Assembly: GCA_025594325.1 (NCBI GenBank)
Contig: JANHCV010000003.1
Location: forward strand, 2,046,001 to 2,110,000
Direction of reading: 5' to 3'
Source: Blastocladiella emersonii ATCC 22665
Lineage: Eukaryota > Fungi > Blastocladiomycota
Length of the DNA stretch: 64,000 bases
In this document: positions 1 to 64,000 of the stretch, piece after piece
Layout of the letters: each line of letters opens with the position of its first letter
Position numbering within the stretch: the first letter of the stretch is position 1
Made by a program: the position numbers and the translations under genes
The notes under the pieces: generated by a model
Databases searched by the model: none
What the model was told of the DNA's origin: nothing
Seen by the model: only the letters and a program-made list of their open reading frames with translations

Positions 1-814
1 AGTCGAGGTACTCTTCGTAGTCAAGCATCAGCGAGTCGTCGGCGGTCGCTGCGGTCCGACGCGGAGATGGGGATGCATTCAAGACTGGGTTTCCCATAGT
101 TGTTGCAGAGACAGTTGCATAAATTGAGTGAGGGGAGAGTGAAAGCGTCGGGGACGGGCGACTGACGAGTGCATCGAGGGCCGGTCGCGGCTTGCGTGAT
201 GGGAGGAATGATGTGACGCACGCGGCGTATCGAGATACCGTTTACAACCGCCGAGCAGACGTAAAACTAACGGAAATACACTGTAAAATCTTCGACCGGC
301 CCGCGTTGCAGCCGGTCTGGTCGATGCGCCGTCGCCGGCGGAAGTACGCCAGCGGGCGGCGGCGAGGGGGGCCTATCCTGTTGCCGCTGTCGCCGCCTCC
401 GTCTCCTCCTTTGCGTTGTCGCTCCGGACGTCGACGAACTTGGAGTTTCAGACCCGAGGGTCATACTATCGACCGGATCAACGGCGCTCCTTGGTAGGTC
501 AAGATCATGCAGGGACGGGGCGTCTGTCCATAGAGTCCAGCGAGCCCATGCTGGCGAAGGCGGCGGAGAAGGCCAGGACGGTCTGCGGATTATGAATACA
601 TGGGGCGAGTCTGCTGGGATTACCGGGTTCCCCATCGTCGGTTGTTATCGCAAGAGGTGGAGGACCGAGCGGCTCCGCGATCCGCGCGTTGTTCATATAG
701 CACGCAGCGGGTTTACTGTCGCGGATGTGCGGTGATGCGATGCGGCGCACACGTGTCGCCCCAGTAAGCTCACCAGGACACGGTCGTGATTGGAATAGAT
801 GGCTAGGTTATAGT

Positions 815-2314
815 TCACAATGTGTTCATACTCGCGCTCGAAGCACCCCGCGGCGCGGGCACGGCTTCCGACGCGTCGGTCGTCGCTGGCTGCCGTGGGA
901 CCGCGTCCGCGCGAGCCGGCTGCCCGCCGACAGCGACGTACGCGGTGCTGGCGGGCTGCGGCGGGAGCACGGTCCCGTTGTCGAGCGTACGGGCCTGGGA
1001 CCGCGGGTGGCGCGAGGACGTGGGTGCGGGATCGGTTGAGGTACCGCGCGACGCGGTCGTCGCCGATGGCGTGGGTGCAGGGCGGTCGGTGAGCGGCGTG
1101 ATCCCGATGCGCGCGTACTCGATGGGCGACGGGGGACACTGCTGCGTGTTGGGCGTCGGGGTCGACGCGCCGGACGCGGCGGGGGTCGGGAGTGAGAGCG
1201 AGAGCTGCTCGGGCGACGTGACGAGCGGGGTAGCGAGGGCGCGCGGCGGTGGGACCTGGCGGTCGAGGGTGCGGTAGGGTGGCGGCGGCGCGTTCGTGAA
1301 GAGGCGCGGGTGGTAGACGACGCGGACGTCGTCGTCGTCATCGTCGTCTTCATCCTCGTCGTCGGCGTCGAGGATGTCGGTGTAGGTGATGAACTGGAAC
1401 GGGTGGTGCGGTGGGTTGAGGATCAGCGGGAGAGGCAGACGCGGCGGGTCGAGGGTCCCGGTCGAGCCCGTGGCGCTCGCCGTGTCGCTGTTGGTATCGT
1501 CGTCGTCGGCGGCGGCAACGGCGAGCGGCGGGCGCGAGGCCATGAGGAAGGTAAAGGCGGGCGGTGGGGCTAGAGGATCAGGCGGTAGGTTGGATGAGGG
1601 ACGCGATCAGGAGCTGCCGTCGCGGGAGGGTTGAGACAGGGCAGAAAACGTACTCGGCGAGGACGAGTCGCTGCTTGACGAATCGCGCGCGTTGTTGCCG
1701 GGCGGGCGCGGCGGGGGCAGCGGCATGGAGCTCGGCTGCCCGCTGCCGCCGGTGCCGGGCATGCCAAAGTAGAAGGGCCGAGACATGCTGGGCGGCGCGA
1801 GGAGGTGGTCGCCCGTACTCCCGAACGCCCCCGCGCCGACGACGCCCTGGTTGGTGCGCGTGCCCGCTGCGGCCTGGACCACGCGCTGCAGGGCGGCGTG
1901 GCGCTCCATGTTCTCGCGGGCGCGGTCTGCGCCACCCGCGGCGCTGGCGGCAGACTCGGCGCGGTCGAGGTTCTCGCGCAGGGCGGCGTAGCGCAGGCGG
2001 ATGTTGTTGAGCATCTGCTGCACGTTGGTGGAGGCGGCGCGGAGGTACTCGGAGCTCGGCGACAGGCCGAACTCGCCGCGCTCGAGCTCGTCGGCGCCAT
2101 CGTCGTCGTCCTCGTAGTGGTGGTAGTCCGAGTGCTCGTCGTCCTCGTCGTCATCGTCGCCGTATGACATGGGCGAGGGGGAGGGCGGGCCGCCGAAGAG
2201 CGAGCCGGTGGACGGGTTGCCGGTGCCGCGGGCGGCTTGGTTGCGGCGGCGCATGCGGCGGCGGTCGGCCGAGAGCGGCGGCGACGGCGGGTAGCGTTTC
2301 ATGGGGTTGCCCAT
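815..2314 (-). CDS. Hypothetical low-complexity (Pro/Asp/Ser-rich) protein, 2 exons (2314-1654, 1569-815), about 471 aa; further 3' exons possible
   Basis: ORFs 1607-2710 and 815-1543 are in the same frame and are joined by an 84-nt intron (GTACGT at 1653; CTGAT branch and CTAG acceptor at 1570). It has acidic runs and a short helical segment but no recognisable domain. A GTATGA donor near 830 could extend it towards ORF 267-635. Confidence 0.55.
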
Positions 2315-2737
2315 ATTCGATGGCAGTGGTGGAGGTGGTAATAGTGGAGGGAGCGGGGGCGGGGTTGGAGTGAGCGCACATTTTGTAGAGTCAGCGGGGG
2401 CGGCGAACTGACCGGCGGTTTCCGCTCGGTGGCTCAGCGCGCGAGCTCGACGAGCGGTCAGTCGCGCCGCGCCACTCACGCTGCCGTTGCAGCTGCTCGC
2501 ATCCCAGCGGCGGCTGAAGAGGTCAGTGAGGGAAAGGTCTATGTGATCCAGGACAAGAGAGTGGGGGACGCGAATGAAGAGACAAACAACAACAAGAGTG
2601 AATGGTGGTGGTGGTGGTGGTGGTGGCAGCGCGAGCGAGCGTACAGGCGGGAGGGGAGGGGGGATATCATGCAGAAAATACACAGGGAGGAGAGCACGAC
2701 CGACGATCAAGGCGCCCGCGCTCGCCGACCAACCTCC

Positions 2738-3394
<657 letters not shown>

Positions 3395-3854
3395 TTACGT
3401 TGCAGAGAGTGGTGCGTTGCTGACCTGCGCCGTGGTGCGGGTGCGCCGTCGTCGAAGGGGAGCAGCAGCGCAGAGCCGGCGCGGCAGGGCGTGCCGGCCA
3501 CGCTCGGTCGGGTGGCGTGCGTGTGGCGCCCTTCTCGTCGCGTGGCCGCGGCCACCGTGGGCGTCGCCATCCCCTCCCTCCATACTCCACCTCCACTAAA
3601 AGAGGCGCCGACGGCCTGAAAACCCTCGTATGGTGCCGCGGTCATTCGCACGGTATTCGCATTCCGAATCGCGCCCATGCGCGGTATCGGGATAGCCGGC
3701 GGTCCCTGCGCCGCACCCCACGTGCGCGACGACGACGCGTCAAGTCCATCGGCCAGTCTCGCCCCCTCGAGCGATCGCCGCTCTCTCCCTCGCTCTCCCC
3801 CAACCACATCCCCACGGGTGAGCCCCGCACGACGCAACTCCCTGCAACTGCAGC

Positions 3855-6800
3855 ATGCATCGACCGCACGCCGGGTCGCGCGTCCGCCGCGCCGCCCGCG
3901 CCGCCGTCGGGGCCGCCGTGTTCACGCTCGCGCTCGCGCTGCTGGCTGGCACTGCCCTCGCCGAAAGTACGCCCGCCGATGCATCCGAGTTTCGCGTCTC
4001 CATGACCGCCAACTGGCGCCAGGACCCTGTCGTCGAGGCCTAGTACGCACCTCGCACCGCAACAGAGACGGTGAGCTGGTCCCTAACACACACCACCGTC
4101 TGTAGCGATCTCATCGCCTCGCACAACCTGACCCTCGCCGACGAGCTGCTACACAGCGCGGGCCGGCACCACGACCCCGACACGGTCCTCACGACCGCGG
4201 GCCTGCTGGGTCTCGACACGACCGCGCAGTCGCTCGTCGCCGCCTCGCTCGCATTCCGGGAGCGCGCCCCGCGCGTCGCCGCCTTCTTTGACGTCTACGA
4301 CGCCGCCGCCGGCGCGAGCCTCCCGACCGACCTCGCCGACTGCTCGTACCTCGTGGCCGTCGCCGACGGCGCCCCGCTCTCGTGCGACCTGGCCGAGATC
4401 GCCGCCGCCGTCACCGACCCGGCTGCGCCCGCCAAGCCCGTGCCGCTGATCCCGGACCTCGACCGTGCCGTGTTCGGCGACGCGGTCGCGACCCGCACCA
4501 TCGTCGTCTACGGCAACCCGCGCACCCGCGGGTTCGCGTTCGGCTGGGCCCGCCTGCGCGAGCTGCCCGTCCGTATCGCGCTGCGCTACCGCCCGCTCCC
4601 CGACGCCGTCAGCAAGCCCGACCCGATCCACCTCGCCGGGTACCTCGTCCACCTCCAGGTCAAGGACACCGAGTACAAGGTCACCGACGACCGCACCGAC
4701 CTCGCCACTACCACCTCCTCCTCCTCCGACGCCGCCGCGCCGGCACCCGTCCTGCGCAAAATCGACGACAAGGCACTCGAACACGCGGGCGCCGCCGTCG
4801 CCGCGCACGTCACGTCGCTCGACGACTTTGTCGCCGTCTCGGCCGACCTCCCGCTGACGCTCCCCGCACTCATCGACCGCGGCGTCCCCGCGAACGCCAC
4901 CGTGGACCTCTCCCGCATGGCGCGCGCCACGGCCAACGCCGTCAACGCGCTGTGGGTCAACGGGATGCCCCTGCGCCTGCCCACCGCCGACGCCTTCACG
5001 CTGCTCGCCGCCGTCCAGCACGAGCACCGCCTGCGCACGCGCGCCGCGGGTTTGGGGGTGGATGCCGCGACGCTCGACGCGGTTCTCGCGCGCGGCGGCG
5101 GCGGCGCGGGTGGGGAAGGGCACGTCGACCGGTTCGATCTGACGACGGTCGCCGACTCGGACGTCGTGTGGCTCAACGACCTCGAGGACCGCGCCGACCC
5201 GCGGTACGCCGCGTGGCCGACCGAGCTGCACGCGTACCTGACGGGCGGGATGCGCGGCAACCTGCCGCACGTCGCGCGCAACGGGCTCACGGTGCACGCG
5301 TTCCTCGACCTCGCCGACGTGAACCACGCCTCGGTCCTGTCCAGCCTGTACCGGTTCGCCGCCGGCGGCGTCGCGCTGCGCGTCGGGGTCGTGCCGCTTG
5401 TCGCCGACCCCGAGGACCGCGAGGCGTTGAGCAACCAGCTCGCGCTCGAGTTCACCGACATGGCCGCGCAGCAGGGCCCCGACGCCGCCGTCCCCTGGCT
5501 CTTGCGCGTCGTGACGGGCCAGCAGGCCCTGACCAAGCGGCGCCGGCGCGACCTCGCGGCCGACGGCAAGCTGCTCGCGCAGCTCGCGCGCGTGCGGACC
5601 AAGTACGGCGTCCCCGCCGCCACGGGCGAGCTGTTCGTCAACGGCGCGCCCGTCCCGCTCAACGCCATGTTCGACGGGTCGATCGGCTGGTACGTCGACC
5701 GCGAGGCGCAGCGGCTCGCGCAGCTCGTCATGATGGGTGTCGTCTCGGACAAGTCCAGCGACCCGCTCGCCAAGCAGCTCGCCCGCGGGCTGTGGCCCCG
5801 ACGCACCGAGTTTGCCTTCGGCGACCGGCCCGCGGTGTTTGCTGAGACGACGATGACCGCGGACGTGCCGCAAGTCGACGCCGAGGCGGACGACGCCGAG
5901 GCGGACGACGCCGACCAGCGCCGCGCCATGCGGTTCGCGCACGTCGCCCTGGCGGGCCTCATCGACCCGAACCTGCGCGCCGCCGCGGAGCAAGCGCAGT
6001 CCGCGCTCGGGTTCGCCCTCGAGCCGCACGCCAAGCTGCAACCCGGCGCCGACCCGGAACCCGCCATCATCATCAACGGCCGCCGCATCTCGCTCGCGGG
6101 CCTCGAGCACGACGACGACGACGCCACCCACGCGCTCGCCACGCTCGTTCGCGTCGAGTTTGCCCGGCGCGTGCGCCCGCTCGTCGACCCGCGCACGCGC
6201 GGCACCGACGACGACGTGCGCGCGTTCTGGCGCGCGTCCGTGATCCGGTACTGGAACCAGATCGAGGTTGCGCGGCTGCGGCTTCCCGCGAGCCCCGCCG
6301 AGCCGCGGAGCGACCCGCTCGCGGTCCTCCCGTGCCACGCGACGCCGGCCGCGTGTCTCCGCGCGCCCGCTAGGGTGGGTAATGATGTCGAGCCGATCCG
6401 CGTCGTCGCGGTCCTCGACCCCGTCTCGGAAGAAGCCCAGGCGCTCGCGCCCGTCCTCGCCGACCTGCACGCGCGGATCCCCGCGCTCGACGTGACGCTC
6501 GTCTGGCACGTCGGTCGGCCCGCGGCGAAACCCGAGCGGTTCACGCGGTACGTCGCGCCCGTCAATAACGGCATCCCCGCGGCCAAGTTCCACGGCCTCC
6601 CCAACATCCTGTACACGCTCGCGATGCAGACGCCGCACCCGTGGGTCGTCGAGGCCACGGCGTCGCCGCTCGATCTCGACAATATCGTGGTCCCGCGCGG
6701 CGGGGCAGGGGCCGAGTTTGCGCTCACGGCGCTCCTCGTCGAGGGGTCCGCCGAGGATACCGCGACGGGGCAGCCGCCTGCGGGGACGCAGTTTGTCCTG

Positions 6801-8066
6801 AAGCAGTCGCGGGGTGTGCGCGCCGAGACCATCGTCATGAACAACCTCGGGTACTTCCAGCTCAAGGCGCGGCCCGGGCTGTGGCAACTGGGTCTGCGCG
6901 AGGGCCGGTCCGCCGAGGTCTACCGGGCCGTTGACCAGGCGGTCCTCGTCGACAGCTTCCGCGGCGTCGAGCTCGCGTCGCTCAAGGTCGCGAAACGCAA
7001 GGGCATGGAGCGCGCCAGCGTGCTCGACGAGATGCACGAGAAGCACGAGGCCGAGCGCGTCGATGCGGGACGTGGCCGCGGGCGCGGCGCTGGCGGGTGG
7101 CTCGCGGCGCTCGGCAAGCTGTTCGGGTTTGGCGGCAGTAGCGGCTCGGGTTCGGCCGGTAGCTGTGGCGGCGGGAGCAGCAGCGACGGGCGGATCCACG
7201 TCATGTCCGTAGCGTCGGGCCACCTGTACGAGCGGTTCCTGTCGATCATGATGCAGTCGGTGGTCGAGCACGCGAGCCGGCCCGTGACGTTCCACCTCAT
7301 GGGCGACTTCCTGTCCCCCTCGTTCAAGGCGTTCCTGCCCGCGCTCGCCGACCGGTTCGGGTTCGAGTACCGGCTCGTGTCGTACGCGTGGCCGACGTGG
7401 CTGCGCGCGCAGCGCGTCAAGCAGCGGACCATCTGGGGGTACAAGATCCTGTTCCTGGACGTGCTGTTCCCGCTCGACCTCGACCGCATCGTGTTCGTGG
7501 ACGCGGACCAGGTCGTCCGCACCGACCTCGCGCAGCTCATGGACCTCGACCTGCAGGGCCGCGTCTGGGCGTACACGCCCTTCTGCGAGTCGCGCAAGGA
7601 GATCGAGGGGTTCCGGTTCTGGAAGCACGGGTACTGGGCCAACCACCTGCGCGGGAAACCGTACCACATCTCGGCGCTGTACGCCGTCGACCTGCACCGG
7701 TTCCGCACCACGGCCGCGGGGGATATCCTGCGCGCGCAGTACCAGGGGCTCTCGGCCGACCCCAACTCGCTCGCGAACCTCGACCAGGACCTCCCCAACA
7801 ACCTCCAGCACGACCTGCCCATCTTCTCGCTCGACCAGGACTGGCTGTGGTGCGAGACGTGGTGCTCCGACGCGTCGCTCACGGCCGCCAAGACCATCGA
7901 CCTGTGCAACAACCCCATGACGAAAGAGCCCAAGCTCGACCGCGCGCGCCGCCTGATCCCTGAGTGGGAGACGTACGACCGGCGCGTCGAAGATCTCCGC
8001 CGCGCGCTCGCTGAGCAGCAGACGGCGGAGGCGGCGGTGCCCGCGCCGGGTCGCGACGAACTCTGA
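3855..8066 (+). CDS. UGGT: UDP-glucose:glycoprotein glucosyltransferase (GT24), 2 exons (3855-4042, 4106-8066)
   Basis: Hydrophobic signal peptide, LQVKDTEYKVTDD, and a C-terminal GT24 domain (SVASGHLYERF, WGYKILFLDVLFP, FVDADQ, NLDQDLPN, WLWCETWC, IDLCNNP), ending in the ER-retention signal RDEL. A 63-nt intron (4043-4105) removes the TAG at 4041. Confidence 0.95.
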
Positions 8067-8100
8067 TTACACGCGTAATGTACATTTTTGCTTACCCTCA

Positions 8101-8987
8101 CTACGCCGACGCCGACGCCGACGCCGATGCCGCGTTGACCACGTCCTGCAGCTCCGCCAGCCCGGCGTCGCACACGCGCCACAGCTGCGCAACACTCGCC
8201 TCGGCCGCCGCCGCAACACCCCCGGCCCCCGCGAGCGCACTGTTCGAGAGCGACACGGCCGGCGGCACGCGCGCCAGCCGGCTCGAGTTGCCGAGGTTTG
8301 GGATCTCGATCGGGATCCGGTACGCCGTGTGGCTACACAGACGGGCGGCGAACTGTCAGTCTTTGGTGGCGTAGAAGAGAGTTGTCATCGTACTCGTCGC
8401 CCGCGTGCCGCTGGAAACACGTCTGCGTCCACGCCGCGATCCCGCCGGCGTCGGCGTGCGGCTGGACGAGCAGGAACACGCACGGGTGGCCGTCGGCGAC
8501 CTGCTCGCTCACGCTCGTCCACACCGCGGCCTCGCGCAGGCCCGGCGACGCGGCGCCGTGTCGCGCGGAAAAGTGGCCGAGCACGCGGCAGCCCGGGAAC
8601 TTGGTGCGCGCTGAGGCGAGGGCCGGGGTGAGGAGGGCGAGGTTCAGAGTGCCGCTTGGCGTGTACCACTTGGTGCCCGCGGGGAAGGTCAGGATGTCGT
8701 TTACGACTAACGGGCAAGGTGTTAGTGGTGAGAAACTAGGCTTCATGCCACTATCGTACCGAAGCGCACCTCGCGCGTCTCGTGCTGGTCCATGGAGTGG
8801 TCGTGCACCGACAGCTCGACGGTCGAGTTGACGTGGCCGAACAGCAGGCCGTCGGTCGAGCCCTACGTCGGAAGGGCAGTGAGCGAGGGGGCGGGCAGCG
8901 ACCAAAAGCAACGCCGTGTACGCCGTGGCCGAGGTGCGCGAGCCGCGCGAGCAGCGGGCCCGGGATCGAGAAGCTGGTGCGTTCCAT
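8101..8987 (-). CDS. Abraxas/ABRO1 (FAM175)-like MPN- pseudo-deubiquitinase subunit of BRISC/BRCA1-A, 4 exons (8987-8922, 8862-8760, 8706-8394, 8332-8101), 237 aa
   Basis: The spliced product is open with total length divisible by 3; introns are 59, 53 and 61 nt. Motifs align in order with recalled human Abraxas: TDGLLFGHV/TEGFLLGEV, WYTPSGTLN/FYNSSGEVN, VLGHFSARH/VVGWYKFRR, GLREAAV/TFRERLL, VFLLVQP/VFLLLTP, RIPIEIPNLG/RVPLVVANLG. Confidence 0.75.
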
Positions 8988-9453
8988 CAAGTTAGATCTT
9001 GAGTGGTTCATGGGTTGCTGCATTGAGCGCTGCGAGGGAGAGGTGAGAGGGCGAGGCGAGAAGTGGCGCAACGCGCGACCACTCGCACGACGTGTCCCGC
9101 ACTCGCCATGGTCGCGCTTGATCGTGGTCATCCGAGCCTGCCCGACCGCCGGCCGAGGCGGGATCATGGCCGGCCGAGCCCCCGAAGCTCCTCTCTCCAT
9201 CGCGCCATCACGCCGCCGTGGCTGTGGCGACGATGGCCTTCGTGGCCACCGTGGCCGTGGTCGAGTAACTGGCGAGTGACGAACCGCAGCCGCAGCGCGG
9301 TCATCACGCTCAGCCAGCCAGGGAGAGATACGGATCATCGAGCGGTGTATGTATGGCGAGTTTGGACACGGAATAGTAGGGAGGGCAGGAACAACAGCAA
9401 AAGATGTGGGAGGAGCGAGAAAGGGCGTGTGCGAGCGAGAAGAGAAGAGCGAG

Positions 9454-10504
9454 TTACTGGTAGCCCTGGCCGCCGTCTTGCACATGCATAGCGGCGAGCT
9501 TCTCGGCGAGCCCCTCGAGCTTGGACAGCTTCTCGGAGCGGTACTGCTCGTAGAGCACGTCGTGGGTGATTTCCTTGAGGTCCTGCAGGTGCGACGAGAG
9601 CAGGACGTAGCGGAGCCTTGCGTAGTCGCAGTGCTTGAGGTTGTCGACCTCGACGACGCCCCACGGGTACTGGCGCGCGCGGATCAACCGCCCGTTGACC
9701 TGGATCTCCTCGTCGCTGCCGACGATCGCAAAGGGGAGCAGGCTGCGCAGCTCCATGTTCTCCTGGACCGTCTCCTCGTCGTCCTCCTCGTCGTCGTACG
9801 GGAAGTCGTACACGTTGATGCCGTAGAAGCGGATGTCGTCCATGACGCGCTTCTTGAAGTCGGCCAGCTCCTTGGGCGTCATCGTGTCCGACTTGCCGAT
9901 GCACGGGATGATGTTGACGCGCGTGTTGAGCCGCTTCATCAGCTCAATGTCGATCTCGCGCAGCGAGTGGCCCGTCGGCTGCACGAAATACAGGAGGACG
10001 TGGATCCGCGAGTCCTGGAACTTGGGGTTGCGCTTGATCTTGGACTCTTCGGCCAGCACGTCGTCGTACTGGCGCTCAATGTACCCGAGAATGTCGTTGA
10101 AGCTATACGCGGGAGTGGGGTGGGGTGAGTTGCGTGGCGACCGAATCCGGGTGCGTGGGGAACGTACTTGGACGAGTTGTCAATGTTATCGCCGAACCCG
10201 GGCGTGTCGACGACGGTCAGCTGCATCTTGATGCCGTCCTCCTCGAGCTCTATTGGGTCCGAACGCGTCAGTGGTGGTCGTGTCACAAGCAAGTGAGAGG
10301 TAACGCACCGACGGTCAGCGGCGTGATAGCAATCGTCTTCTCGACGGCGCACTGGGCCGGGTCCTCGATGGCGCGGCGCGGGATCACGGGCTGCCCGCAC
10401 AGCGTGTTGATGAAGGTCGACTTGCCCAGGCCCGACGACCCGACGACGATCATGTTGAACTGGAACGCCTTCTTGCCGCCGCGGCGCGGGCGGAGGTCCG
10501 ACAT
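9454..10504 (-). CDS. CDC11: Septin of the Cdc11/AspA-like group; exons 10504-10309, 10249-10168, 10102-9454; possible extra 5' micro-exon at 10736-10731
   Basis: GSSGLGKST P-loop, DTPGFGD, RIHVLLYFVQPTGH, GKSD, ARQYPWGVVEV septin-unique element and LYEQYRSEKL; introns of 59 and 65 nt. Confidence 0.9.
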
Positions 10505-11308
10505 CTACATGGTGGCGAGGCGGAGCCGTGAGTCGCTGGGTGCGAGGTGCGTGGGCGGAGAGGGCGTCGCTGCTGCTGCCGGTCGGTGTGGCTCAGCCCG
10601 CGCGCGCGGGCGACATGGCCATGAGGGCCCACAGTCGGCTTCACCATGCGACGAGCCTGCGCGACACGGAGAGCCAGCATAGCAGCAGCAGCAGCGACAT
10701 CCCCACCATCAAGGAGGGCGTGCCACGGACCGACATGGTGGCGGCGATCTCTCGGGGGGTTCACTCGGCGAGTTGACTCGGTCGGTCGGGGAGAAGTCGT
10801 CGAATTGCAGACTCGGTGGTCGAGCAGCAGCGAGTTACTCGCGGATGTAGTTGTTGCGGGTGGTGGAGATTCAGGTCGTCTCAACACCGTCGTCGCGTCG
10901 TCGGGCGAGCAGCAGACGCGTAGTGTGGCGGCGGCGGCGCGTCGGAGTCGTAGGTCGGGCGAGCGCGCGCGCGATCAGGGCGGTGCGTGCGTGCAGCGAG
11001 TTCCGTGGGCGGCAGCGAGTCGGTGCGTTCGTTGCAGCGACCGGGGCGATACGTTTGAGGCCTCGTAGAACAGGACTCGAGGAGGAGGAAGGGGACAGGG
11101 CGGGGTGGCGTCGGCGGCCCGCGGCGCGGCGTGGTGGCGCTCGCCGGCCGCAAATTCGGCGCGCCGCACAGAGAGAAAGGAGACGCCACCCATCATGTGC
11201 GCGCGCGTGACGGAGGGGAGACGCGTTTCTCTCGCGCTTCGCTTCTTCGTTGCCGGCGATGATTGACAATACGATAAGTTTATAGGACCGGAAACAAAAC
11301 CACTGCTC

Positions 11309-13538
11309 TCAGTTGTACTCGGCGATCAGGTCGCGCGCGGCACGCGCCGCCTGGATCATGGCGGCGGGCTCGCCCGCAAGCGGGGTGGCCTCCATGATCG
11401 AGTGGCGGACGCGGGACTCGTCGTTGAACACCTCGGGCTTGGCGCGGACGCGCACGCGGAACGGGCGGTACACGGCGTCCTCGAGGATCTCCTGGCCCTC
11501 GGGCATGCCCATGACGGGCATGAGCTGGTTGGCGTCGCACCCGATCATCACCTTGCCGACGTCGTTGAACAACTGCATCCACAGCTGGCCCGACGCGTCG
11601 GCGACACACACGGTCGCCACGTACCGGTAGTCGGGCGCGTCGCGGTCCTCGTTGCACTTGTCGCACCGCCACGACCCGGGCCCGGTCTCCACCACCTTCT
11701 TGGCGCACGTCGAGCACGCCGGGTACGCCAGCGTGCCCGTGCTGCGGATGTGCGTGATCACCACCTCGGCCGTGTAGTACTCGGGCTTCTCGCCCGTCCC
11801 GAACTGCGGGTCGGCCGCCTGCGCGAGCGGCAGGATCGTCGCGTCGCCGCCCATGCCGCCGCCCATGCCGCCGCCCATGCCGCCACCGCCGCCGCCAGCG
11901 CCAAACGACTGCCAGCGCGACCCGCGGCCCGCCGACTCGTACCACCCGAGCAGCGCGTGCGCGTCGGGCGTGTCGGGGTTGACCATGAGCACCGACGAGT
12001 TGAGCGCCGACAGCGACCGCCCACCGAAGTCGCCGACGCGCACGCCCTTGACGCCGAGCACCTGGCCGGGCTGCATCTGCGCCGACTGCGCCGTCGACCC
12101 CCACAGCGTGAGTCGCACTGCGTACATGGACTGGTCGACGAGTGTGATCTCGCGCTTGGTCATCTCGCGCTGCGACGCCTTGGAGACGATAGTCGAGACC
12201 TCGCCGACCTCCTCGATGACGCCCATCACGTCGCACACGCCGTTGACCTGGACCGCGGGCAGGTCGGCAAAGGGCACCGCGTTGACCTGGATCTGCGGGG
12301 CGCGCGCGGCCGCGTCGCCCTGGAGCTCCTCCATGTGGGTCTCGTTGTCGGCCGTGATCTCGTAGTTGCACTGGGTCGAGTTGTACCGGGCGTTGGCCGG
12401 CTTGAGCTTGCCGTTCGACAGGTGGTAGACGCGGCCCTGGGTCACGCTAGGGTACAGGCGGTCGGCCACCTCGTTGAAGCACGTCACGCGCACGTCCGTC
12501 GACTCGTCCATGATGGTGAAGGAGAAGAGCTTGCCCGGCTGCCCGTTCTTGCCGTTGTACGTGCGCATATCTCCCTTGTTGGTCACGCGCCCGCGCACCT
12601 TCCACACGTTCTTGTACGGCGTCAGCGAAGCGATTGCCACCACGTCCGAGTCGTCGCCCATGGCGCTCGCGCCCCACTGCGCGCCGCCGCCCGTGCTGGC
12701 GGAGGACGGCCCGCCGTACGACGCGCCGGCGTACCCGCCCGACCCCGACGTGTTGGCGCCGGGCGCCTGGTACGTGCTGCCGGGCGCCTGGTACGGCTGG
12801 TGCTGCTGGTACGACTGCTGCTGCTGCTGCGGGGGCTGGTACGCGTTCTGCTGCTGGGGCGGCTGGTACGCCGACTGCTGCTGCTGGTTGTACGCGTTCT
12901 GCTGCTGGGGCGGCTGGTACGCGTTGTGCTGCTGCTGGGGGTGCTGGCCCTCACCGCCGGCGGACATGGGGTCCGAGTGCGGCGCAGCAGGGGCACCGGC
13001 CGGGTGCAGCGACTCCCAGGCGGTCGGGGCACCGATCTTGGCGCCAAACTTGGTCACGACGTCGGCGTTGACGATGACGGGGATGCGGCGGCCGCTGATC
13101 TCGCTGATCATGGACGTGCGGATGCGCACCACCGTGTTCTTCTCGACGGAGCGCGCGACGATTGGCTCCGAGAAGGGGCCGGACGCGAGGCCTAGATAGT
13201 TTGGGTTGGAAGGGTGAGATACGGGTGCACCGCAAGAGTGTGAGACATGGCAGCAGCGTACAGTTGACCGAGTGGCCTCCGTCCGACAGGGTGACACTAC
13301 GACATGACGAGGAGCAGAAGGTGAGCCCACGAACAACTTGGTCCTTCCCCCGAAAGACGTACCGCCAGCGCGGCGACTCGGTGCTCGGCGCGGGCGCAGC
13401 GCCCGGCGGGCGAGCCGGGTTGACGGGCTTGATGTTGATGACCTGGACGACGTCGCCCTCGTGGAACCCGATCTTCGAGTCCGGGTTGCCCATGACGCGG
13501 GCGACGGCGCCGGCCGTGAGTTGCGGGTGGTCGGCCAT
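11309..13538 (-). CDS. RFA1: Replication protein A 70-kDa subunit; exons 13538-13363, 13296-13262, 13191-11309
   Basis: N-terminal OB fold, SLTPYKNVWKVRGRVTNK, GKLFSFTIMDES, and the zinc-ribbon YPACSTCAKK...WRCDKC in DBD-C. Confidence 0.97.
12790..12942 (-). repeat. Imperfect coding tandem repeat (about 27 nt, QQQNAYQPP) in the RPA1 linker
   Basis: QQQQHNAYQPP QQQNAYNQQ QQSAYQPP QQQNAYQPP QQQQQSYQQ is visible in the translation and in the DNA. Confidence 0.8.
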
Positions 13539-13759
13539 GTTCGTGTCAACGGGGTTTGATGCATGCGCTCTGGGGTGCCGAGAGCGAGGAGAGCGGTCTT
13601 ATACGGACGCGCGCTGTGAGTCGAGTCGGCGCGCGAACTGACCGGTCCGGTTTTCGAGTCACGCGGACGGTTCCACCCGGTTTTTGTCTCTCTGTCTCCG
13701 CTCCCCTACACTCTCGCAACGAATCAACCTGTAACCCCCTGCAACGTTCCCGCATCACC

Positions 13760-16700
13760 ATGGTCGAGCTGCGCAAGCGCGGCCCGCGCGCAAAGTACAC
13801 GGTCGACGCCTTCGACACGGTCCCGCCCGAGCTCCTGCGCGCCGCCGCCGAGCGACTCCCGCAGCGCCGCCAGCCCAAGCGCCGCGGGAGCGCGGCCTCC
13901 GAAGACGACATGGCCGTCGATCGCGAGAGCTCCGACGAGGACGACGGGGAGAGCGAGAAACCCGACTCGCCCGACGCTGATGAGGATGATGGGGCCGAGG
14001 ACGACGATGAGCCAGAAAAGCCGGCACCTCGCGCACCTCGCGGCGGCCGAGGCCGTGGTCGTGGCCGCGGTCGTGGCCGTGGCGCAGCGGCTACCGCCAG
14101 CACACGCAAACGCGCCCGCGATGCCGACGACGACGAGGGCAAGGTCGACGGCGACGCGGAACCCACCGACGCCGAAGCAGCCTCGTCGTCCTCGTCCGAA
14201 GCACCCGAACCCTCGTCCGAGGAAGAACTGCCCGACTACGACGACGACGATGACGACGACTTCGCGCCCCCCGCGTCGGACGCCGAGGGCGGCGCGAGCA
14301 GCGACAACATGAACGACGCCGTGTCCGACGACGACGGCGACGCGTCCGCGAGCGAGCCCGACGCGAGCGACGACGAGGACGAGGCCCCGCGCCGCCGCAA
14401 GGGCGCCGTCGGTGCCCGCGGCGGTGGTGCTCGAGCCCGCGCCGGCCCACGCGCCCGCGGCCGCGCCGGCGGGAACACGGGCGGCGGCGGCAGCGCGCGC
14501 GCGGCGCGCAGCAGCGTGCTGTCGTTCCTCAGCACCATCGGCAGCCGGTCGGGCCCGCGCAGCCAGTTCCTGACCCCCGAGCTCGAGAACCTGCTCCTGC
14601 GCGCCGCCGCCGGCGCCGTCGAGATCGACGAGGAGACGGCCGCCGCGCTCACGGCCGCCGACCCGAACGCGCCCGACCTCATTGAGCTCCTCAAGCCCCG
14701 CTCGATCGAGGATGTCGCCGTCCTCCCCGAACACCGCGTCGCGCACGCGACCCTGCTCCGCCGTATGGCCGACGCCGTGTACGCTGACGCGGCCCGCGTA
14801 CCCGTCGCCAGCCTCAACCCCTTCAACGGGTTCGCCAACATGACGTCCGGCGCGGCGGCTGCCGCGAATGCGGCCGACGCACCGAAGCGTAAGCGTGGGC
14901 GCCCGCGGAAGCGAACCGCCGCCGAGATCGAGGCCGAGGCGGAAGCCGAAGCTGCTGCCGCCGCGGCTGCTGCTGCGGCGGCGGCGGCGGCTGCCGCCTC
15001 GTCCTCGTTCAACCCCGCGCCACCTGAAGCGCCCGAGGAGCCCGCCGCACCTGCGCCCGAGAGCGAGATGGCCGAGACCACCGAGCCTGCCGCCGCCGAC
15101 GGCATCACCACCACCACCGACGCGGCCGCGACGGACGTGCCCAACCCGTACGTCGTCGACCAGTCGCTCGCCATGGTCCTCGACGTGCAAGGCCCCAAGG
15201 TGCTGTGCCCGATCCAGTCGTGCCGGTTCGCGGCGGCGGGCCGGTCGGCGTTCGTCAACCACTACAAGAACGCGTCGCACTCGATCACGCAGTTTCTGGC
15301 CGACCGGTTCCCGCGGCCCGACACGCAGCCGCGCAGCGCCCTGCTCGGCACGCTGCCCGACGACCACCCGCTGACGCGCATCGAGACGTCGGTCCTCGAT
15401 CTGCTCCTGCAGATCCCCCTGCCCATGTACCCGCTGTACCTGGACCTCGGGCCCGTGTACCTCCCGCTCCCCGCGCCGCCCAAGGGGAAAGGTCGCGCGC
15501 CGAAGGAGGGCAGTGGGAGTATCGGGTACCACGGGCTCACGCTCCGGTTCGAGATGCCCGAATTCGACGCCTACTCGTACCCGCAGCTCAAGCCGACGTT
15601 CACCCGCGACGACCTCCCGCAGTACGCGCACCTCAAACACATGCTGATGCACGCCATGCGCCAGAAGCTCAGCAAGCTCGCGAGTGGCGCGGCCGACGGG
15701 TCGGGCGCGCTCGACCTCGCGGCCGGTGCTGGCGGCGCCGACGGCGAAGCCGATACCGCCCCGCTCCCGGCCATGGCGTGTGGCACGCACCTCGACTGGG
15801 ACGAAGTCGCGGCGATCCAGACGCAGGGCCTGCTCGCGCAGATCAGCGGGCCGCCGAAGCGCGGCCGCAAGCCCGCCAAACCGCCCGGCTCCTCCGGCAA
15901 CCCCACGGCGCTGTCGCGCCGCACCATGGCCCAGCTCGCGACCAAGGTCGACGACGTCAACCACTACACGATCCTCGGGCCGTACATTGAGCCCGACGTC
16001 ACCCCCGACGACCCCACGCCGATCGCTGCCGCCGCCAACGACGCCGACCTCGAGCTCCTCGCGCTCCTTCCCGGGGACCCCGAGGCCATGGTCGAGGTGA
16101 TCCCCGACCACGAGCTCGACGCGATGCGCGCGCGCGACGCGGAACCCGTCCGGCTGCGGCTCGGCGAGGCCGCGGAGACGGTCGAGCTGCCGAAGCTCGA
16201 GGCGCTCACTTTTGGTACGTGCTCCCCGTTTCACTTCACGGTGTGAGCGTCGACCAACGCGCGTGGCCGAGTGTAGACACGTTCCGCAAGGGCTACCTCC
16301 TCAACACGGGCGGCTCGGTGTGGGGCATCGACTGGCTGGGCGAGCACCTGGCCGTGTCCGGGTACCGCACGCAGGGCGAGCGGCACGTCGTTGGCAAGGT
16401 GCACCGCGGGCCCGGGTCGATCCAGATCTGGCACGTCCCGCTGCGCGCGCCCGAGGCCGACACCACGGGTGCCGCGGGCGACGACGAGATCCCGGCGGCC
16501 GCCGTCGCCGAGCCGCAGGCGAAACTCGCGCTGTGCATCGAGCACGAGTGGGGCCCGTGCTTCGACCTCAAGTGGTGGCCGGGCAGCGAGCTCGAGCGCG
16601 CCGACTCGCCGCGGCTCGGCGTCCTCGGCGGGACGTTCGGCGACGGCGCGTTCCGCATCCTCGCGATCCCGCGGCCCGCGGCCGATTCGCCGACGCTCCG

Positions 16701-17585
16701 CGTGCGGGTCACGCCCGCCGCGATTCTTCTGGAAGCGATGCGGCCCGATACGACCTACTTCAAGTTCGCGTGGGGCGGGCTGTTCCGCGCGGCCGCCGGG
16801 TGCGCGAACGGGTACATCTCGCTGTTCGACATGAAGGCGCTGATCACGGGCCAGTGGCGCGACACGGTGGCGCACTTCCCCGCGCACGACTCGTTCCTCA
16901 CCGACATGCAGTTCGAGCCCGGACCCGACCCGCACCAGGTCGTCCAGCTCGTCACGTCCGGCGCCGACGGGCGGCTGCTCGTGTGGGACCTCCGCGACTT
17001 GTTTGTCCCGCTCATGGTGTTCCGCACGCGGGGTACGTTTCACTTCTCTTCGGCGGACCCGTCAACCCGTGCTGACTCAACCCGGATGTAGCGTTTCTCA
17101 TGTGCTGCGGGTGGAGCAAGCGCGGCGACGCGGTGCAGTACGCGGACGCGGACCACGTCGTGCGCCTGTACCGCGTGCCCGACGTGCGCGCGTCGCAGTC
17201 GCTGCTCGCGCACCGCGCGACCATCTGGTCGGTCGCCTCGTCGCCTTACCACCCGTACCTGGCGTCGGTCGCGGCCGACGGCGTCGCCAAGTTCATCAAC
17301 TCGCTCCGCGGGCGCGGGCGCAGCAACAAGTCGATCGCCGCCGGGTTCTACGCCGTGACCTACGACCGCGGCGCCAAGACGTATGTGTTTGACGACGCGA
17401 TCGGGTGCGAGGAGACGAGCGGGACCAGCGCGAAAAAGGATTCCGCGGGCATGGTGCTCCACTTTGACGAGGAGGTCGCGCTCCAGGTCATCGAGTGGAA
17501 CAATACCCGCGCGTGGGCGGGCTGGGTCGCGTCGGCCGGGTTCTCGGGGATCGTGCGGGTCGAGAATGTCGCGCAGGACTTTTGA
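13760..17585 (+). CDS. TFIIIC WD40 subunit (Tfc6/tau91/GTF3C2-like) with AT-hooks; exons 13760-16214, 16277-17032, 17092-17585
   Basis: Acidic disordered N-terminus, AT-hook-like KRGRPRK and PKRGRKP, LLNTGGSVWGIDW start of the WD40 region, DLKWWP, LLVWDLR and TIWSVASSPYHPYLASVAADG; introns 16215-16276 and 17033-17091 restore the frame. Confidence 0.72.
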
Positions 17586-17881
17586 CAGGGTGGGTGGATA
17601 AACACGTTCATGCGAGCCGTGAGCAGCTCCTCCTGGTGCGAGACGCGTCGCGAAGAGGGCGAGAGAGACATCACGCGAAGCGTCACGTGCGGGTAGCTTC
17701 CACGACGCGGCTTGTCTTTTTTCGCGGCCGTCTCGCGGGCGCCACGCCACGCCACGCCACGCCGCCGCCCGCTCGTCGCCGGTCCCTCCTCTCCGCGGCC
17801 AGACCATCCGCTGACCGCGTCACCTTGCTTGCCACGCACGACTGCACTGCACTGCCCGCTTCCGATCGACCGAACGACACC

Positions 17882-18523
17882 ATGCCAGGCCTCGCTGCTG
17901 TACGCGTCATCGCACGCACGCGTCCGACCGAATTCGGGGCCACTCACGATCTTCCGCTTCGGGGCGAGTGTAGACCCAGGACATTATCAACGCCTACGAG
18001 GGTACGCCGCTGCGTGTCGTCCGATCTCCCGCAGCACGCCGCTGACGCTGTTTTCGCGTGTAGACGTGCGCAACGACAAGAGCGAGACCAACTACCTGTA
18101 CCTGACGTATGAGGGCGAGACGGACAAGCTGGTCCTGGCGGCGACGGGCAAGGGCGGTCTGCCCGAGTTCCTCGAGCACCTCAAGGACGACAAGGCCGGG
18201 TTCGGGTACCTGCGCATGACGGTCGGCAACGACCACCTGTCGAAGCGCGCCAAGTTCGTGCTCGTGTCGTGGGTCGGGCCCAACGTCAAGGTGATGCGCA
18301 AGGCCAAGGTCTCGGTCCACATCTCCGAGGTCAAGCAGACGCTCGCCGTGTTCGCCGTCGAGGTCCAGGCCTCGGCCCTCGCCGACCTCAAGGAGGACGT
18401 GCTCACGCTCAAGCTCAAGAAGGCCATGGGTGCCAACTACGACCGGTACGCTGATTGCTCGTTGGTTCTCTCGAGCTGCTGCTGACGCGTCGGTTTCCCT
18501 ACAGGCAATCGTCCGAGTACTAG
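17882..18523 (+). CDS. Coactosin-like ADF-H domain protein, 4 exons (17882-17899, 17974-18001, 18064-18445, 18505-18523)
   Basis: Spliced product MPGLAATQDIINAYEDVRNDKSETNY...KRAKFVLVSWVGPNVKVMRKAKVSVH...GANYDRQSSEY carries typical coactosin motifs. Confidence 0.88.
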
Positions 18524-18765
18524 ATGCTCGGCTCCGACCACGCACGCGTTGTGCTCGCTTTTTCGACCGACCTCCGCTCTGCTCCTCGATCACGCGCTGT
18601 CGCACCTCCCTCTCCTTCCCTCGCTGTGATTCTCTTTCCTCCTCCCTCCGACCCTGCTGCTCCAGATGACGCCGCCGTGAATACCATCGATAATACTTGC
18701 ACAATCAACTGGAATCCAATTCAGCTCGCTCTCTGCCCATGCTCGCTCGCGATCGACCACAACAC

Positions 18766-19315
18766 TTAGCTGAGCGTCGCCGCCTTGGTGTACAGGCTGT
18801 CGACCACGGTGCCCATCTTCTTGATGGTCGCGAGCGCGTCGGCGTACGTTTGCTACATCGACCGAACACAGCGTCAGCCCCACTCTCCGCAACCATCCAA
18901 CGCAAAAAAAACGTACGTCGGTCTCGGTCTCGTCGAACATGATGAGCACGCAGGCGCCCTGGTCGAGGACGCCGTTGATCTTGCCGTCGAGGATGAGCTG
19001 CGAGAGCTTCTGCTCGACCTGCTGGAGGGGCAGCTTGACGAGCGAGGCGACGTGCGTGATCTCGACGCGCGAGTAGGGCTCGATGACGCGCACCAGGTTC
19101 TGCTCGAGCAGCGCGTCGTACAGCGACGACAGGTGGAGCCGGACCACGGGGTCGTCGTGCAGCTGCGCCTTGTACTTGTGCAGGGCGCCCTCAAAGTCCT
19201 GCAGGCTGCGCGCCTGCATGGCGTGCGCGACCGCCTTCATGGCCTCGACCTCGACGCCCGAGTGCTTGGCCGCCACCTTGTGCTGGAGGAGCGCCGACAC
19301 GTCCTCGGGCAGGTT

Positions 19316-19348
<33 letters not shown>

Positions 19349-20345
19349 GGCGAGCATGGCGCGCGCGTCCTCCTGCGACGAGTACCCCTCGAGCGTTTCG
19401 TAAAAGTACGAGTAGGCCGTCTTGAAGTCCTTTTCCTCGGCGTGCAGGATCCCCGACTGCATATCGAGCGCCGCCTGCATCAGCGGTGGGCAGTAGATGG
19501 AGTTGGCCGACGTGCGCGCCGACGTGAGCGAGGCCTATACCATTCGGGGAATCGGATGTGAGTTCTCGACTCGCGTGGACGGGATGAGCGGGGTAACCGT
19601 ACGCGCGACTTGGGAATGTTGCGCAGGGCGTGGAACACGCGCGACTCGAGCAGGTGCACCTCGACGAGGACCACCTTGTCGTCGAGGCGCTTGAGCTCCT
19701 TGAGCAGCAGCGAGATGAGGGCGAGCGACTCCGTGTACATCTTGTTGTCGAGGTACATGGCGGCGAGGCGCGTCTCGAGCGCCTGGCGCAGGAAATTGCG
19801 CTTCTCGGCCTGCGCCCACTCGATCGCGTCCTTGCACACCTGCACCTGCAGGTCCAGGCTGTTCGGGATCTCGCTCAGGTAGTCGATGAGCGTGCGGACT
19901 ACAGGGAGGGGAGGGGACGGGTTGGCGCGTGTGGGGGAGGAGAGGGAGCGGCGGGCGTACCGATCTTGGCCGTCTTGGCCTTGGGCAGCGACACGATGAA
20001 GGTGCGGCACTGGGTCTGCAGGGCCGCGAGCTCCTTGGCGGCGCTACGATGCACGGTCCGTCAGTCCCTGTGTCATTCGGTGGCCGCAATCAGCGAGCAG
20101 CGTACCCCTGGGTGCGGTACAGCTGGCCGAGCTTGAGAATCGCGTGCTCCTTGGCGCGGATCGCGTCCTCGGAGCTGTCTACTCGCATTCGAGGGATCAG
20201 CCCACGCCCACCTCACCAGTTCCCAAGGTAGCGGCATACCAGCCGAGGCAATCACGGCCTGGTACTGCGGGACCGCGGCGGCGGGGCTGGCGGCCGCAGC
20301 GGCGTCAATGGCCTTGACGGCGTCGGTGTGGGTGGTAGCGACCAT
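18766..20345 (-). CDS. RPN6: 26S proteasome lid subunit Rpn6 (PCI domain), multi-exon
   Basis: [81 protein letters not shown] and [17 protein letters not shown]. Confidence 0.96.
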
Positions 20346-20930
20346 GGCGGGCGGCTTCGTCGGTGTTGATGCGTTGCGTTGCGTCGAGTCGGGGTGTGTG
20401 CCGAGTCGCGTCGTCGTCGCGGCGGAGGGGAGGGGGCGGCGGGATGAGCGGGGCCGACATGAGTCGCGCGGTGCTGACGACCCGTCACATCGCCGACACG
20501 CTACAAACGTGACCACGCGTCTTCGCCTGTTTTTTCTTTTGAGCTCGTCTCTCCTTCGTCCCCGCTCTCCTCCCTCACACCCCTCTGCTCGCTTATGCAT
20601 CACACTGCGCGCAACACTTGCCGCAACACACCGGAACACGCATGAAGGCCCGGCCTCTGCCCGTGCTGGCCGGCGCTGATACTCGGTTCCCATATCACCC
20701 CTCCCCGTCGCTGTCGGGAGGCTGCTGGGGCTTCAGTTACCCACTCTGCACCGCTGAGCGACCTGTTCGGTGCAGCTCCTGCGCGAGCGGGAGCGAGAGG
20801 CACTTACCCTAGCAGACAAAGCTGTCCTTGAGTTGCTACTTTCTGATGGAGGATGCAAAAATGGTTCTATACTAACGGTACAACTATAAAGTACTTGCCA
20901 GCGCCTGCGCCGACATGGCCCCGCCCCCGC

Positions 20931-21659
20931 TTAACAGCCGTAGTTGATGGGCATGATGTGGAAGTCGCCGCCGCCCGTGCTGCAGTCGCCGCCCGAGTAG
21001 TTGCCGCCGTGGCCGTGGCTCCACGTCGAGCCGCAGTCGCCGCCGGGACCCCAGGTGTTCGGGTTGCCGCCGACGAAGCCGTGGTCGTTGTTACCCGGAC
21101 CCCACGTGTTCGGGTTCCCGCCGACGAAGCCGTGGTCGTTGTTGCCCGGACCCCAGGTGTTCGGGTTTCCGCCGACGAAGCCATGGTCGTTGTTGCCCGG
21201 GCCCCAGGTGTTCGGGTTGCCACCGACGAAGCCGTGGTCGTTGTTGCCCGGGCCCCAGGTGTTCGGGTTCCCGCCGACGAAGTGGTCACCGCCGTTGTTA
21301 CCGTTGACGGGCGCCCAAGTGTTCGGATTGCCGCCGACGAACCCGTCATGGCCGCCGTTACCGTGGCCCCAGCTGCCCGAGCCGCCGCCGTAGCCCGCGT
21401 CGACCGAGTGGTGTCCGTTACCGCCCGACGACGACGACCACTGGGACTGGGTCTGCGACGACCACTGCGACGAGTCGCTCTGCGACCACTGGTTCGACCA
21501 CTGCGACTGGTGCTGGACGCCGCCGTGGCCGTCGACGTGCGTCTGCGACTGCGACTGCGACTGGGACGACGACGAGTGGCTGCTGCTCCACTGCGACTGC
21601 GTCTGCGTCTGGTGCTGCTGCTGGACGGCAGGGACGTGGATCGGAGCGCAGTAGGTCAT
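20931..21659 (-). CDS. Orphan Q/S/G/N/W/H-rich repeat protein (242 aa), paralog of 42298-43074
   Basis: Intronless ORF with strong C/G-ending codon bias and a TATA-like GATAAAA about 90 nt upstream. It has a QSQ-rich N-terminal half and 17-aa repeats, with no signal peptide or hydrophobic segment. Confidence 0.8.
   Translation of the reverse strand: MTYCAPIHVPAVQQQHQTQTQSQWSSSHSSSSQSQSQSQTHVDGHGGVQHQSQWSNQWSQSDSSQWSSQTQSQWSSSSGGNGHHSVDAGYGGGSGSWGHGNGGHDGFVGGNPNTWAPVNGNNGGDHFVGGNPNTWGPGNNDHGFVGGNPNTWGPGNNDHGFVGGNPNTWGPGNNDHGFVGGNPNTWGPGNNDHGFVGGNPNTWGPGGDCGSTWSHGHGGNYSGGDCSTGGGDFHIMPINYGC
21046..21350 (-). repeat. 51-bp coding tandem repeat, (GNNDHGFVGGNPNTWGP) x about 6
   Basis: The period is 51 nt (e.g. 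21048 to 21099). Differences among the central copies are mostly synonymous, and the most N-terminal copies are degenerate. Confidence 0.92.
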
Positions 21660-22244
21660 GTTGTTGTTGGGATGGGTGGTGAGCGAGGTCGGTGCGTTAC
21701 GAGGGGAAGAGTGCTGGTCAAACTTGATGGAGCGGGGCCCGCCCGCCTTTTATCCCCGCGGCCGCGGCCGCGGCCATCTGCGTTGCGGCACGAGGCAACA
21801 GACTCTGCAAGAGGCTGACCAAAATGTTTCGCACGCGAAACATGACGTGGAACGCGGCGCGACGCGGCTCGGGGCTTGGCACGCGGGCTCGCACTCCGTG
21901 GCGCGGGTCGGCTTCGACAGCCCCACGCCAGCACCCCTGCCCACGCCAGCCGGCGCCGCGTCCCCCATGTGCGTTGCAGCGTGAGTCGCACGTCGCTGCG
22001 GTCGTTTAAATGTCATGGCCTGGCTTGGAGTCATGGACAAACTTGGAAGCTGGATGACGAAAGTACACGTAATCGGATGGCCATGACACACATGGCCGGA
22101 AGCGTGAGACAGAGTTGAGACGCGCCGCGAAAACACGTGTGGCCTTGGGTCGCGACCTGAGACGCGTTGCGCCACTCCCTCCCTCCTTCCCAAGTCTCTG
22201 CGCACCGTAATGTACATTCCTGACCCCAAAACCGCACACACGTT

Positions 22245-23682
22245 TCACGTCGCCTGCAACCGCCCCACAAACAGATCCGCCTCGTCGAGCAACCATCCCC
22301 GCGTCCTCGCGAGCAGGTCGTCAAGCGACCACCGCGAACTGAACGCCCACGACTTCCATTTAACGGTCCACTCGGGGATCATGCCGAGCGGGCCGAGCAG
22401 GGCGAGGTCGGCCGATGACGCGCTGGGCTGCAGGTCCGGGCTCGCGGGCGACGCCATGTACAGCGGGGCGCGCAGGGTGAGCGACGGCGGGTCGGCGGGG
22501 AACCGGTCGGGTAAGTGGACGGTGACGAGGACCAGCGTGCTGGGCGAGGCGCGCGGCGCGTCGAGGACAAAGGTAGCGGAGGCGTAGTTGGTCGTGTCGA
22601 GCTCGACGACGTTTCTACGATCGATGGAGTTAGCGCGCGAAACCGCACCGTAAACGTGAGTCGATCGTACTCGGCGAGCGTTGCAGCCAAACGCGCGATA
22701 AACTGGCGACGCTGAGAAAACCCCGAGAACGTGGACCCGATCCCTTCCCTGACAGCCGCCGTCACGTCGAGGAGGTAGTCGTACAGCGCGCCCTCGCGCG
22801 CGTAGGTCGGGAACTTGAACGCGTCCTGTCGGCTGACCCACGCGGCGGGGAGCCAGTGCGACACGTTGACGTCGGTGAGGACAAACTCGAGTCCGCCGGG
22901 CGTCGACGTGAACGTGTGGTCGACGAGGACCTGCAGCGTCACGGACCGGTCGGCGACGGCGTCGGGCCCGTCCTCGTGCTCGACGGCGATGGGCAGGGCG
23001 AGCACAATCGACGTGGTTTCCAGCCCGCTGACCCCGCCACCCATCGCCGGCGTGCTCGCGCCCGTGCCGCCAGACCCGGACCCGCCGGGGAAGATGCCGA
23101 CGTCGAGGTCGCCGAGCGTGGCGCACGTTGACAGGTCGTAGGCGAGCTTGTCGTTAGGGAAGCGCAGGACGAGGTCGTGGTGGTGCGCGCGGAGTAGGTC
23201 GCGGATCCGCTTCACGAGCGCGACGAGGACTTCGGGCGCGGTCGCCGCGGTCCACTGGTCGAGCACGGGCGCGAGGTCGGCCAGCGAGCAGTGGAAGTTG
23301 CTGTCGCCGGGACACACGACGAGGATCTCGGGCGGGAAGTCGAGGCCGAGGTCGGCGTCGAAGATGAACTCGACTAGATGCACAGGGTAGGTTCAGACGA
23401 GACACCCAGAAACGGGTCCAGGAGAGTAAACGGACCCGTCGCGACGATGCGGCCGCACAGCGAGATGGACGCGGTGAGCGGCTTTCCCGTGACGAGCCCG
23501 GCGTGCTGGATCGCTGCGAGGTCGTCGGGCGAGAAGACGGCGGCGAGGCGGGCGAGCGAGACGGGCAGCGGCGTCGGCTTGGGCGCCTCGAGCCGCGCGA
23601 GCGGGAAGTCGCCGGCGACGAGCGGCTGCGCGGCGGCGACCAGGCGCTCGAGCGCGGCCAGCGTGGTGCCCCGTTGCGCCAT
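22245..23682 (-). CDS. BRE/BRCC45 (BABAM2)-like tandem UEV protein, 3 exons (23682-23436, 23373-22671, 22614-22245)
   Basis: Ordered motifs match recalled human BRE: EFIFD..DFPPE/DIIFN..ELPPD, RRQFIARL/RREYIAAF, VVELDTTNY/VVEYDAEGF, VHLPDRFPADPPSLTL/IDLPLFFPRDQPTLTF, FSSRWSLDDLLAR/YSPRWDGNEMAKR. Introns are 62 and 56 nt. Confidence 0.8.
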
Positions 23683-23909
23683 GTCCAGATGCATTCGCTA
23701 GCGTATGGGTTTCAATGGGGGAAGAGAAGAGAGGGGTGGCGTTCGCCTCGCCTCGAAGAGAAGGGATCGACGCGCGACGCGTTCCCTTGAAGCGGCGGCC
23801 TCACGTGGGCCCACCTCGCGACTTGATCTGTCCCACACGCGGCCGGAGACAAGTCCCGTCGCTGGGTCAGATCGGCCTGCTCTGCCGCGAGCCACGACGC
23901 ACCCTCTCC
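23683..23909. promoter_or_regulatory. Putative bidirectional promoter shared by BRE-like and RAD5, with an MCB-like ACGCGT element
   Basis: Only about 230 bp separate the divergent start codons; ACGCGC at 23770 and ACGCGT at 23777. Confidence 0.45.
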
Positions 23910-26900
23910 ATGAAAACACCCACGAAAGAGATCATTAGCCTGCTGAGCGACGATGAGGGCGACGCGGCGCCCGCCGCGCCCGTGGCCGCCGCGCCAGTCC
24001 CGCCGGCCTCCCAGAACTCGGTCATCATGGCGCGGCCGCGCACGTTGATGGACATGTTCGCGTCAGGACAGTCCGCTGCACGGCCAAAGCAGGCCAAGCC
24101 GGCCTCCGCCGCTCGCGGCAAGGCAACGGCAGCGCGGCAGCCTGCGGCGACTGCATCCCGATCCAGCTCGCTCAGCAGCAGCGTCACCGACGTTGCCGTG
24201 GCCGAGTTTGCCGCCACGCTAAGCGCGCTGACCGACACGGACGTGCCGCTCGCCGAGGCGCGTCGGAGGCTCGAGGCGAGCGCGGGCGACGTCGAGCGCG
24301 CTATCAACGCGTACCTCGACGGGGCTCCGGCGCCAACGGCGTCTACGGCGGCGGCTCCGTCGGCGCTAAAGAGCGGTCGCGCGACACCCACGGCCGATCC
24401 CGCTGCACCTGCCGCCGCGCCGCCATCGTCGTCGACTTCGGCGCCCATCGCGCTCGACCAGTGGAGCAGCGGACCTTCCCGCGACGGCCACCCACTCGGC
24501 GACTGCCTGCTCACGACCTACGCCGTCACGTCGGGCCGCGGCCGGTTGCAGCTCGGGCTCGAGTACCGCGTCGACTCACAGGACCGCAACCCCGCCACCC
24601 TCGCTGCCGCCGCTGCTGCCGCGGCCGCCTCCGCTTTATCGTCGAGCATCGCGCCGAGCAAGAAACGCTCGCGCACGGGCTACGACTCGCCGACGGCCGC
24701 CTTCAGCACGCGCCCGGGCGCGTCGACACCCTCGAAAGCGAGCGGCGCCAACACGGCCATCGTGCGGATCCTGTGCCCGACCTCGGGCTCGGCCGTTGCG
24801 CGGTTCGAGACGCGCGACGCGGCGTGGCTCGGCCCGCTCGTCTCGCGGGGCGTGATCGCGTGCACCGCGTCGCTCGTGACGGCGCCCGATCCGGTGCGCA
24901 CGGGCGACGAGATCATCGTGACCGTCGCCGTGTACCTGCGGCACGCCGCGCTGCTGCCGCTCCCGCTTGGCATCGACACGGTCGCGTGGTGGGCCGCGCT
25001 CAGGTCGCCGCTGTGCACGCTCATGTCCCGGTGTAACGTTGTGCCGAGCGCGGCCGGCTTGCCGCTCCCGCCGCACCCGCCCGGCGAGGCGGATAAGATC
25101 TGGGCCGGGTTTGGGGCCGCCGACGCGCTCGCGGGGAGTAATGGCGCGGTGGATGACTGGGAGCGGCCGATTGCCGCGAACGAGGCCGGCGCGACTGTCG
25201 ACGAGAATGCAACGGTTGACGAGGCCAACGTTAACGTCGGCCTGCTCAACTCGCTGTTCGCCAAGTCGGCGCCCATCGTCGAGGCCCTCCCCGAGCACCC
25301 GACCCCGCCCTCCATGGAGTTTACCCTGCGCCCGTACCAGCAGCAGGCGCTGCACTGGATGCTGCACCGCGAGACCCGCGACGTCGGCGCCGACAACGAC
25401 AACGACGCGAACGCCGCCGAGTCGAGCGGAGCCCCGCGCCGACGCCTCGACATGCACCCGCTGTACCTCGAGCTGCCGCTCCCCGGCGCGGATGCCGCCA
25501 AGTTCTACATGAACCCGTTCGACGGCCGGCTGCAGTCGTCGTTCCCGTGCGTCGAGAGCCAGGCGCGCGGCGGGATCCTGGCCGACGAGATGGGGCTCGG
25601 CAAGACCATCGAGGTGCTGTCGCTGATCCACGCCAACCCGCCGGCGCCGCACTCTGAGCGCACCGCAACCCTCGTCGTCGCGCCCATGACGCTGCTCGCG
25701 CAGTGGGCCAGCGAGCTGCGCGCCGGATCCAGGCCGGGCACCATGCAGGTCATCGAGTACTACGGCGGGTCGCGCTCGCTCGCCGCACTCGACGAGCCCG
25801 TGCAGGAGACGCTGATGCGGCCCATGGCGGCGACGCGCCGGAGTACTCGGCGCCGCAAGCGCCGCGTCGCGGCCGAGGACGGCGATGAGAGCGACGACGA
25901 GGACTACGTCGAGGAGGTCCCGGAGACGTCGCCGTCAACGCGCAAGCTCGTCCACCGCGTCGTCGTCACAACGTACGGCGTCGTGCAGGCCGAGCACGAG
26001 CGGCCCAAGAACGCCGGGTCGCCCGCGCCCCTGTTCGCGCGCGAGTGGCACCGCGTCGTCCTCGACGAGGCTCACACCATCAAGTCGCCCACCACGCTCA
26101 CCACGCGCGCGTGCTGGGCGCTCAAGGCGCCGCTGCGCTGGGTATGCTACTCTTTCTTTAGTTGCTTCCAGTCCGCTCGCTAACCTCCGCTGATGTGTAG
26201 GCGCTGACGGGGACGCCGATCCAGAACAAGGTCGACGACCTGTTCTCGCTTGTCCGTTTCCTCGACTACGCGCCGTGGTCGCAGGCCGGGTTCTGGCGGC
26301 GCCAGATCTCGGTGCCAATCCAGGCCTCGCAGCAGCAGCAGGACAAGCCCGTCGGGATGCGCCTGCGCGGCGGTGCCAGCGCCGCGAAATTCGGCGCGCC
26401 GCCCACCGACCTCGACGCCGAGGCGGCGGCCGAGCGCGCCATGGAGACAGTCCAGATGCTCATGGCGCAGCTCGTACTGCGGCGCACCAAGCAGACGCGG
26501 ATCCACGGCGAGCTGATCCTCACGCTCCCGCAGAAACACGTCGAGCTGTGCCGGCTCAACCTCGACCCGCTCGAGCGCGATATTTGTATGTGCTATTGCG
26601 TTCGCACACTCCGGCATGGACTGACCATCGCGTGTAGACACGGCGCTCGAGAAACACACGCGGACCAAGTTCTCGCACTTTGTGCAGGCCGGCACCGTGC
26701 TGTCCAACTACACCAACATCCTGGCCCTCATCATGTCGCTGCGCCAGTGCTGCAACCACCCGGTCCTCGTCCTGCGCAGCGTCACGGGCGCCAACGCCTC
26801 CGACCAGAAGGACCACGCGGGCGGCGACGACCCGCCGCCCGCGGACCTCCAGGAGCTCCTCGCGCGGTACATGAGCGCGTCCGAGGACGAGTCGGGCGGT

Positions 26901-27797
26901 GGCGGCGGCGGATTCGGCCAGGCCGTCGTCGACCAGCTCGCGTCCGGGGTCGGCGACCGGACCAGCTCGCCGACGCCCGCGACCGAGTGCCCGCTGTGCC
27001 TCGACCCCGTCGTCGACCCAACGCTCCTCCCGTGCCTGCACCTCTTCTGCCGCGAGTGCATCACGTCGTGCCTCGCGACTGTGCCCAAGTGCCCGACGTG
27101 CCGCCGCGACGTGTCCGAGTCCGAGGTCTACAGCGTCGTGTACAACAACAACAACAACGGCGGCGGGTCCGCGCCGTCGTCGCAGCCTGCGTCGACCGAG
27201 GCCGCCGCGGCGCCCACCGCCAGCAGCATCACGGTCGTCCGCGCGGACCAGCGCGGCCGGTCGGCCGAATCGACCAAGCTCGCCGCCGTCGCCGACCGCG
27301 TCGCGGGTCTTCCGGCGGGCGAGAAGGCGGTCGTGTTCACGCAGTTCCGCGAGATGCTGACGCTCGTCGAGACAGCGCTGGCGCGGCGCGGGGTGACATC
27401 GGCGCGGCTCGACGGGAGCATGACGCAGGCAAAGCGCGAGGCCGAGCTCAAGGCGTTCCGCGACCCCGCGGGCCCGCGGTGCCTCGTGGCGTCGCTCAAG
27501 GCGACCAACGTCGGGCTCAACCTGTGCATCGCCAACCACGCAATCCTGCTGGACCCGTGGTGGAATCACGCCGTCGAGCAGCAGGCGGTTGACCGGATCC
27601 ATCGCATCGGTCAGGAGCGCGACGTGTATGTGACGCGGTACGTGATGCACGAGACGATCGAGGAACGGATGCTCGATGTCCAGGACGCGAAGATGGCGCT
27701 CATCTCGGCCGTCACGGGCGCGCCGAAGCCGGCGGCCGCGGACGAGGATGTGCGGCAGCGGCGCGTCGCGGAGCTCAAGCTGCTGTTCGGGATGTGA
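23910..27797 (+). CDS. RAD5: Rad5-like SNF2 helicase / RING E3 ligase; exons 23910-26141, 26201-26585, 26638-27797
   Basis: UBA/CUE-like LEASAGDVERAINAYL, HIRAN-like region, GGILADEMGLGKT, VLDEAH, LTGTPIQN, C3HC4 RING CPLC...PCLHLFCREC...CPTCR and QAVDRIHRIGQ. Confidence 0.92.
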
Positions 27798-27863
27798 GCG
27801 GTGGTAAAAACTACATGAGCGTGTGTATAAAAAAGTGGTGCCGCGTTGCGCTCTTGGTCGCGA

Positions 27864-28626
27864 TTACTCGTCGTCAGACTCCTCCTCGTCGCCCTCCTCA
27901 TCCTCGCTGTCATCCTCCTCGTCGGACGAAAAGCCCCACATGTCGTCTGTCCGGTCCTTGATGTCCATGGCGAGCAGGTCGGCCTCGGACACCTCGCCGC
28001 GGTCGAGCTTGCGCAGGAAGGTGCGGCGCTGGCGCTCCGTCAGCATGCGCAGCTTGATCTCGTACTCTTGCCGCTGCGCGTTCATGTCGGCCGCGGACAT
28101 GGTGTTGACGCTACAGAGACAAGGTGTGAGTTGGGTCCAGACGTGATCGAGAGGTGACGGCGGGGCGTACCCCTCAACAATCTCCTTGGACTCGAGGCAC
28201 TTGGCGCACACACCCTTGTCGGTGGCGCACGGCGTGCACATGACGTGGTACGCGTCCTTGACCGTCTTCTGGTTGCAGGTGACGCTAATCGGCGGGATGG
28301 GGTAAGCGATTGCTGCTTGGTCATCGCAGAACGAGGGAGACGCGACGCGGGCGTACCACTTCTTGGGCGCCGTCAGCGGCTTGTACTTGCGGAACTTTTT
28401 CCGCCACTCGCTACACACACACGCGCCGCGCGTCGTCAGTGTCGGCATCACAAGACAAGTCCGAAAGCGCGCCGTACATGACATCAAAGCACTTGGCGCA
28501 CAGGCCGTGGATCGGGAGCCCGAGAATGACCTTGGTCTTCTTGGACGCCTTGTTGTGGCGGAACGCCGTCGTGTTCTGGTACTTTTGGCCCGACTTCTTG
28601 GCGCCCGTGGAGATTTTGCCGGCCAT
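27864..28626 (-). CDS. C9orf85/DUF2039-like small Cys-rich protein with acidic tail, multi-exon
   Basis: QKYQNTTAFRHNK, GLCAKC, WRKKFRKYKPL, CNQKTVKDAYHVMCTPCA..GVCAKC and RQRRTFLRKL are the motif pattern of this family. Confidence 0.78.
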
Positions 28627-28920
28627 TTTGGATCTGCAACGAGATGGCGGCGGCGTCAGAACCACCGCGGCAACGAGTTCATCAGAGTTACATGGTGCAT
28701 ACGAGTCGTTTACGCTGCTCAATTGGTGGGCAACGGCCTCGAACTGGGTGACGAGAGGAGCGGCGCGAGCACAGCGGCGGTGTGGCGCTGCGCCCGTGTT
28801 GCGCGCGTCAGGTGATGCCGGCATGCGCCGTTGTCGCGTCGGCGCGAACTTGCTCTCTCCCTCACCGACCCATCCCCACAACAAAGCTCCATGCAACCAC
28901 GCCGAAATACTTGCTGAACC

Positions 28921-29774
28921 ATGTCCGACCGCCGCCGAAACCCACAGCCGACCATCGACGACACCGCGTCCGGCGCGGGCGAGGCCGACGCGGCGCCCGC
29001 GCGCGACCGCGACCGGCCCAAGGTGTCGCGCCAGGCGTCGATTCTCAAGTTCAAGGGCGTGTTCCAGAGCGAACGTGTGTATCGCCGCGCGATGCATGAC
29101 GCGAATGGGAGCTAACGATCCCAAGAAAGTGACCGAGATGCTGTACACGCACGGCGACCCGGCCGACGCGGAGCCCGACCCGAACACCATGGATCTGCTC
29201 GAGGATATGATGCTTGAGTTCGTCTATGACACGGTATGCCGCACCGGCTGCTCCTGCCCCGCCCTCGCCTAACCTCCTCCCGAACCCGTAGTGCGTGCAA
29301 GCCAACCGCATGTCCTCGTCCAAATCCCGTCTCAAGATCGACGACCTGCGCCTGGTATTTCGCAACGACCCGGTGCTCCTCGGCCGTATTGAGGAGATCA
29401 TTCGCAAGGAGAAGAAGATTGCGCTCGCGCGCCGCGCCATCTCGGACCAGCCGGACCTCACCGACCTCGCGCGGTTTGCCGAGGAGGAGTCGAGTCCCGC
29501 GGGCGGCGGCGCCGGCGCGCTCGGGATCCCCGGACTCGATCTTGGTGGTGGTGCGGGCGTCCCGGGCGGCGACTCGGACGATGATGGCGGGCTCGCGGCG
29601 CTGCTGGCGAGCGCGACGGGTAAGGGCACGGCGGCGGCCAAGGATGACGACGACGACGAGGACGACGATCCATTGCTGGGCGGCGGCGGGGCGAGCAACG
29701 CCAAGGGCGGGAAACGCCGCCGCCGCACGTCGTCGAACGCGGACACGGACCCGCTCGCGTTCATCCACGGCTAG
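28921..29774 (+). CDS. TAF13: TFIID subunit TAF13-like histone-fold protein; exons 28921-29074, 29130-29233, 29292-29774
   Basis: Spliced GVFQSELTEMLYTHGD...TMDLLEDMMLEFV...LKIDDLRLVFRNDPVLLGRIEEII..IALARRAI. It is a short single histone-fold half, unlike the longer SPT3. Confidence 0.78.
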
Positions 29775-29827
29775 CTGGCAATCGAACAAAAACTACTATG
29801 TATATATAAGGGTATCAACCACCTCCT

Positions 29828-32137
29828 CTACGCGAGCCCAATCGCCGCCAACCACCCCGTCACCCGGGACGACGCGCGGCGCGGCACCGCGCGGACCATG
29901 GGCCCCATGTCCGCCCCGAGCGGCTCGTCGAGCAGCACCTGCTCGCACGCCTCGGCCGGGTGCATCCACCACCGCAGGTACCCGACCGCCGACACGTCCG
30001 GGTTGCCGTAGTCGTACGCAAGCTCCTTGGCCAGCTCGAGCCGGTGCAACCGGCACCACGCGCGCATCGTGCGCAGGTCGACCAGCCGGTTCGCGTCGTC
30101 GAATGCCGCGCGTTGCTCGGATGTCAGGCGGCCGAGACTTGCGGGCGATGATGAGGAAGCGGGGGTCGTGGTTGAGCGCCACGACGACCGGCGTGAGTCG
30201 GAAAGGTCGACGGCCGACGACGTGGGCGACGACCCGACGCTGCTCGACGCGGGCATCCCGCCGAGCGGCGCACGGCGCGCCTGCTCGAGGACCTCGCGCG
30301 CCGTCATGCGCGGCGTCCACTTGCCGTGGGCCGGGTCGACGTGGTACAGCGGGAGCAGCTTGTGTCCGTGGATCGCCATCCACTCGACGGCGCGCAGCAC
30401 GTATTCGACCTCGTGCGGCGCCGAAAAGTAGTTGAACGAGAACCGGAGGAACCCGCTGCGCAGCGAGTCGATGAACGGCACCTTCTTACCACCGCCCGCC
30501 GCCGTCTTACCCGCGCCGCACGAACACGACGGAGCGTCGCCGCGCAGGGCCTCGCCGCGGACCGCGTCGTCGTGGTTGAACAGGCGGCCCATGAGCGCGA
30601 CGCGGTCGCGCGGGATCGCTTTCAGTACCTCAAAGTACGGGCCCGCGCACATGCACCCGCCGCGCGACTGGATCCCGAACACGTCGTTGAGCGCCGCCGA
30701 CAGAAAGTTGTGGTGGTGCAGCATGCCCTCGCGCGGCGCCGCGATCAGGATCGAGAAGACGGGCACGCGGTCGCCGGTCGTATCGCCCAGCACCTCGATG
30801 CACGGGTGCGCCGCGAGGCGGTCGAGCCCCGCGCGCGCGATCCGCGACTCGAGCGCGTGGATCGTGTCGGCGCCGACGCGCGCCTTGGTGCGGAACGCGA
30901 GCCCGCACCGGATCGCCTCGAGGATCGCGGGCGTGCCGGCCTCCTCGCGCTCCTCGAGCTCCTGGTGCACGTACTCTTGCCCGGCCTGGCTCACGAAGCA
31001 CACGGCGCCGCCACCCGGGCGTGCGGGCACCTTGTTGGCGGACAGGATCGCGGTGCGCACCACGAGCACGCCGGGCGAGCCGGGTCCGCCCATAAACTTG
31101 TGCGGGCTGAGGTACACGGCGTCGAGGTACCCGAGCGGGTCGGCGGCCGCGTCGCCCTGCATGTCGACGTCCACGTACGCGCCGACGCCCGCGTAGTCGA
31201 AGCACGCGAGCGCGCCGTACCGGTGCAGCAGGCGCGCGATGGGCCGCACGTCGATGGGGATGCCCGTCACGTTGGACCCGGCCGAGAAGCTGCCGACAAT
31301 GAGTGGCGCACCTGCAGCCGTCGCCTTACACAAAGCCGACTCGAGCGCGACCAGGTCGAGCGCGCGGCCGTTGTCGACGACGGGCAGCGTGACCACGTCG
31401 CAGTGCGACTCGCGCCACGGGAGGAGGTTCGAGTGGTGCTCCATGATGGACGTCAGGACGACGGGGCGGCGCGGGCCGGGCCACACGGCGCCGTCGTGCA
31501 GGCGCAGCGTCAGGAGCAGGTGCTGGATCGCGGCCGTGCTGCCGCTGCCCGTGAACAAGACCGTGCAGCGCGTATCGGGGCGCGACACGGGCGGCAGACC
31601 CGCGGCGGCGCTTGCGTCCACGGCAACGATCGACGACGCGCCGCTGTCGCTCGCCGAGTCGTCTTCGGCGGCCGTGTTCTCGCCGCTGCTGGCCTCGGAC
31701 TGGTCGGGCGAGCCGGCAGTCGGCGTGGCGATGCCCTCGTCCTTGGCGCCGTGATGAGCGGAAGTCGGAGTAGCGGCGGGCTTGGGCAGACCGTTGACGG
31801 CGCGCAGGATCTCGGCGCGGGCGGCCTCGCGGAGCGCGCCGGTGCGCTTGGCCGTGACGGTGGTCGTGGTGTGGGTGTTGGCGTAGAAGGGCATGACCTC
31901 GTCGCGCATAAAGTCCTCGATGAAGGCGAGCGGCTTGCCCGAGGCAAAGTAGTCGCAGTACGTGACGCGGCGCTTGAAGCCGAGCGGCGTCGTGAAGGTG
32001 GCCTTGCGCCCGATGACGGCCTTGCGCACGGCCTCGACGCGTGCGGGCGCGGGCAGGAGCGGCGACGACGCGGTGGCGGTGGTCACGGTGGCGGCCGAGT
32101 AGCGCTTGGACGCGAGGGCGTGGTCGATGGCGTCCAT
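29828..32137 (-). CDS. Class-V PLP-dependent aminotransferase (cysteine desulfurase/SufS-like family)
   Basis: YCDYFASG, YANTHT, EHHSNLLPW, FDYA, SPHKF (PLP lysine), EEAGTP and GIQSRGGCMCAGPY; intronless. Confidence 0.9.
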   Translation of the reverse strand: MDAIDHALASKRYSAATVTTATASSPLLPAPARVEAVRKAVIGRKATFTTPLGFKRRVTYCDYFASGKPLAFIEDFMRDEVMPFYANTHTTTTVTAKRTGALREAARAEILRAVNGLPKPAATPTSAHHGAKDEGIATPTAGSPDQSEASSGENTAAEDDSASDSGASSIVAVDASAAAGLPPVSRPDTRCTVLFTGSGSTAAIQHLLLTLRLHDGAVWPGPRRPVVLTSIMEHHSNLLPWRESHCDVVTLPVVDNGRALDLVALESALCKATAAGAPLIVGSFSAGSNVTGIPIDVRPIARLLHRYGALACFDYAGVGAYVDVDMQGDAAADPLGYLDAVYLSPHKFMGGPGSPGVLVVRTAILSANKVPARPGGGAVCFVSQAGQEYVHQELEEREEAGTPAILEAIRCGLAFRTKARVGADTIHALESRIARAGLDRLAAHPCIEVLGDTTGDRVPVFSILIAAPREGMLHHHNFLSAALNDVFGIQSRGGCMCAGPYFEVLKAIPRDRVALMGRLFNHDDAVRGEALRGDAPSCSCGAGKTAAGGGKKVPFIDSLRSGFLRFSFNYFSAPHEVEYVLRAVEWMAIHGHKLLPLYHVDPAHGKWTPRMTAREVLEQARRAPLGGMPASSSVGSSPTSSAVDLSDSRRSSWRSTTTPASSSSPASLGRLTSEQRAAFDDANRLVDLRTMRAWCRLHRLELAKELAYDYGNPDVSAVGYLRWWMHPAEACEQVLLDEPLGADMGPMVRAVPRRASSRVTGWLAAIGLA

Positions 32138-33076
32138 GACGGTAACGGTGGTCGGTGGTCGGTGGTCGGTGATCCAGGATGATGGCGGGTCCGAGATGGT
32201 CGGCCACGGGCGCCGCTAGGCTTTATAGTGGCCGAGCCACGAATGCGGGGCGGTTCATGGTGTCGCTACAAGTCGGCGATCGGCAAGCGGGGCGACCCAG
32301 CGGGCAGGATCAGCGGCGGCATCACCAGCTCGAGAAGTCTGTTACAGCCACAGTATCGGCCAAAGCCAGCGGTTCATCTGCACCGGGTCCGAGAGCAACT
32401 AGAGGGAAGCGGTGCCGTAGAACGATGGGCGATGGGCGGTGGCGCCGGCACGGCGCGACTCGGCGGGACAACTGCAAGCGCCCCGGTCCACGCATCTCGC
32501 CCGGATTCAGAGTTTCTTGAGGATCACCCGCACAGAGCTCCCTTCTCCTCCTCCTCCTCCTCGAGCGTGACGTGGCGACCATGCGCATTGCGGCGGGCCA
32601 CGCGGGTCGGTGAGAACGTGGGGGGTGGGGGAAGCGGAGAGCGGCGACGGCCACGGCGGCGGCCGACGGTAAATCGTGTGGCGCGCGTCCGGTGCCGGGT
32701 GGCGGAGGCGGAGCCGGAGGCGCCCATGCCACCGCGCTGAGACGGATCACCGCCCGTGCCCAAACCTGCCCACGCTGCCGACCGCCCCACGCTGGCCGCC
32801 CACTCGCGCGTGTGCGGGACGGCGGGCGCCGCCTCTCGAAGTCTCTTCGACTCAACCGACAAGGAAGCCGCCGACCACGAAGCGGGCGCGGTCCCCGTCC
32901 CGTTCGTTCCCATGCTCTCTCCGCTGTGCGAGCCGGGGCGGCACCGGCTCCTGCGACAGGAGGCGAGCGGGCGAGAAGTCTAACAGGACATGGGAACCCG
33001 GCGGGTCGACGGGTCGTCCTGCTCCTCTGTGCAGACATCGTCGTTCATGAAGCGCTCGATGCATCGACTTGCGTTA

Positions 33077-33480
33077 CATGCTGCACGATGTCGGCCGTGC
33101 TCGACGCGTGTCGCATGAGCGGGAGAGAAGGGATGTCGTGCGGCGCGGTGCGCGTGCCGGCCGACCTCGCCGGACGACGACAGCGATGGTCGTGTCGCGC
33201 CTTCCGTACTCCGCAGTGTCATGTTGCACAGCAGCGACCATGCATGACGCGACGTTCATGAGGCGCGAGAGCGAGGTCGAAGTCGCGACGCAACACGCGC
33301 ACACCGGCCGACATCGCCGGACGACGGCTGCGAGGGCTGCGCCCTCCGTAGTCAACCGCGTCATGCTGCACAGCAGCGGCCGTGCTTGTCGTGCCTTGAG
33401 GCGCGAGCGAGGGCGAGACAAGTCGCGACGCGCACGCCGACCAACCCCGCCGCCGTCGCTGCGGAGCGGACGTGCCTCCC
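33077..33480. repeat. Degenerate tandem repeat with a period of about 142 bp, about 3 copies, non-coding
   Basis: CATG(C/T)TGCAC occurs at 33077, 33220 and 33362. Shared blocks include CCGGCCGAC(C/A)TCGCCGGACGACG and GCGCC(T/C)TCCGTA. Confidence 0.7.
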
Positions 33481-33609
33481 GTCCTCCATCGCGCCGCGTC
33501 GCTCGCAGCGTGGACCTGTCGTCAACGCTGGCGCCGACTCGTCTCAGCCACGAGCGACCGTCGTGGCGCTGGGCGCCGGGGGAGACTCAGCGGGAGATGA
33601 ATTCTCGGG

Positions 33610-33770
33610 TGTCCCTGTGACTCGCTGCCAACCAAAACGCGTCGCGTCGGCAACCCTGCCGCGCCCACCCGAACCGAACGCGTTGATCTGCACGCTGCTC
33701 TGTATCCGCGCTTTTTCCGGCCGCGAGGCGAAACCGCGCAACGTGCTGTCCCTGTGGCCTCACAGGGACA
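33610..33770. promoter_or_regulatory. Repeated TGTCCCTGTG motif (3 copies, two forming a perfect 10-bp palindrome) upstream of the THI4 TATA box
   Basis: TGTCCCTGTG at 33610 (+) and 33747 (+), CACAGGGACA at 33761, 4-nt loop GCCT; TATAAA at 33868. Confidence 0.55.
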
Positions 33771-33955
33771 CGGAAACCGATGGGGCGGCCGCTCAGCGCG
33801 ACGATCGTCGCCTCGCTTCGCCCGTGTTGATGCTGCGCGCGGCGCTCGTGTTGGGGGCAGGCTCGAGTATAAAGAGCAGGCCGCGTGCCTCGAATCACCC
33901 TCCTCTCTCGACCATCATCGCGTTGACCCTCCTGAACCACGAAGCAACAACAACC

Positions 33956-35052
33956 ATGACCCTCACGACCTTCGCCGCCGACAAGCTGCCGTACGACGCC
34001 GTCAACTTCGAGCCGATCCGCGAGTCGGACGTGTCGCGCGAGATGACGCGCCGCTACATGACGTCGCTGCTCGACGCGGCCGACACGGACGTGGTGATCG
34101 TTGGCGCTGGTCCCGCTGGTACGCTTCTTGCGTCGTGGTCGCTTGACTCGGGCCACCGACCCTCACTCACATCACCCGCTCCACCCACCCTCACCCCGTC
34201 GTCGTCCAGGCCTCATGTGCGCGTACGAGCTGTCCAAGGACCCGTCGATCAAGGTGTCGGTGATCGAGGCGTCGGTTGCGCCGGGCGGCGGCGCGTGGCT
34301 CGGCGGCCAGCTCATGACGCCCATGGTGGTGCGCAAGCCGGCGCACCTGGTGCTCGACGAGCTCGACGTGCCGTACGACGACTGCGGCCACTACGTCGTC
34401 GTGTCGCACGCGGCGCTGCTGACGGCCACGCTGATCGCGCGCATTGTGCGTAACGGCGTCAAGCTGTTCAACGCGACGGCCGTCGAGGACTTTATCGTCA
34501 AGTCGGGCGTCGTGGTCGGCGTGGCGACCAACTGGGCGCTGGTCACCAAGGCCCACGGCACGCAGAACTGCATGGACCCGCAGACGGTGCTCGCCAAGGT
34601 GATCGTGTCGTCGTGCGGCCACGACGGCCCGCACGGCGCCACGGGCATCAAGCGCCTGCACGAGCTCGGCATGGTCGACAGCGTGCCCGGCATGAAGGCC
34701 CTGCACATGGAGGCGGCCGAGGACGCGATTGTCGCCAACACCCGGGAGATTGTCCCTGGCATGATCATCACGGGCATGGAGGTGTCCGAGGCCTGCGGCA
34801 CCAACCGCATGGGCGCAACGTTCGGCGCCATGGTACGCTTTGCTTGGGTCTCGATCGACGGTCGCGAACCGTTCACTCACTCTCGCGCTCTCCCCTCAAC
34901 GATAGATCATGTCCGGTCGCAAGGCCGGCTACCTCGCCCGCGAGAAGGTGCTCGCCATGCGCGTCGCCGAGGCCTCGTCGGCCCCCGTCGCCGCCAAGAA
35001 GGCCGCGGCCGCGCCCGTCGCCACCTCGGCCAAGAACGCCGTCCGCGCCTGA
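33956..35052 (+). CDS. THI4: Thiazole synthase THI4 (Cys-type, suicide enzyme); exons 33956-34118, 34210-34832, 34906-35052
   Basis: [53 protein letters not shown] (sulfur-donor Cys), GHDGP and RMGATFGAM. Confidence 0.97.
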
Positions 35053-35541
35053 GCTCCCGCTCGCCACCGACCCGCTCGCGCGCGCCCTGTATTCCTATCC
35101 CCCACCCCCATTTTGTCTCATGCAATGCAGTCTCGATGGCCCGCCGTAGCGCGGGCCTCCCTTGTACCACCACACCCGAATTCTCGAGAGAGTGATCGAT
35201 GCAGCAGCTTAGGATCGCCGGCGCGAGCGCACCGGGTGGAGCTAGCGTCGCGTCGAGTCGCGCCTTCACGTGGGAGGCGTTTCACGATGACTCGCCGGCA
35301 AACGCAACGCAATCGGCGACGCTCGGCCTATATTTGGACCTAAAATTCGCTCGCGTGAGGATTTTTCTGTGGGCGAGCTTCGCCCGCGATGCCCTCGGGC
35401 GTCGATAGGCTCTGGAGCCGGGCCGCCGTCGCGTCAGCCGGCCGAGCCGTAGCGTATAAGAAGCGCGCGGTCCCCCGCGCCGTGTCCTCGCTCCCCTTTA
35501 AACCAACCAGCACACCCCTCCACTTGCAACGAATCACAACC

Positions 35542-36880
35542 ATGAGCACCTTCGGCACCCTGTTCCGCGTCAGCACCTTCGGCGAGTCCCACTGCAAGGG
35601 CGTCGGGTGCATTGTCGAGGGCGTGCCGCCCGGCCTGCCGCTCACCGAGGACGACGTGCAGCCGCAGCTCACGCGCCGCCGCCCCGGACAGAGCGCGCTG
35701 ACGACGCCGGTACGCTGCTGCTGTGCTCTTGCGCGAGCTGGATCCGCCTCCACTCATGCTCGACTGTCCCCGCTCTAGCGCGACGAGAAGGACCGCGTGT
35801 CGATCCTCAGCGGCACCGAGTTCGGCACCACGCTCGGCACGCCCATCGGCCTGTTCGTGCCGAACCAGGACCAGCGGCCGGGCGACTACTCGGAGACGGA
35901 CCTGTACCCGCGCCCGTCACACGCCGACTGGACGTACCTGCAAAAGTACGGCGTCAAGGCGAGCTCGGGCGGCGGCCGGTCGTCGGCGCGCGAGACCATT
36001 GGCCGCGTCGCCGCGGGGGCCATCGCCGAAAAGTACCTCCGCGTTGCGCACGGCGTCGAGATCGTCGCCTTCACGTCGGCCATCGGGTCCGAGAGCATGA
36101 AGGACGTGACGGCCGATCACGCCAGCGCCATGGAGTTCCTCGAGAAGGTGTCCCGCGCCGACGTGGACGCGAGCGACGTGCGGTGCCCCGACGCCGAGGC
36201 CGCCGAGCGCATGCGCGGCGTGATCGTGGCCAGCCGCGACGCTCAGGACTCGATCGGCGGCACCGTGACGTGCGTCATCCGCAACGTGCCCGTCGGCCTC
36301 GGCGAGCCGTGCTTCGACAAGCTCGAGGCGCGCCTCGCCCACGCCATGCTGTCGATCCCCGCCACCAAGGGGTTCGAGATCGGGTCCGGCTTCGTCGGCA
36401 CCACCATCCCCGGGTCCCAGCACAACGACGCCTGGGTCCGCCGCCCCGACGGCCGCCTCGGCACCACCACCAACTACTCGGGCGGCATCCAGGGTGGCAT
36501 CTCCAACGGCGAGAACGTCTACTTCAGCGTCGCCTTCAAGCCCGCCGCCACCATCGGCCAGGCCCAGACCACGGCGACGTACGACGGCGAGGACGGCGTC
36601 CTCCGCGCCCGCGGCCGCCACGACCCCTGCGTCGTGCCCCGCGCTATCCCGATCGTCGAGGCCATGGCCGCGCTCGTCGTCATGGAGTACGTTTCTCTCG
36701 CGGTGCAACGAGTGCCAGAGAAACACGCACTAACCCTGATCCACTCGCCACTACCACCATAGTGCCGTGCTCCAGCAGAACGCCCGCCGCGCCGCCATCG
36801 ACGCCATCCCGCAGAGCGTGCGCGACCAGATCGAGGCCAAGCTCACGGGCAAGGTTCGCCCGCCCACGGAGGCCGAGGGT

Positions 36881-36918
<38 letters not shown>

Positions 36919-36928
36919 GGCCCACTAA
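35542..36928 (+). CDS. ARO2: Chorismate synthase; exons 35542-35709, 35779-36686, 36763-36928
   Basis: [42 protein letters not shown] and [12 protein letters not shown]; (AACGGC)n Asn-Gly tail; TATAAG at 35455. Confidence 0.97.
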
Positions 36929-37197
36929 GGTCCTCGCGCGCACACGCACCCTCGATTAGCTCGCTCATATATAAATACCGTAATTTTTGTGCCTTCCTCG
37001 CCTCCAAGCAACGGGTCACGCCGACCCACGTGAGTCGAGTCGCACTCGCTCTGATCTGCAGCCACGTCGCCTCCGCCTCCGTGCCCGGCCATCGACGTTG
37101 AGGCCAGTGCGCCACGATCTTGACCCGTTGGAAACCACCGCCGGACGCAACGCATCACGACCGTTGGCGCCGGCATTCGGATCGCCCGTGAACCACC

Positions 37198-39810
37198 ATG
37201 AGCCACAGCCACCGCTCGACGCTCAAGCAGTCCAACAAGCCGTTCAAGGCCGGGCACGCGTCCAAGCGGACGCTCAAGAACAAGGCCAAGGGCAAGGTCG
37301 AGCGCCCGTCCGAGGCGCCGCGCGCGTCGGTGCGCAAGACGACGCTCAACTCCGAGGAGGCCAAGGCCAACCGGCGCAATGCGGCCAAGATCGCCATGAA
37401 GAACAAGCGCGCCGACCACATGGCCGCCGAGCGCATGTACACGGGCCGCAGCGGCGCGCCCAAGGTCGTCGCCATTGTCCCGCTGTGCACGGACGCGGAC
37501 GTGCACGGCGCCCTCGCGTCGCTCTTCGCCAGCGTCGGCGAGACCTACGTGCCGTCGGCCGCGCCCGCCGCCACGCTGCAGACCAAGTTCAAGCAGCAGC
37601 GCATCACGTTCCTCAAGCCCGCGCGCGCCCTCGACGCGGTCCTCGACGCCGTCAAGGTCGCCGACTACACGATGCTGCTGCTCAGCGCCAAGGTCGAGGT
37701 CGACGCGTTCGGCCAGGAGGTGCTCCTCCCCGCCATCCAGCAGCAGGGCATCCCCACGCCCATGGCCATGATCCAGCACCTGCACGCCGCCGCGAGCAGC
37801 GCCAAGGACCAGGCCGCCATCCGCATGTCGCTGCTCAGCTACACGACCTACTGGACGGCCGACCCGGACCGCACCCTCGCCCTCGACGTGCCCGCCGAGT
37901 GCACCAAGGCCGTCCGCTTCATCACCGACCGCCTGCCCAAGTCCATCACGTGGCGCGACCAGTACCCGTACATGATCCCCGACCACGTCGCCGCGCGCCC
38001 CGCGGCCGACGCGCCCGCCGGTGTTACGGACGTCGTCGATGTCGCCATCACGGGCCACGTCCGCGGCAACCGGCTGTCGGCGAACCGCCTCGTGCACATC
38101 CCGGGCGTCGGCGACTTCCAGATCGCGCAGGTCCTGTCAGCCAGCACGCACGCGGCCGCCGACGCCATGGACACGGCCAACGAGGTGCTCGATGAGCCCG
38201 ACAGCGACGCCGACGACCTCGTGTCCGAGAACGAGCCCGACGACCTGATGAACGAGCAGACGTGGCCCACCGAGGCCGAGATCGCGCTCGCGGCCGGCCG
38301 CGGCATCAAGCGCACCAAGCGCGTGCCCAAGGGCACCTCGTCGTACCAGGCGTCGTGGATCATTGACGAGGACGACGGCTCGGACGCCGAGGAGATTGGC
38401 GGCGGCGGCGCTGAGGGCGAGGACGCCGGCTTCACGAGCCACCCGCACGCGTCCGCCAACGTCGACTGGAGCCACGTCACGGGCTTCTCGGGATCTTTCA
38501 ACCCGGCGTCGCACGGCCAGCCCGACCGCCACACCGGCGGCGACGGCGACGTGGACATGTCGACCGACTCGGGCAGCGCCGGCGGCGAGGCGGCCGACGG
38601 CGACCTCGGCGACGACGACGAGGAGTACGAGGACGTGGAAATCGACGACCGCGCGTCCGTGTGGGACACGAAGATGGACGCGGCCGAGCAGGCGCGGCAG
38701 CTCGAGGCGTACCTGGAGCAGCAGCGGCGCGAGCGCGCCGAGCAGGCCGAGGAGGACCTCGACTACCCGGACGAGGTCGAGACGCCGCTCACGGTGCCCG
38801 CCAAGGTGCGGTTCGCGCGGTACCGCGGGCTCAAGTCGGTGCGCAAGTCCCCCTGGGACCCGTACGAGAACCTGCCGCGCGACTACGCGCGCCTGTTCCA
38901 GTTCGAGAACTGGATGCGCACGCGCCACCGCGTCACCAAGGAGCACGCCGAGTTTGCCACGGTCGCCCCCGGCAACTACGTGACCATCGTCCTGCGCAAC
39001 GTGCCGAGCCACGTCGCCAACGTCTTCTTCCTCCCCGGCGTCACGGACCCCGCCGACGTCGTCAAGGGCACCGCGTCCGGCGCGCTGTTCTGGGTCGTCG
39101 GCCTGCTCCCCTACGAGCACAAAGTCACCACGCTGCAGTTCTCGGTCCAGCGGCGCGACGAGTACACGGAGCCCATGCGGTCCAAGGACGAGGTGATCGT
39201 GCAGGCCGGGTGGCGCCGGTTCCGCGCCGCACCCGTGTGGTCCGAGATGGGCCGCGACGGCGGCAACAAGGTGTTCAAGTTCGAGCGGTTCCTGCAGCCC
39301 AAGCGCGTCGCCATGGGCACCGTGTTCGCGCCCAACACCTACTACGGGCCCGTCCTCCTGCTCGCGCCCGGAACCGAGTCGCAGCTGCCCGCGGTTATGG
39401 CCACGGGCAACGTGGTCGGCGCCGACGCCAACCGCATCATCGCCAAGCGCGTGGTCCTCACCGGCCACCCGTACAAGATGCATAAGAAGGTGGCCGTGAT
39501 CCGGTGGATGTTCTACTCGCCCGACGACGTGCACTGGTTCAAGCCCGTCCAGCTCTACACGCGCAACGGCCGCACGGGCCACATCCGCGAGTCGCTCGGC
39601 ACCCACGGGTACATGAAGTGCATCTTCGACGGACCCGTCCAGCAGAACGAGACCGTCTGCATGAACCTCTACAAGCGCATCTTCCCCAAGACCTTCGCGT
39701 CCCTCATCGCGCCCGCGGTCCCGGGCGCCGCCGCGTACGCCGAGGTCTGGACCGCGCCACCGACGATCGCGGGCGCGGACGACGAGGACGAGATGATGAT
39801 GGACGAGTAG
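37198..39810 (+). CDS. TSR1: Pre-40S assembly factor Tsr1
   Basis: HRSTLKQSNKPFK, NEQTWPTEAE, KRVPKGTSSYQASW, YPDEVET, RFARYRGLKS, WDPYENLP, KRVVLTGHP and SLGTHGYMKC; intronless. Confidence 0.95.
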   Translation: MSHSHRSTLKQSNKPFKAGHASKRTLKNKAKGKVERPSEAPRASVRKTTLNSEEAKANRRNAAKIAMKNKRADHMAAERMYTGRSGAPKVVAIVPLCTDADVHGALASLFASVGETYVPSAAPAATLQTKFKQQRITFLKPARALDAVLDAVKVADYTMLLLSAKVEVDAFGQEVLLPAIQQQGIPTPMAMIQHLHAAASSAKDQAAIRMSLLSYTTYWTADPDRTLALDVPAECTKAVRFITDRLPKSITWRDQYPYMIPDHVAARPAADAPAGVTDVVDVAITGHVRGNRLSANRLVHIPGVGDFQIAQVLSASTHAAADAMDTANEVLDEPDSDADDLVSENEPDDLMNEQTWPTEAEIALAAGRGIKRTKRVPKGTSSYQASWIIDEDDGSDAEEIGGGGAEGEDAGFTSHPHASANVDWSHVTGFSGSFNPASHGQPDRHTGGDGDVDMSTDSGSAGGEAADGDLGDDDEEYEDVEIDDRASVWDTKMDAAEQARQLEAYLEQQRRERAEQAEEDLDYPDEVETPLTVPAKVRFARYRGLKSVRKSPWDPYENLPRDYARLFQFENWMRTRHRVTKEHAEFATVAPGNYVTIVLRNVPSHVANVFFLPGVTDPADVVKGTASGALFWVVGLLPYEHKVTTLQFSVQRRDEYTEPMRSKDEVIVQAGWRRFRAAPVWSEMGRDGGNKVFKFERFLQPKRVAMGTVFAPNTYYGPVLLLAPGTESQLPAVMATGNVVGADANRIIAKRVVLTGHPYKMHKKVAVIRWMFYSPDDVHWFKPVQLYTRNGRTGHIRESLGTHGYMKCIFDGPVQQNETVCMNLYKRIFPKTFASLIAPAVPGAAAYAEVWTAPPTIAGADDEDEMMMDE

Positions 39811-41247
39811 ACTGGATCGTGTGGTTTGTTTGTAATGTATCTCCCCCTAGCTTCTATCGTACACGCCTTGACTCGCGCGGGGGTGAATGAGCGAAGGGAG
39901 CTGAAACGCGACGCGACGAAGGTGGCGCAGCTCGATGCGTCGCTGCGCCACCCGCTTGCTCGGAGTCACCTGAGATCCGCTGCTTTCGCATTGATCATCA
40001 TCTCAAGCAGCGCACGACCAGTCTGCAAGGCAGCTCGAGCAAGGCATCGCCTATAAATCCCGGCCGCCCTCCCCGCTTCAGCACTTGCTCCTCACCCTTC
40101 TTCACTCATTGCAACACACCATGTCTGCCCAGATTGCGCTCATCTCGTCGTCCTCGTCGTCGTCGTCCAAGATGTTCTCGTCCTCGGTCAAGCTGCCGCT
40201 CAATGGCACCAGCATCAACATGCCCGGGAACAAGAAGACCACCGACAACAACGAGTGCGTCGACTCGACGCCGACCCCCACGGTCGGCACGCTCAAGCAC
40301 CGGTTCGAGCGGCAGCTCAAGTCTGCTCCCAGCTTGCCCACCACTCGTTCGCCCTGCTCGCGGTCCGAGGACCAGGTCCACGTCGCCCAGTTTGGCGATG
40401 CCAAGAACCAGCTCGCGCAGGGCAACAACGAGACCAAGTCGGTTCCGGCGTGCGCTGTGACGGCGGCGGCGGTGCTCGAGGCGCTCGCCGGGGTGCATGT
40501 ATCGGCCCTGTGCGCTTCCTTTGAGCCCGCCGCCGTGGCTACTGTCACACCCGCCGCTGCCGTCCCGACTATCCAGGCCGCTGTTGTTAACGCTCTCGTG
40601 TCGACTGCGGCGCCGATCAAGACCCAGGAGACCTCGACGTGCCCCGACCCCGCGGGCACCGTGGCAACCGAGTTCTCCACCACGTTCGAGTCGACTCGCG
40701 TTCCCGCCGCTACCGCCCAAGCCGAGAAGAAGCGCAGCACCGCTGGCAACGTTCTGCGCTGGGTTCGCCGCCGTGCCGGCCACCGTGGCAGTGCGCCGGC
40801 GGCCGCGGCGGACCCCGAGGCGAAGGTGGCGATCGTGGCCAAGTCCATGGCCATCAACTCGAACCTCGTCAAGCTCCCGGCCGAGCTCGGCTCGGATCAG
40901 ACGCTGGTCGAGTCGGCTTCGACCTCCCGTTGGTCGTCGATCAAGGCTCGGTTCAGCAACCTCCTGGGCGGTGCATCCAGTACCGTCAAGGTGTCTGCTG
41001 CGACTTCCGAGCCGCGGTCGACCAAGTTTGGCGTCAAGGTTCTCCCCAATTCCTCGGCGCCCGTTGTCCTGCGGTCCGCTGTGGCCGCCGTTGATGTTTG
41101 CTGAGTTGTTGATGTTCTGCTTTTCGTGATACCCCTCATCTGTTCCTGTCTCTTGAAAAGTACTGTTCGTTTGCGCTTCGCCTGTTCGAAAATTTGATTT
41201 CTTTCATGTGTTCCCAACATCATCATTTAGTTGATCAGGATCAGACT
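39778..41247 (+). repeat. Left arm of a 1470-bp inverted duplication (partner 44891-46360)
   Basis: Paired coordinates sum to 86138 at both ends and at the ORF boundaries. All listed ORF translations in the two arms are identical. Confidence 0.95.
40121..41104 (+). CDS. Orphan Ser/Thr/Ala-rich protein, 327 aa, copy 1
   Basis: TATAAA at 40052, CACACC-ATG start context and an open frame conserved in the diverged third copy; no recognisable domain. Confidence 0.7.
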   Translation: MSAQIALISSSSSSSSKMFSSSVKLPLNGTSINMPGNKKTTDNNECVDSTPTPTVGTLKHRFERQLKSAPSLPTTRSPCSRSEDQVHVAQFGDAKNQLAQGNNETKSVPACAVTAAAVLEALAGVHVSALCASFEPAAVATVTPAAAVPTIQAAVVNALVSTAAPIKTQETSTCPDPAGTVATEFSTTFESTRVPAATAQAEKKRSTAGNVLRWVRRRAGHRGSAPAAAADPEAKVAIVAKSMAINSNLVKLPAELGSDQTLVESASTSRWSSIKARFSNLLGGASSTVKVSAATSEPRSTKFGVKVLPNSSAPVVLRSAVAAVDVC

Positions 41248-41273
41248 TATCTACTGGGCCCAATTGTGCGAGC

Positions 41274-41690
41274 ATGGCCGGCCATTCGTACGCGTTCGGT
41301 GCGCTGACGGCGAACCTCATTTTCTCTCGCGTACGTGGCCATCTCGTTCGGCATCATGGTGATCATCGCGACGGTCGTGATAGTTCTAGTCGAGGAATCT
41401 TCCATTTCGGGAGTGCTGCTCCTTGGCCTGATCCTCATCCTTGCGTTCCGGACGCTGATGGCGAACAGCAGGAGGACGGCCACGTTGTACGGCCTGCGCA
41501 CCTCGGCCGTCACCATTAGCGCGGCCTAGTTGGTCACGGGCGACTCGGGCATCATCAGCGTTGGACTCACCAAGGACGCGCTCGCCACCACGGCCGACTT
41601 CATGGAAAGGGCCGTTGTCGTTGTCCGCGAGGACTTGTCCGTTCTCATCGCGGGCCACGTCCAAGCGCGCGGCAAGTGCATGTTCATGCT
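41274..41690 (+). pseudogene. Disrupted small membrane-protein gene (module C), copy 1
   Basis: Hydrophobic segments (AISFGIMVIIATVVIVLV, GVLLLGLILILAF, YGLRTSAVTISAA) are broken by a frameshift and a TAG at 41527. Homologous to 44430-44880, 46361-46564 and 56764-57170. Confidence 0.6.
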
Positions 41691-42009
41691 GAGGTGCGGC
41701 TCTCGTACGCTCATTGACGACGAAGTCCCCCTGGATCGCTCCGAGTGGATCGCACCGAGAGCCGTGCGAAGTGCCACGAGGCCATGTGTCGAGCCCACGT
41801 GCGGCTGCCAGCCAGGGGCGCCCGAGTTCGTTGATTATGAGTGCATAGGCCGAAGAAGGCGAGACTATCGGGTATGAGCCGGAGTTTCTCAAGAGTCGGC
41901 GGAACAGTTCTCGACGGACGCAAGCGGATCCAGTGCGTCGCGTCGTTGTCGAGGCCCGACTCGCGTCGAGGCACTGAAACGGTCCGGGCAACTACAAAGA
42001 CGGGTTTCT

Positions 42010-42205
42010 AGGCCATAGATATACAAGTTGCATGAGGTGCCATCGTAAAACTCGAGAGAGTTGGAGACGGGTCGGCCAACGAGTGGCGGAGATGCGATGC
42101 TCAAAGCGCGATCGACCGCCGCGGCGCGTCCTCGCTCTCTCATCGCACGACACCATGGAACTGATATAACGAAAGATGTGATATTGATTGCTGGGTAACA
42201 TGAAA
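42010..42205 (-). repeat. Dispersed repeat of about 200 bp (module D), diverged inverted partner at 47340-47535
   Basis: Shared blocks include AGCAATCAA.A.TCACATCT, GAGAGCGAGGACGCG.CGCGGCG and CGATGGCACCTCATGCAA. Confidence 0.8.
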
Positions 42206-42297
42206 AAGTATTTACACGGTCGATCCTCGCATTCGGAGCGTCCAGGACCTTGGGGAATGTGCTTGAGGGTGGCGAGTCGGCGAACGCGACGCCGCGC

Positions 42298-43074
42298 TCA
42301 CATGAGGTTGTGGTGGACAGGCAGGAGCGTCATGACGTCGCCGCCGACGTCGCCGTGGTGCGGAGTCGGGAGCAGGTGGTGGAAGTCGCCGTTGCCGCCG
42401 CCGTCCGCGGGCGATGGGCCCCAGGTCGCCGGGTCGCCGCCGCTGGCGATGAGCGAGCCGCCGTCGCCGTCGGTCGAGCTGTGGTTGCCCCACTGGCCCT
42501 GCTGCTGCCACTGGTTCTGTGCCTGAAACGCGTCGCCGCCGTGGCTCTGCTGCCACTGCGACTGGGCCTGCGACTGGGCGCCGTGGTCGCCAAACTGGGT
42601 CTGCGACTGCGACTGGGACTGCTGCTGCGCCGCGTCGCCCGAGTTGTTGCTGCCCCACTGGCCCTGCCACTGCGACTGCGACTGCGACTGGGCACCGTGG
42701 TCGCCGAACTGGGTCTGCGACTGCGACTGGTTCTGGGCGCCGTTGCCGCCGTTCTGCGTCTGCCACTGCGACTGCGACTGGGCGCCGCCGTCGCCCCACT
42801 GGCTCTGCGACTGGGACTGGGACTGCTGCTGCGCGGGGTCGACCGAGTTATGGCCCTGGAACTGCGACTGCCACTGCGACTGCGACTGGTTGCCGCCGTC
42901 GCCAAACTGGTTCTGGGTCTGCGACTGGGACTGCGACTGCGAGCCGTTGCCGCCAAACTGGGTCTGCGACTGCGACTGGGACTGGTTCTGGGCGCCGTTG
43001 CCACCCCACTGGTTCTGGAACTGCGACTGCGACTGCGACTGGACGGGCGGGACGAAGATCGGGCCGAAGGTCAT
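42298..43074 (-). CDS. Orphan (QSQSQ)-rich prion-like protein (258 aa), paralog of 20931-21659
   Basis: Intronless, with TATAAG at about 43174-43179. It shares the N-terminal MT(F/Y)..PI.VP.VQ, the GG(D/N)P(A/N)TWGP motif and the C-terminal GG.GDFH...P with its paralog. Confidence 0.8.
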   Translation of the reverse strand: MTFGPIFVPPVQSQSQSQFQNQWGGNGAQNQSQSQSQTQFGGNGSQSQSQSQTQNQFGDGGNQSQSQWQSQFQGHNSVDPAQQQSQSQSQSQWGDGGAQSQSQWQTQNGGNGAQNQSQSQTQFGDHGAQSQSQSQWQGQWGSNNSGDAAQQQSQSQSQTQFGDHGAQSQAQSQWQQSHGGDAFQAQNQWQQQGQWGNHSSTDGDGGSLIASGGDPATWGPSPADGGGNGDFHHLLPTPHHGDVGGDVMTLLPVHHNLM

Positions 43075-44429
43075 CCTGGAGAGGTGGTGAAGGTGGTGGT
43101 GTGGGTGTGGCGGCGCTGGACGAGGAGGTGCTGATGATCAAGTCGGTCTGAGACGGCAGGGGAGCAGCCCGTTCTTATACGAGTCGGCGCCGCGTGACAG
43201 CAAGCCGCTGAGCACGGTTGCGTCGCATTCTGAGCCGGATCAAAGACGGAGCGGTGAGCCGTCGCGGTATGCGGTTCACAGACGCGGGGGAGGCGCCGCA
43301 GTGCGCCGCAGTTCCAGCGGAAAGCTGCGGCTGCGGTCAGCGTCGGCTGCAGATTCGACCGGAATCCGGTGCACGGGCCGCTGTCAACGGTGACCTTGGA
43401 ATGCGGAACACGGAACGCGAGCGGGAGGGAACGCGGTTTCGAGCCGTGGAAGCGGAAAGCGGTGACACGCGACCGAGTGGCGGTGGCTCAGCCACGGGTG
43501 GCGCAGCCGCTCGCCCAACAACGCGCCGCGCCACGGCCACCGGTGCCACTGCGTCGAAATAGGGCGAAGACGGTGACGATGAGTTTGGTGCCGTTGAGTC
43601 GCCTTGATTTGAGAGCCGAGCTTGAGCAAACGAAGCGGGCGAATCCGAGGTCCACTTCGCCCTGAATGTTCCCGACCGCCGATTACTGGTGCCATTTTAA
43701 AAACTGCTGCAAACGGTACTTGTACTTGTATTCGTGAAAACCTCGAAGGCGGCGGTGCGAAGCGGGTTGATGTGACGTCATGAGCCGACGGGCAGTCAGA
43801 ATCGACGCGTCGCGAAATCACGTTTCTGTCTCCACCGGGGTGCGAGACGCGTCGAGATTTTCGGAACCCACTTGCGTATCGTATCCCACTTGTCCCCTAC
43901 ACAGGTCCTGAAGGGTTCAAAGGCTTCGCTACCCGGAGTGAGGGTATCCCGTGGCCCGAGTCAACACTCGGCGCAACAGCGAGCGCTCGCCTGCCAACGC
44001 TCAAATACCCAACTCGCCCCCGGCCATCCCCACGCTCCCCGATCCCCAAGTGCGAAGCGACATCCGCTGTTGCGTCAATGCCTAGCTTGCTCCACCGCGA
44101 TCTCCTCCTTTCCGTGCCGAGTATTGAGCCGCGTCTGTGGCAGCGGCGCAGGTTCCTTGGACCACGGCCAAGCGATCATGGCGACGTTTACAAACAGTGG
44201 ATGTGGGTACGTCTTTCGCCCACCGTAGAGTGTGGATATGGTGCTACTTTATAACATGCGAAGAACGCTCATACCTCAGCGGATCGGAGTGTTGCTACTT
44301 TATTGAGCCTCGCGCGCTCGTCCTCTGTGAGAGCGAACGCGCTTCGAACCGATCCGCGTCAGGCCTGCGCTGTTCGCCGTGCGTATAGTTTGAGCTTGAC
44401 CACGAACACGGTAACAATCACGATTCATG

Positions 44430-44880
44430 AACAGGACCTCAGTTACGCAGTCGTTTGGACATGGTCGGCGATGAGAACGGACAGGCCCTCGCGGACAAGG
44501 ACAAAGGTCTTCTTCATGAGGTTGCCCGTGATGGCGAGCGCGTCCTTGGTGAGTCTAACGCTGATAAAACCCGACTTGCCCGTGACCGACCTGACCGCGC
44601 TGAGGGTGACCGCCGAAGCGTGCAGGCCGTAGAAGGTGGCCTTGATCTTGCCGACCGCGATCAGCGCCCAGAACGAAATGGAGAGGATCACGTCGAGGAA
44701 CAACACCCCGAAACTGACGATTCCGCTCTAGACTACGGCCAGCCCGACCGTTGAAAGCTTCGTCACGAAGCCGAACAAGAGACGGTAGCCGCCTGCGTGA
44801 GAATGATCACGAGGTTCGGGATCCCTGTCAGCGCGCCGAACCCGTAAAGATGGCTGGCCGCGTCGCTTTGTCATTTGAAA
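44430..44880 (-). pseudogene. Disrupted module C membrane-protein gene, copy 2
   Basis: VILSISFWALIAVGKIKATFYGLHASAVTLSAVRSVTGKSGFISVRLTKDALA is collinear with copy 1; its 5' part has stops and frameshifts. Confidence 0.6.
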
Positions 44881-44890
44881 CCAGTGGCTG

Positions 44891-46360
44891 AGTCTGATCC
44901 TGATCAACTAAATGATGATGTTGGGAACACATGAAAGAAATCAAATTTTCGAACAGGCGAAGCGCAAACGAACAGTACTTTTCAAGAGACAGGAACAGAT
45001 GAGGGGTATCACGAAAAGCAGAACATCAACAACTCAGCAAACATCAACGGCGGCCACAGCGGACCGCAGGACAACGGGCGCCGAGGAATTGGGGAGAACC
45101 TTGACGCCAAACTTGGTCGACCGCGGCTCGGAAGTCGCAGCAGACACCTTGACGGTACTGGATGCACCGCCCAGGAGGTTGCTGAACCGAGCCTTGATCG
45201 ACGACCAACGGGAGGTCGAAGCCGACTCGACCAGCGTCTGATCCGAGCCGAGCTCGGCCGGGAGCTTGACGAGGTTCGAGTTGATGGCCATGGACTTGGC
45301 CACGATCGCCACCTTCGCCTCGGGGTCCGCCGCGGCCGCCGGCGCACTGCCACGGTGGCCGGCACGGCGGCGAACCCAGCGCAGAACGTTGCCAGCGGTG
45401 CTGCGCTTCTTCTCGGCTTGGGCGGTAGCGGCGGGAACGCGAGTCGACTCGAACGTGGTGGAGAACTCGGTTGCCACGGTGCCCGCGGGGTCGGGGCACG
45501 TCGAGGTCTCCTGGGTCTTGATCGGCGCCGCAGTCGACACGAGAGCGTTAACAACAGCGGCCTGGATAGTCGGGACGGCAGCGGCGGGTGTGACAGTAGC
45601 CACGGCGGCGGGCTCAAAGGAAGCGCACAGGGCCGATACATGCACCCCGGCGAGCGCCTCGAGCACCGCCGCCGCCGTCACAGCGCACGCCGGAACCGAC
45701 TTGGTCTCGTTGTTGCCCTGCGCGAGCTGGTTCTTGGCATCGCCAAACTGGGCGACGTGGACCTGGTCCTCGGACCGCGAGCAGGGCGAACGAGTGGTGG
45801 GCAAGCTGGGAGCAGACTTGAGCTGCCGCTCGAACCGGTGCTTGAGCGTGCCGACCGTGGGGGTCGGCGTCGAGTCGACGCACTCGTTGTTGTCGGTGGT
45901 CTTCTTGTTCCCGGGCATGTTGATGCTGGTGCCATTGAGCGGCAGCTTGACCGAGGACGAGAACATCTTGGACGACGACGACGAGGACGACGAGATGAGC
46001 GCAATCTGGGCAGACATGGTGTGTTGCAATGAGTGAAGAAGGGTGAGGAGCAAGTGCTGAAGCGGGGAGGGCGGCCGGGATTTATAGGCGATGCCTTGCT
46101 CGAGCTGCCTTGCAGACTGGTCGTGCGCTGCTTGAGATGATGATCAATGCGAAAGCAGCGGATCTCAGGTGACTCCGAGCAAGCGGGTGGCGCAGCGACG
46201 CATCGAGCTGCGCCACCTTCGTCGCGTCGCGTTTCAGCTCCCTTCGCTCATTCACCCCCGCGCGAGTCAAGGCGTGTACGATAGAAGCTAGGGGGAGATA
46301 CATTACAAACAAACCACACGATCCAGTCTACTCGTCCATCATCATCTCGTCCTCGTCGTC
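44891..46360 (-). repeat. Right arm of the 1470-bp inverted duplication
   Basis: Reverse complement of 39778-41247, including the last 33 nt of the TSR1 CDS and its 3' UTR. Confidence 0.95.
45034..46017 (-). CDS. Orphan Ser/Thr/Ala-rich protein, 327 aa, copy 2 (identical to copy 1)
   Basis: The translation is identical to 40121-41104 in the ORF track. Confidence 0.7.
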   Translation of the reverse strand: MSAQIALISSSSSSSSKMFSSSVKLPLNGTSINMPGNKKTTDNNECVDSTPTPTVGTLKHRFERQLKSAPSLPTTRSPCSRSEDQVHVAQFGDAKNQLAQGNNETKSVPACAVTAAAVLEALAGVHVSALCASFEPAAVATVTPAAAVPTIQAAVVNALVSTAAPIKTQETSTCPDPAGTVATEFSTTFESTRVPAATAQAEKKRSTAGNVLRWVRRRAGHRGSAPAAAADPEAKVAIVAKSMAINSNLVKLPAELGSDQTLVESASTSRWSSIKARFSNLLGGASSTVKVSAATSEPRSTKFGVKVLPNSSAPVVLRSAVAAVDVC

Positions 46361-46564
46361 GTCATCCGCGTCCATCCTTGCCGCCAATGAAACCATGACA
46401 GGCCCGACCGTGCTGAAGGCGATAGACGAGACGCGCAGGCCGCCAACGGCGGCCGCGATGAGAGCCACAGCTTCGAGCGTGATCCAGAGCGAGAAGTAGA
46501 CGATGAGGTCAAGCGGCAGCCCGAATCCAAGAAGTTTCCTCACGACCACAGCCACGGCGACCAT
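46328..46564 (-). CDS. Chimeric 78-aa ORF: module C-type membrane segment fused in frame to the TSR1 acidic C-terminus
   Basis: MVAVAVVVRKLLGFGLPLDLIVYFSLWITLEAVALIAAAVGGLRVSSIAFSTVGPVMVSLAARMDAD followed by DDEDEMMMDE*, the same ending as TSR1. Confidence 0.4.
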   Translation of the reverse strand: MVAVAVVVRKLLGFGLPLDLIVYFSLWITLEAVALIAAAVGGLRVSSIAFSTVGPVMVSLAARMDADDDDEDEMMMDE

Positions 46565-46725
46565 TGCCACAACTGCCCGCTGAGATGACCGTATGCGTGA
46601 TGAAGACGCAGCAACGCGCCCAGCTGTGCCGACCCAAGTCGCGTCGCGTCGCGTTTGAAAAAACGGTGCCTCGTCTGGAGGCATGTTTCTTTCAATTACG
46701 GGCTTTCGTGCCATTTATTCTCCGT

Positions 46726-47220
46726 TCATTCTTTCCAAACTACACCGTGCGCCCCCCGGCCTGGCGGACGACAGCAGCTGCGGGTGCCGACGGGTACGCG
46801 ACGAGGGGCGCCGCGGCCGACGACGCGGTCTCGTTCGGCACCCCCGCGCCCGGTGTCGACATACCGATGGGCCGGATCAGCGGCGAGGATGGGAGCGGGA
46901 CCGGGCCATGACCGAGAGCGACGGTATCTGCATCGTGGCCACGGGCGGCGCGGAGAGGGTCGCCGAGGTCGGGGTCGCAGGAGCAGACGGCGGCAGGTAG
47001 GCGTCGATGGACTGGTACTGCGGCGGCGTCGTGTTGGTCGCGGCCACGCCGTGCGCCGACTGAGGCTCAGGGGCCGCGGCATCGACACGGTCGGGCCCGG
47101 CGCAGCACTACTAGAAGTCGAGGAGGGCGGCGGCCGCGGCATATTCATGGTCGCATACGCGGGCGCCACGCCGGCGTACATCGGTGGTGCGGGCATCGAC
47201 GTGGGCATCACCGAGTACAC
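46726..47220 (-). pseudogene. Probable degenerate Pro/Ser/Ala-rich gene remnant
   Basis: Codon-biased Pro-rich peptides (MPAPPMYAGVAPAYATM, PQYQSIDAYLPPSAPATP) fall in different frames; not identifiable. Confidence 0.3.
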
Positions 47221-47339
47221 GGGGAGGCGCTAGTTGGAATTCGGTCGCCATGGCCGCCATCATCCCGCACGATCCGGCGACGCGTCTCTCGGACCGCCTG
47301 CGCTCGACGGCATACCCGGCGCCGCAGTAAATACTCTTT

Positions 47340-47535
47340 CATGGTGCCAAGCAATCAAAAATCACATCTCTCTTTACATCAGTTTCATGGCGCGGCTGGA
47401 GATGGGGAGAGCGAGGACGCGTCGCGGCGCCTCGGCGCGCTCTTCGTGATCAGCCTCGCGCCCTGGACACGCCTTCTCCACGTCCTGGACACCCTTGCGT
47501 TTGATTTCTCGATGGCACCTCATGCAAGATGCTGG
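47340..47535 (+). repeat. Module D dispersed repeat, partner of 42010-42205, upstream of the ZNFX1-like gene
   Basis: Block-wise identity with the reverse complement of 42010-42205. Confidence 0.8.
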
Positions 47536-47681
47536 CCTTGAGGTGGCAGGCAGATCGGGACCGTCGACGTGGCGGCTCGCGAGCGGTCCGGCCCGCCGCT
47601 CCCCCTCGACCGCCGTGCTTCATCGCAAACGGCTGCTTGACCTGAGCGGCTTCCTCGCCCTGACGGTTGCACTCGCACACC

Positions 47682-50600
47682 ATGGATCGCATGTCTGGCC
47701 GGTTCGGCAGCAGCAGTCGCACTCAAGGCGACTGGCGCCGTCCCAAGGCCGATCAGGCCGAGGGCGACGGCGCAGGCTGGGGCAGCTTCACCCGCCGCTC
47801 GCCGCGTGATGATCATGTCGAGGATACGGACAAGTCCAGCGCCAAGTCCAAGGGTGCGTCGCGCGACGCCTCCGTGGTTCGTGGGCGAGGCGCTAACGGC
47901 TTCGATCCGCCTTAGTCTGCCGCTTCTACCAGGAGAAAGGGTGGTGTCGCTACGGTGACAAGTGCTTCAACTCGCACAACGTCGAGGTCAACGTTCAGGC
48001 TCGCAAGCCGGCACAGAGTACGTTTTGCACGGCAAAACCGCTCGCTGAGCTTCTGTCTGACACGCGACTCGCTTGCATCGTGTAGAGAAGGCGCCCTGCA
48101 CGCACTTCCTCCGCGGCAGCTGCCGCTACGGCGACGACTGCCGGTTCTCGCACGACATCAAGCCTGCCGCGCCAAAGCCGCAGCAGCACCACCGTCGCAT
48201 TGACGACCACGGCGACCTCGCCAAGGCGGTCCGCGACGCCATCGAGTCGCCGACCGCGGCCGACGACCACGGCCAGCTCTACGTCATGCCCAAGGTCTCC
48301 CCGTCGACCTACCTCGCCCGATACCCTGGCATCAAGGTGTACGGCACCTCCGAGCTCCAACCGGACCGCGCCGCCATCTTCCTCGCCGAGATCCTGCGCC
48401 AGATCGACGAAAACCCGACCGACTTCCTCGACGCTCTCAACAACGCCTCGGCCGCGCTGACCACCGTCCGCGAGATCGCCTCCTACTCCAAGTACACGGC
48501 CGAAATTGGGATCGACAAGGAGTCGTTCCAGACTGTGCTGCTCCCGCTCCTCTTCCTCCTCTCGCACCCGGCGCTTGAGACCTCAACGCTCACCGACAAG
48601 GTCGCGCTCATTCGCGACGCCGCGGCCGAGTCGACCCAGAACCTCATCGACCAGTTTGTCCGCTGCACGCGCGCGGCGCTCTCGACGCGCTCGCTCGTTG
48701 AGCCGCTCGCGCTGGACGAGGTCCGCTCCCAGGACTACGACGAGGTCCGCAGCACCTTCAAGCCGCTCTCGTTTGCGCAGGCCTTCGTGCCGTTCCTCAA
48801 GTACCTCGGGCTCCTCGCCGCCGCGTGCAACCCCGACACGGACGAGCTCGAGACACTGCGCGCCGCGTTCAAGGAGATCGAGGGCCTCGTTGACGAGTGG
48901 GAGCCGCTCGTTGGCATGGTCGGCGACGACGCGTTCGGTGCCATCGAGTCGCCGCGCGCCGTTGAGCTCGTCCGCGCCGTCCTCGCCAAGGCCAAGCGCC
49001 CGCTCGCTGGCGCCATGTCGCTCGCCGACCAGCTCAAGGCGCAGCTCGAGTTCAAGAAGCGCGCTGCCGCCGCCACAGCCGCCTCGCCGACGTCGCTGTC
49101 GGGCCGTGCACCCTCCATGGTCATCCCCGCCACTCGGCCCGTCTCGGGTGCGCGCCGCAACGACCACGCCGACTACCGCCGCATCTCGATCGTGCCGACC
49201 ATGGCCGAGATCATGTCCGACGACCCGCCGACGCTGCCGGGCAACCTGCAGTTCGACTCCGAGGCGCACTGGCTGCCGCCTGGCCCGACGCGCCTGCTCG
49301 ACACGCACTTCCGCCTGCTGCGCCACGACATGCTCGCCACCATCAAGGGCGGCGTCCGCCTCTTCCTCGACCACCTCAACTCGGACCAGCCCGCGCCGCG
49401 CGCTGGCCGCTTCGAGCGCAACACCGAGTCCATGTCGGCCGACCTCATGGTCTACACCAACGTCTGGCCCAGGGACTACTCGGTCGACAACCGCGCCGGC
49501 GTCACCTTCAACGTGCGGTTCGACCGGCCGCAGTCGGTCAAGTACGCCGACTTCATGTCGAGCTGCCTGCAGTGGGGCAACCTCGTGTGCGTCTTCTACC
49601 CCGAGTCGCCGACGGGCCCGTACACGGCCGAGTTCGCCACCGTCGCGTTCCGTGACAAGCTCGACAACAACAAGGTCGGCCTCGCGTTCCTCAACACCGC
49701 CGGCACCGCGCCGCCCGGGTACCGCGTCTTCCTCGCGCACGAGTCGCGCGTGCACGGGTACCGCGCGACGCCGCCCGTCTACCTCGCCGAGTTCCGCGGC
49801 TTCCTGTTCGAGGCGTACCGCCCCGTGCTCAAGGCGCTGCAGGACGCGGCGCCGTGGTCGCTGCCGTTCGCCGACGTGATCTGCCCGCTCGAGCCGCCCC
49901 AGCTGCGCGGCGAGGGTACTCGGGTCCCGCGCTACGCTCGCGCCGACGAGTTCGCCTTCGACCTGTCGTTCCTCGCCATCAACCCGGGCTCGGCCTCGAT
50001 CAACTTTGCGCCCGCCTCGCCCGGCTCGCTCAATCGCACCATGGCGCTCCTCGCCGAGCACTCGGAGCTCGACACGTCGCAGGCCACGGCGCTCCTCCAG
50101 GCGCTGTCGACGGACATGTGCTGCATCCAGGGCCCGCCCGGCACGGGCAAGAGCCGCGTCGGCGTTTCCATTGCGCGCGCCATCATCGGGGCCGCGCAGG
50201 CCGACGGCGGCCGGTATCGGTCGGACATGAAGATCCTCGTCATGTGCCACACCAACCACGCCCTCGACCAGTTCCTCCTCGGCCTCGTCAACGCCGGGTT
50301 CATGGACCTGGTACGCATCGGCAGCCGCTGCAGCGAGGAGCTCGAAAAGTACCGCCTCGACCCGCGCGACGGCGGGCGCGGGCGCGACCTCAAGGAGGTG
50401 TACGAGCTGCTCGAACCCGCCAGCCGCCTCGTCGCGTCGTCCCTCAACGACGCCCGCAGCGACGTACTCGGCACGTCCCAAGCGGCCATGCCCGTCGTCC
50501 TCCCGCGGCTCTGGGACTCGATCCGCAGCCGCCAGTTCCGCAACGGCGACTCGTACGCCGTGTGGTTCCGCGGCCGCGACCTCGGCCCCAACGGCGTCCA

Positions 50601-53600
50601 GCACATTGTCCCGCTCACGCGCCGCGCGGCGCACCTGCGCCAGGCCCCACGCCTCGATCTCGGCACCAACTCGGCCCAGCAGCTGCTCGCGCTCGCTGAC
50701 GACGCGGCTCGGCTCGCTGCCCAACGCGACCGCGCTGACCTCAACGGCGGCGATTTCGGAGATCTCGACGACGACTATGACGGTGTTTCGGCCGCCTCCG
50801 CTCCCGATCCTGCACCGGCCGTGACCACCGCCAGCACGGCGGCGTCAGCGGTGCCGTGGCGCGCGACTCGCTCGCTCGCCGAGCTGCTCGCGTGCGACAA
50901 CGCCTGGTCCATGACCAAGCGCGAGCGCGCGCTCGTCGTTGACCACCTCATCTTCGACAACGAGTACATGGGGTCACGCAACTCCGAGCTGTCCCCGCGT
51001 CGCTACCTGCTGGATCTCGACGACGAGTTCGAATATTACTCCAACTTTGGCGGCAACTGCGCGGATCTTCTCGCGCGGCTCAAGCGGCTCCGTGAGGCGC
51101 GCGAGATCGACGCCGCCCGCCACTACACGGTCGTCGGCATGACCACGACGGGTGCCGCGGCGCGCCCGCACCTTCTGCGCGGCCTGTCGCCCGCCGTCAT
51201 CATCTGCGAGGAGGCCGGCGAGATCCTCGAGGCGCACACGCTCGCCGCCATGCACCCGCAGCTGCAGCACCTGATCCTGATCGGCGACCACAAGCAGCTG
51301 CGGCCCAAGATCAACAACTACGACCTGTCGGTGCAGAGCCACCTCGGCCGCGCCTACCGCCTCGACATCTCCATGTTCGAGCGCCTCATCGTGCCCGAGC
51401 GCGACGACCTCGTGCCCGCGCTCGGCCACGCGCAGCTGCAGCACCAGCGCCGCATGAAGCCCATCATCTCGCAGTTCATTCGCCGCGGCGGCATCTACCC
51501 CGAGCTCATGGACGGCGCCAACACGCTCAACCGGCCCGCGATCCGCGGTATGACCAAGGACGTGTTCTTCATGGCGCACGCGCAGCCGCAGCTCGTCGCC
51601 TCGGACGGGCTCTCGTCGGGCTCGCACTCGAACCAGCTCGAGGCCCAGATGGCCGTCGCGCTCGTCGACTACCTGCTCCGCCAGGGCTACGCCAAGGACC
51701 AGATCGTCGTCGTGACGCCGTACATTGGCCAGCTCGCCCTCATCAACCAGGTCATGAAGCAGTGGCGCATCGAGGCCCTGATCGGCGAGCGCGACTACCA
51801 GGAGCTGATCGGGCGCCGCGCGGACGGCGACGGTGATGACGACGACGAGCCTACGCCGTCGGCGAAGCGCACCGCACCTCGCGTTCGCGTCGCGTGCGTC
51901 GACGCGTACCAGGGCGAGGAGGCCGACATCATCATCCTCTCGATGGTCCGCTCGTCCCTGCGCGACGGCTCGGACCGCGGTATCGGGTTCCTCAAGGTCG
52001 CCAACCGCGTCAACGTGATGCTGTCGCGCGCCAAGCTCGGCATGTACATGATCGGCAACGCGGCGCTGCTCGACGCCAAGTCGGACCTGTGGTCGACGCT
52101 CTTCGACGTGATGCGCGAGCAGAACCTCATTGGCCCCGCCTTCGAGATCGGCTGCCCGAACCACCCCGACACGCGCCACCTGATCGACGACCCGGCGGGC
52201 TTCCGCCAGCACGCGCCCGAGGGCGGCTGCTCGCTCCCGTGCGGCGCGACGTTCGCCTGCGGCCACGGCTGTCGCCGCCTTTGCCACGGCGACGACCGCG
52301 ACCACGCCGCCGTCGTGTGCCGCGTGCGGGTCGATCCCGTCGCGCTCCCGCGCTGCGGCCACGCGTACTCGCCGCTGTGCCACGAGACGGCCGACCTCGA
52401 GTCGATCAAGTGCACCACCACGGTCGAGCACACGCGCGGCTGCGGCCACTCGATCTCGCTCCCGTGCCACAAGACGGCCGACCTCGCCTCGACCAAGTGC
52501 GCCGCCACCGTCGAGCACACGCGCAGCTGCGGCCACTCGGTCTCGCTCATGTGCCACGAGGTCGCTGCCGGCGCCGTGGGCGAGTGTCGCGTCCCCGTCG
52601 AGCGCGTTCGCGGCTGTGGGCACGCGGTCACGGTCCCGTGCTCCAAGAACGCAGACGACGAGGGCTCGTGCCGCGTCGACGTGGACCCGGTCGCCCATCC
52701 TCGCTGCGGCCACACCATCACGCCCAAGTGCTTCCAGGTCCGCGACCTCGCCGCCGTGTCGTGCGGCGCCGTAGTCGAGAAGCAGCGGTCGTGCGGCCAC
52801 TCGGTCAAGGTCGCATGCCACCAGGACGCCGACAAGACCTCGTGCACCTGGACCTGCTCTGCCACGCTCGCGTGCTCGCACGCGTGCAGTGCTGGCTCGT
52901 CCAAGTCGTCCGAGTCCGACTGCGACTGCCACCGCCGCCACGCGCTCTCGGCGGGCTCCTCGGCCGACTCGTCCGCGTCCTTGTTGTGCCCGCCCTGCTC
53001 CGCCACCTCCGTGCCGCGGTGCGACCACTCGCGGCCGTCGACCAAGTGCGGTGAGCCGTCCGCGCCGTGCGCCGTCGCTTCCTGCGCCTGGACCGCGTGC
53101 TCCCACGGCGTCAGCGCGTGCGAAATGCCCTGCAGCGCGCCCTGCACCCGTCTCCCGTGCGATTCGCGGTGCGAGCGGCTTCTCCGCTGCGGCCACCGGT
53201 GCCCGTCGATCTGCGGCGAAATCTGTCCCGATTCGGCCTTTTGCCGCGAGTGCGCGTCGGCCGAGACGCGCGCGCAACACGTCGGTCGCGACGGCGGCGA
53301 CGTGCAGTACGGCGCGCTCGATGTCGACGCTCGCCCTGTCGTCGCGCTCAAGTGCCGCCATGTCGTGCCCGTCGACGTCCTCGACGCCCACGTCGGCCTC
53401 GACAAGTACTACGCGCGCGGCGACGACGACGCGATCTGGTCGCGCATCCTCCCCCTGGGTGCCGACGCGGGCAAGGACCAGCCGCCGCAGACGTGCCCGC
53501 TGTGCGCCACGCCCGTCCCGCTCGCGCACATCCGCCGCTACGGCCGCATCTTCAAGGCCGCGCCCGTCGAGCTGTACGACGCCCAGCAGTTGGACGAGCT

Positions 53601-54276
53601 CAAGGCCGTGCTGGGCAGCTCCGACAAGCCGTTGTCTGCTCTGATGAGCCGTGGTATGTCGCTCGTCGACGTCAAGGACAAGCTCGAGGAGATCGACGGG
53701 ACCATCGCGAGCCTCGGGCAGAACCCGTCCCGCCAGCTTCACCTCGCGTGCGCGCGCCTCAGCATGGCGCGGTCCGCGCGCGGCGATCCCGTCGACGACT
53801 GGTCGACGCTCAAGTACGAGCGGGTCCACGCCCTCGCTCACTACCGGCGTGGCGTCATGTGCAGCGCCTATGTCAAGTCCGTGGGCCGAACGGACCTCGT
53901 CGCTGCCGAGTGCTACTTTGACGACGCGTGCAGCTCGCTGATTTTCGCCAACAAAGTGTTCTCCGTGATGCAGCTCCAGAAGCTCGCGTTCAAGTCGACC
54001 GCCGCGTGGCTCGACCTGAACGTGGCTTACATCAGCATGCACGCACGCCTTCTCGACGACGACGAGCTCAAGTCGCCCGCCCAGCTCTCGCGCGACGAGC
54101 TCGTGGCCATGCTCGAGGAGATCCAGTCCCACGTCGCCCGCCTCGCCAAGGATTCGGTACCAGACGGGTTCGTCGACTTTGCGCCGCGGCTCACCGGGCA
54201 GCTCGAGAAGATCGAGCGCGAGCTGTCCGCTGCCGATGCAGACTCGACCCCGGATCCGATTCCGCTGGCGGTTTGA
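47682..54276 (+). CDS. ZNFX1: ZNFX1-like SF1 (UPF1-family) RNA helicase with two N-terminal CCCH fingers and NF-X1-type Cys repeats; exons 47682-47853, 47916-48017, 48086-54276; about 2154 aa
   Basis: NDHADYRRISIVPT, LLDTHFRLLRHD, IQGPPGTGKS, CHTNHALDQFL, CEEAGE, LIGDHKQLRP, VDAYQGEE, NRVNVMLSRAK, CPNHP, Cys/His repeats and C-terminal CRH...CPLC...RRYGRI. The CCCH fingers are CRFYQEKGWCRYGDKCFNSH and CTHFLRGSCRYGDDCRFSH. Confidence 0.9.
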
Positions 54277-54988
54277 TCGGATCGCTAGTATTCATCCTCC
54301 TTCCTTTACCTTCACGTCATTTGCTTCCTCGTTCAATGTATCGATTTGTTGCTAATCTCTCACATGCATTCTCACGTCTCGCTCGTTCCCAGACGCAACG
54401 ATCGACTTGGAGGTGGCTAGAAGCACTTCGCAGGCGAGATCCGGCCAACAAAGGCGTTTGCTCTCGCATCCGTGGTCAGCTCATAACTCATTTGCGCGAG
54501 TACTGCAGCAAGCGACAAAGTTATGGTGGTAAACTCTGCAGCTACATCAGGCAGTCCGCACTAGAAGGAGGGAGGACCGACCTGTCCAGTTCAGCAGCTG
54601 GTGAGCCCTGGTCCTTGCGAGACGTCTTGATTTGCACCGCAAGGTTCCATCCTGTCGAGCAAACGAGCCTCGTGTGAGCCCGCATGCATGATTCTCTGGG
54701 ATGTCGGCGCAAGCTTGACGACGCGACGCGTCTCGCGTTCAGCGCGAGACAGAAACGTGATTTCGAAACGCGTCGGCGGCCAGGGTTGCCGTCTCATCAC
54801 CCCTTCGGTCACAACCCAGTCGTCTAGCTCGCGCAACGAGTACGGCTTGTCAACTAGTTTGGAAACAGTCTGCAATGAAAGCTGGGAGCCGATTTGCTGT
54901 GCTTCCACTGTCAGCGCGTTGTTCATGCCAAGGATGCGTTGAGGACTGATACAACCGGTATGGAGAGACCCGAGACCACACACTTCAG

Positions 54989-55252
54989 CACAACCTGTCG
55001 CGCATGGCCTCGGTGCGCCGGGTACGCGACTGGTACGCCGAGTCGTTCCACGAGCTGGTCGAGTTCCCGCGCATCCAGGTGCCGGCCTCGTTCAAGGCGC
55101 GCGACCGCATGCCGCTGCCGTCGGCGTCGGCGGCGGTGGCGGCCACGGCGCCGCCCGTGCACCGCTACTACACGCCGGTCGACGCGGACGTGCCCGTGTC
55201 GGACGACATGCGTGCGTACACGGCCAATTTCGTGACGCTCGTTGAGAACATC
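54989..55252 (+). pseudogene. Isolated internal fragment of a fungal-type pyruvate dehydrogenase kinase (BCDHK/PDK N-terminal domain)
   Basis: HNLSRMASVRRVRDWYAESFHELVEFP...RYYTPVD...YTANFVTLVENI matches the recalled PDK pattern L..MPS(I/V)..V..WY..SF.EL..F...RYY...YN..F...L..I. No upstream or kinase-domain sequence flanks it. Confidence 0.65.
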
Positions 55253-55612
55253 ACATGTTCTTGTCGCTTGACCATCTCGAAGATGATTGTTTGGTCGACG
55301 CGGCCATCATCACCGTCGTCGATCGGCACGGTTGGTTCGCTCCAGAGGCTTCGCTCATCGCCATGCGCGACGCGACCATCGTGGTCGACGTGACGAAGGT
55401 GGCGCAGCTCGGTGCGCCGCTGCGCCACCCGCTTGCTCGGAGTCACCTGAGATCCGCTGCTTTCGCATTGTTCATCATCTCAAGCAGTGCACGACAAGTG
55501 TGCAAGGCGACTCGGAGCAAGGCATCGCCTAGAGATCTCGGCCGCCCTCCCCGCGTCAACTCATGCTCCTCACCCTTCGTTCAATTCGACCTTCATCGCT
55601 TGTAACGACACC

Positions 55613-56596
55613 ATGTCTGCCCAGATTGTCCTCGCCTCGTCGTCCTCGTCGTCGTCGTCGTCCAAGGTGTTCCTGTCCTCGGCCAAGCTGCCGCTCAATG
55701 GCACCAGCATCAGCATGCCCGAGAACAAGCAAACCACCGACAACAACGAGTGCGTCGACTCGACGCCGACCCCCACGGTCGGCACGCTCAAGTCCCGGTT
55801 CGAGCGGCAGCTCAAGTCTGCTCCCGGCTCGCCCACGTCTCGTTCGCCCTGCTCGCGGTCCTCTGACCAGGTCCACGTCGCCCAGTTTGGCGATGCCAAG
55901 AACCAGCTCGCGCAGGGCAACAACGAGACCAAGTCGGTTCCGGCGTGCGCTGTGACGGCGGCGGTGGTGCTCGAGGCGCTCGCCGGGGTGCATGTGTCGA
56001 CCCTGCGCGGGGCTTTTGAGTCCGCCGCCGTGGCTACTGTCACACCCGCCGCTGTCGTCCCGACTACCCAGGCCGCTGTTGCTACGGCTACGGCGCTGAT
56101 CAAGACCCAGGAGACCTCGGCGTGCCCCGAACTCGCGGGCACCGTGGCAACCGAGATCCCCACCTCTTTCGAGTCGACGGCCGCGACTCACGTTCCCGCC
56201 GTCCCCGCTCAAGCCGAGAAGAAGCGCAGCACCGCTGGCAAAGTTCTGCGCTGGGTTCGCCGCCGTGCCGGCCACCGTGGCAGTGCGCCGGCGGCCGCGG
56301 TGAACCCCGAGGCGAAGGTGGCGGCGGTGGTCGAGTCCATGGCCATCGACTCGACCCTCGTCAAGCTCCCGGCCGAATTCGGCTCGGATCAGACGCTGGT
56401 CGAGTCGGCTTCGAGCTCCCGTTGGTCGTCGATCAAGGCTCGGGTCAGCAACCTCCTGGGCGGTGCATCCAGTACCGTCAAGGTGTCTGCTGCGACTCCC
56501 GAGCCGCGCTCGATTAAGTTTGGCGTCAAGGTTCTCCCCAATTCCTCGGCGCCCGTCGTCCTGCGGTCCGCTGTGGCCGCCGTTGATGGTTTCTGA
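55613..56596 (+). CDS. Orphan Ser/Thr/Ala-rich protein, 327 aa, copy 3 (diverged)
   Basis: Collinear with copy 1 with many substitutions and small in-frame indels. The frame is intact, but the TATAAA box reads TAGAGA (55530). Confidence 0.65.
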   Translation: MSAQIVLASSSSSSSSSKVFLSSAKLPLNGTSISMPENKQTTDNNECVDSTPTPTVGTLKSRFERQLKSAPGSPTSRSPCSRSSDQVHVAQFGDAKNQLAQGNNETKSVPACAVTAAVVLEALAGVHVSTLRGAFESAAVATVTPAAVVPTTQAAVATATALIKTQETSACPELAGTVATEIPTSFESTAATHVPAVPAQAEKKRSTAGKVLRWVRRRAGHRGSAPAAAVNPEAKVAAVVESMAIDSTLVKLPAEFGSDQTLVESASSSRWSSIKARVSNLLGGASSTVKVSAATPEPRSIKFGVKVLPNSSAPVVLRSAVAAVDGF

Positions 56597-56763
56597 ATTT
56601 CTATGCTTTGCTTTCGTGATACCCCTCATCCTCACCTGTATTCTTGAAAAGTACTGTTCGTTTGCACTTCCCTTGTTCAATAATCTGATCTCTTTCGTGT
56701 GTTCCCATCATCATCGTTTCTTTGATCAGGATCAGACTTAGCTACTGGGCCCAATTGTGCGAG

Positions 56764-57170
56764 CATGGCCGGCCATTCGGACGCGTTCGGCGTGCTGACG
56801 GCGATCCAAAACCTCATTTTCCTCGCGTACGTGGTCATCTCGTTCGACTTCCTGGTGACGATGGCCACGGTCGGCATGGCCGTAGCCGAGGAATCTTCAG
56901 TTTTGGGGTGCTGTTTCTCGGCCTGATCCTCTCCGTTTCGTTCTGGGCGCTGATCGCAGCCGGGAGGATCACGGCCACCTTCTACGGCCTGCGCACCTCC
57001 CTCGGCCCTCATTCTCAGCGTGGCGTAGTCGGTCACGGGCGACTCGGGCATCATTGGCGCTGGACTCGCCAACGACGCGCTCTCTGTCACGGCTGAACTC
57101 ATGAAGAGGGCCGTTGTTGTTGTCCGCGAGAACCTGCCCGTTCTCATCGCCAGTCACGTCCAAGCGCGCC
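56764..57170 (+). pseudogene. Disrupted module C membrane-protein gene, copy 3
   Basis: FGVLFLGLILSVSFWALIAAGRITATFYGLRTS and VTGDSGIIGAGLANDALSVTAELMKRAVVVVRENLPVLIASHVQAR lie in broken frames. Confidence 0.6.
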
Positions 57171-57400
57171 GGCTTCGACCTCTCGCTGGTCGTCATTCAA
57201 GACTCGCATCGGCAGCCTCCTCGGCGGTGCATCCGGTACCGTCAAGGCGTCTGCCGGTTCTTCCGAGTCCAAGTCCGAGTCGCGACCGATCAAGCACGGC
57301 GACAAGGTTCTTCCAAGCACTGTGGTTGTTCCGCGGTACGCCGCCATTGTTTCTTGAGTTTTTTGCTTTCTGCGTCTTCTTTAGTTTGTGATACCCCTCA
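57170..57400 (+). pseudogene. 3' fragment of a fourth, decayed copy of the 327-aa orphan gene
   Basis: GGCTTCGACCTC..., CTCCTCGGCGGTGCATCCGGTACCGTCAAGG and downstream GTGATACCCCTCATC match the gene's 3' end and UTR. Confidence 0.7.
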
Positions 57401-57699
57401 TCGTAAACCAAAATCTCTCTACATTTTTTGGCTGATTTGTGTGTAATATGATCGCTTATCATGTTCGTTCCTTCGTGACTGTCGCGTTTCCGGCGACTAC
57501 CTTCACCGCCACCATGAACTCGCACGCGCAATCGCACACGAGACGTTCCTGCGCCACGCGCCGTCGATCTTGATCATAATCTCGGCGCTCGTCGCGGGGT
57601 CGCAGAGTCGGATCCGCTGCAGCAGGTTCTCGCTCAGCAACATCAGCATTTTCACATCGACATCTCGTCTACGTCTCGCTCTTACACCTGGACGCCCGC

Positions 57700-57871
57700 G
57701 TCTTGGACCGAGATCACCCTCTACCGCTCCGTCACGCTGTTCGCCAACGCTCTCGACTCGGCCGTGTACGCCATCTCGGCGCGCGCGCCCCTCACCTCAT
57801 CGTTGGGCGGCGTGGCGTGTTCACGTCGTCGGCCTTGATCAACACGAAGATCATGGTCTTCTTTGGAGCCC

Positions 57872-57902
<31 letters not shown>

Positions 57903-58406
57903 CTTCTTCTTCTTCTTCTCGACCATGTGCGTTGGTCGCGAGACGTGCCTCGCCTGCTCCACGTGCCCGCTGGAATCATTCGTGCGTTCTTCAACACGGA
58001 ATGGGCTCGCGCGCGCGCGTTACCGGACCACGCGCACTTACCCCGGTTCCTCGCGATTACAGTCCGTAGAATTCACCTTTTTCGCGGGCCGGCTGGCGGC
58101 GGCAAGATTCGTGGCCTACCTTACCTCAACAACGACATGACGGGCATGGCGGCGCCTGCCACGGCCGAGACCAACCAACACCGGCGACTTGCCGCCGCGC
58201 ACCAGCAGTGCCGTCGTCGAGTTCATCGCGGCATCAGCGAGACCAAGCAGAAGAACCTCGCTCGAGTGGATGCCGTGCGCCGCTCATCAATCAACCTCGC
58301 CGGTTTCCCGCACCGCAACGTGGCCGAGCCCGACGCCGACGCCGTCGTCCATGTTCGTCTGCGTCACGGTCATGGCGCTACCGGTACTCAAGATCGTGTT
58401 CAACGG
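57700..58406 (+). pseudogene. Unidentified frame-disrupted coding remnant containing a (TTC)15 run
   Basis: Codon-like, partly hydrophobic peptides switch frames (WTEITLYRSVTLFANALDSAVYAI, LINTKIMVFFGAH, LLHVPAGIIRAFFNTEWAR). Confidence 0.3.
57874..57918 (+). repeat. (TTC)15 microsatellite
   Basis: Direct count, 45 nt. Confidence 0.97.
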
Positions 58407-58851
58407 TAAGCAAGAAGAAGAAGTAGTGTGTGTAAGAAATATATCACTGATGAAAAACATAGATTCGGAAATATAAAGGGAATATCTGCTTGACCATGTC
58501 TTCCCGAGTGCGGCAAGCAAGCAAGCAAGCAAGCGAGCGAGCGAGCTAAGGTAAAAAGTGGAGATCCGTCGTTCCGCATGACCAACGTATCACCGGAGAG
58601 TAGACCCGGCCTATCACCATCCTTGACGGACAGCCCACTTCGGGACCGAGAGCGTAGGGCTGACTTTGCCCAGGTGCGGACGGACGCCGCCGCCGTCGCC
58701 CAGCGTGTGCGAACGGGAGAAGTCGACCGCCGCCCGCCGCCCAGCTCGCCGGATCGCTCCCTGTGTGACTTCTCTCTCTCCCGCGGCTGATCGGATCGCA
58801 CGTACACGCGCGTGTGTGTGAGACGTAGACCGCCATGGAGCGGTTGTGGTT

Positions 58852-58883
58852 GGGTTTGGGTTTGGGTTTGGGTTTGGGTTTGG
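58852..58883 (+). repeat. (GGGTTT)5 tract, potential G-quadruplex
   Basis: Five GGG runs separated by TTT. Confidence 0.9.
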
Positions 58884-58904
58884 AGACCCAATAAATACGC
58901 GAGC

Positions 58905-58990
58905 CGCGAGACATTACGCGCGAGACATTACGCGCGAGACATTACGCGCGAGACATTACGCGCGAGACATTACGCGCGAGACATCACGCG
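58905..58990 (+). repeat. 14-bp tandem repeat (CGCGAGACATTACG) x6, last copy CATCAC variant
   Basis: ACATTA at 58911, 58925, 58939, 58953 and 58967; ACATCA at 58981. Confidence 0.95.
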
Positions 58991-59141
58991 TCTGTGGCGC
59001 CGCCGCGGAATCCACCCTTTTCTCGGTGCCGCCGATCCGAACCTGGCTTCACATCTGCGACCACCACTACAGCACGAAAGCTAATGCAAACCGTGGCGAG
59101 CGACTTGCCGCACTTGCCTTTTGCTGGTCAGAGAGGAGTGC

Positions 59142-59180
59142 TTCTTGTTCTTGTTCTTGTTCTTGTTCTTGTTCTTGTTC
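59142..59180 (+). repeat. (TTCTTG)n microsatellite; (CGAA)n and (TCGTCC)n tracts follow at about 59400-59560
   Basis: Directly visible in the sequence. Confidence 0.9.
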
Positions 59181-60098
59181 AGGTCGCCCGCGCCACGCGG
59201 CCGGCGGCGCGGCTCGGCTTCGCGTCCTTGAGAGAGAGTTCGGTTCGGCCCAGCAACTGTTGACGGCGGGTGGCGGCGTGATCGTGATCGTCGTCGTTCA
59301 TCGTCGTCGTTCATCGTCGTCGTCGTCCTTGTCGCCCTCGGCAAGCTCGTGGCGCGCGCAAAGCCGGCTCGGCCAACCGGCTGCTCAAGGCCGAGCGAGC
59401 GAGCGAACGAACGAACGAACGAAACGAAACGAACGAACGAGAGAACGAGCGAACGATCGTTTGTTCTCGCTCGCGGTATGGCGGTCTTTTTTCCAGCTCT
59501 CGGGCGCACCCTCTTGGGGCACTCATCATCCTCGTCCTCGTCCTCGTCCTCGTCCTCATCGAGTCGTCGCTCTCCCCTTCAAACGTCGTCGCCGTCGAGA
59601 AATCCTCTCTCGCTCTCATGGAATCGCTTACCGCTGTGCAGGCTCGGCGGGCGGCGGCGACGACGACAGTCCTTGCGCGCGCGTGGCGAGCAAACCAACA
59701 ACACTCGGCCTCGGGCCGCGGGCCGGGCTCGATTCGATCTGATCGATCGAGGATGGCGTTGCTTCGTGAAGTGGGGCAGTAGAGACGGTCGTCGGTCGTC
59801 GGTCGTCGGTACTCCCGCGCCATGGATGATGGAACATGAGAGCGTTGGCGCGGCAACACGTTGACGAGCGCAACGAGTGGGGTGGGTGGTCCTGCTGCAG
59901 GGGCGCTTTTCGGCCAGGGTCTGGCGCGCTCGCGCTTACCTCACCTCAGTTCGGCGAGACACGGTAGACAGAAAGGGGGATCGGTAGTAAAGGGACGACC
60001 AAACAGTTATACGACACGACGACGGCGATGACGCCCACGCTCGCGCGCGCGCTAATCTACGCGCCGCGACGCGCGTCACCCGGCACCAGCGGGGACGG

Positions 60099-62213
60099 TC
60101 ATGCTCGCCGCACGAGCTCGCCGGTCTTGTACATGCGCCATCCCGCGAACCCGACGGCGGCGATCGCGCCAACGGCGGCGGTGAGGGCGAGGTAGCGCGC
60201 GAGCGAGGACTTTTCTGCCTTACCGGGCCGGCCCTTGGGGATCGCGGACGCGGGGTTCATGGCGACGGCGGCGAGGACATTGTAGAGGTCGGCCATGATA
60301 TCGTCCTTGACGGAGATATGAATAGGCTTGTCGAGGCCGAGGTTGCGGCAGAAGACGTCGGGCGGGACCTCGAACCGCTGCTGGACGAGGTCGAGGTCCG
60401 ACTTGGTGGCGACCATGACGCAGGGGACCGACGACTCGAGCTGCTTGATGAGCGTGGCCACGTACGCGAACGAGTTGACGTCCGACGAGTCGTACACGAA
60501 GCACGCCACGTCGCACGCCTCGAGCCGCCGCCGGTTCGTGAGCACCTCGGACTCGTACTTGGACCCAAACTCCTGCATCACCAGGTACACCTCGCTGCCC
60601 TTGACCTCGACCGCGTTGACGACCGAAAACGCCCGCGTCGTCTGCGTGTACGACTCAATCATGGGCTTGCCGACGAGCTTGCGCAGGATCGCCGACTTGC
60701 CCGCGCCCGCCGCACCGAACACGGAGCACAGGAACGTGGACCGCCCGCCGGTCCCGAACCGCCGCCCGCCGCCGCTCCCCGCGCCGCTGCTACCCGCGGC
60801 CGCGCTGCTGCTGCTTCCCGACCCGCTGCTCCCACTGCCACCGCCACCGCTCCGCCGCGGGACGCGCGTGACGCGGAGCGCGGTGCGGGTGTCGCCGTCG
60901 AACCCGAGGTACGCGAGGTAGGCGAGGGTCTTGGAGTAGTCGAGCAGCGTGGTCATGGCCCACTGCGAGAGGAACCCCTGGAGCGTGAGTGCGCCGTTCT
61001 CGGTGGTGAGGGCCGAGTCGGGGAACCCGGACGCGGTCCACGGGTTGCCGGGGGACGTGGAGAAGAGTTCGGCGAGCTCGGCGTCGTTGAGAGCGCCGTC
61101 CTGGTCGAGGTCGTGGATGCGGAACAGGTCGGTGAGGAACGCGTGTCCCGTGGACGACAGCTCGACGCGCGCGTCGCCCGGAACGTCCATGGGCGGGCAC
61201 AGGAAATCCTCGCGCAGGCTCAGGTCCTCGCCGTACCCGAACTTGCGCAGGACGGTCCATGTGGTCTCGAGGCGGCCCTTCTGGATGAAGAGCGTGTGCA
61301 GGTACAGGAACCCGGACTCGGTGAGCCCCGTGTCGGTGATGCCCTCGGGGTCGTTTTCGAGGACCACCTCCTTGACGCCCTCGAGCTCCTGCTGCTGCAG
61401 CGGCGCGTTGAAGCATTTCTTCTGGAACTCGTTGAGCTCCTCGTCGTTGAGGCACCCGTCCTTGTCGAGGTCGCACAGGCGGAAGATGCGCTTGAGGGCC
61501 TCGACGCACTCGGGCTTCATGACGTGCTCGCGCGAGTCGTAGAGCGGGGCGGTCGGGTGGAGCACGGCCTTCTGGGCGAAATAGAAGACCTCGGAGATGT
61601 TGAGCGACTGCTTGGCCGAGCACTCGACGCACGTCTCGACCTCCTTGAACTCGGTCATGATGGGCAGGATCTCCTCTTCGAGCAGGTTATTGGTCACGTC
61701 GTCGCCGCGCACGTCGATCTTGTTGCCGACGAGGACGACGGGCACGTTGACGCCGAGCGACTTGATGTACGGCAGCCAGAACCCGGCAATGCGCTCAAAC
61801 GAGATGGGGTCGTCGACCGCGTACACGATGCAGATCACGTTGGCCTTGCGGATCTCGAGCTCGAGCTGCTGCCGGTTCTCGGTGCGCGCCGACGAGTCGA
61901 CAATATGCGTCGTCACGTTCTCGGGCGTCACCTCGGGCGGGATCGTGACCTCGGGGACGACGTGCTGGATCTACATGCGGGCGGGCGGGCGTGAGCGGTT
62001 CGCTGCACCGAGCGAGCGATCGATCGCGCGGCGGGCGTACGTTGGGGATAAACTGCTCCTTGATGAGCGACGTAATGAGCGTGCTCTTGCCCACGCCGTC
62101 TACGCGCGGGGGTTGCGGGTGACGACAGGTCAGCACTCGTGTGTGCCGCTGGACCAGCGTAGCGGGCAACACGCACCGTCACCGACGAGAAGGATCCGGA
62201 CGTCGCGCCACAT
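60099..62213 (-). CDS. GEM1: Mitochondrial Rho GTPase Gem1/Miro; exons 62213-62177, 62099-62041, 61970-60099
   Basis: VRILLVGDDGVGKSTLI, first GTPase domain, EF-hands DLDKDGCLNDEE and DLDQDGALNDAE, second GTPase GAAGAGKS and a C-terminal TM anchor LALTAAVGAIAAVGFAGW. Confidence 0.96.
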
Positions 62214-62600
62214 GATGTTGCTCGTGGTCGTAGCGGCAGGTTGGAGATGGTGGCGAGGCGAGGGGTGTGGGTGGCACGCGTCTGGCTGCCCTTGTCGCTG
62301 ACTGTCAGGCCGCTCTCACAAGGGCCGGCGGCGCGCAGCGTAGGTGTTTGATTCGTAGCGCCCGGCGCGCGTTGCGTCGAGTTGCGCGAGCGATTCCGTA
62401 GCAAAAGGGGCGGCGATATGCGCAGGCCGATCGGCGCGGGCGCGGCGGGTTTGGATGAGGCGCGCGTCTTGCCTCGGCTGTCTCCAAAGTTCGCTGCCGC
62501 TGCCGAGAACGGAGTCCCTCATGCGGGCGTGACGTGCCCGCGCGCGTGTGCTGGCTGCATCACAAAATTAGGGCTAGGTGTATTACTATTGATAAATCAG

Positions 62601-63983
62601 CTAGGAGACAACGACCGACGCGGCCTTCTTGACGCGGTTCATGAAGGCGCGGCCGAGGTGCTCCTCGGGGGTGCCCTCGACCACGATCCCGGCGACCCCG
62701 CGCTCGTCGAGCCACCGCAGCGCGCGGAACAGCTCGCGGTTCGGGTCCTCGCGCGCGTCGAAGGCGAGCACGGAGCCCGACTGCACCGCCGCCTCGAGCC
62801 ACGCGTCCGCCGCCACCGTGTCGACCGTGCGCACCCACCCGACCACCGCCGTCAGGTTGCTGTCACCGCGGATCGCCTCAATCTGCTCCCGCACAGCCCC
62901 AGCCGTCGGCTGCAGGAGCAGGTGCACGGGCGCCGTGGGCGAGTAGTGGCGGTACTTCATCCCGGGGGCCTCGGGGACCGCGGACGCCTCGACGTGGCCC
63001 GAGTGGCACACGATCCGCTCGAACCCGGGCACGCCGCGCAGCGTTTCGACCGTGACGCCGCCGGGCCGGAGGACGACGGGGTTCGGCGTGACGGCGACGA
63101 CCGTGGACTCGAGCCCGCAGTCACACTGTCCCGCGTCGAGGATCAGGGGGATCCGGCCACTGAGATCCGTCTTGACGTGCTCGGCGAGCGTGGGCGAGGG
63201 CCGGCCGGATGAGTTGGCCGAGGGCGCGGCGAGCGGGACCCCCGCGACGGCGATCAGGGCGCGCGCGACGGGGTGGGCGGGGAACCGGACCGCGACCGTG
63301 GGCTGCCCCGCGGTGACGGTGGGCGGGAGCACGCCGGGCGCCGCGGGGAACAGGAGCGTGAGCGGGCCCGGCCAGAACCGCTGCATGAGCGGGACGTGCG
63401 ACTTTGGGATCTCGCCACCGGGCAGCAGCGCGCGCAGCATGGCGAGCGACGCCACATGTACAATCAGGGGGTTGTCGCTCGGCCGCTGCTTGGCGGCGAA
63501 GATGCGCGCCACGCCGCGCGCGTCCAGCGCGTTGCCCGCGAGGCCGTAGACCGTCTCGGTCGGCATCGAGATCACCTGCGACTCGGCGACCAGGTGGTGC
63601 GCCGCGCGCTCGAGCGCCGCGCGGCCTACCGGGTTGGTGATGACGGGCGCGGCGTCGAGGTGCGCGAGCGGGTCATTGCCCGATGTTGGTTCGGTCGGCG
63701 CGGCAGGGAACTGGAACCACGCGGGGTCGACGGCGACGACGGCCGTGTCCATGCCCTGGCCCATCAGCTGCGGGTCGACGGCCGCCGCGTGTTGCCGCGG
63801 ATCGAGAGCCATGGTCTGCGTGTGCACGGTGCGCGGAGCGGTGCTGATGCCCCGATAACGAGCGAGGGCGGGTGCAACGGGGGCAAGAAGGCAGCGGCGG
63901 ACGGTCGTCGCTGCCAGACTGCGATGGAGGGCGGTAGTCGCTGTTCTCGTTGAGGTGCCGCAGAGTCGCGGCGTAGTATACAT
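62601..63983 (-). CDS. SUA5: Threonylcarbamoyl-AMP synthase Sua5 (t6A), with possible N-terminal mitochondrial presequence
   Basis: MPTETVYGL, KQRPSDNPLIVH, FWPGPLTL, APSANSSGRPSPT, GLESTV, PGMKYRHYSP and AFMNRVKKAA. Confidence 0.95.
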   Translation of the reverse strand: MYTTPRLCGTSTRTATTALHRSLAATTVRRCLLAPVAPALARYRGISTAPRTVHTQTMALDPRQHAAAVDPQLMGQGMDTAVVAVDPAWFQFPAAPTEPTSGNDPLAHLDAAPVITNPVGRAALERAAHHLVAESQVISMPTETVYGLAGNALDARGVARIFAAKQRPSDNPLIVHVASLAMLRALLPGGEIPKSHVPLMQRFWPGPLTLLFPAAPGVLPPTVTAGQPTVAVRFPAHPVARALIAVAGVPLAAPSANSSGRPSPTLAEHVKTDLSGRIPLILDAGQCDCGLESTVVAVTPNPVVLRPGGVTVETLRGVPGFERIVCHSGHVEASAVPEAPGMKYRHYSPTAPVHLLLQPTAGAVREQIEAIRGDSNLTAVVGWVRTVDTVAADAWLEAAVQSGSVLAFDAREDPNRELFRALRWLDERGVAGIVVEGTPEEHLGRAFMNRVKKAASVVVS

Positions 63984-64000
63984 GAGCACTGGGCTTACGA

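What the first reader, a model, noticed from the sequence alone, without database searches (positions are those of the whole stretch)
8101..8987. Hidden Abraxas-like gene: a minimal, BRCA1-independent BRISC-type subunit in a fungus-like genome
The ORF track shows only fragments here, but three canonical introns give an open 237-aa protein whose ordered motifs match the Abraxas/ABRO1 MPN- domain (seen in sequence, compared with recalled human sequence). It is known that Abraxas partners BRCC36, BRE and MERIT40 in K63-specific deubiquitinase complexes of animals and plants, and these complexes are absent from budding and fission yeast. This copy ends shortly after the start of the coiled coil (...VVNAASASASASA*) and lacks the C-terminal pSPTF BRCA1-BRCT-binding motif. 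I infer a stripped-down ancestral BRISC core retained in an early-diverging fungus.
Basis: partly seen in the sequence, partly recalled or inferred. Interest (0 to 1): 0.75.

Follow-up and report, generated by a model that had tools for sequence, protein, structure and literature searches.

The report
Abraxas-type BRISC scaffold in Blastocladiella
The proposed spliced gene is real and encodes an Abraxas/ABRO1-family inactive-protease scaffold in the early-diverging fungus Blastocladiella emersonii, whose genome also holds the partner enzyme BRCC36. It is an ordinary new member of a known family, and GenBank already lists it as a hypothetical protein.

Summary
Observation confirmed. On the minus strand, exons 8987-8922, 8862-8760, 8706-8394 and 8332-8101 give a 237-aa frame through three 53-61 nt GTAC...TAG introns.

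- **Public record.** The GenBank protein H9P43_003549 (Blastocladiella emersonii ATCC 22665, 'hypothetical protein', 247 aa) uses the same three junctions.
- **Ortholog.** All three introns sit at the same position and phase in the Allomyces macrogynus ortholog AMAG_13303.
- **Family.** AMAG_13303 passes Pfam PF21125 (Abraxas MPN) at 41 bits against a cut-off of 27. A two-sequence profile hits only Abraxas 1 and Abraxas 2 among all PDB chains (E 1.9e-6 and 4e-4). The JAMM metal motif is absent, so the domain is MPN-minus.
- **Copy number and C-terminus.** The gene is single-copy. It ends after one short predicted helix, 34 bp from the convergent UGGT stop codon, and has no SPxF motif.
- **Partners.** A BRCC36 gene with a complete JAMM motif lies on contig 17. 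HMM scans missed it because introns cut it into micro-exons. A probable BRE gene lies 13 kb away in the window. MERIT40 was not tested.
- **Not obtained.** No RNA run was listed, both structure models were poor, and binding is untested.

Three words are off: 'hidden' overstates it, 'stripped-down' is really the ancestral single-scaffold (KIAA0157-type) state, and 'minimal' is modest. Verdict: new member of a known kind. Other first readers of this scan flagged BRCC36, BRE and MERIT40 elsewhere in this genome.

The parts
8922..8987 (-). Exon 1 (ATG at 8987; 22 codons, phase 0 end)
   Evidence: Translated. Maps to P0001 residues 11-32. The start aligns with the N-terminus of the Allomyces ortholog.
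8863..8921 (-). Intron 1, 59 nt, GTACAC...GTAG
   Evidence: Sequence. Same position and phase as Allomyces intron A.
8760..8862 (-). Exon 2 (103 nt; carries the GLLFG segment that stands where MPN+ proteins have the catalytic Glu region)
   Evidence: Translated. Maps to P0001 residues 33-66. Aligned to human Abraxas 1.
8707..8759 (-). Intron 2, 53 nt, GTACGA...CTAAC...TTAG, phase 1
   Evidence: Same position as Allomyces intron B.
8394..8706 (-). Exon 3 (313 nt; core of the MPN-minus domain; no HxH...S..D metal motif)
   Evidence: Translated. 100% match to P0001 residues 68-170 and 48% identity to P0002. Aligned to Abraxas 1.
8333..8393 (-). Intron 3, 61 nt, GTACGA...CTGAC...GTAG, phase 2
   Evidence: Same position and phase as Allomyces intron D.
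8101..8332 (-). Exon 4 (end of the MPN domain with the RIPIxxPNLxNS segment, a Gly/Ala linker, one predicted C-terminal helix, an Ala-Ser tail and the TAG stop at 8103-8101)
   Evidence: Translated. Maps to P0001 residues 172-247. Helix 209-245 appears only in a low-confidence model.
8988..9099 (-). 5' region used by the public gene model for a 10-aa N-terminal extension (micro-exon near 9088-9099 spliced to 8996). Doubtful.
   Evidence: P0001 residues 4-7 map to 9099-9088 and residues 1-3 could not be placed. The extension has no counterpart in the Allomyces protein.
22245..23694 (-). Probable BRE/BABAM2 (BRCC45) gene, a second subunit of the same complex, 13 kb away. This is context and not part of the gene under review.
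   Evidence: Pfam PF06113 hits on two adjacent, collinear pieces: 21.1 bits (E 1.6e-4, profile 205-282) and 18.8 bits (E 7.9e-4, profile 271-319). Each is under the 25.8-bit cut-off. The three best ESM Atlas clusters are BRE, but at only 0.80. There was no PDB sequence hit.

Best explanation
Window 8987-8101 (minus strand) is a real, single-copy, four-exon gene of Blastocladiella emersonii (GenBank H9P43_003549). It encodes a member of the Abraxas/ABRO1 (FAM175, KIAA0157) family: an MPN-minus pseudo-deubiquitinase with no zinc site.

By homology (inferred), it is the scaffold that heterodimerises with the MPN+ metalloprotease BRCC36. That gene is present on contig 17 with a complete JAMM motif. 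The pairing would use the alpha1-centred MPN-MPN interface and a C-terminal helix, and would switch on K63-linkage-specific ubiquitin cleavage. BRE (probably present 13 kb away) would add on to form a BRISC-like core.

The protein represents the undivided, pre-vertebrate scaffold. There is one copy, no BRCA1-binding pSPxF tail and no long C-terminal region.

Shown here: the gene structure, family membership, absence of the metal motif, single copy, and presence of BRCC36. Inferred: binding, activation, K63 specificity and cellular role.
For: - Gene model.
- An independent public model uses the same junctions.
- All three introns are conserved in position and phase in Allomyces.
- The orthologs share 43-48% identity across all exons.
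- Family: PF21125 at 41 bits, over the 27-bit cut-off, for the ortholog. That family is also precomputed on the ortholog in the public record.
- PDB hits are exclusively Abraxas 1 and Abraxas 2, and the alignment runs across all four exons.
- The two best ESM Atlas clusters carry PF21125.
- Only one locus in the genome matches.
- BRCC36 on contig 17: exon 1 hits only BRCC36 chains (8 of 8, best E 2.5e-7). The exons read HEEVMG...IGW, YHSHPNITVQPSHV, then a split Asp codon.
- All the other JAB-domain loci were assigned to Rpn8, CSN5, eIF3h, Rpn11, AMSH, eIF3f, Prp8 and a further MitMem_reg protein, so none of them competes for the Abraxas role.
- BRE-like gene in the window.
Against: - The window's own protein gets no Pfam hit even at E 10, whole or by exon. 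A six-frame genome scan with PF21125 found nothing. Membership therefore rests on the ortholog plus weak direct scores of 23-31 bits.
- An exhaustive search with exon 3 found only one true relative among 1.84 billion representatives, so the lineage is very divergent.
- Both AlphaFold models were poor (pLDDT 44.6 and 42.7), so the fold is not confirmed.
- No RNA run was listed.
- The helical region after the MPN domain is short and matches neither PF22299 nor any other family.
- Both BRE hits are below the Pfam cut-off.
- MERIT40 was not tested.
- No binding test was made.
Confidence: 0.75

Rival explanations
1. It is an Abraxas-derived gene that no longer works in a BRISC-type complex. It would be a fast-evolving relic with a truncated helical region, either without function or with a new, BRCC36-independent one.
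For: Extreme divergence: no Pfam hit for the window's own protein and only one relative in the exhaustive search. Only one short predicted helix follows the MPN domain. No expression data were available.
Against: The open frame, all three intron positions and 43% identity are kept between two genera. The short C-terminus is also shared by both. BRCC36 with an intact JAMM motif is retained, and BRE probably is too. In animals BRCC36 needs such a scaffold for activity (PMC4579573).
Confidence: 0.12
2. It is a divergent MPN-minus protein of another family (a CSN6, Rpn8, eIF3f/h or EMC8/9-like paralog), and the Abraxas likeness is only shared MPN fold signal.
For: ESM Atlas ranks 3-11 are eIF3h, JAB and CSN6 clusters at 0.89-0.91, close to the top score of 0.93. 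Direct scores to Abraxas are weak at 23-31 bits.
Against: PDB searches return only Abraxas 1 and 2. None of the many Rpn8, CSN6 or eIF3 chains appears, even at E up to 1-10. The ortholog passes the curated PF21125 cut-off over the full profile length. The genome has separate Rpn8, eIF3f, eIF3h and a further JAB+MitMem_reg gene.
Confidence: 0.07
3. It is not a real gene. The spliced frame would be a chance product of a GC-rich sequence in which long open frames are common.
For: At 67% GC, long open frames occur on both strands everywhere. There is no transcript evidence.
Against: There is a specific ortholog with conserved intron positions. The family-level homology spans all four exons in order. 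Intron GC drops relative to the exons.
Confidence: 0.03

Closest known systems
KIAA0157/ABRO1 (Abraxas 2, FAM175B), the BRISC scaffold. The insect KIAA0157 is described as the ancestral single scaffold (PMC7692841; PMC4579573).
   Same: An N-terminal MPN-minus domain of about 180 residues followed by a helical segment. No pSPxF motif. One scaffold gene per genome. It co-occurs with BRCC36 and a BRE-like gene. The PDB profile hit to Abraxas 2 has E 4e-4.
   Different: It is much more divergent. Only one short predicted helix follows the MPN domain, where the ant structure has two (alpha4 and alpha5). It does not match PF22299 (BRISC_FAM175B_helical). It is 237-247 aa against about 415 aa in human. 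It is fungal, a kingdom in which I found no published report of this complex.
Abraxas 1 (FAM175A), the BRCA1-A complex scaffold of vertebrates
   Same: It is the best sequence match in the PDB (E 1.9e-6 with the two-sequence profile; E 4.9e-4 alone). The alignment covers the whole MPN-minus domain.
   Different: It lacks the C-terminal pSPxF motif that binds the BRCA1 BRCT domains, and it lacks the long C-terminal region. According to PMC7692841 the Abraxas/ABRO1 split dates from vertebrate ancestry, so this protein predates that split.
AMAG_13303 of Allomyces macrogynus ATCC 38327 (P0002)
   Same: It is the ortholog: 43-48% identity, the same three intron positions, the same short C-terminus, and a 'hypothetical/uncharacterized' label.
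   Different: It is 218 aa, has one extra intron, and is less divergent, so it passes PF21125 where the Blastocladiella protein does not. Its gene neighbours differ.

Membership tests
Abraxas/ABRO1 (FAM175; Pfam PF21125 MPN_2A_DUB_like) | Sequence homology to the family's MPN domain over its full length | tested here: met
   The ortholog P0002 scores 41 bits (cut-off 27, E 2e-10) over profile positions 2-170 of 171. P0001 links to P0002 at E 8.9e-16 on exon 3 alone. The A1 profile hits only Abraxas 1 and 2 in the PDB. Caveat: P0001 by itself gets no Pfam hit.
Abraxas/ABRO1 (FAM175; Pfam PF21125 MPN_2A_DUB_like) | MPN-minus: no JAMM metal-binding motif (E ... HxH x7 S xx D) | tested here: met
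   The stretch aligned to the Abraxas pseudo-active site reads ...LGHFSARHGAASPGLRE..., with no HxH or S..D pattern. By contrast the contig-17 BRCC36 has HEEVMG, YHSHP and PSHV-D.
Abraxas/ABRO1 (FAM175; Pfam PF21125 MPN_2A_DUB_like) | C-terminal helices (alpha4/alpha5) that form the coiled-coil helical bundle with BRCC36 | tested here: inconclusive
   One helix of about 25-37 residues is predicted after a Gly/Ala linker, but only in low-confidence models. There is no PF22299 hit. Both blastoclad proteins end there.
Abraxas/ABRO1 (FAM175; Pfam PF21125 MPN_2A_DUB_like) | The MPN+ partner BRCC36 is encoded in the same genome | tested here: met
   Locus L029 (G000:C17:1360350-1363366, minus strand). 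Exon 1 hits only BRCC36 chains. The JAMM exon was found by pattern search and the exons were translated.
Abraxas/ABRO1 (FAM175; Pfam PF21125 MPN_2A_DUB_like) | The other core subunits BRE/BABAM2 and MERIT40/BABAM1 are present | tested here: inconclusive
   BRE: two collinear sub-threshold PF06113 hits, concordant weak Atlas hits and no PDB sequence hit. MERIT40: only an unchecked first-reader note. I had no query or profile to test it.
Abraxas/ABRO1 (FAM175; Pfam PF21125 MPN_2A_DUB_like) | Physically binds BRCC36 and is needed for its K63-specific activity | not testable with these tools
Biochemistry is needed.
Abraxas 1 (BRCA1-A-specific scaffold) | C-terminal pSPxF motif that binds the BRCA1 BRCT repeats | tested here: not met
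   P0001 and P0002 hold no SPxF anywhere. The proteins end ...NAASASASASA and ...EIARLVE. A downstream exon is unlikely because the convergent UGGT stop is 34 bp away.
MPN fold (structure level) | A confident model or structure with the MPN beta-barrel/helix fold matching Abraxas or ABRO1 | tested here: inconclusive
   Two AlphaFold2 runs on the two-sequence alignment gave pLDDT 44.6 and 42.7. That is too poor for a fold search, so none was run.

The most novel reading that the evidence does not exclude
Blastocladiomycota keep a working BRISC-type K63 deubiquitinase (BRCC36, a single Abraxas-type scaffold, BRE, perhaps MERIT40). Its scaffold ends after one short helix. It would then be a natural minimal activator of BRCC36 that assembles without the two-helix bundle and long tail of the animal proteins. 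The complex would predate the animal-fungal split and would have been lost later, within the fungi.
Probability: 0.3. Interest if true: 0.5.

Novelty: new member of a known kind. Interest (0 to 1): 0.35.

Why it matters
BRISC and BRCA1-A are studied almost only in animals, with some work in plants. The reviews I could read mention plants, insects and vertebrates but not fungi (PMC7692841), and budding yeast lacks these complexes (PMC3431379 Table 1).

A scaffold, BRCC36 and a probable BRE in two blastoclad genera show that the module was present in the fungal ancestor and was lost in the lineages leading to the model yeasts. Because plants and animals both have it, this is expected and not surprising.

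The practical value is twofold. A 'hypothetical protein' gets a name. A short, naturally truncated scaffold could help define what BRCC36 activation minimally needs.

Tried and rejected
**Searches that came back blank or unusable**
- Pfam scan exon by exon: no hit at E 10.
- Six-frame scan of the genome with PF21125: nothing, and the control genomes were also silent, so this is uninformative.
- PDB search with exon 3 alone: only a chance hit, E 0.49.
- Word-index protein search with exon 3: blank, as expected from its length window.
- The same tool with the two-sequence alignment found only the two blastoclad proteins.
- PF18110 (BRCC36_C) in the genome: only chance-level hits.
- PDB search with P0002 alone: blank.
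- PDB search with the BRE-like ORF: blank.
- Literature: no paper in the held library links BRCC36 or Abraxas with chytrids, blastoclads or other early-diverging fungi.

**BRCC36 candidates**
- JAB and Prok-JAB scans did not find BRCC36.
- I first took L009 (C15:1031091) for BRCC36 because its best eukaryotic PDB hits are BRCC36. I rejected it after the contig-17 gene appeared. From memory L009 looks like MYSM1/MPND. That was not tested, and no SWIRM domain was found.

**Structure**
- Two AlphaFold2 runs were too poor to use, so no fold search was run.

**RNA evidence**
- The look-up of sequencing runs listed no run.

- I never joined the exons into one query. Full-length work used the public protein P0001 that a search returned.
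- The contig-17 BRCC36 was searched exon by exon only. Complex prediction of scaffold with BRCC36 was therefore left out, because it would need a joined sequence without a reference.
- The third costly protein search was left unused.

Full report
**1. The observation**

The region lies between two convergently and divergently placed genes. A UDP-glucose:glycoprotein glucosyltransferase gene occupies 4071-8066 on the plus strand (Glyco_transf_24, 460 bits) and ends in RDEL. A septin gene starts at about 9454 on the minus strand. The ORF list shows only fragments on the minus strand between them.

Reading the minus strand, I placed the exons as follows:
- Exons: 8987-8922, 8862-8760, 8706-8394 and 8332-8101.
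- Introns: 59, 53 and 61 nt.

Each exon was translated by reference.

All three introns start GTAC and end TAG. Introns 2 and 3 carry CTAAC and CTGAC branch-like sites. Intron GC is 0.49-0.66 against 0.68-0.74 for the exons.

**2. Independent support for the gene model**

An exhaustive search of 1.84 billion representative proteins with exon 3 alone returned two real matches:
- P0001, a 247-aa protein identical to the exon.
- P0002, a 218-aa protein at 48% identity.

The other two hits are repeat proteins at E near 1e-3.

The word-index search named both proteins. P0001 is 'hypothetical protein H9P43_003549 [Blastocladiella emersonii ATCC 22665]'. P0002 is 'hypothetical protein AMAG_13303 [Allomyces macrogynus ATCC 38327]'. 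The record GCA_000151295.1 was confirmed as Allomyces.

The genome's 21 contigs match the published B. emersonii assembly, which was annotated with funannotate (PMC9730499).

P0001 also has a 10-aa N-terminal extension from a micro-exon near 9088-9099. I could not fully place that extension, and it has no counterpart in Allomyces.

Mapping P0002 on its own locus (L015) shows four introns. Three of them sit at the same aligned residue and phase as the three Blastocladiella introns (read against alignment A1).

So the gene is real with high probability, but it is not hidden. It is in GenBank without a name.

RNA evidence could not be had: no sequencing run was listed.

**3. What the protein is**

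Searched exon by exon, the window's protein has no Pfam hit. P0001 whole has none either, even at E 10.

Its ortholog P0002 passes Pfam PF21125, 'BRCA1-A complex subunit Abraxas 1 MPN domain'. The score is 41 bits against a cut-off of 27 (E 2e-10), covering positions 2-170 of the 171-position profile. The public record already carries that Pfam tag on the Allomyces gene.

Against all PDB chain sequences:
- P0001 alone hits only human and mouse Abraxas 1. The best E is 4.9e-4, and the alignment runs from residue 12 to 192, across all four exons.
- A profile of P0001+P0002 hits six distinct sequences. All are Abraxas 1 (E 1.9e-6) or Abraxas 2/ABRO1 (E 4e-4). None of the many Rpn8, CSN6 or eIF3 chains appears.

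The two nearest ESM Atlas clusters carry PF21125 (0.93 and 0.92). Other MPN families follow closely.

The stretch that stands where MPN+ enzymes have HxH...S..D has no such motif. The domain is therefore MPN-minus.

Only this one locus in the genome matches the profile.

Two AlphaFold2 runs on the two-sequence alignment gave pLDDT 44.6 and 42.7. I did not use them for fold searches. The fold is unconfirmed at structure level.

**4. The C-terminus**

After the MPN domain come a Gly/Ala-rich linker, one predicted helix (low confidence) and an Ala-Ser tail. Neither blastoclad protein holds an SPxF motif, and both end at nearly the same point. The stop codon is 34 bp from the stop of the convergent UGGT gene, so a missed downstream exon is unlikely.

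According to the review PMC7692841, a single scaffold (KIAA0157) is the ancestral condition, and Abraxas and ABRO1 arose by duplication in vertebrate ancestry. A single scaffold without the BRCA1-binding tail is thus the expected ancestral state and not a reduction.

Plant and arthropod cluster representatives are 269 and 280 aa. That makes 237-247 aa only modestly short.

The ant structure has two helices (alpha4 and alpha5) after the MPN domain, and they bundle with BRCC36 (PMC4579573). Here there seems to be room for one. This is the one feature that might be truly different, and I could not test it.

**5. The partners**

*BRCC36.* A JAB-domain scan of the genome found ten loci. I assigned them as follows:

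| Locus | Assignment | Basis |
|---|---|---|
| L003 | Rpn8 | JAB + MitMem_reg |
| L004 | CSN5 | PDB E 1.5e-116 |
| L005 | eIF3h | eIF3h_C domain |
| L006 and L010 | Rpn11 | RPN11_C domain |
| L007 | AMSH | PDB E 1.9e-59 |
| L008 | eIF3f | PDB E 3.5e-23 |
| L011 | Prp8 | PRP8 domain IV, PROCT |
| L012 | A second JAB + MitMem_reg protein | Domain pair only |
| L009 | An MPN+ gene whose best eukaryotic PDB hits are BRCC36 | PDB search |

From memory L009 looks like MYSM1/MPND. I did not resolve it.

A back-translated pattern for W-Y-H-S-H-P, with one mismatch allowed, then revealed a site on contig 17. There an intron acceptor directly precedes YHSHPNITVQPSHV.

Reading that locus (L029, minus strand) gives five exons:
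- Exon 1: 119 codons containing HEEVMG.
- Exon 2: 15 codons ending IGW.
- Exon 3: the 14-codon JAMM exon.
- Exon 4: 28 codons, preceded by a split Asp codon.
- Exon 5: 114 codons at the C-terminus.

Exon 1 hits only BRCC36 chains in the PDB: 8 of 8, best E 2.5e-7. The strongest aligned segment is the BRCC36 stretch around RRLDK..DRVE.

The JAB model scores exon 1 at only 13.9 bits. This explains why the HMM scans missed the gene.

The span 2043-921 of L029 is 1123 nt.

The genome therefore has a BRCC36 with a complete catalytic motif.

*BRE/BABAM2.* In the window, 13 kb away on the minus strand, two adjacent pieces match Pfam PF06113 in collinear order. The scores are 21.1 bits (E 1.6e-4, profile 205-282) and 18.8 bits (E 7.9e-4, profile 271-319). 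Each is below the 25.8-bit cut-off.

The three best Atlas clusters are BRE, but at a weak 0.80. A PDB sequence search was blank. I rate it as probable.

*MERIT40 and BRCA1.* Only unchecked first-reader notes exist elsewhere in this genome. I had no query to test them.

**6. How it most likely works**

Shown: the gene structure, family membership, MPN-minus status, single copy, and co-occurrence with BRCC36.

Inferred from the animal structures (PMC4579573):
- The scaffold's MPN domain pairs with the BRCC36 MPN domain around helix alpha1.
- Its C-terminal helix packs against the BRCC36 C-terminal helices.
- This holds the BRCC36 active site in a productive shape, giving K63-specific cleavage.
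- BRE docks on the scaffold.

Nothing here shows what the complex does in a blastoclad.

**8. Verdict**

- The gene is annotated but unnamed, not hidden.
- It shows the ancestral state, not a stripped-down one.
- BRCA1-independence is inferred only.

I found no paper in the held library that reports BRISC or BRCA1-A subunits in early-diverging fungi. The Pfam tag on the Allomyces ortholog is already public. Presence in both plants and animals makes presence in the fungal ancestor expected.

This is a new member of a known kind, of moderate-to-low interest. The apparently single-helix tail is the only possibly unusual feature.

Noticed in passing
L029 = G000:C17:1360350-1363366, minus strand, about 2043-921: A BRCC36 ortholog whose JAMM motif sits in a 43-nt micro-exon (YHSHPNITVQPSHV) between two other small exons. 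Pfam JAB and Prok-JAB six-frame scans miss the gene entirely. It was found only with a back-translated motif allowing one mismatch, where the mismatch was the intron acceptor.
   Followed up: yes
L009 = G000:C15:1029591-1032875, plus strand, about 1501-1908 (about 1 Mb from the window): A second MPN+ gene with an intact JAMM motif (...GWYHSHPTFDAIPSVRD...) behind a long proline-rich N-terminal frame. Its best PDB hits are an archaeal Rpn11-like protein and BRCC36. From memory it resembles MYSM1/MPND (2A-DUB). Pfam found no SWIRM domain.
   Followed up: partly
window 22245-23694 (-): A probable BRE/BABAM2 gene (two collinear sub-threshold PF06113 hits) that shares a short divergent promoter region with a large SNF2/RAD5-like ORF starting at 23715 (+).
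   Followed up: partly
window 8988-9099 (-): The GenBank model H9P43_003549 adds 10 N-terminal residues through an upstream micro-exon. Residues 1-3 could not be placed on the DNA, and the extension has no counterpart in Allomyces. The ATG at 8987 looks like the better start.
   Followed up: partly
window 4071-8066 (+) and 8101 (-): The UGGT gene (Glyco_transf_24, ending RDEL) and the Abraxas-like gene converge with only 34 bp between their stop codons, so their 3' UTRs must overlap.
   Followed up: no
L013/L014 = G000:C11:553889-553987 (+) and 565774-565872 (-): Two identical-scoring weak hits to PF18110, 12 kb apart on opposite strands, each inside a 600-aa open frame. This suggests an inverted duplicate of some gene. 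The PF18110 match itself is chance-level.
   Followed up: no
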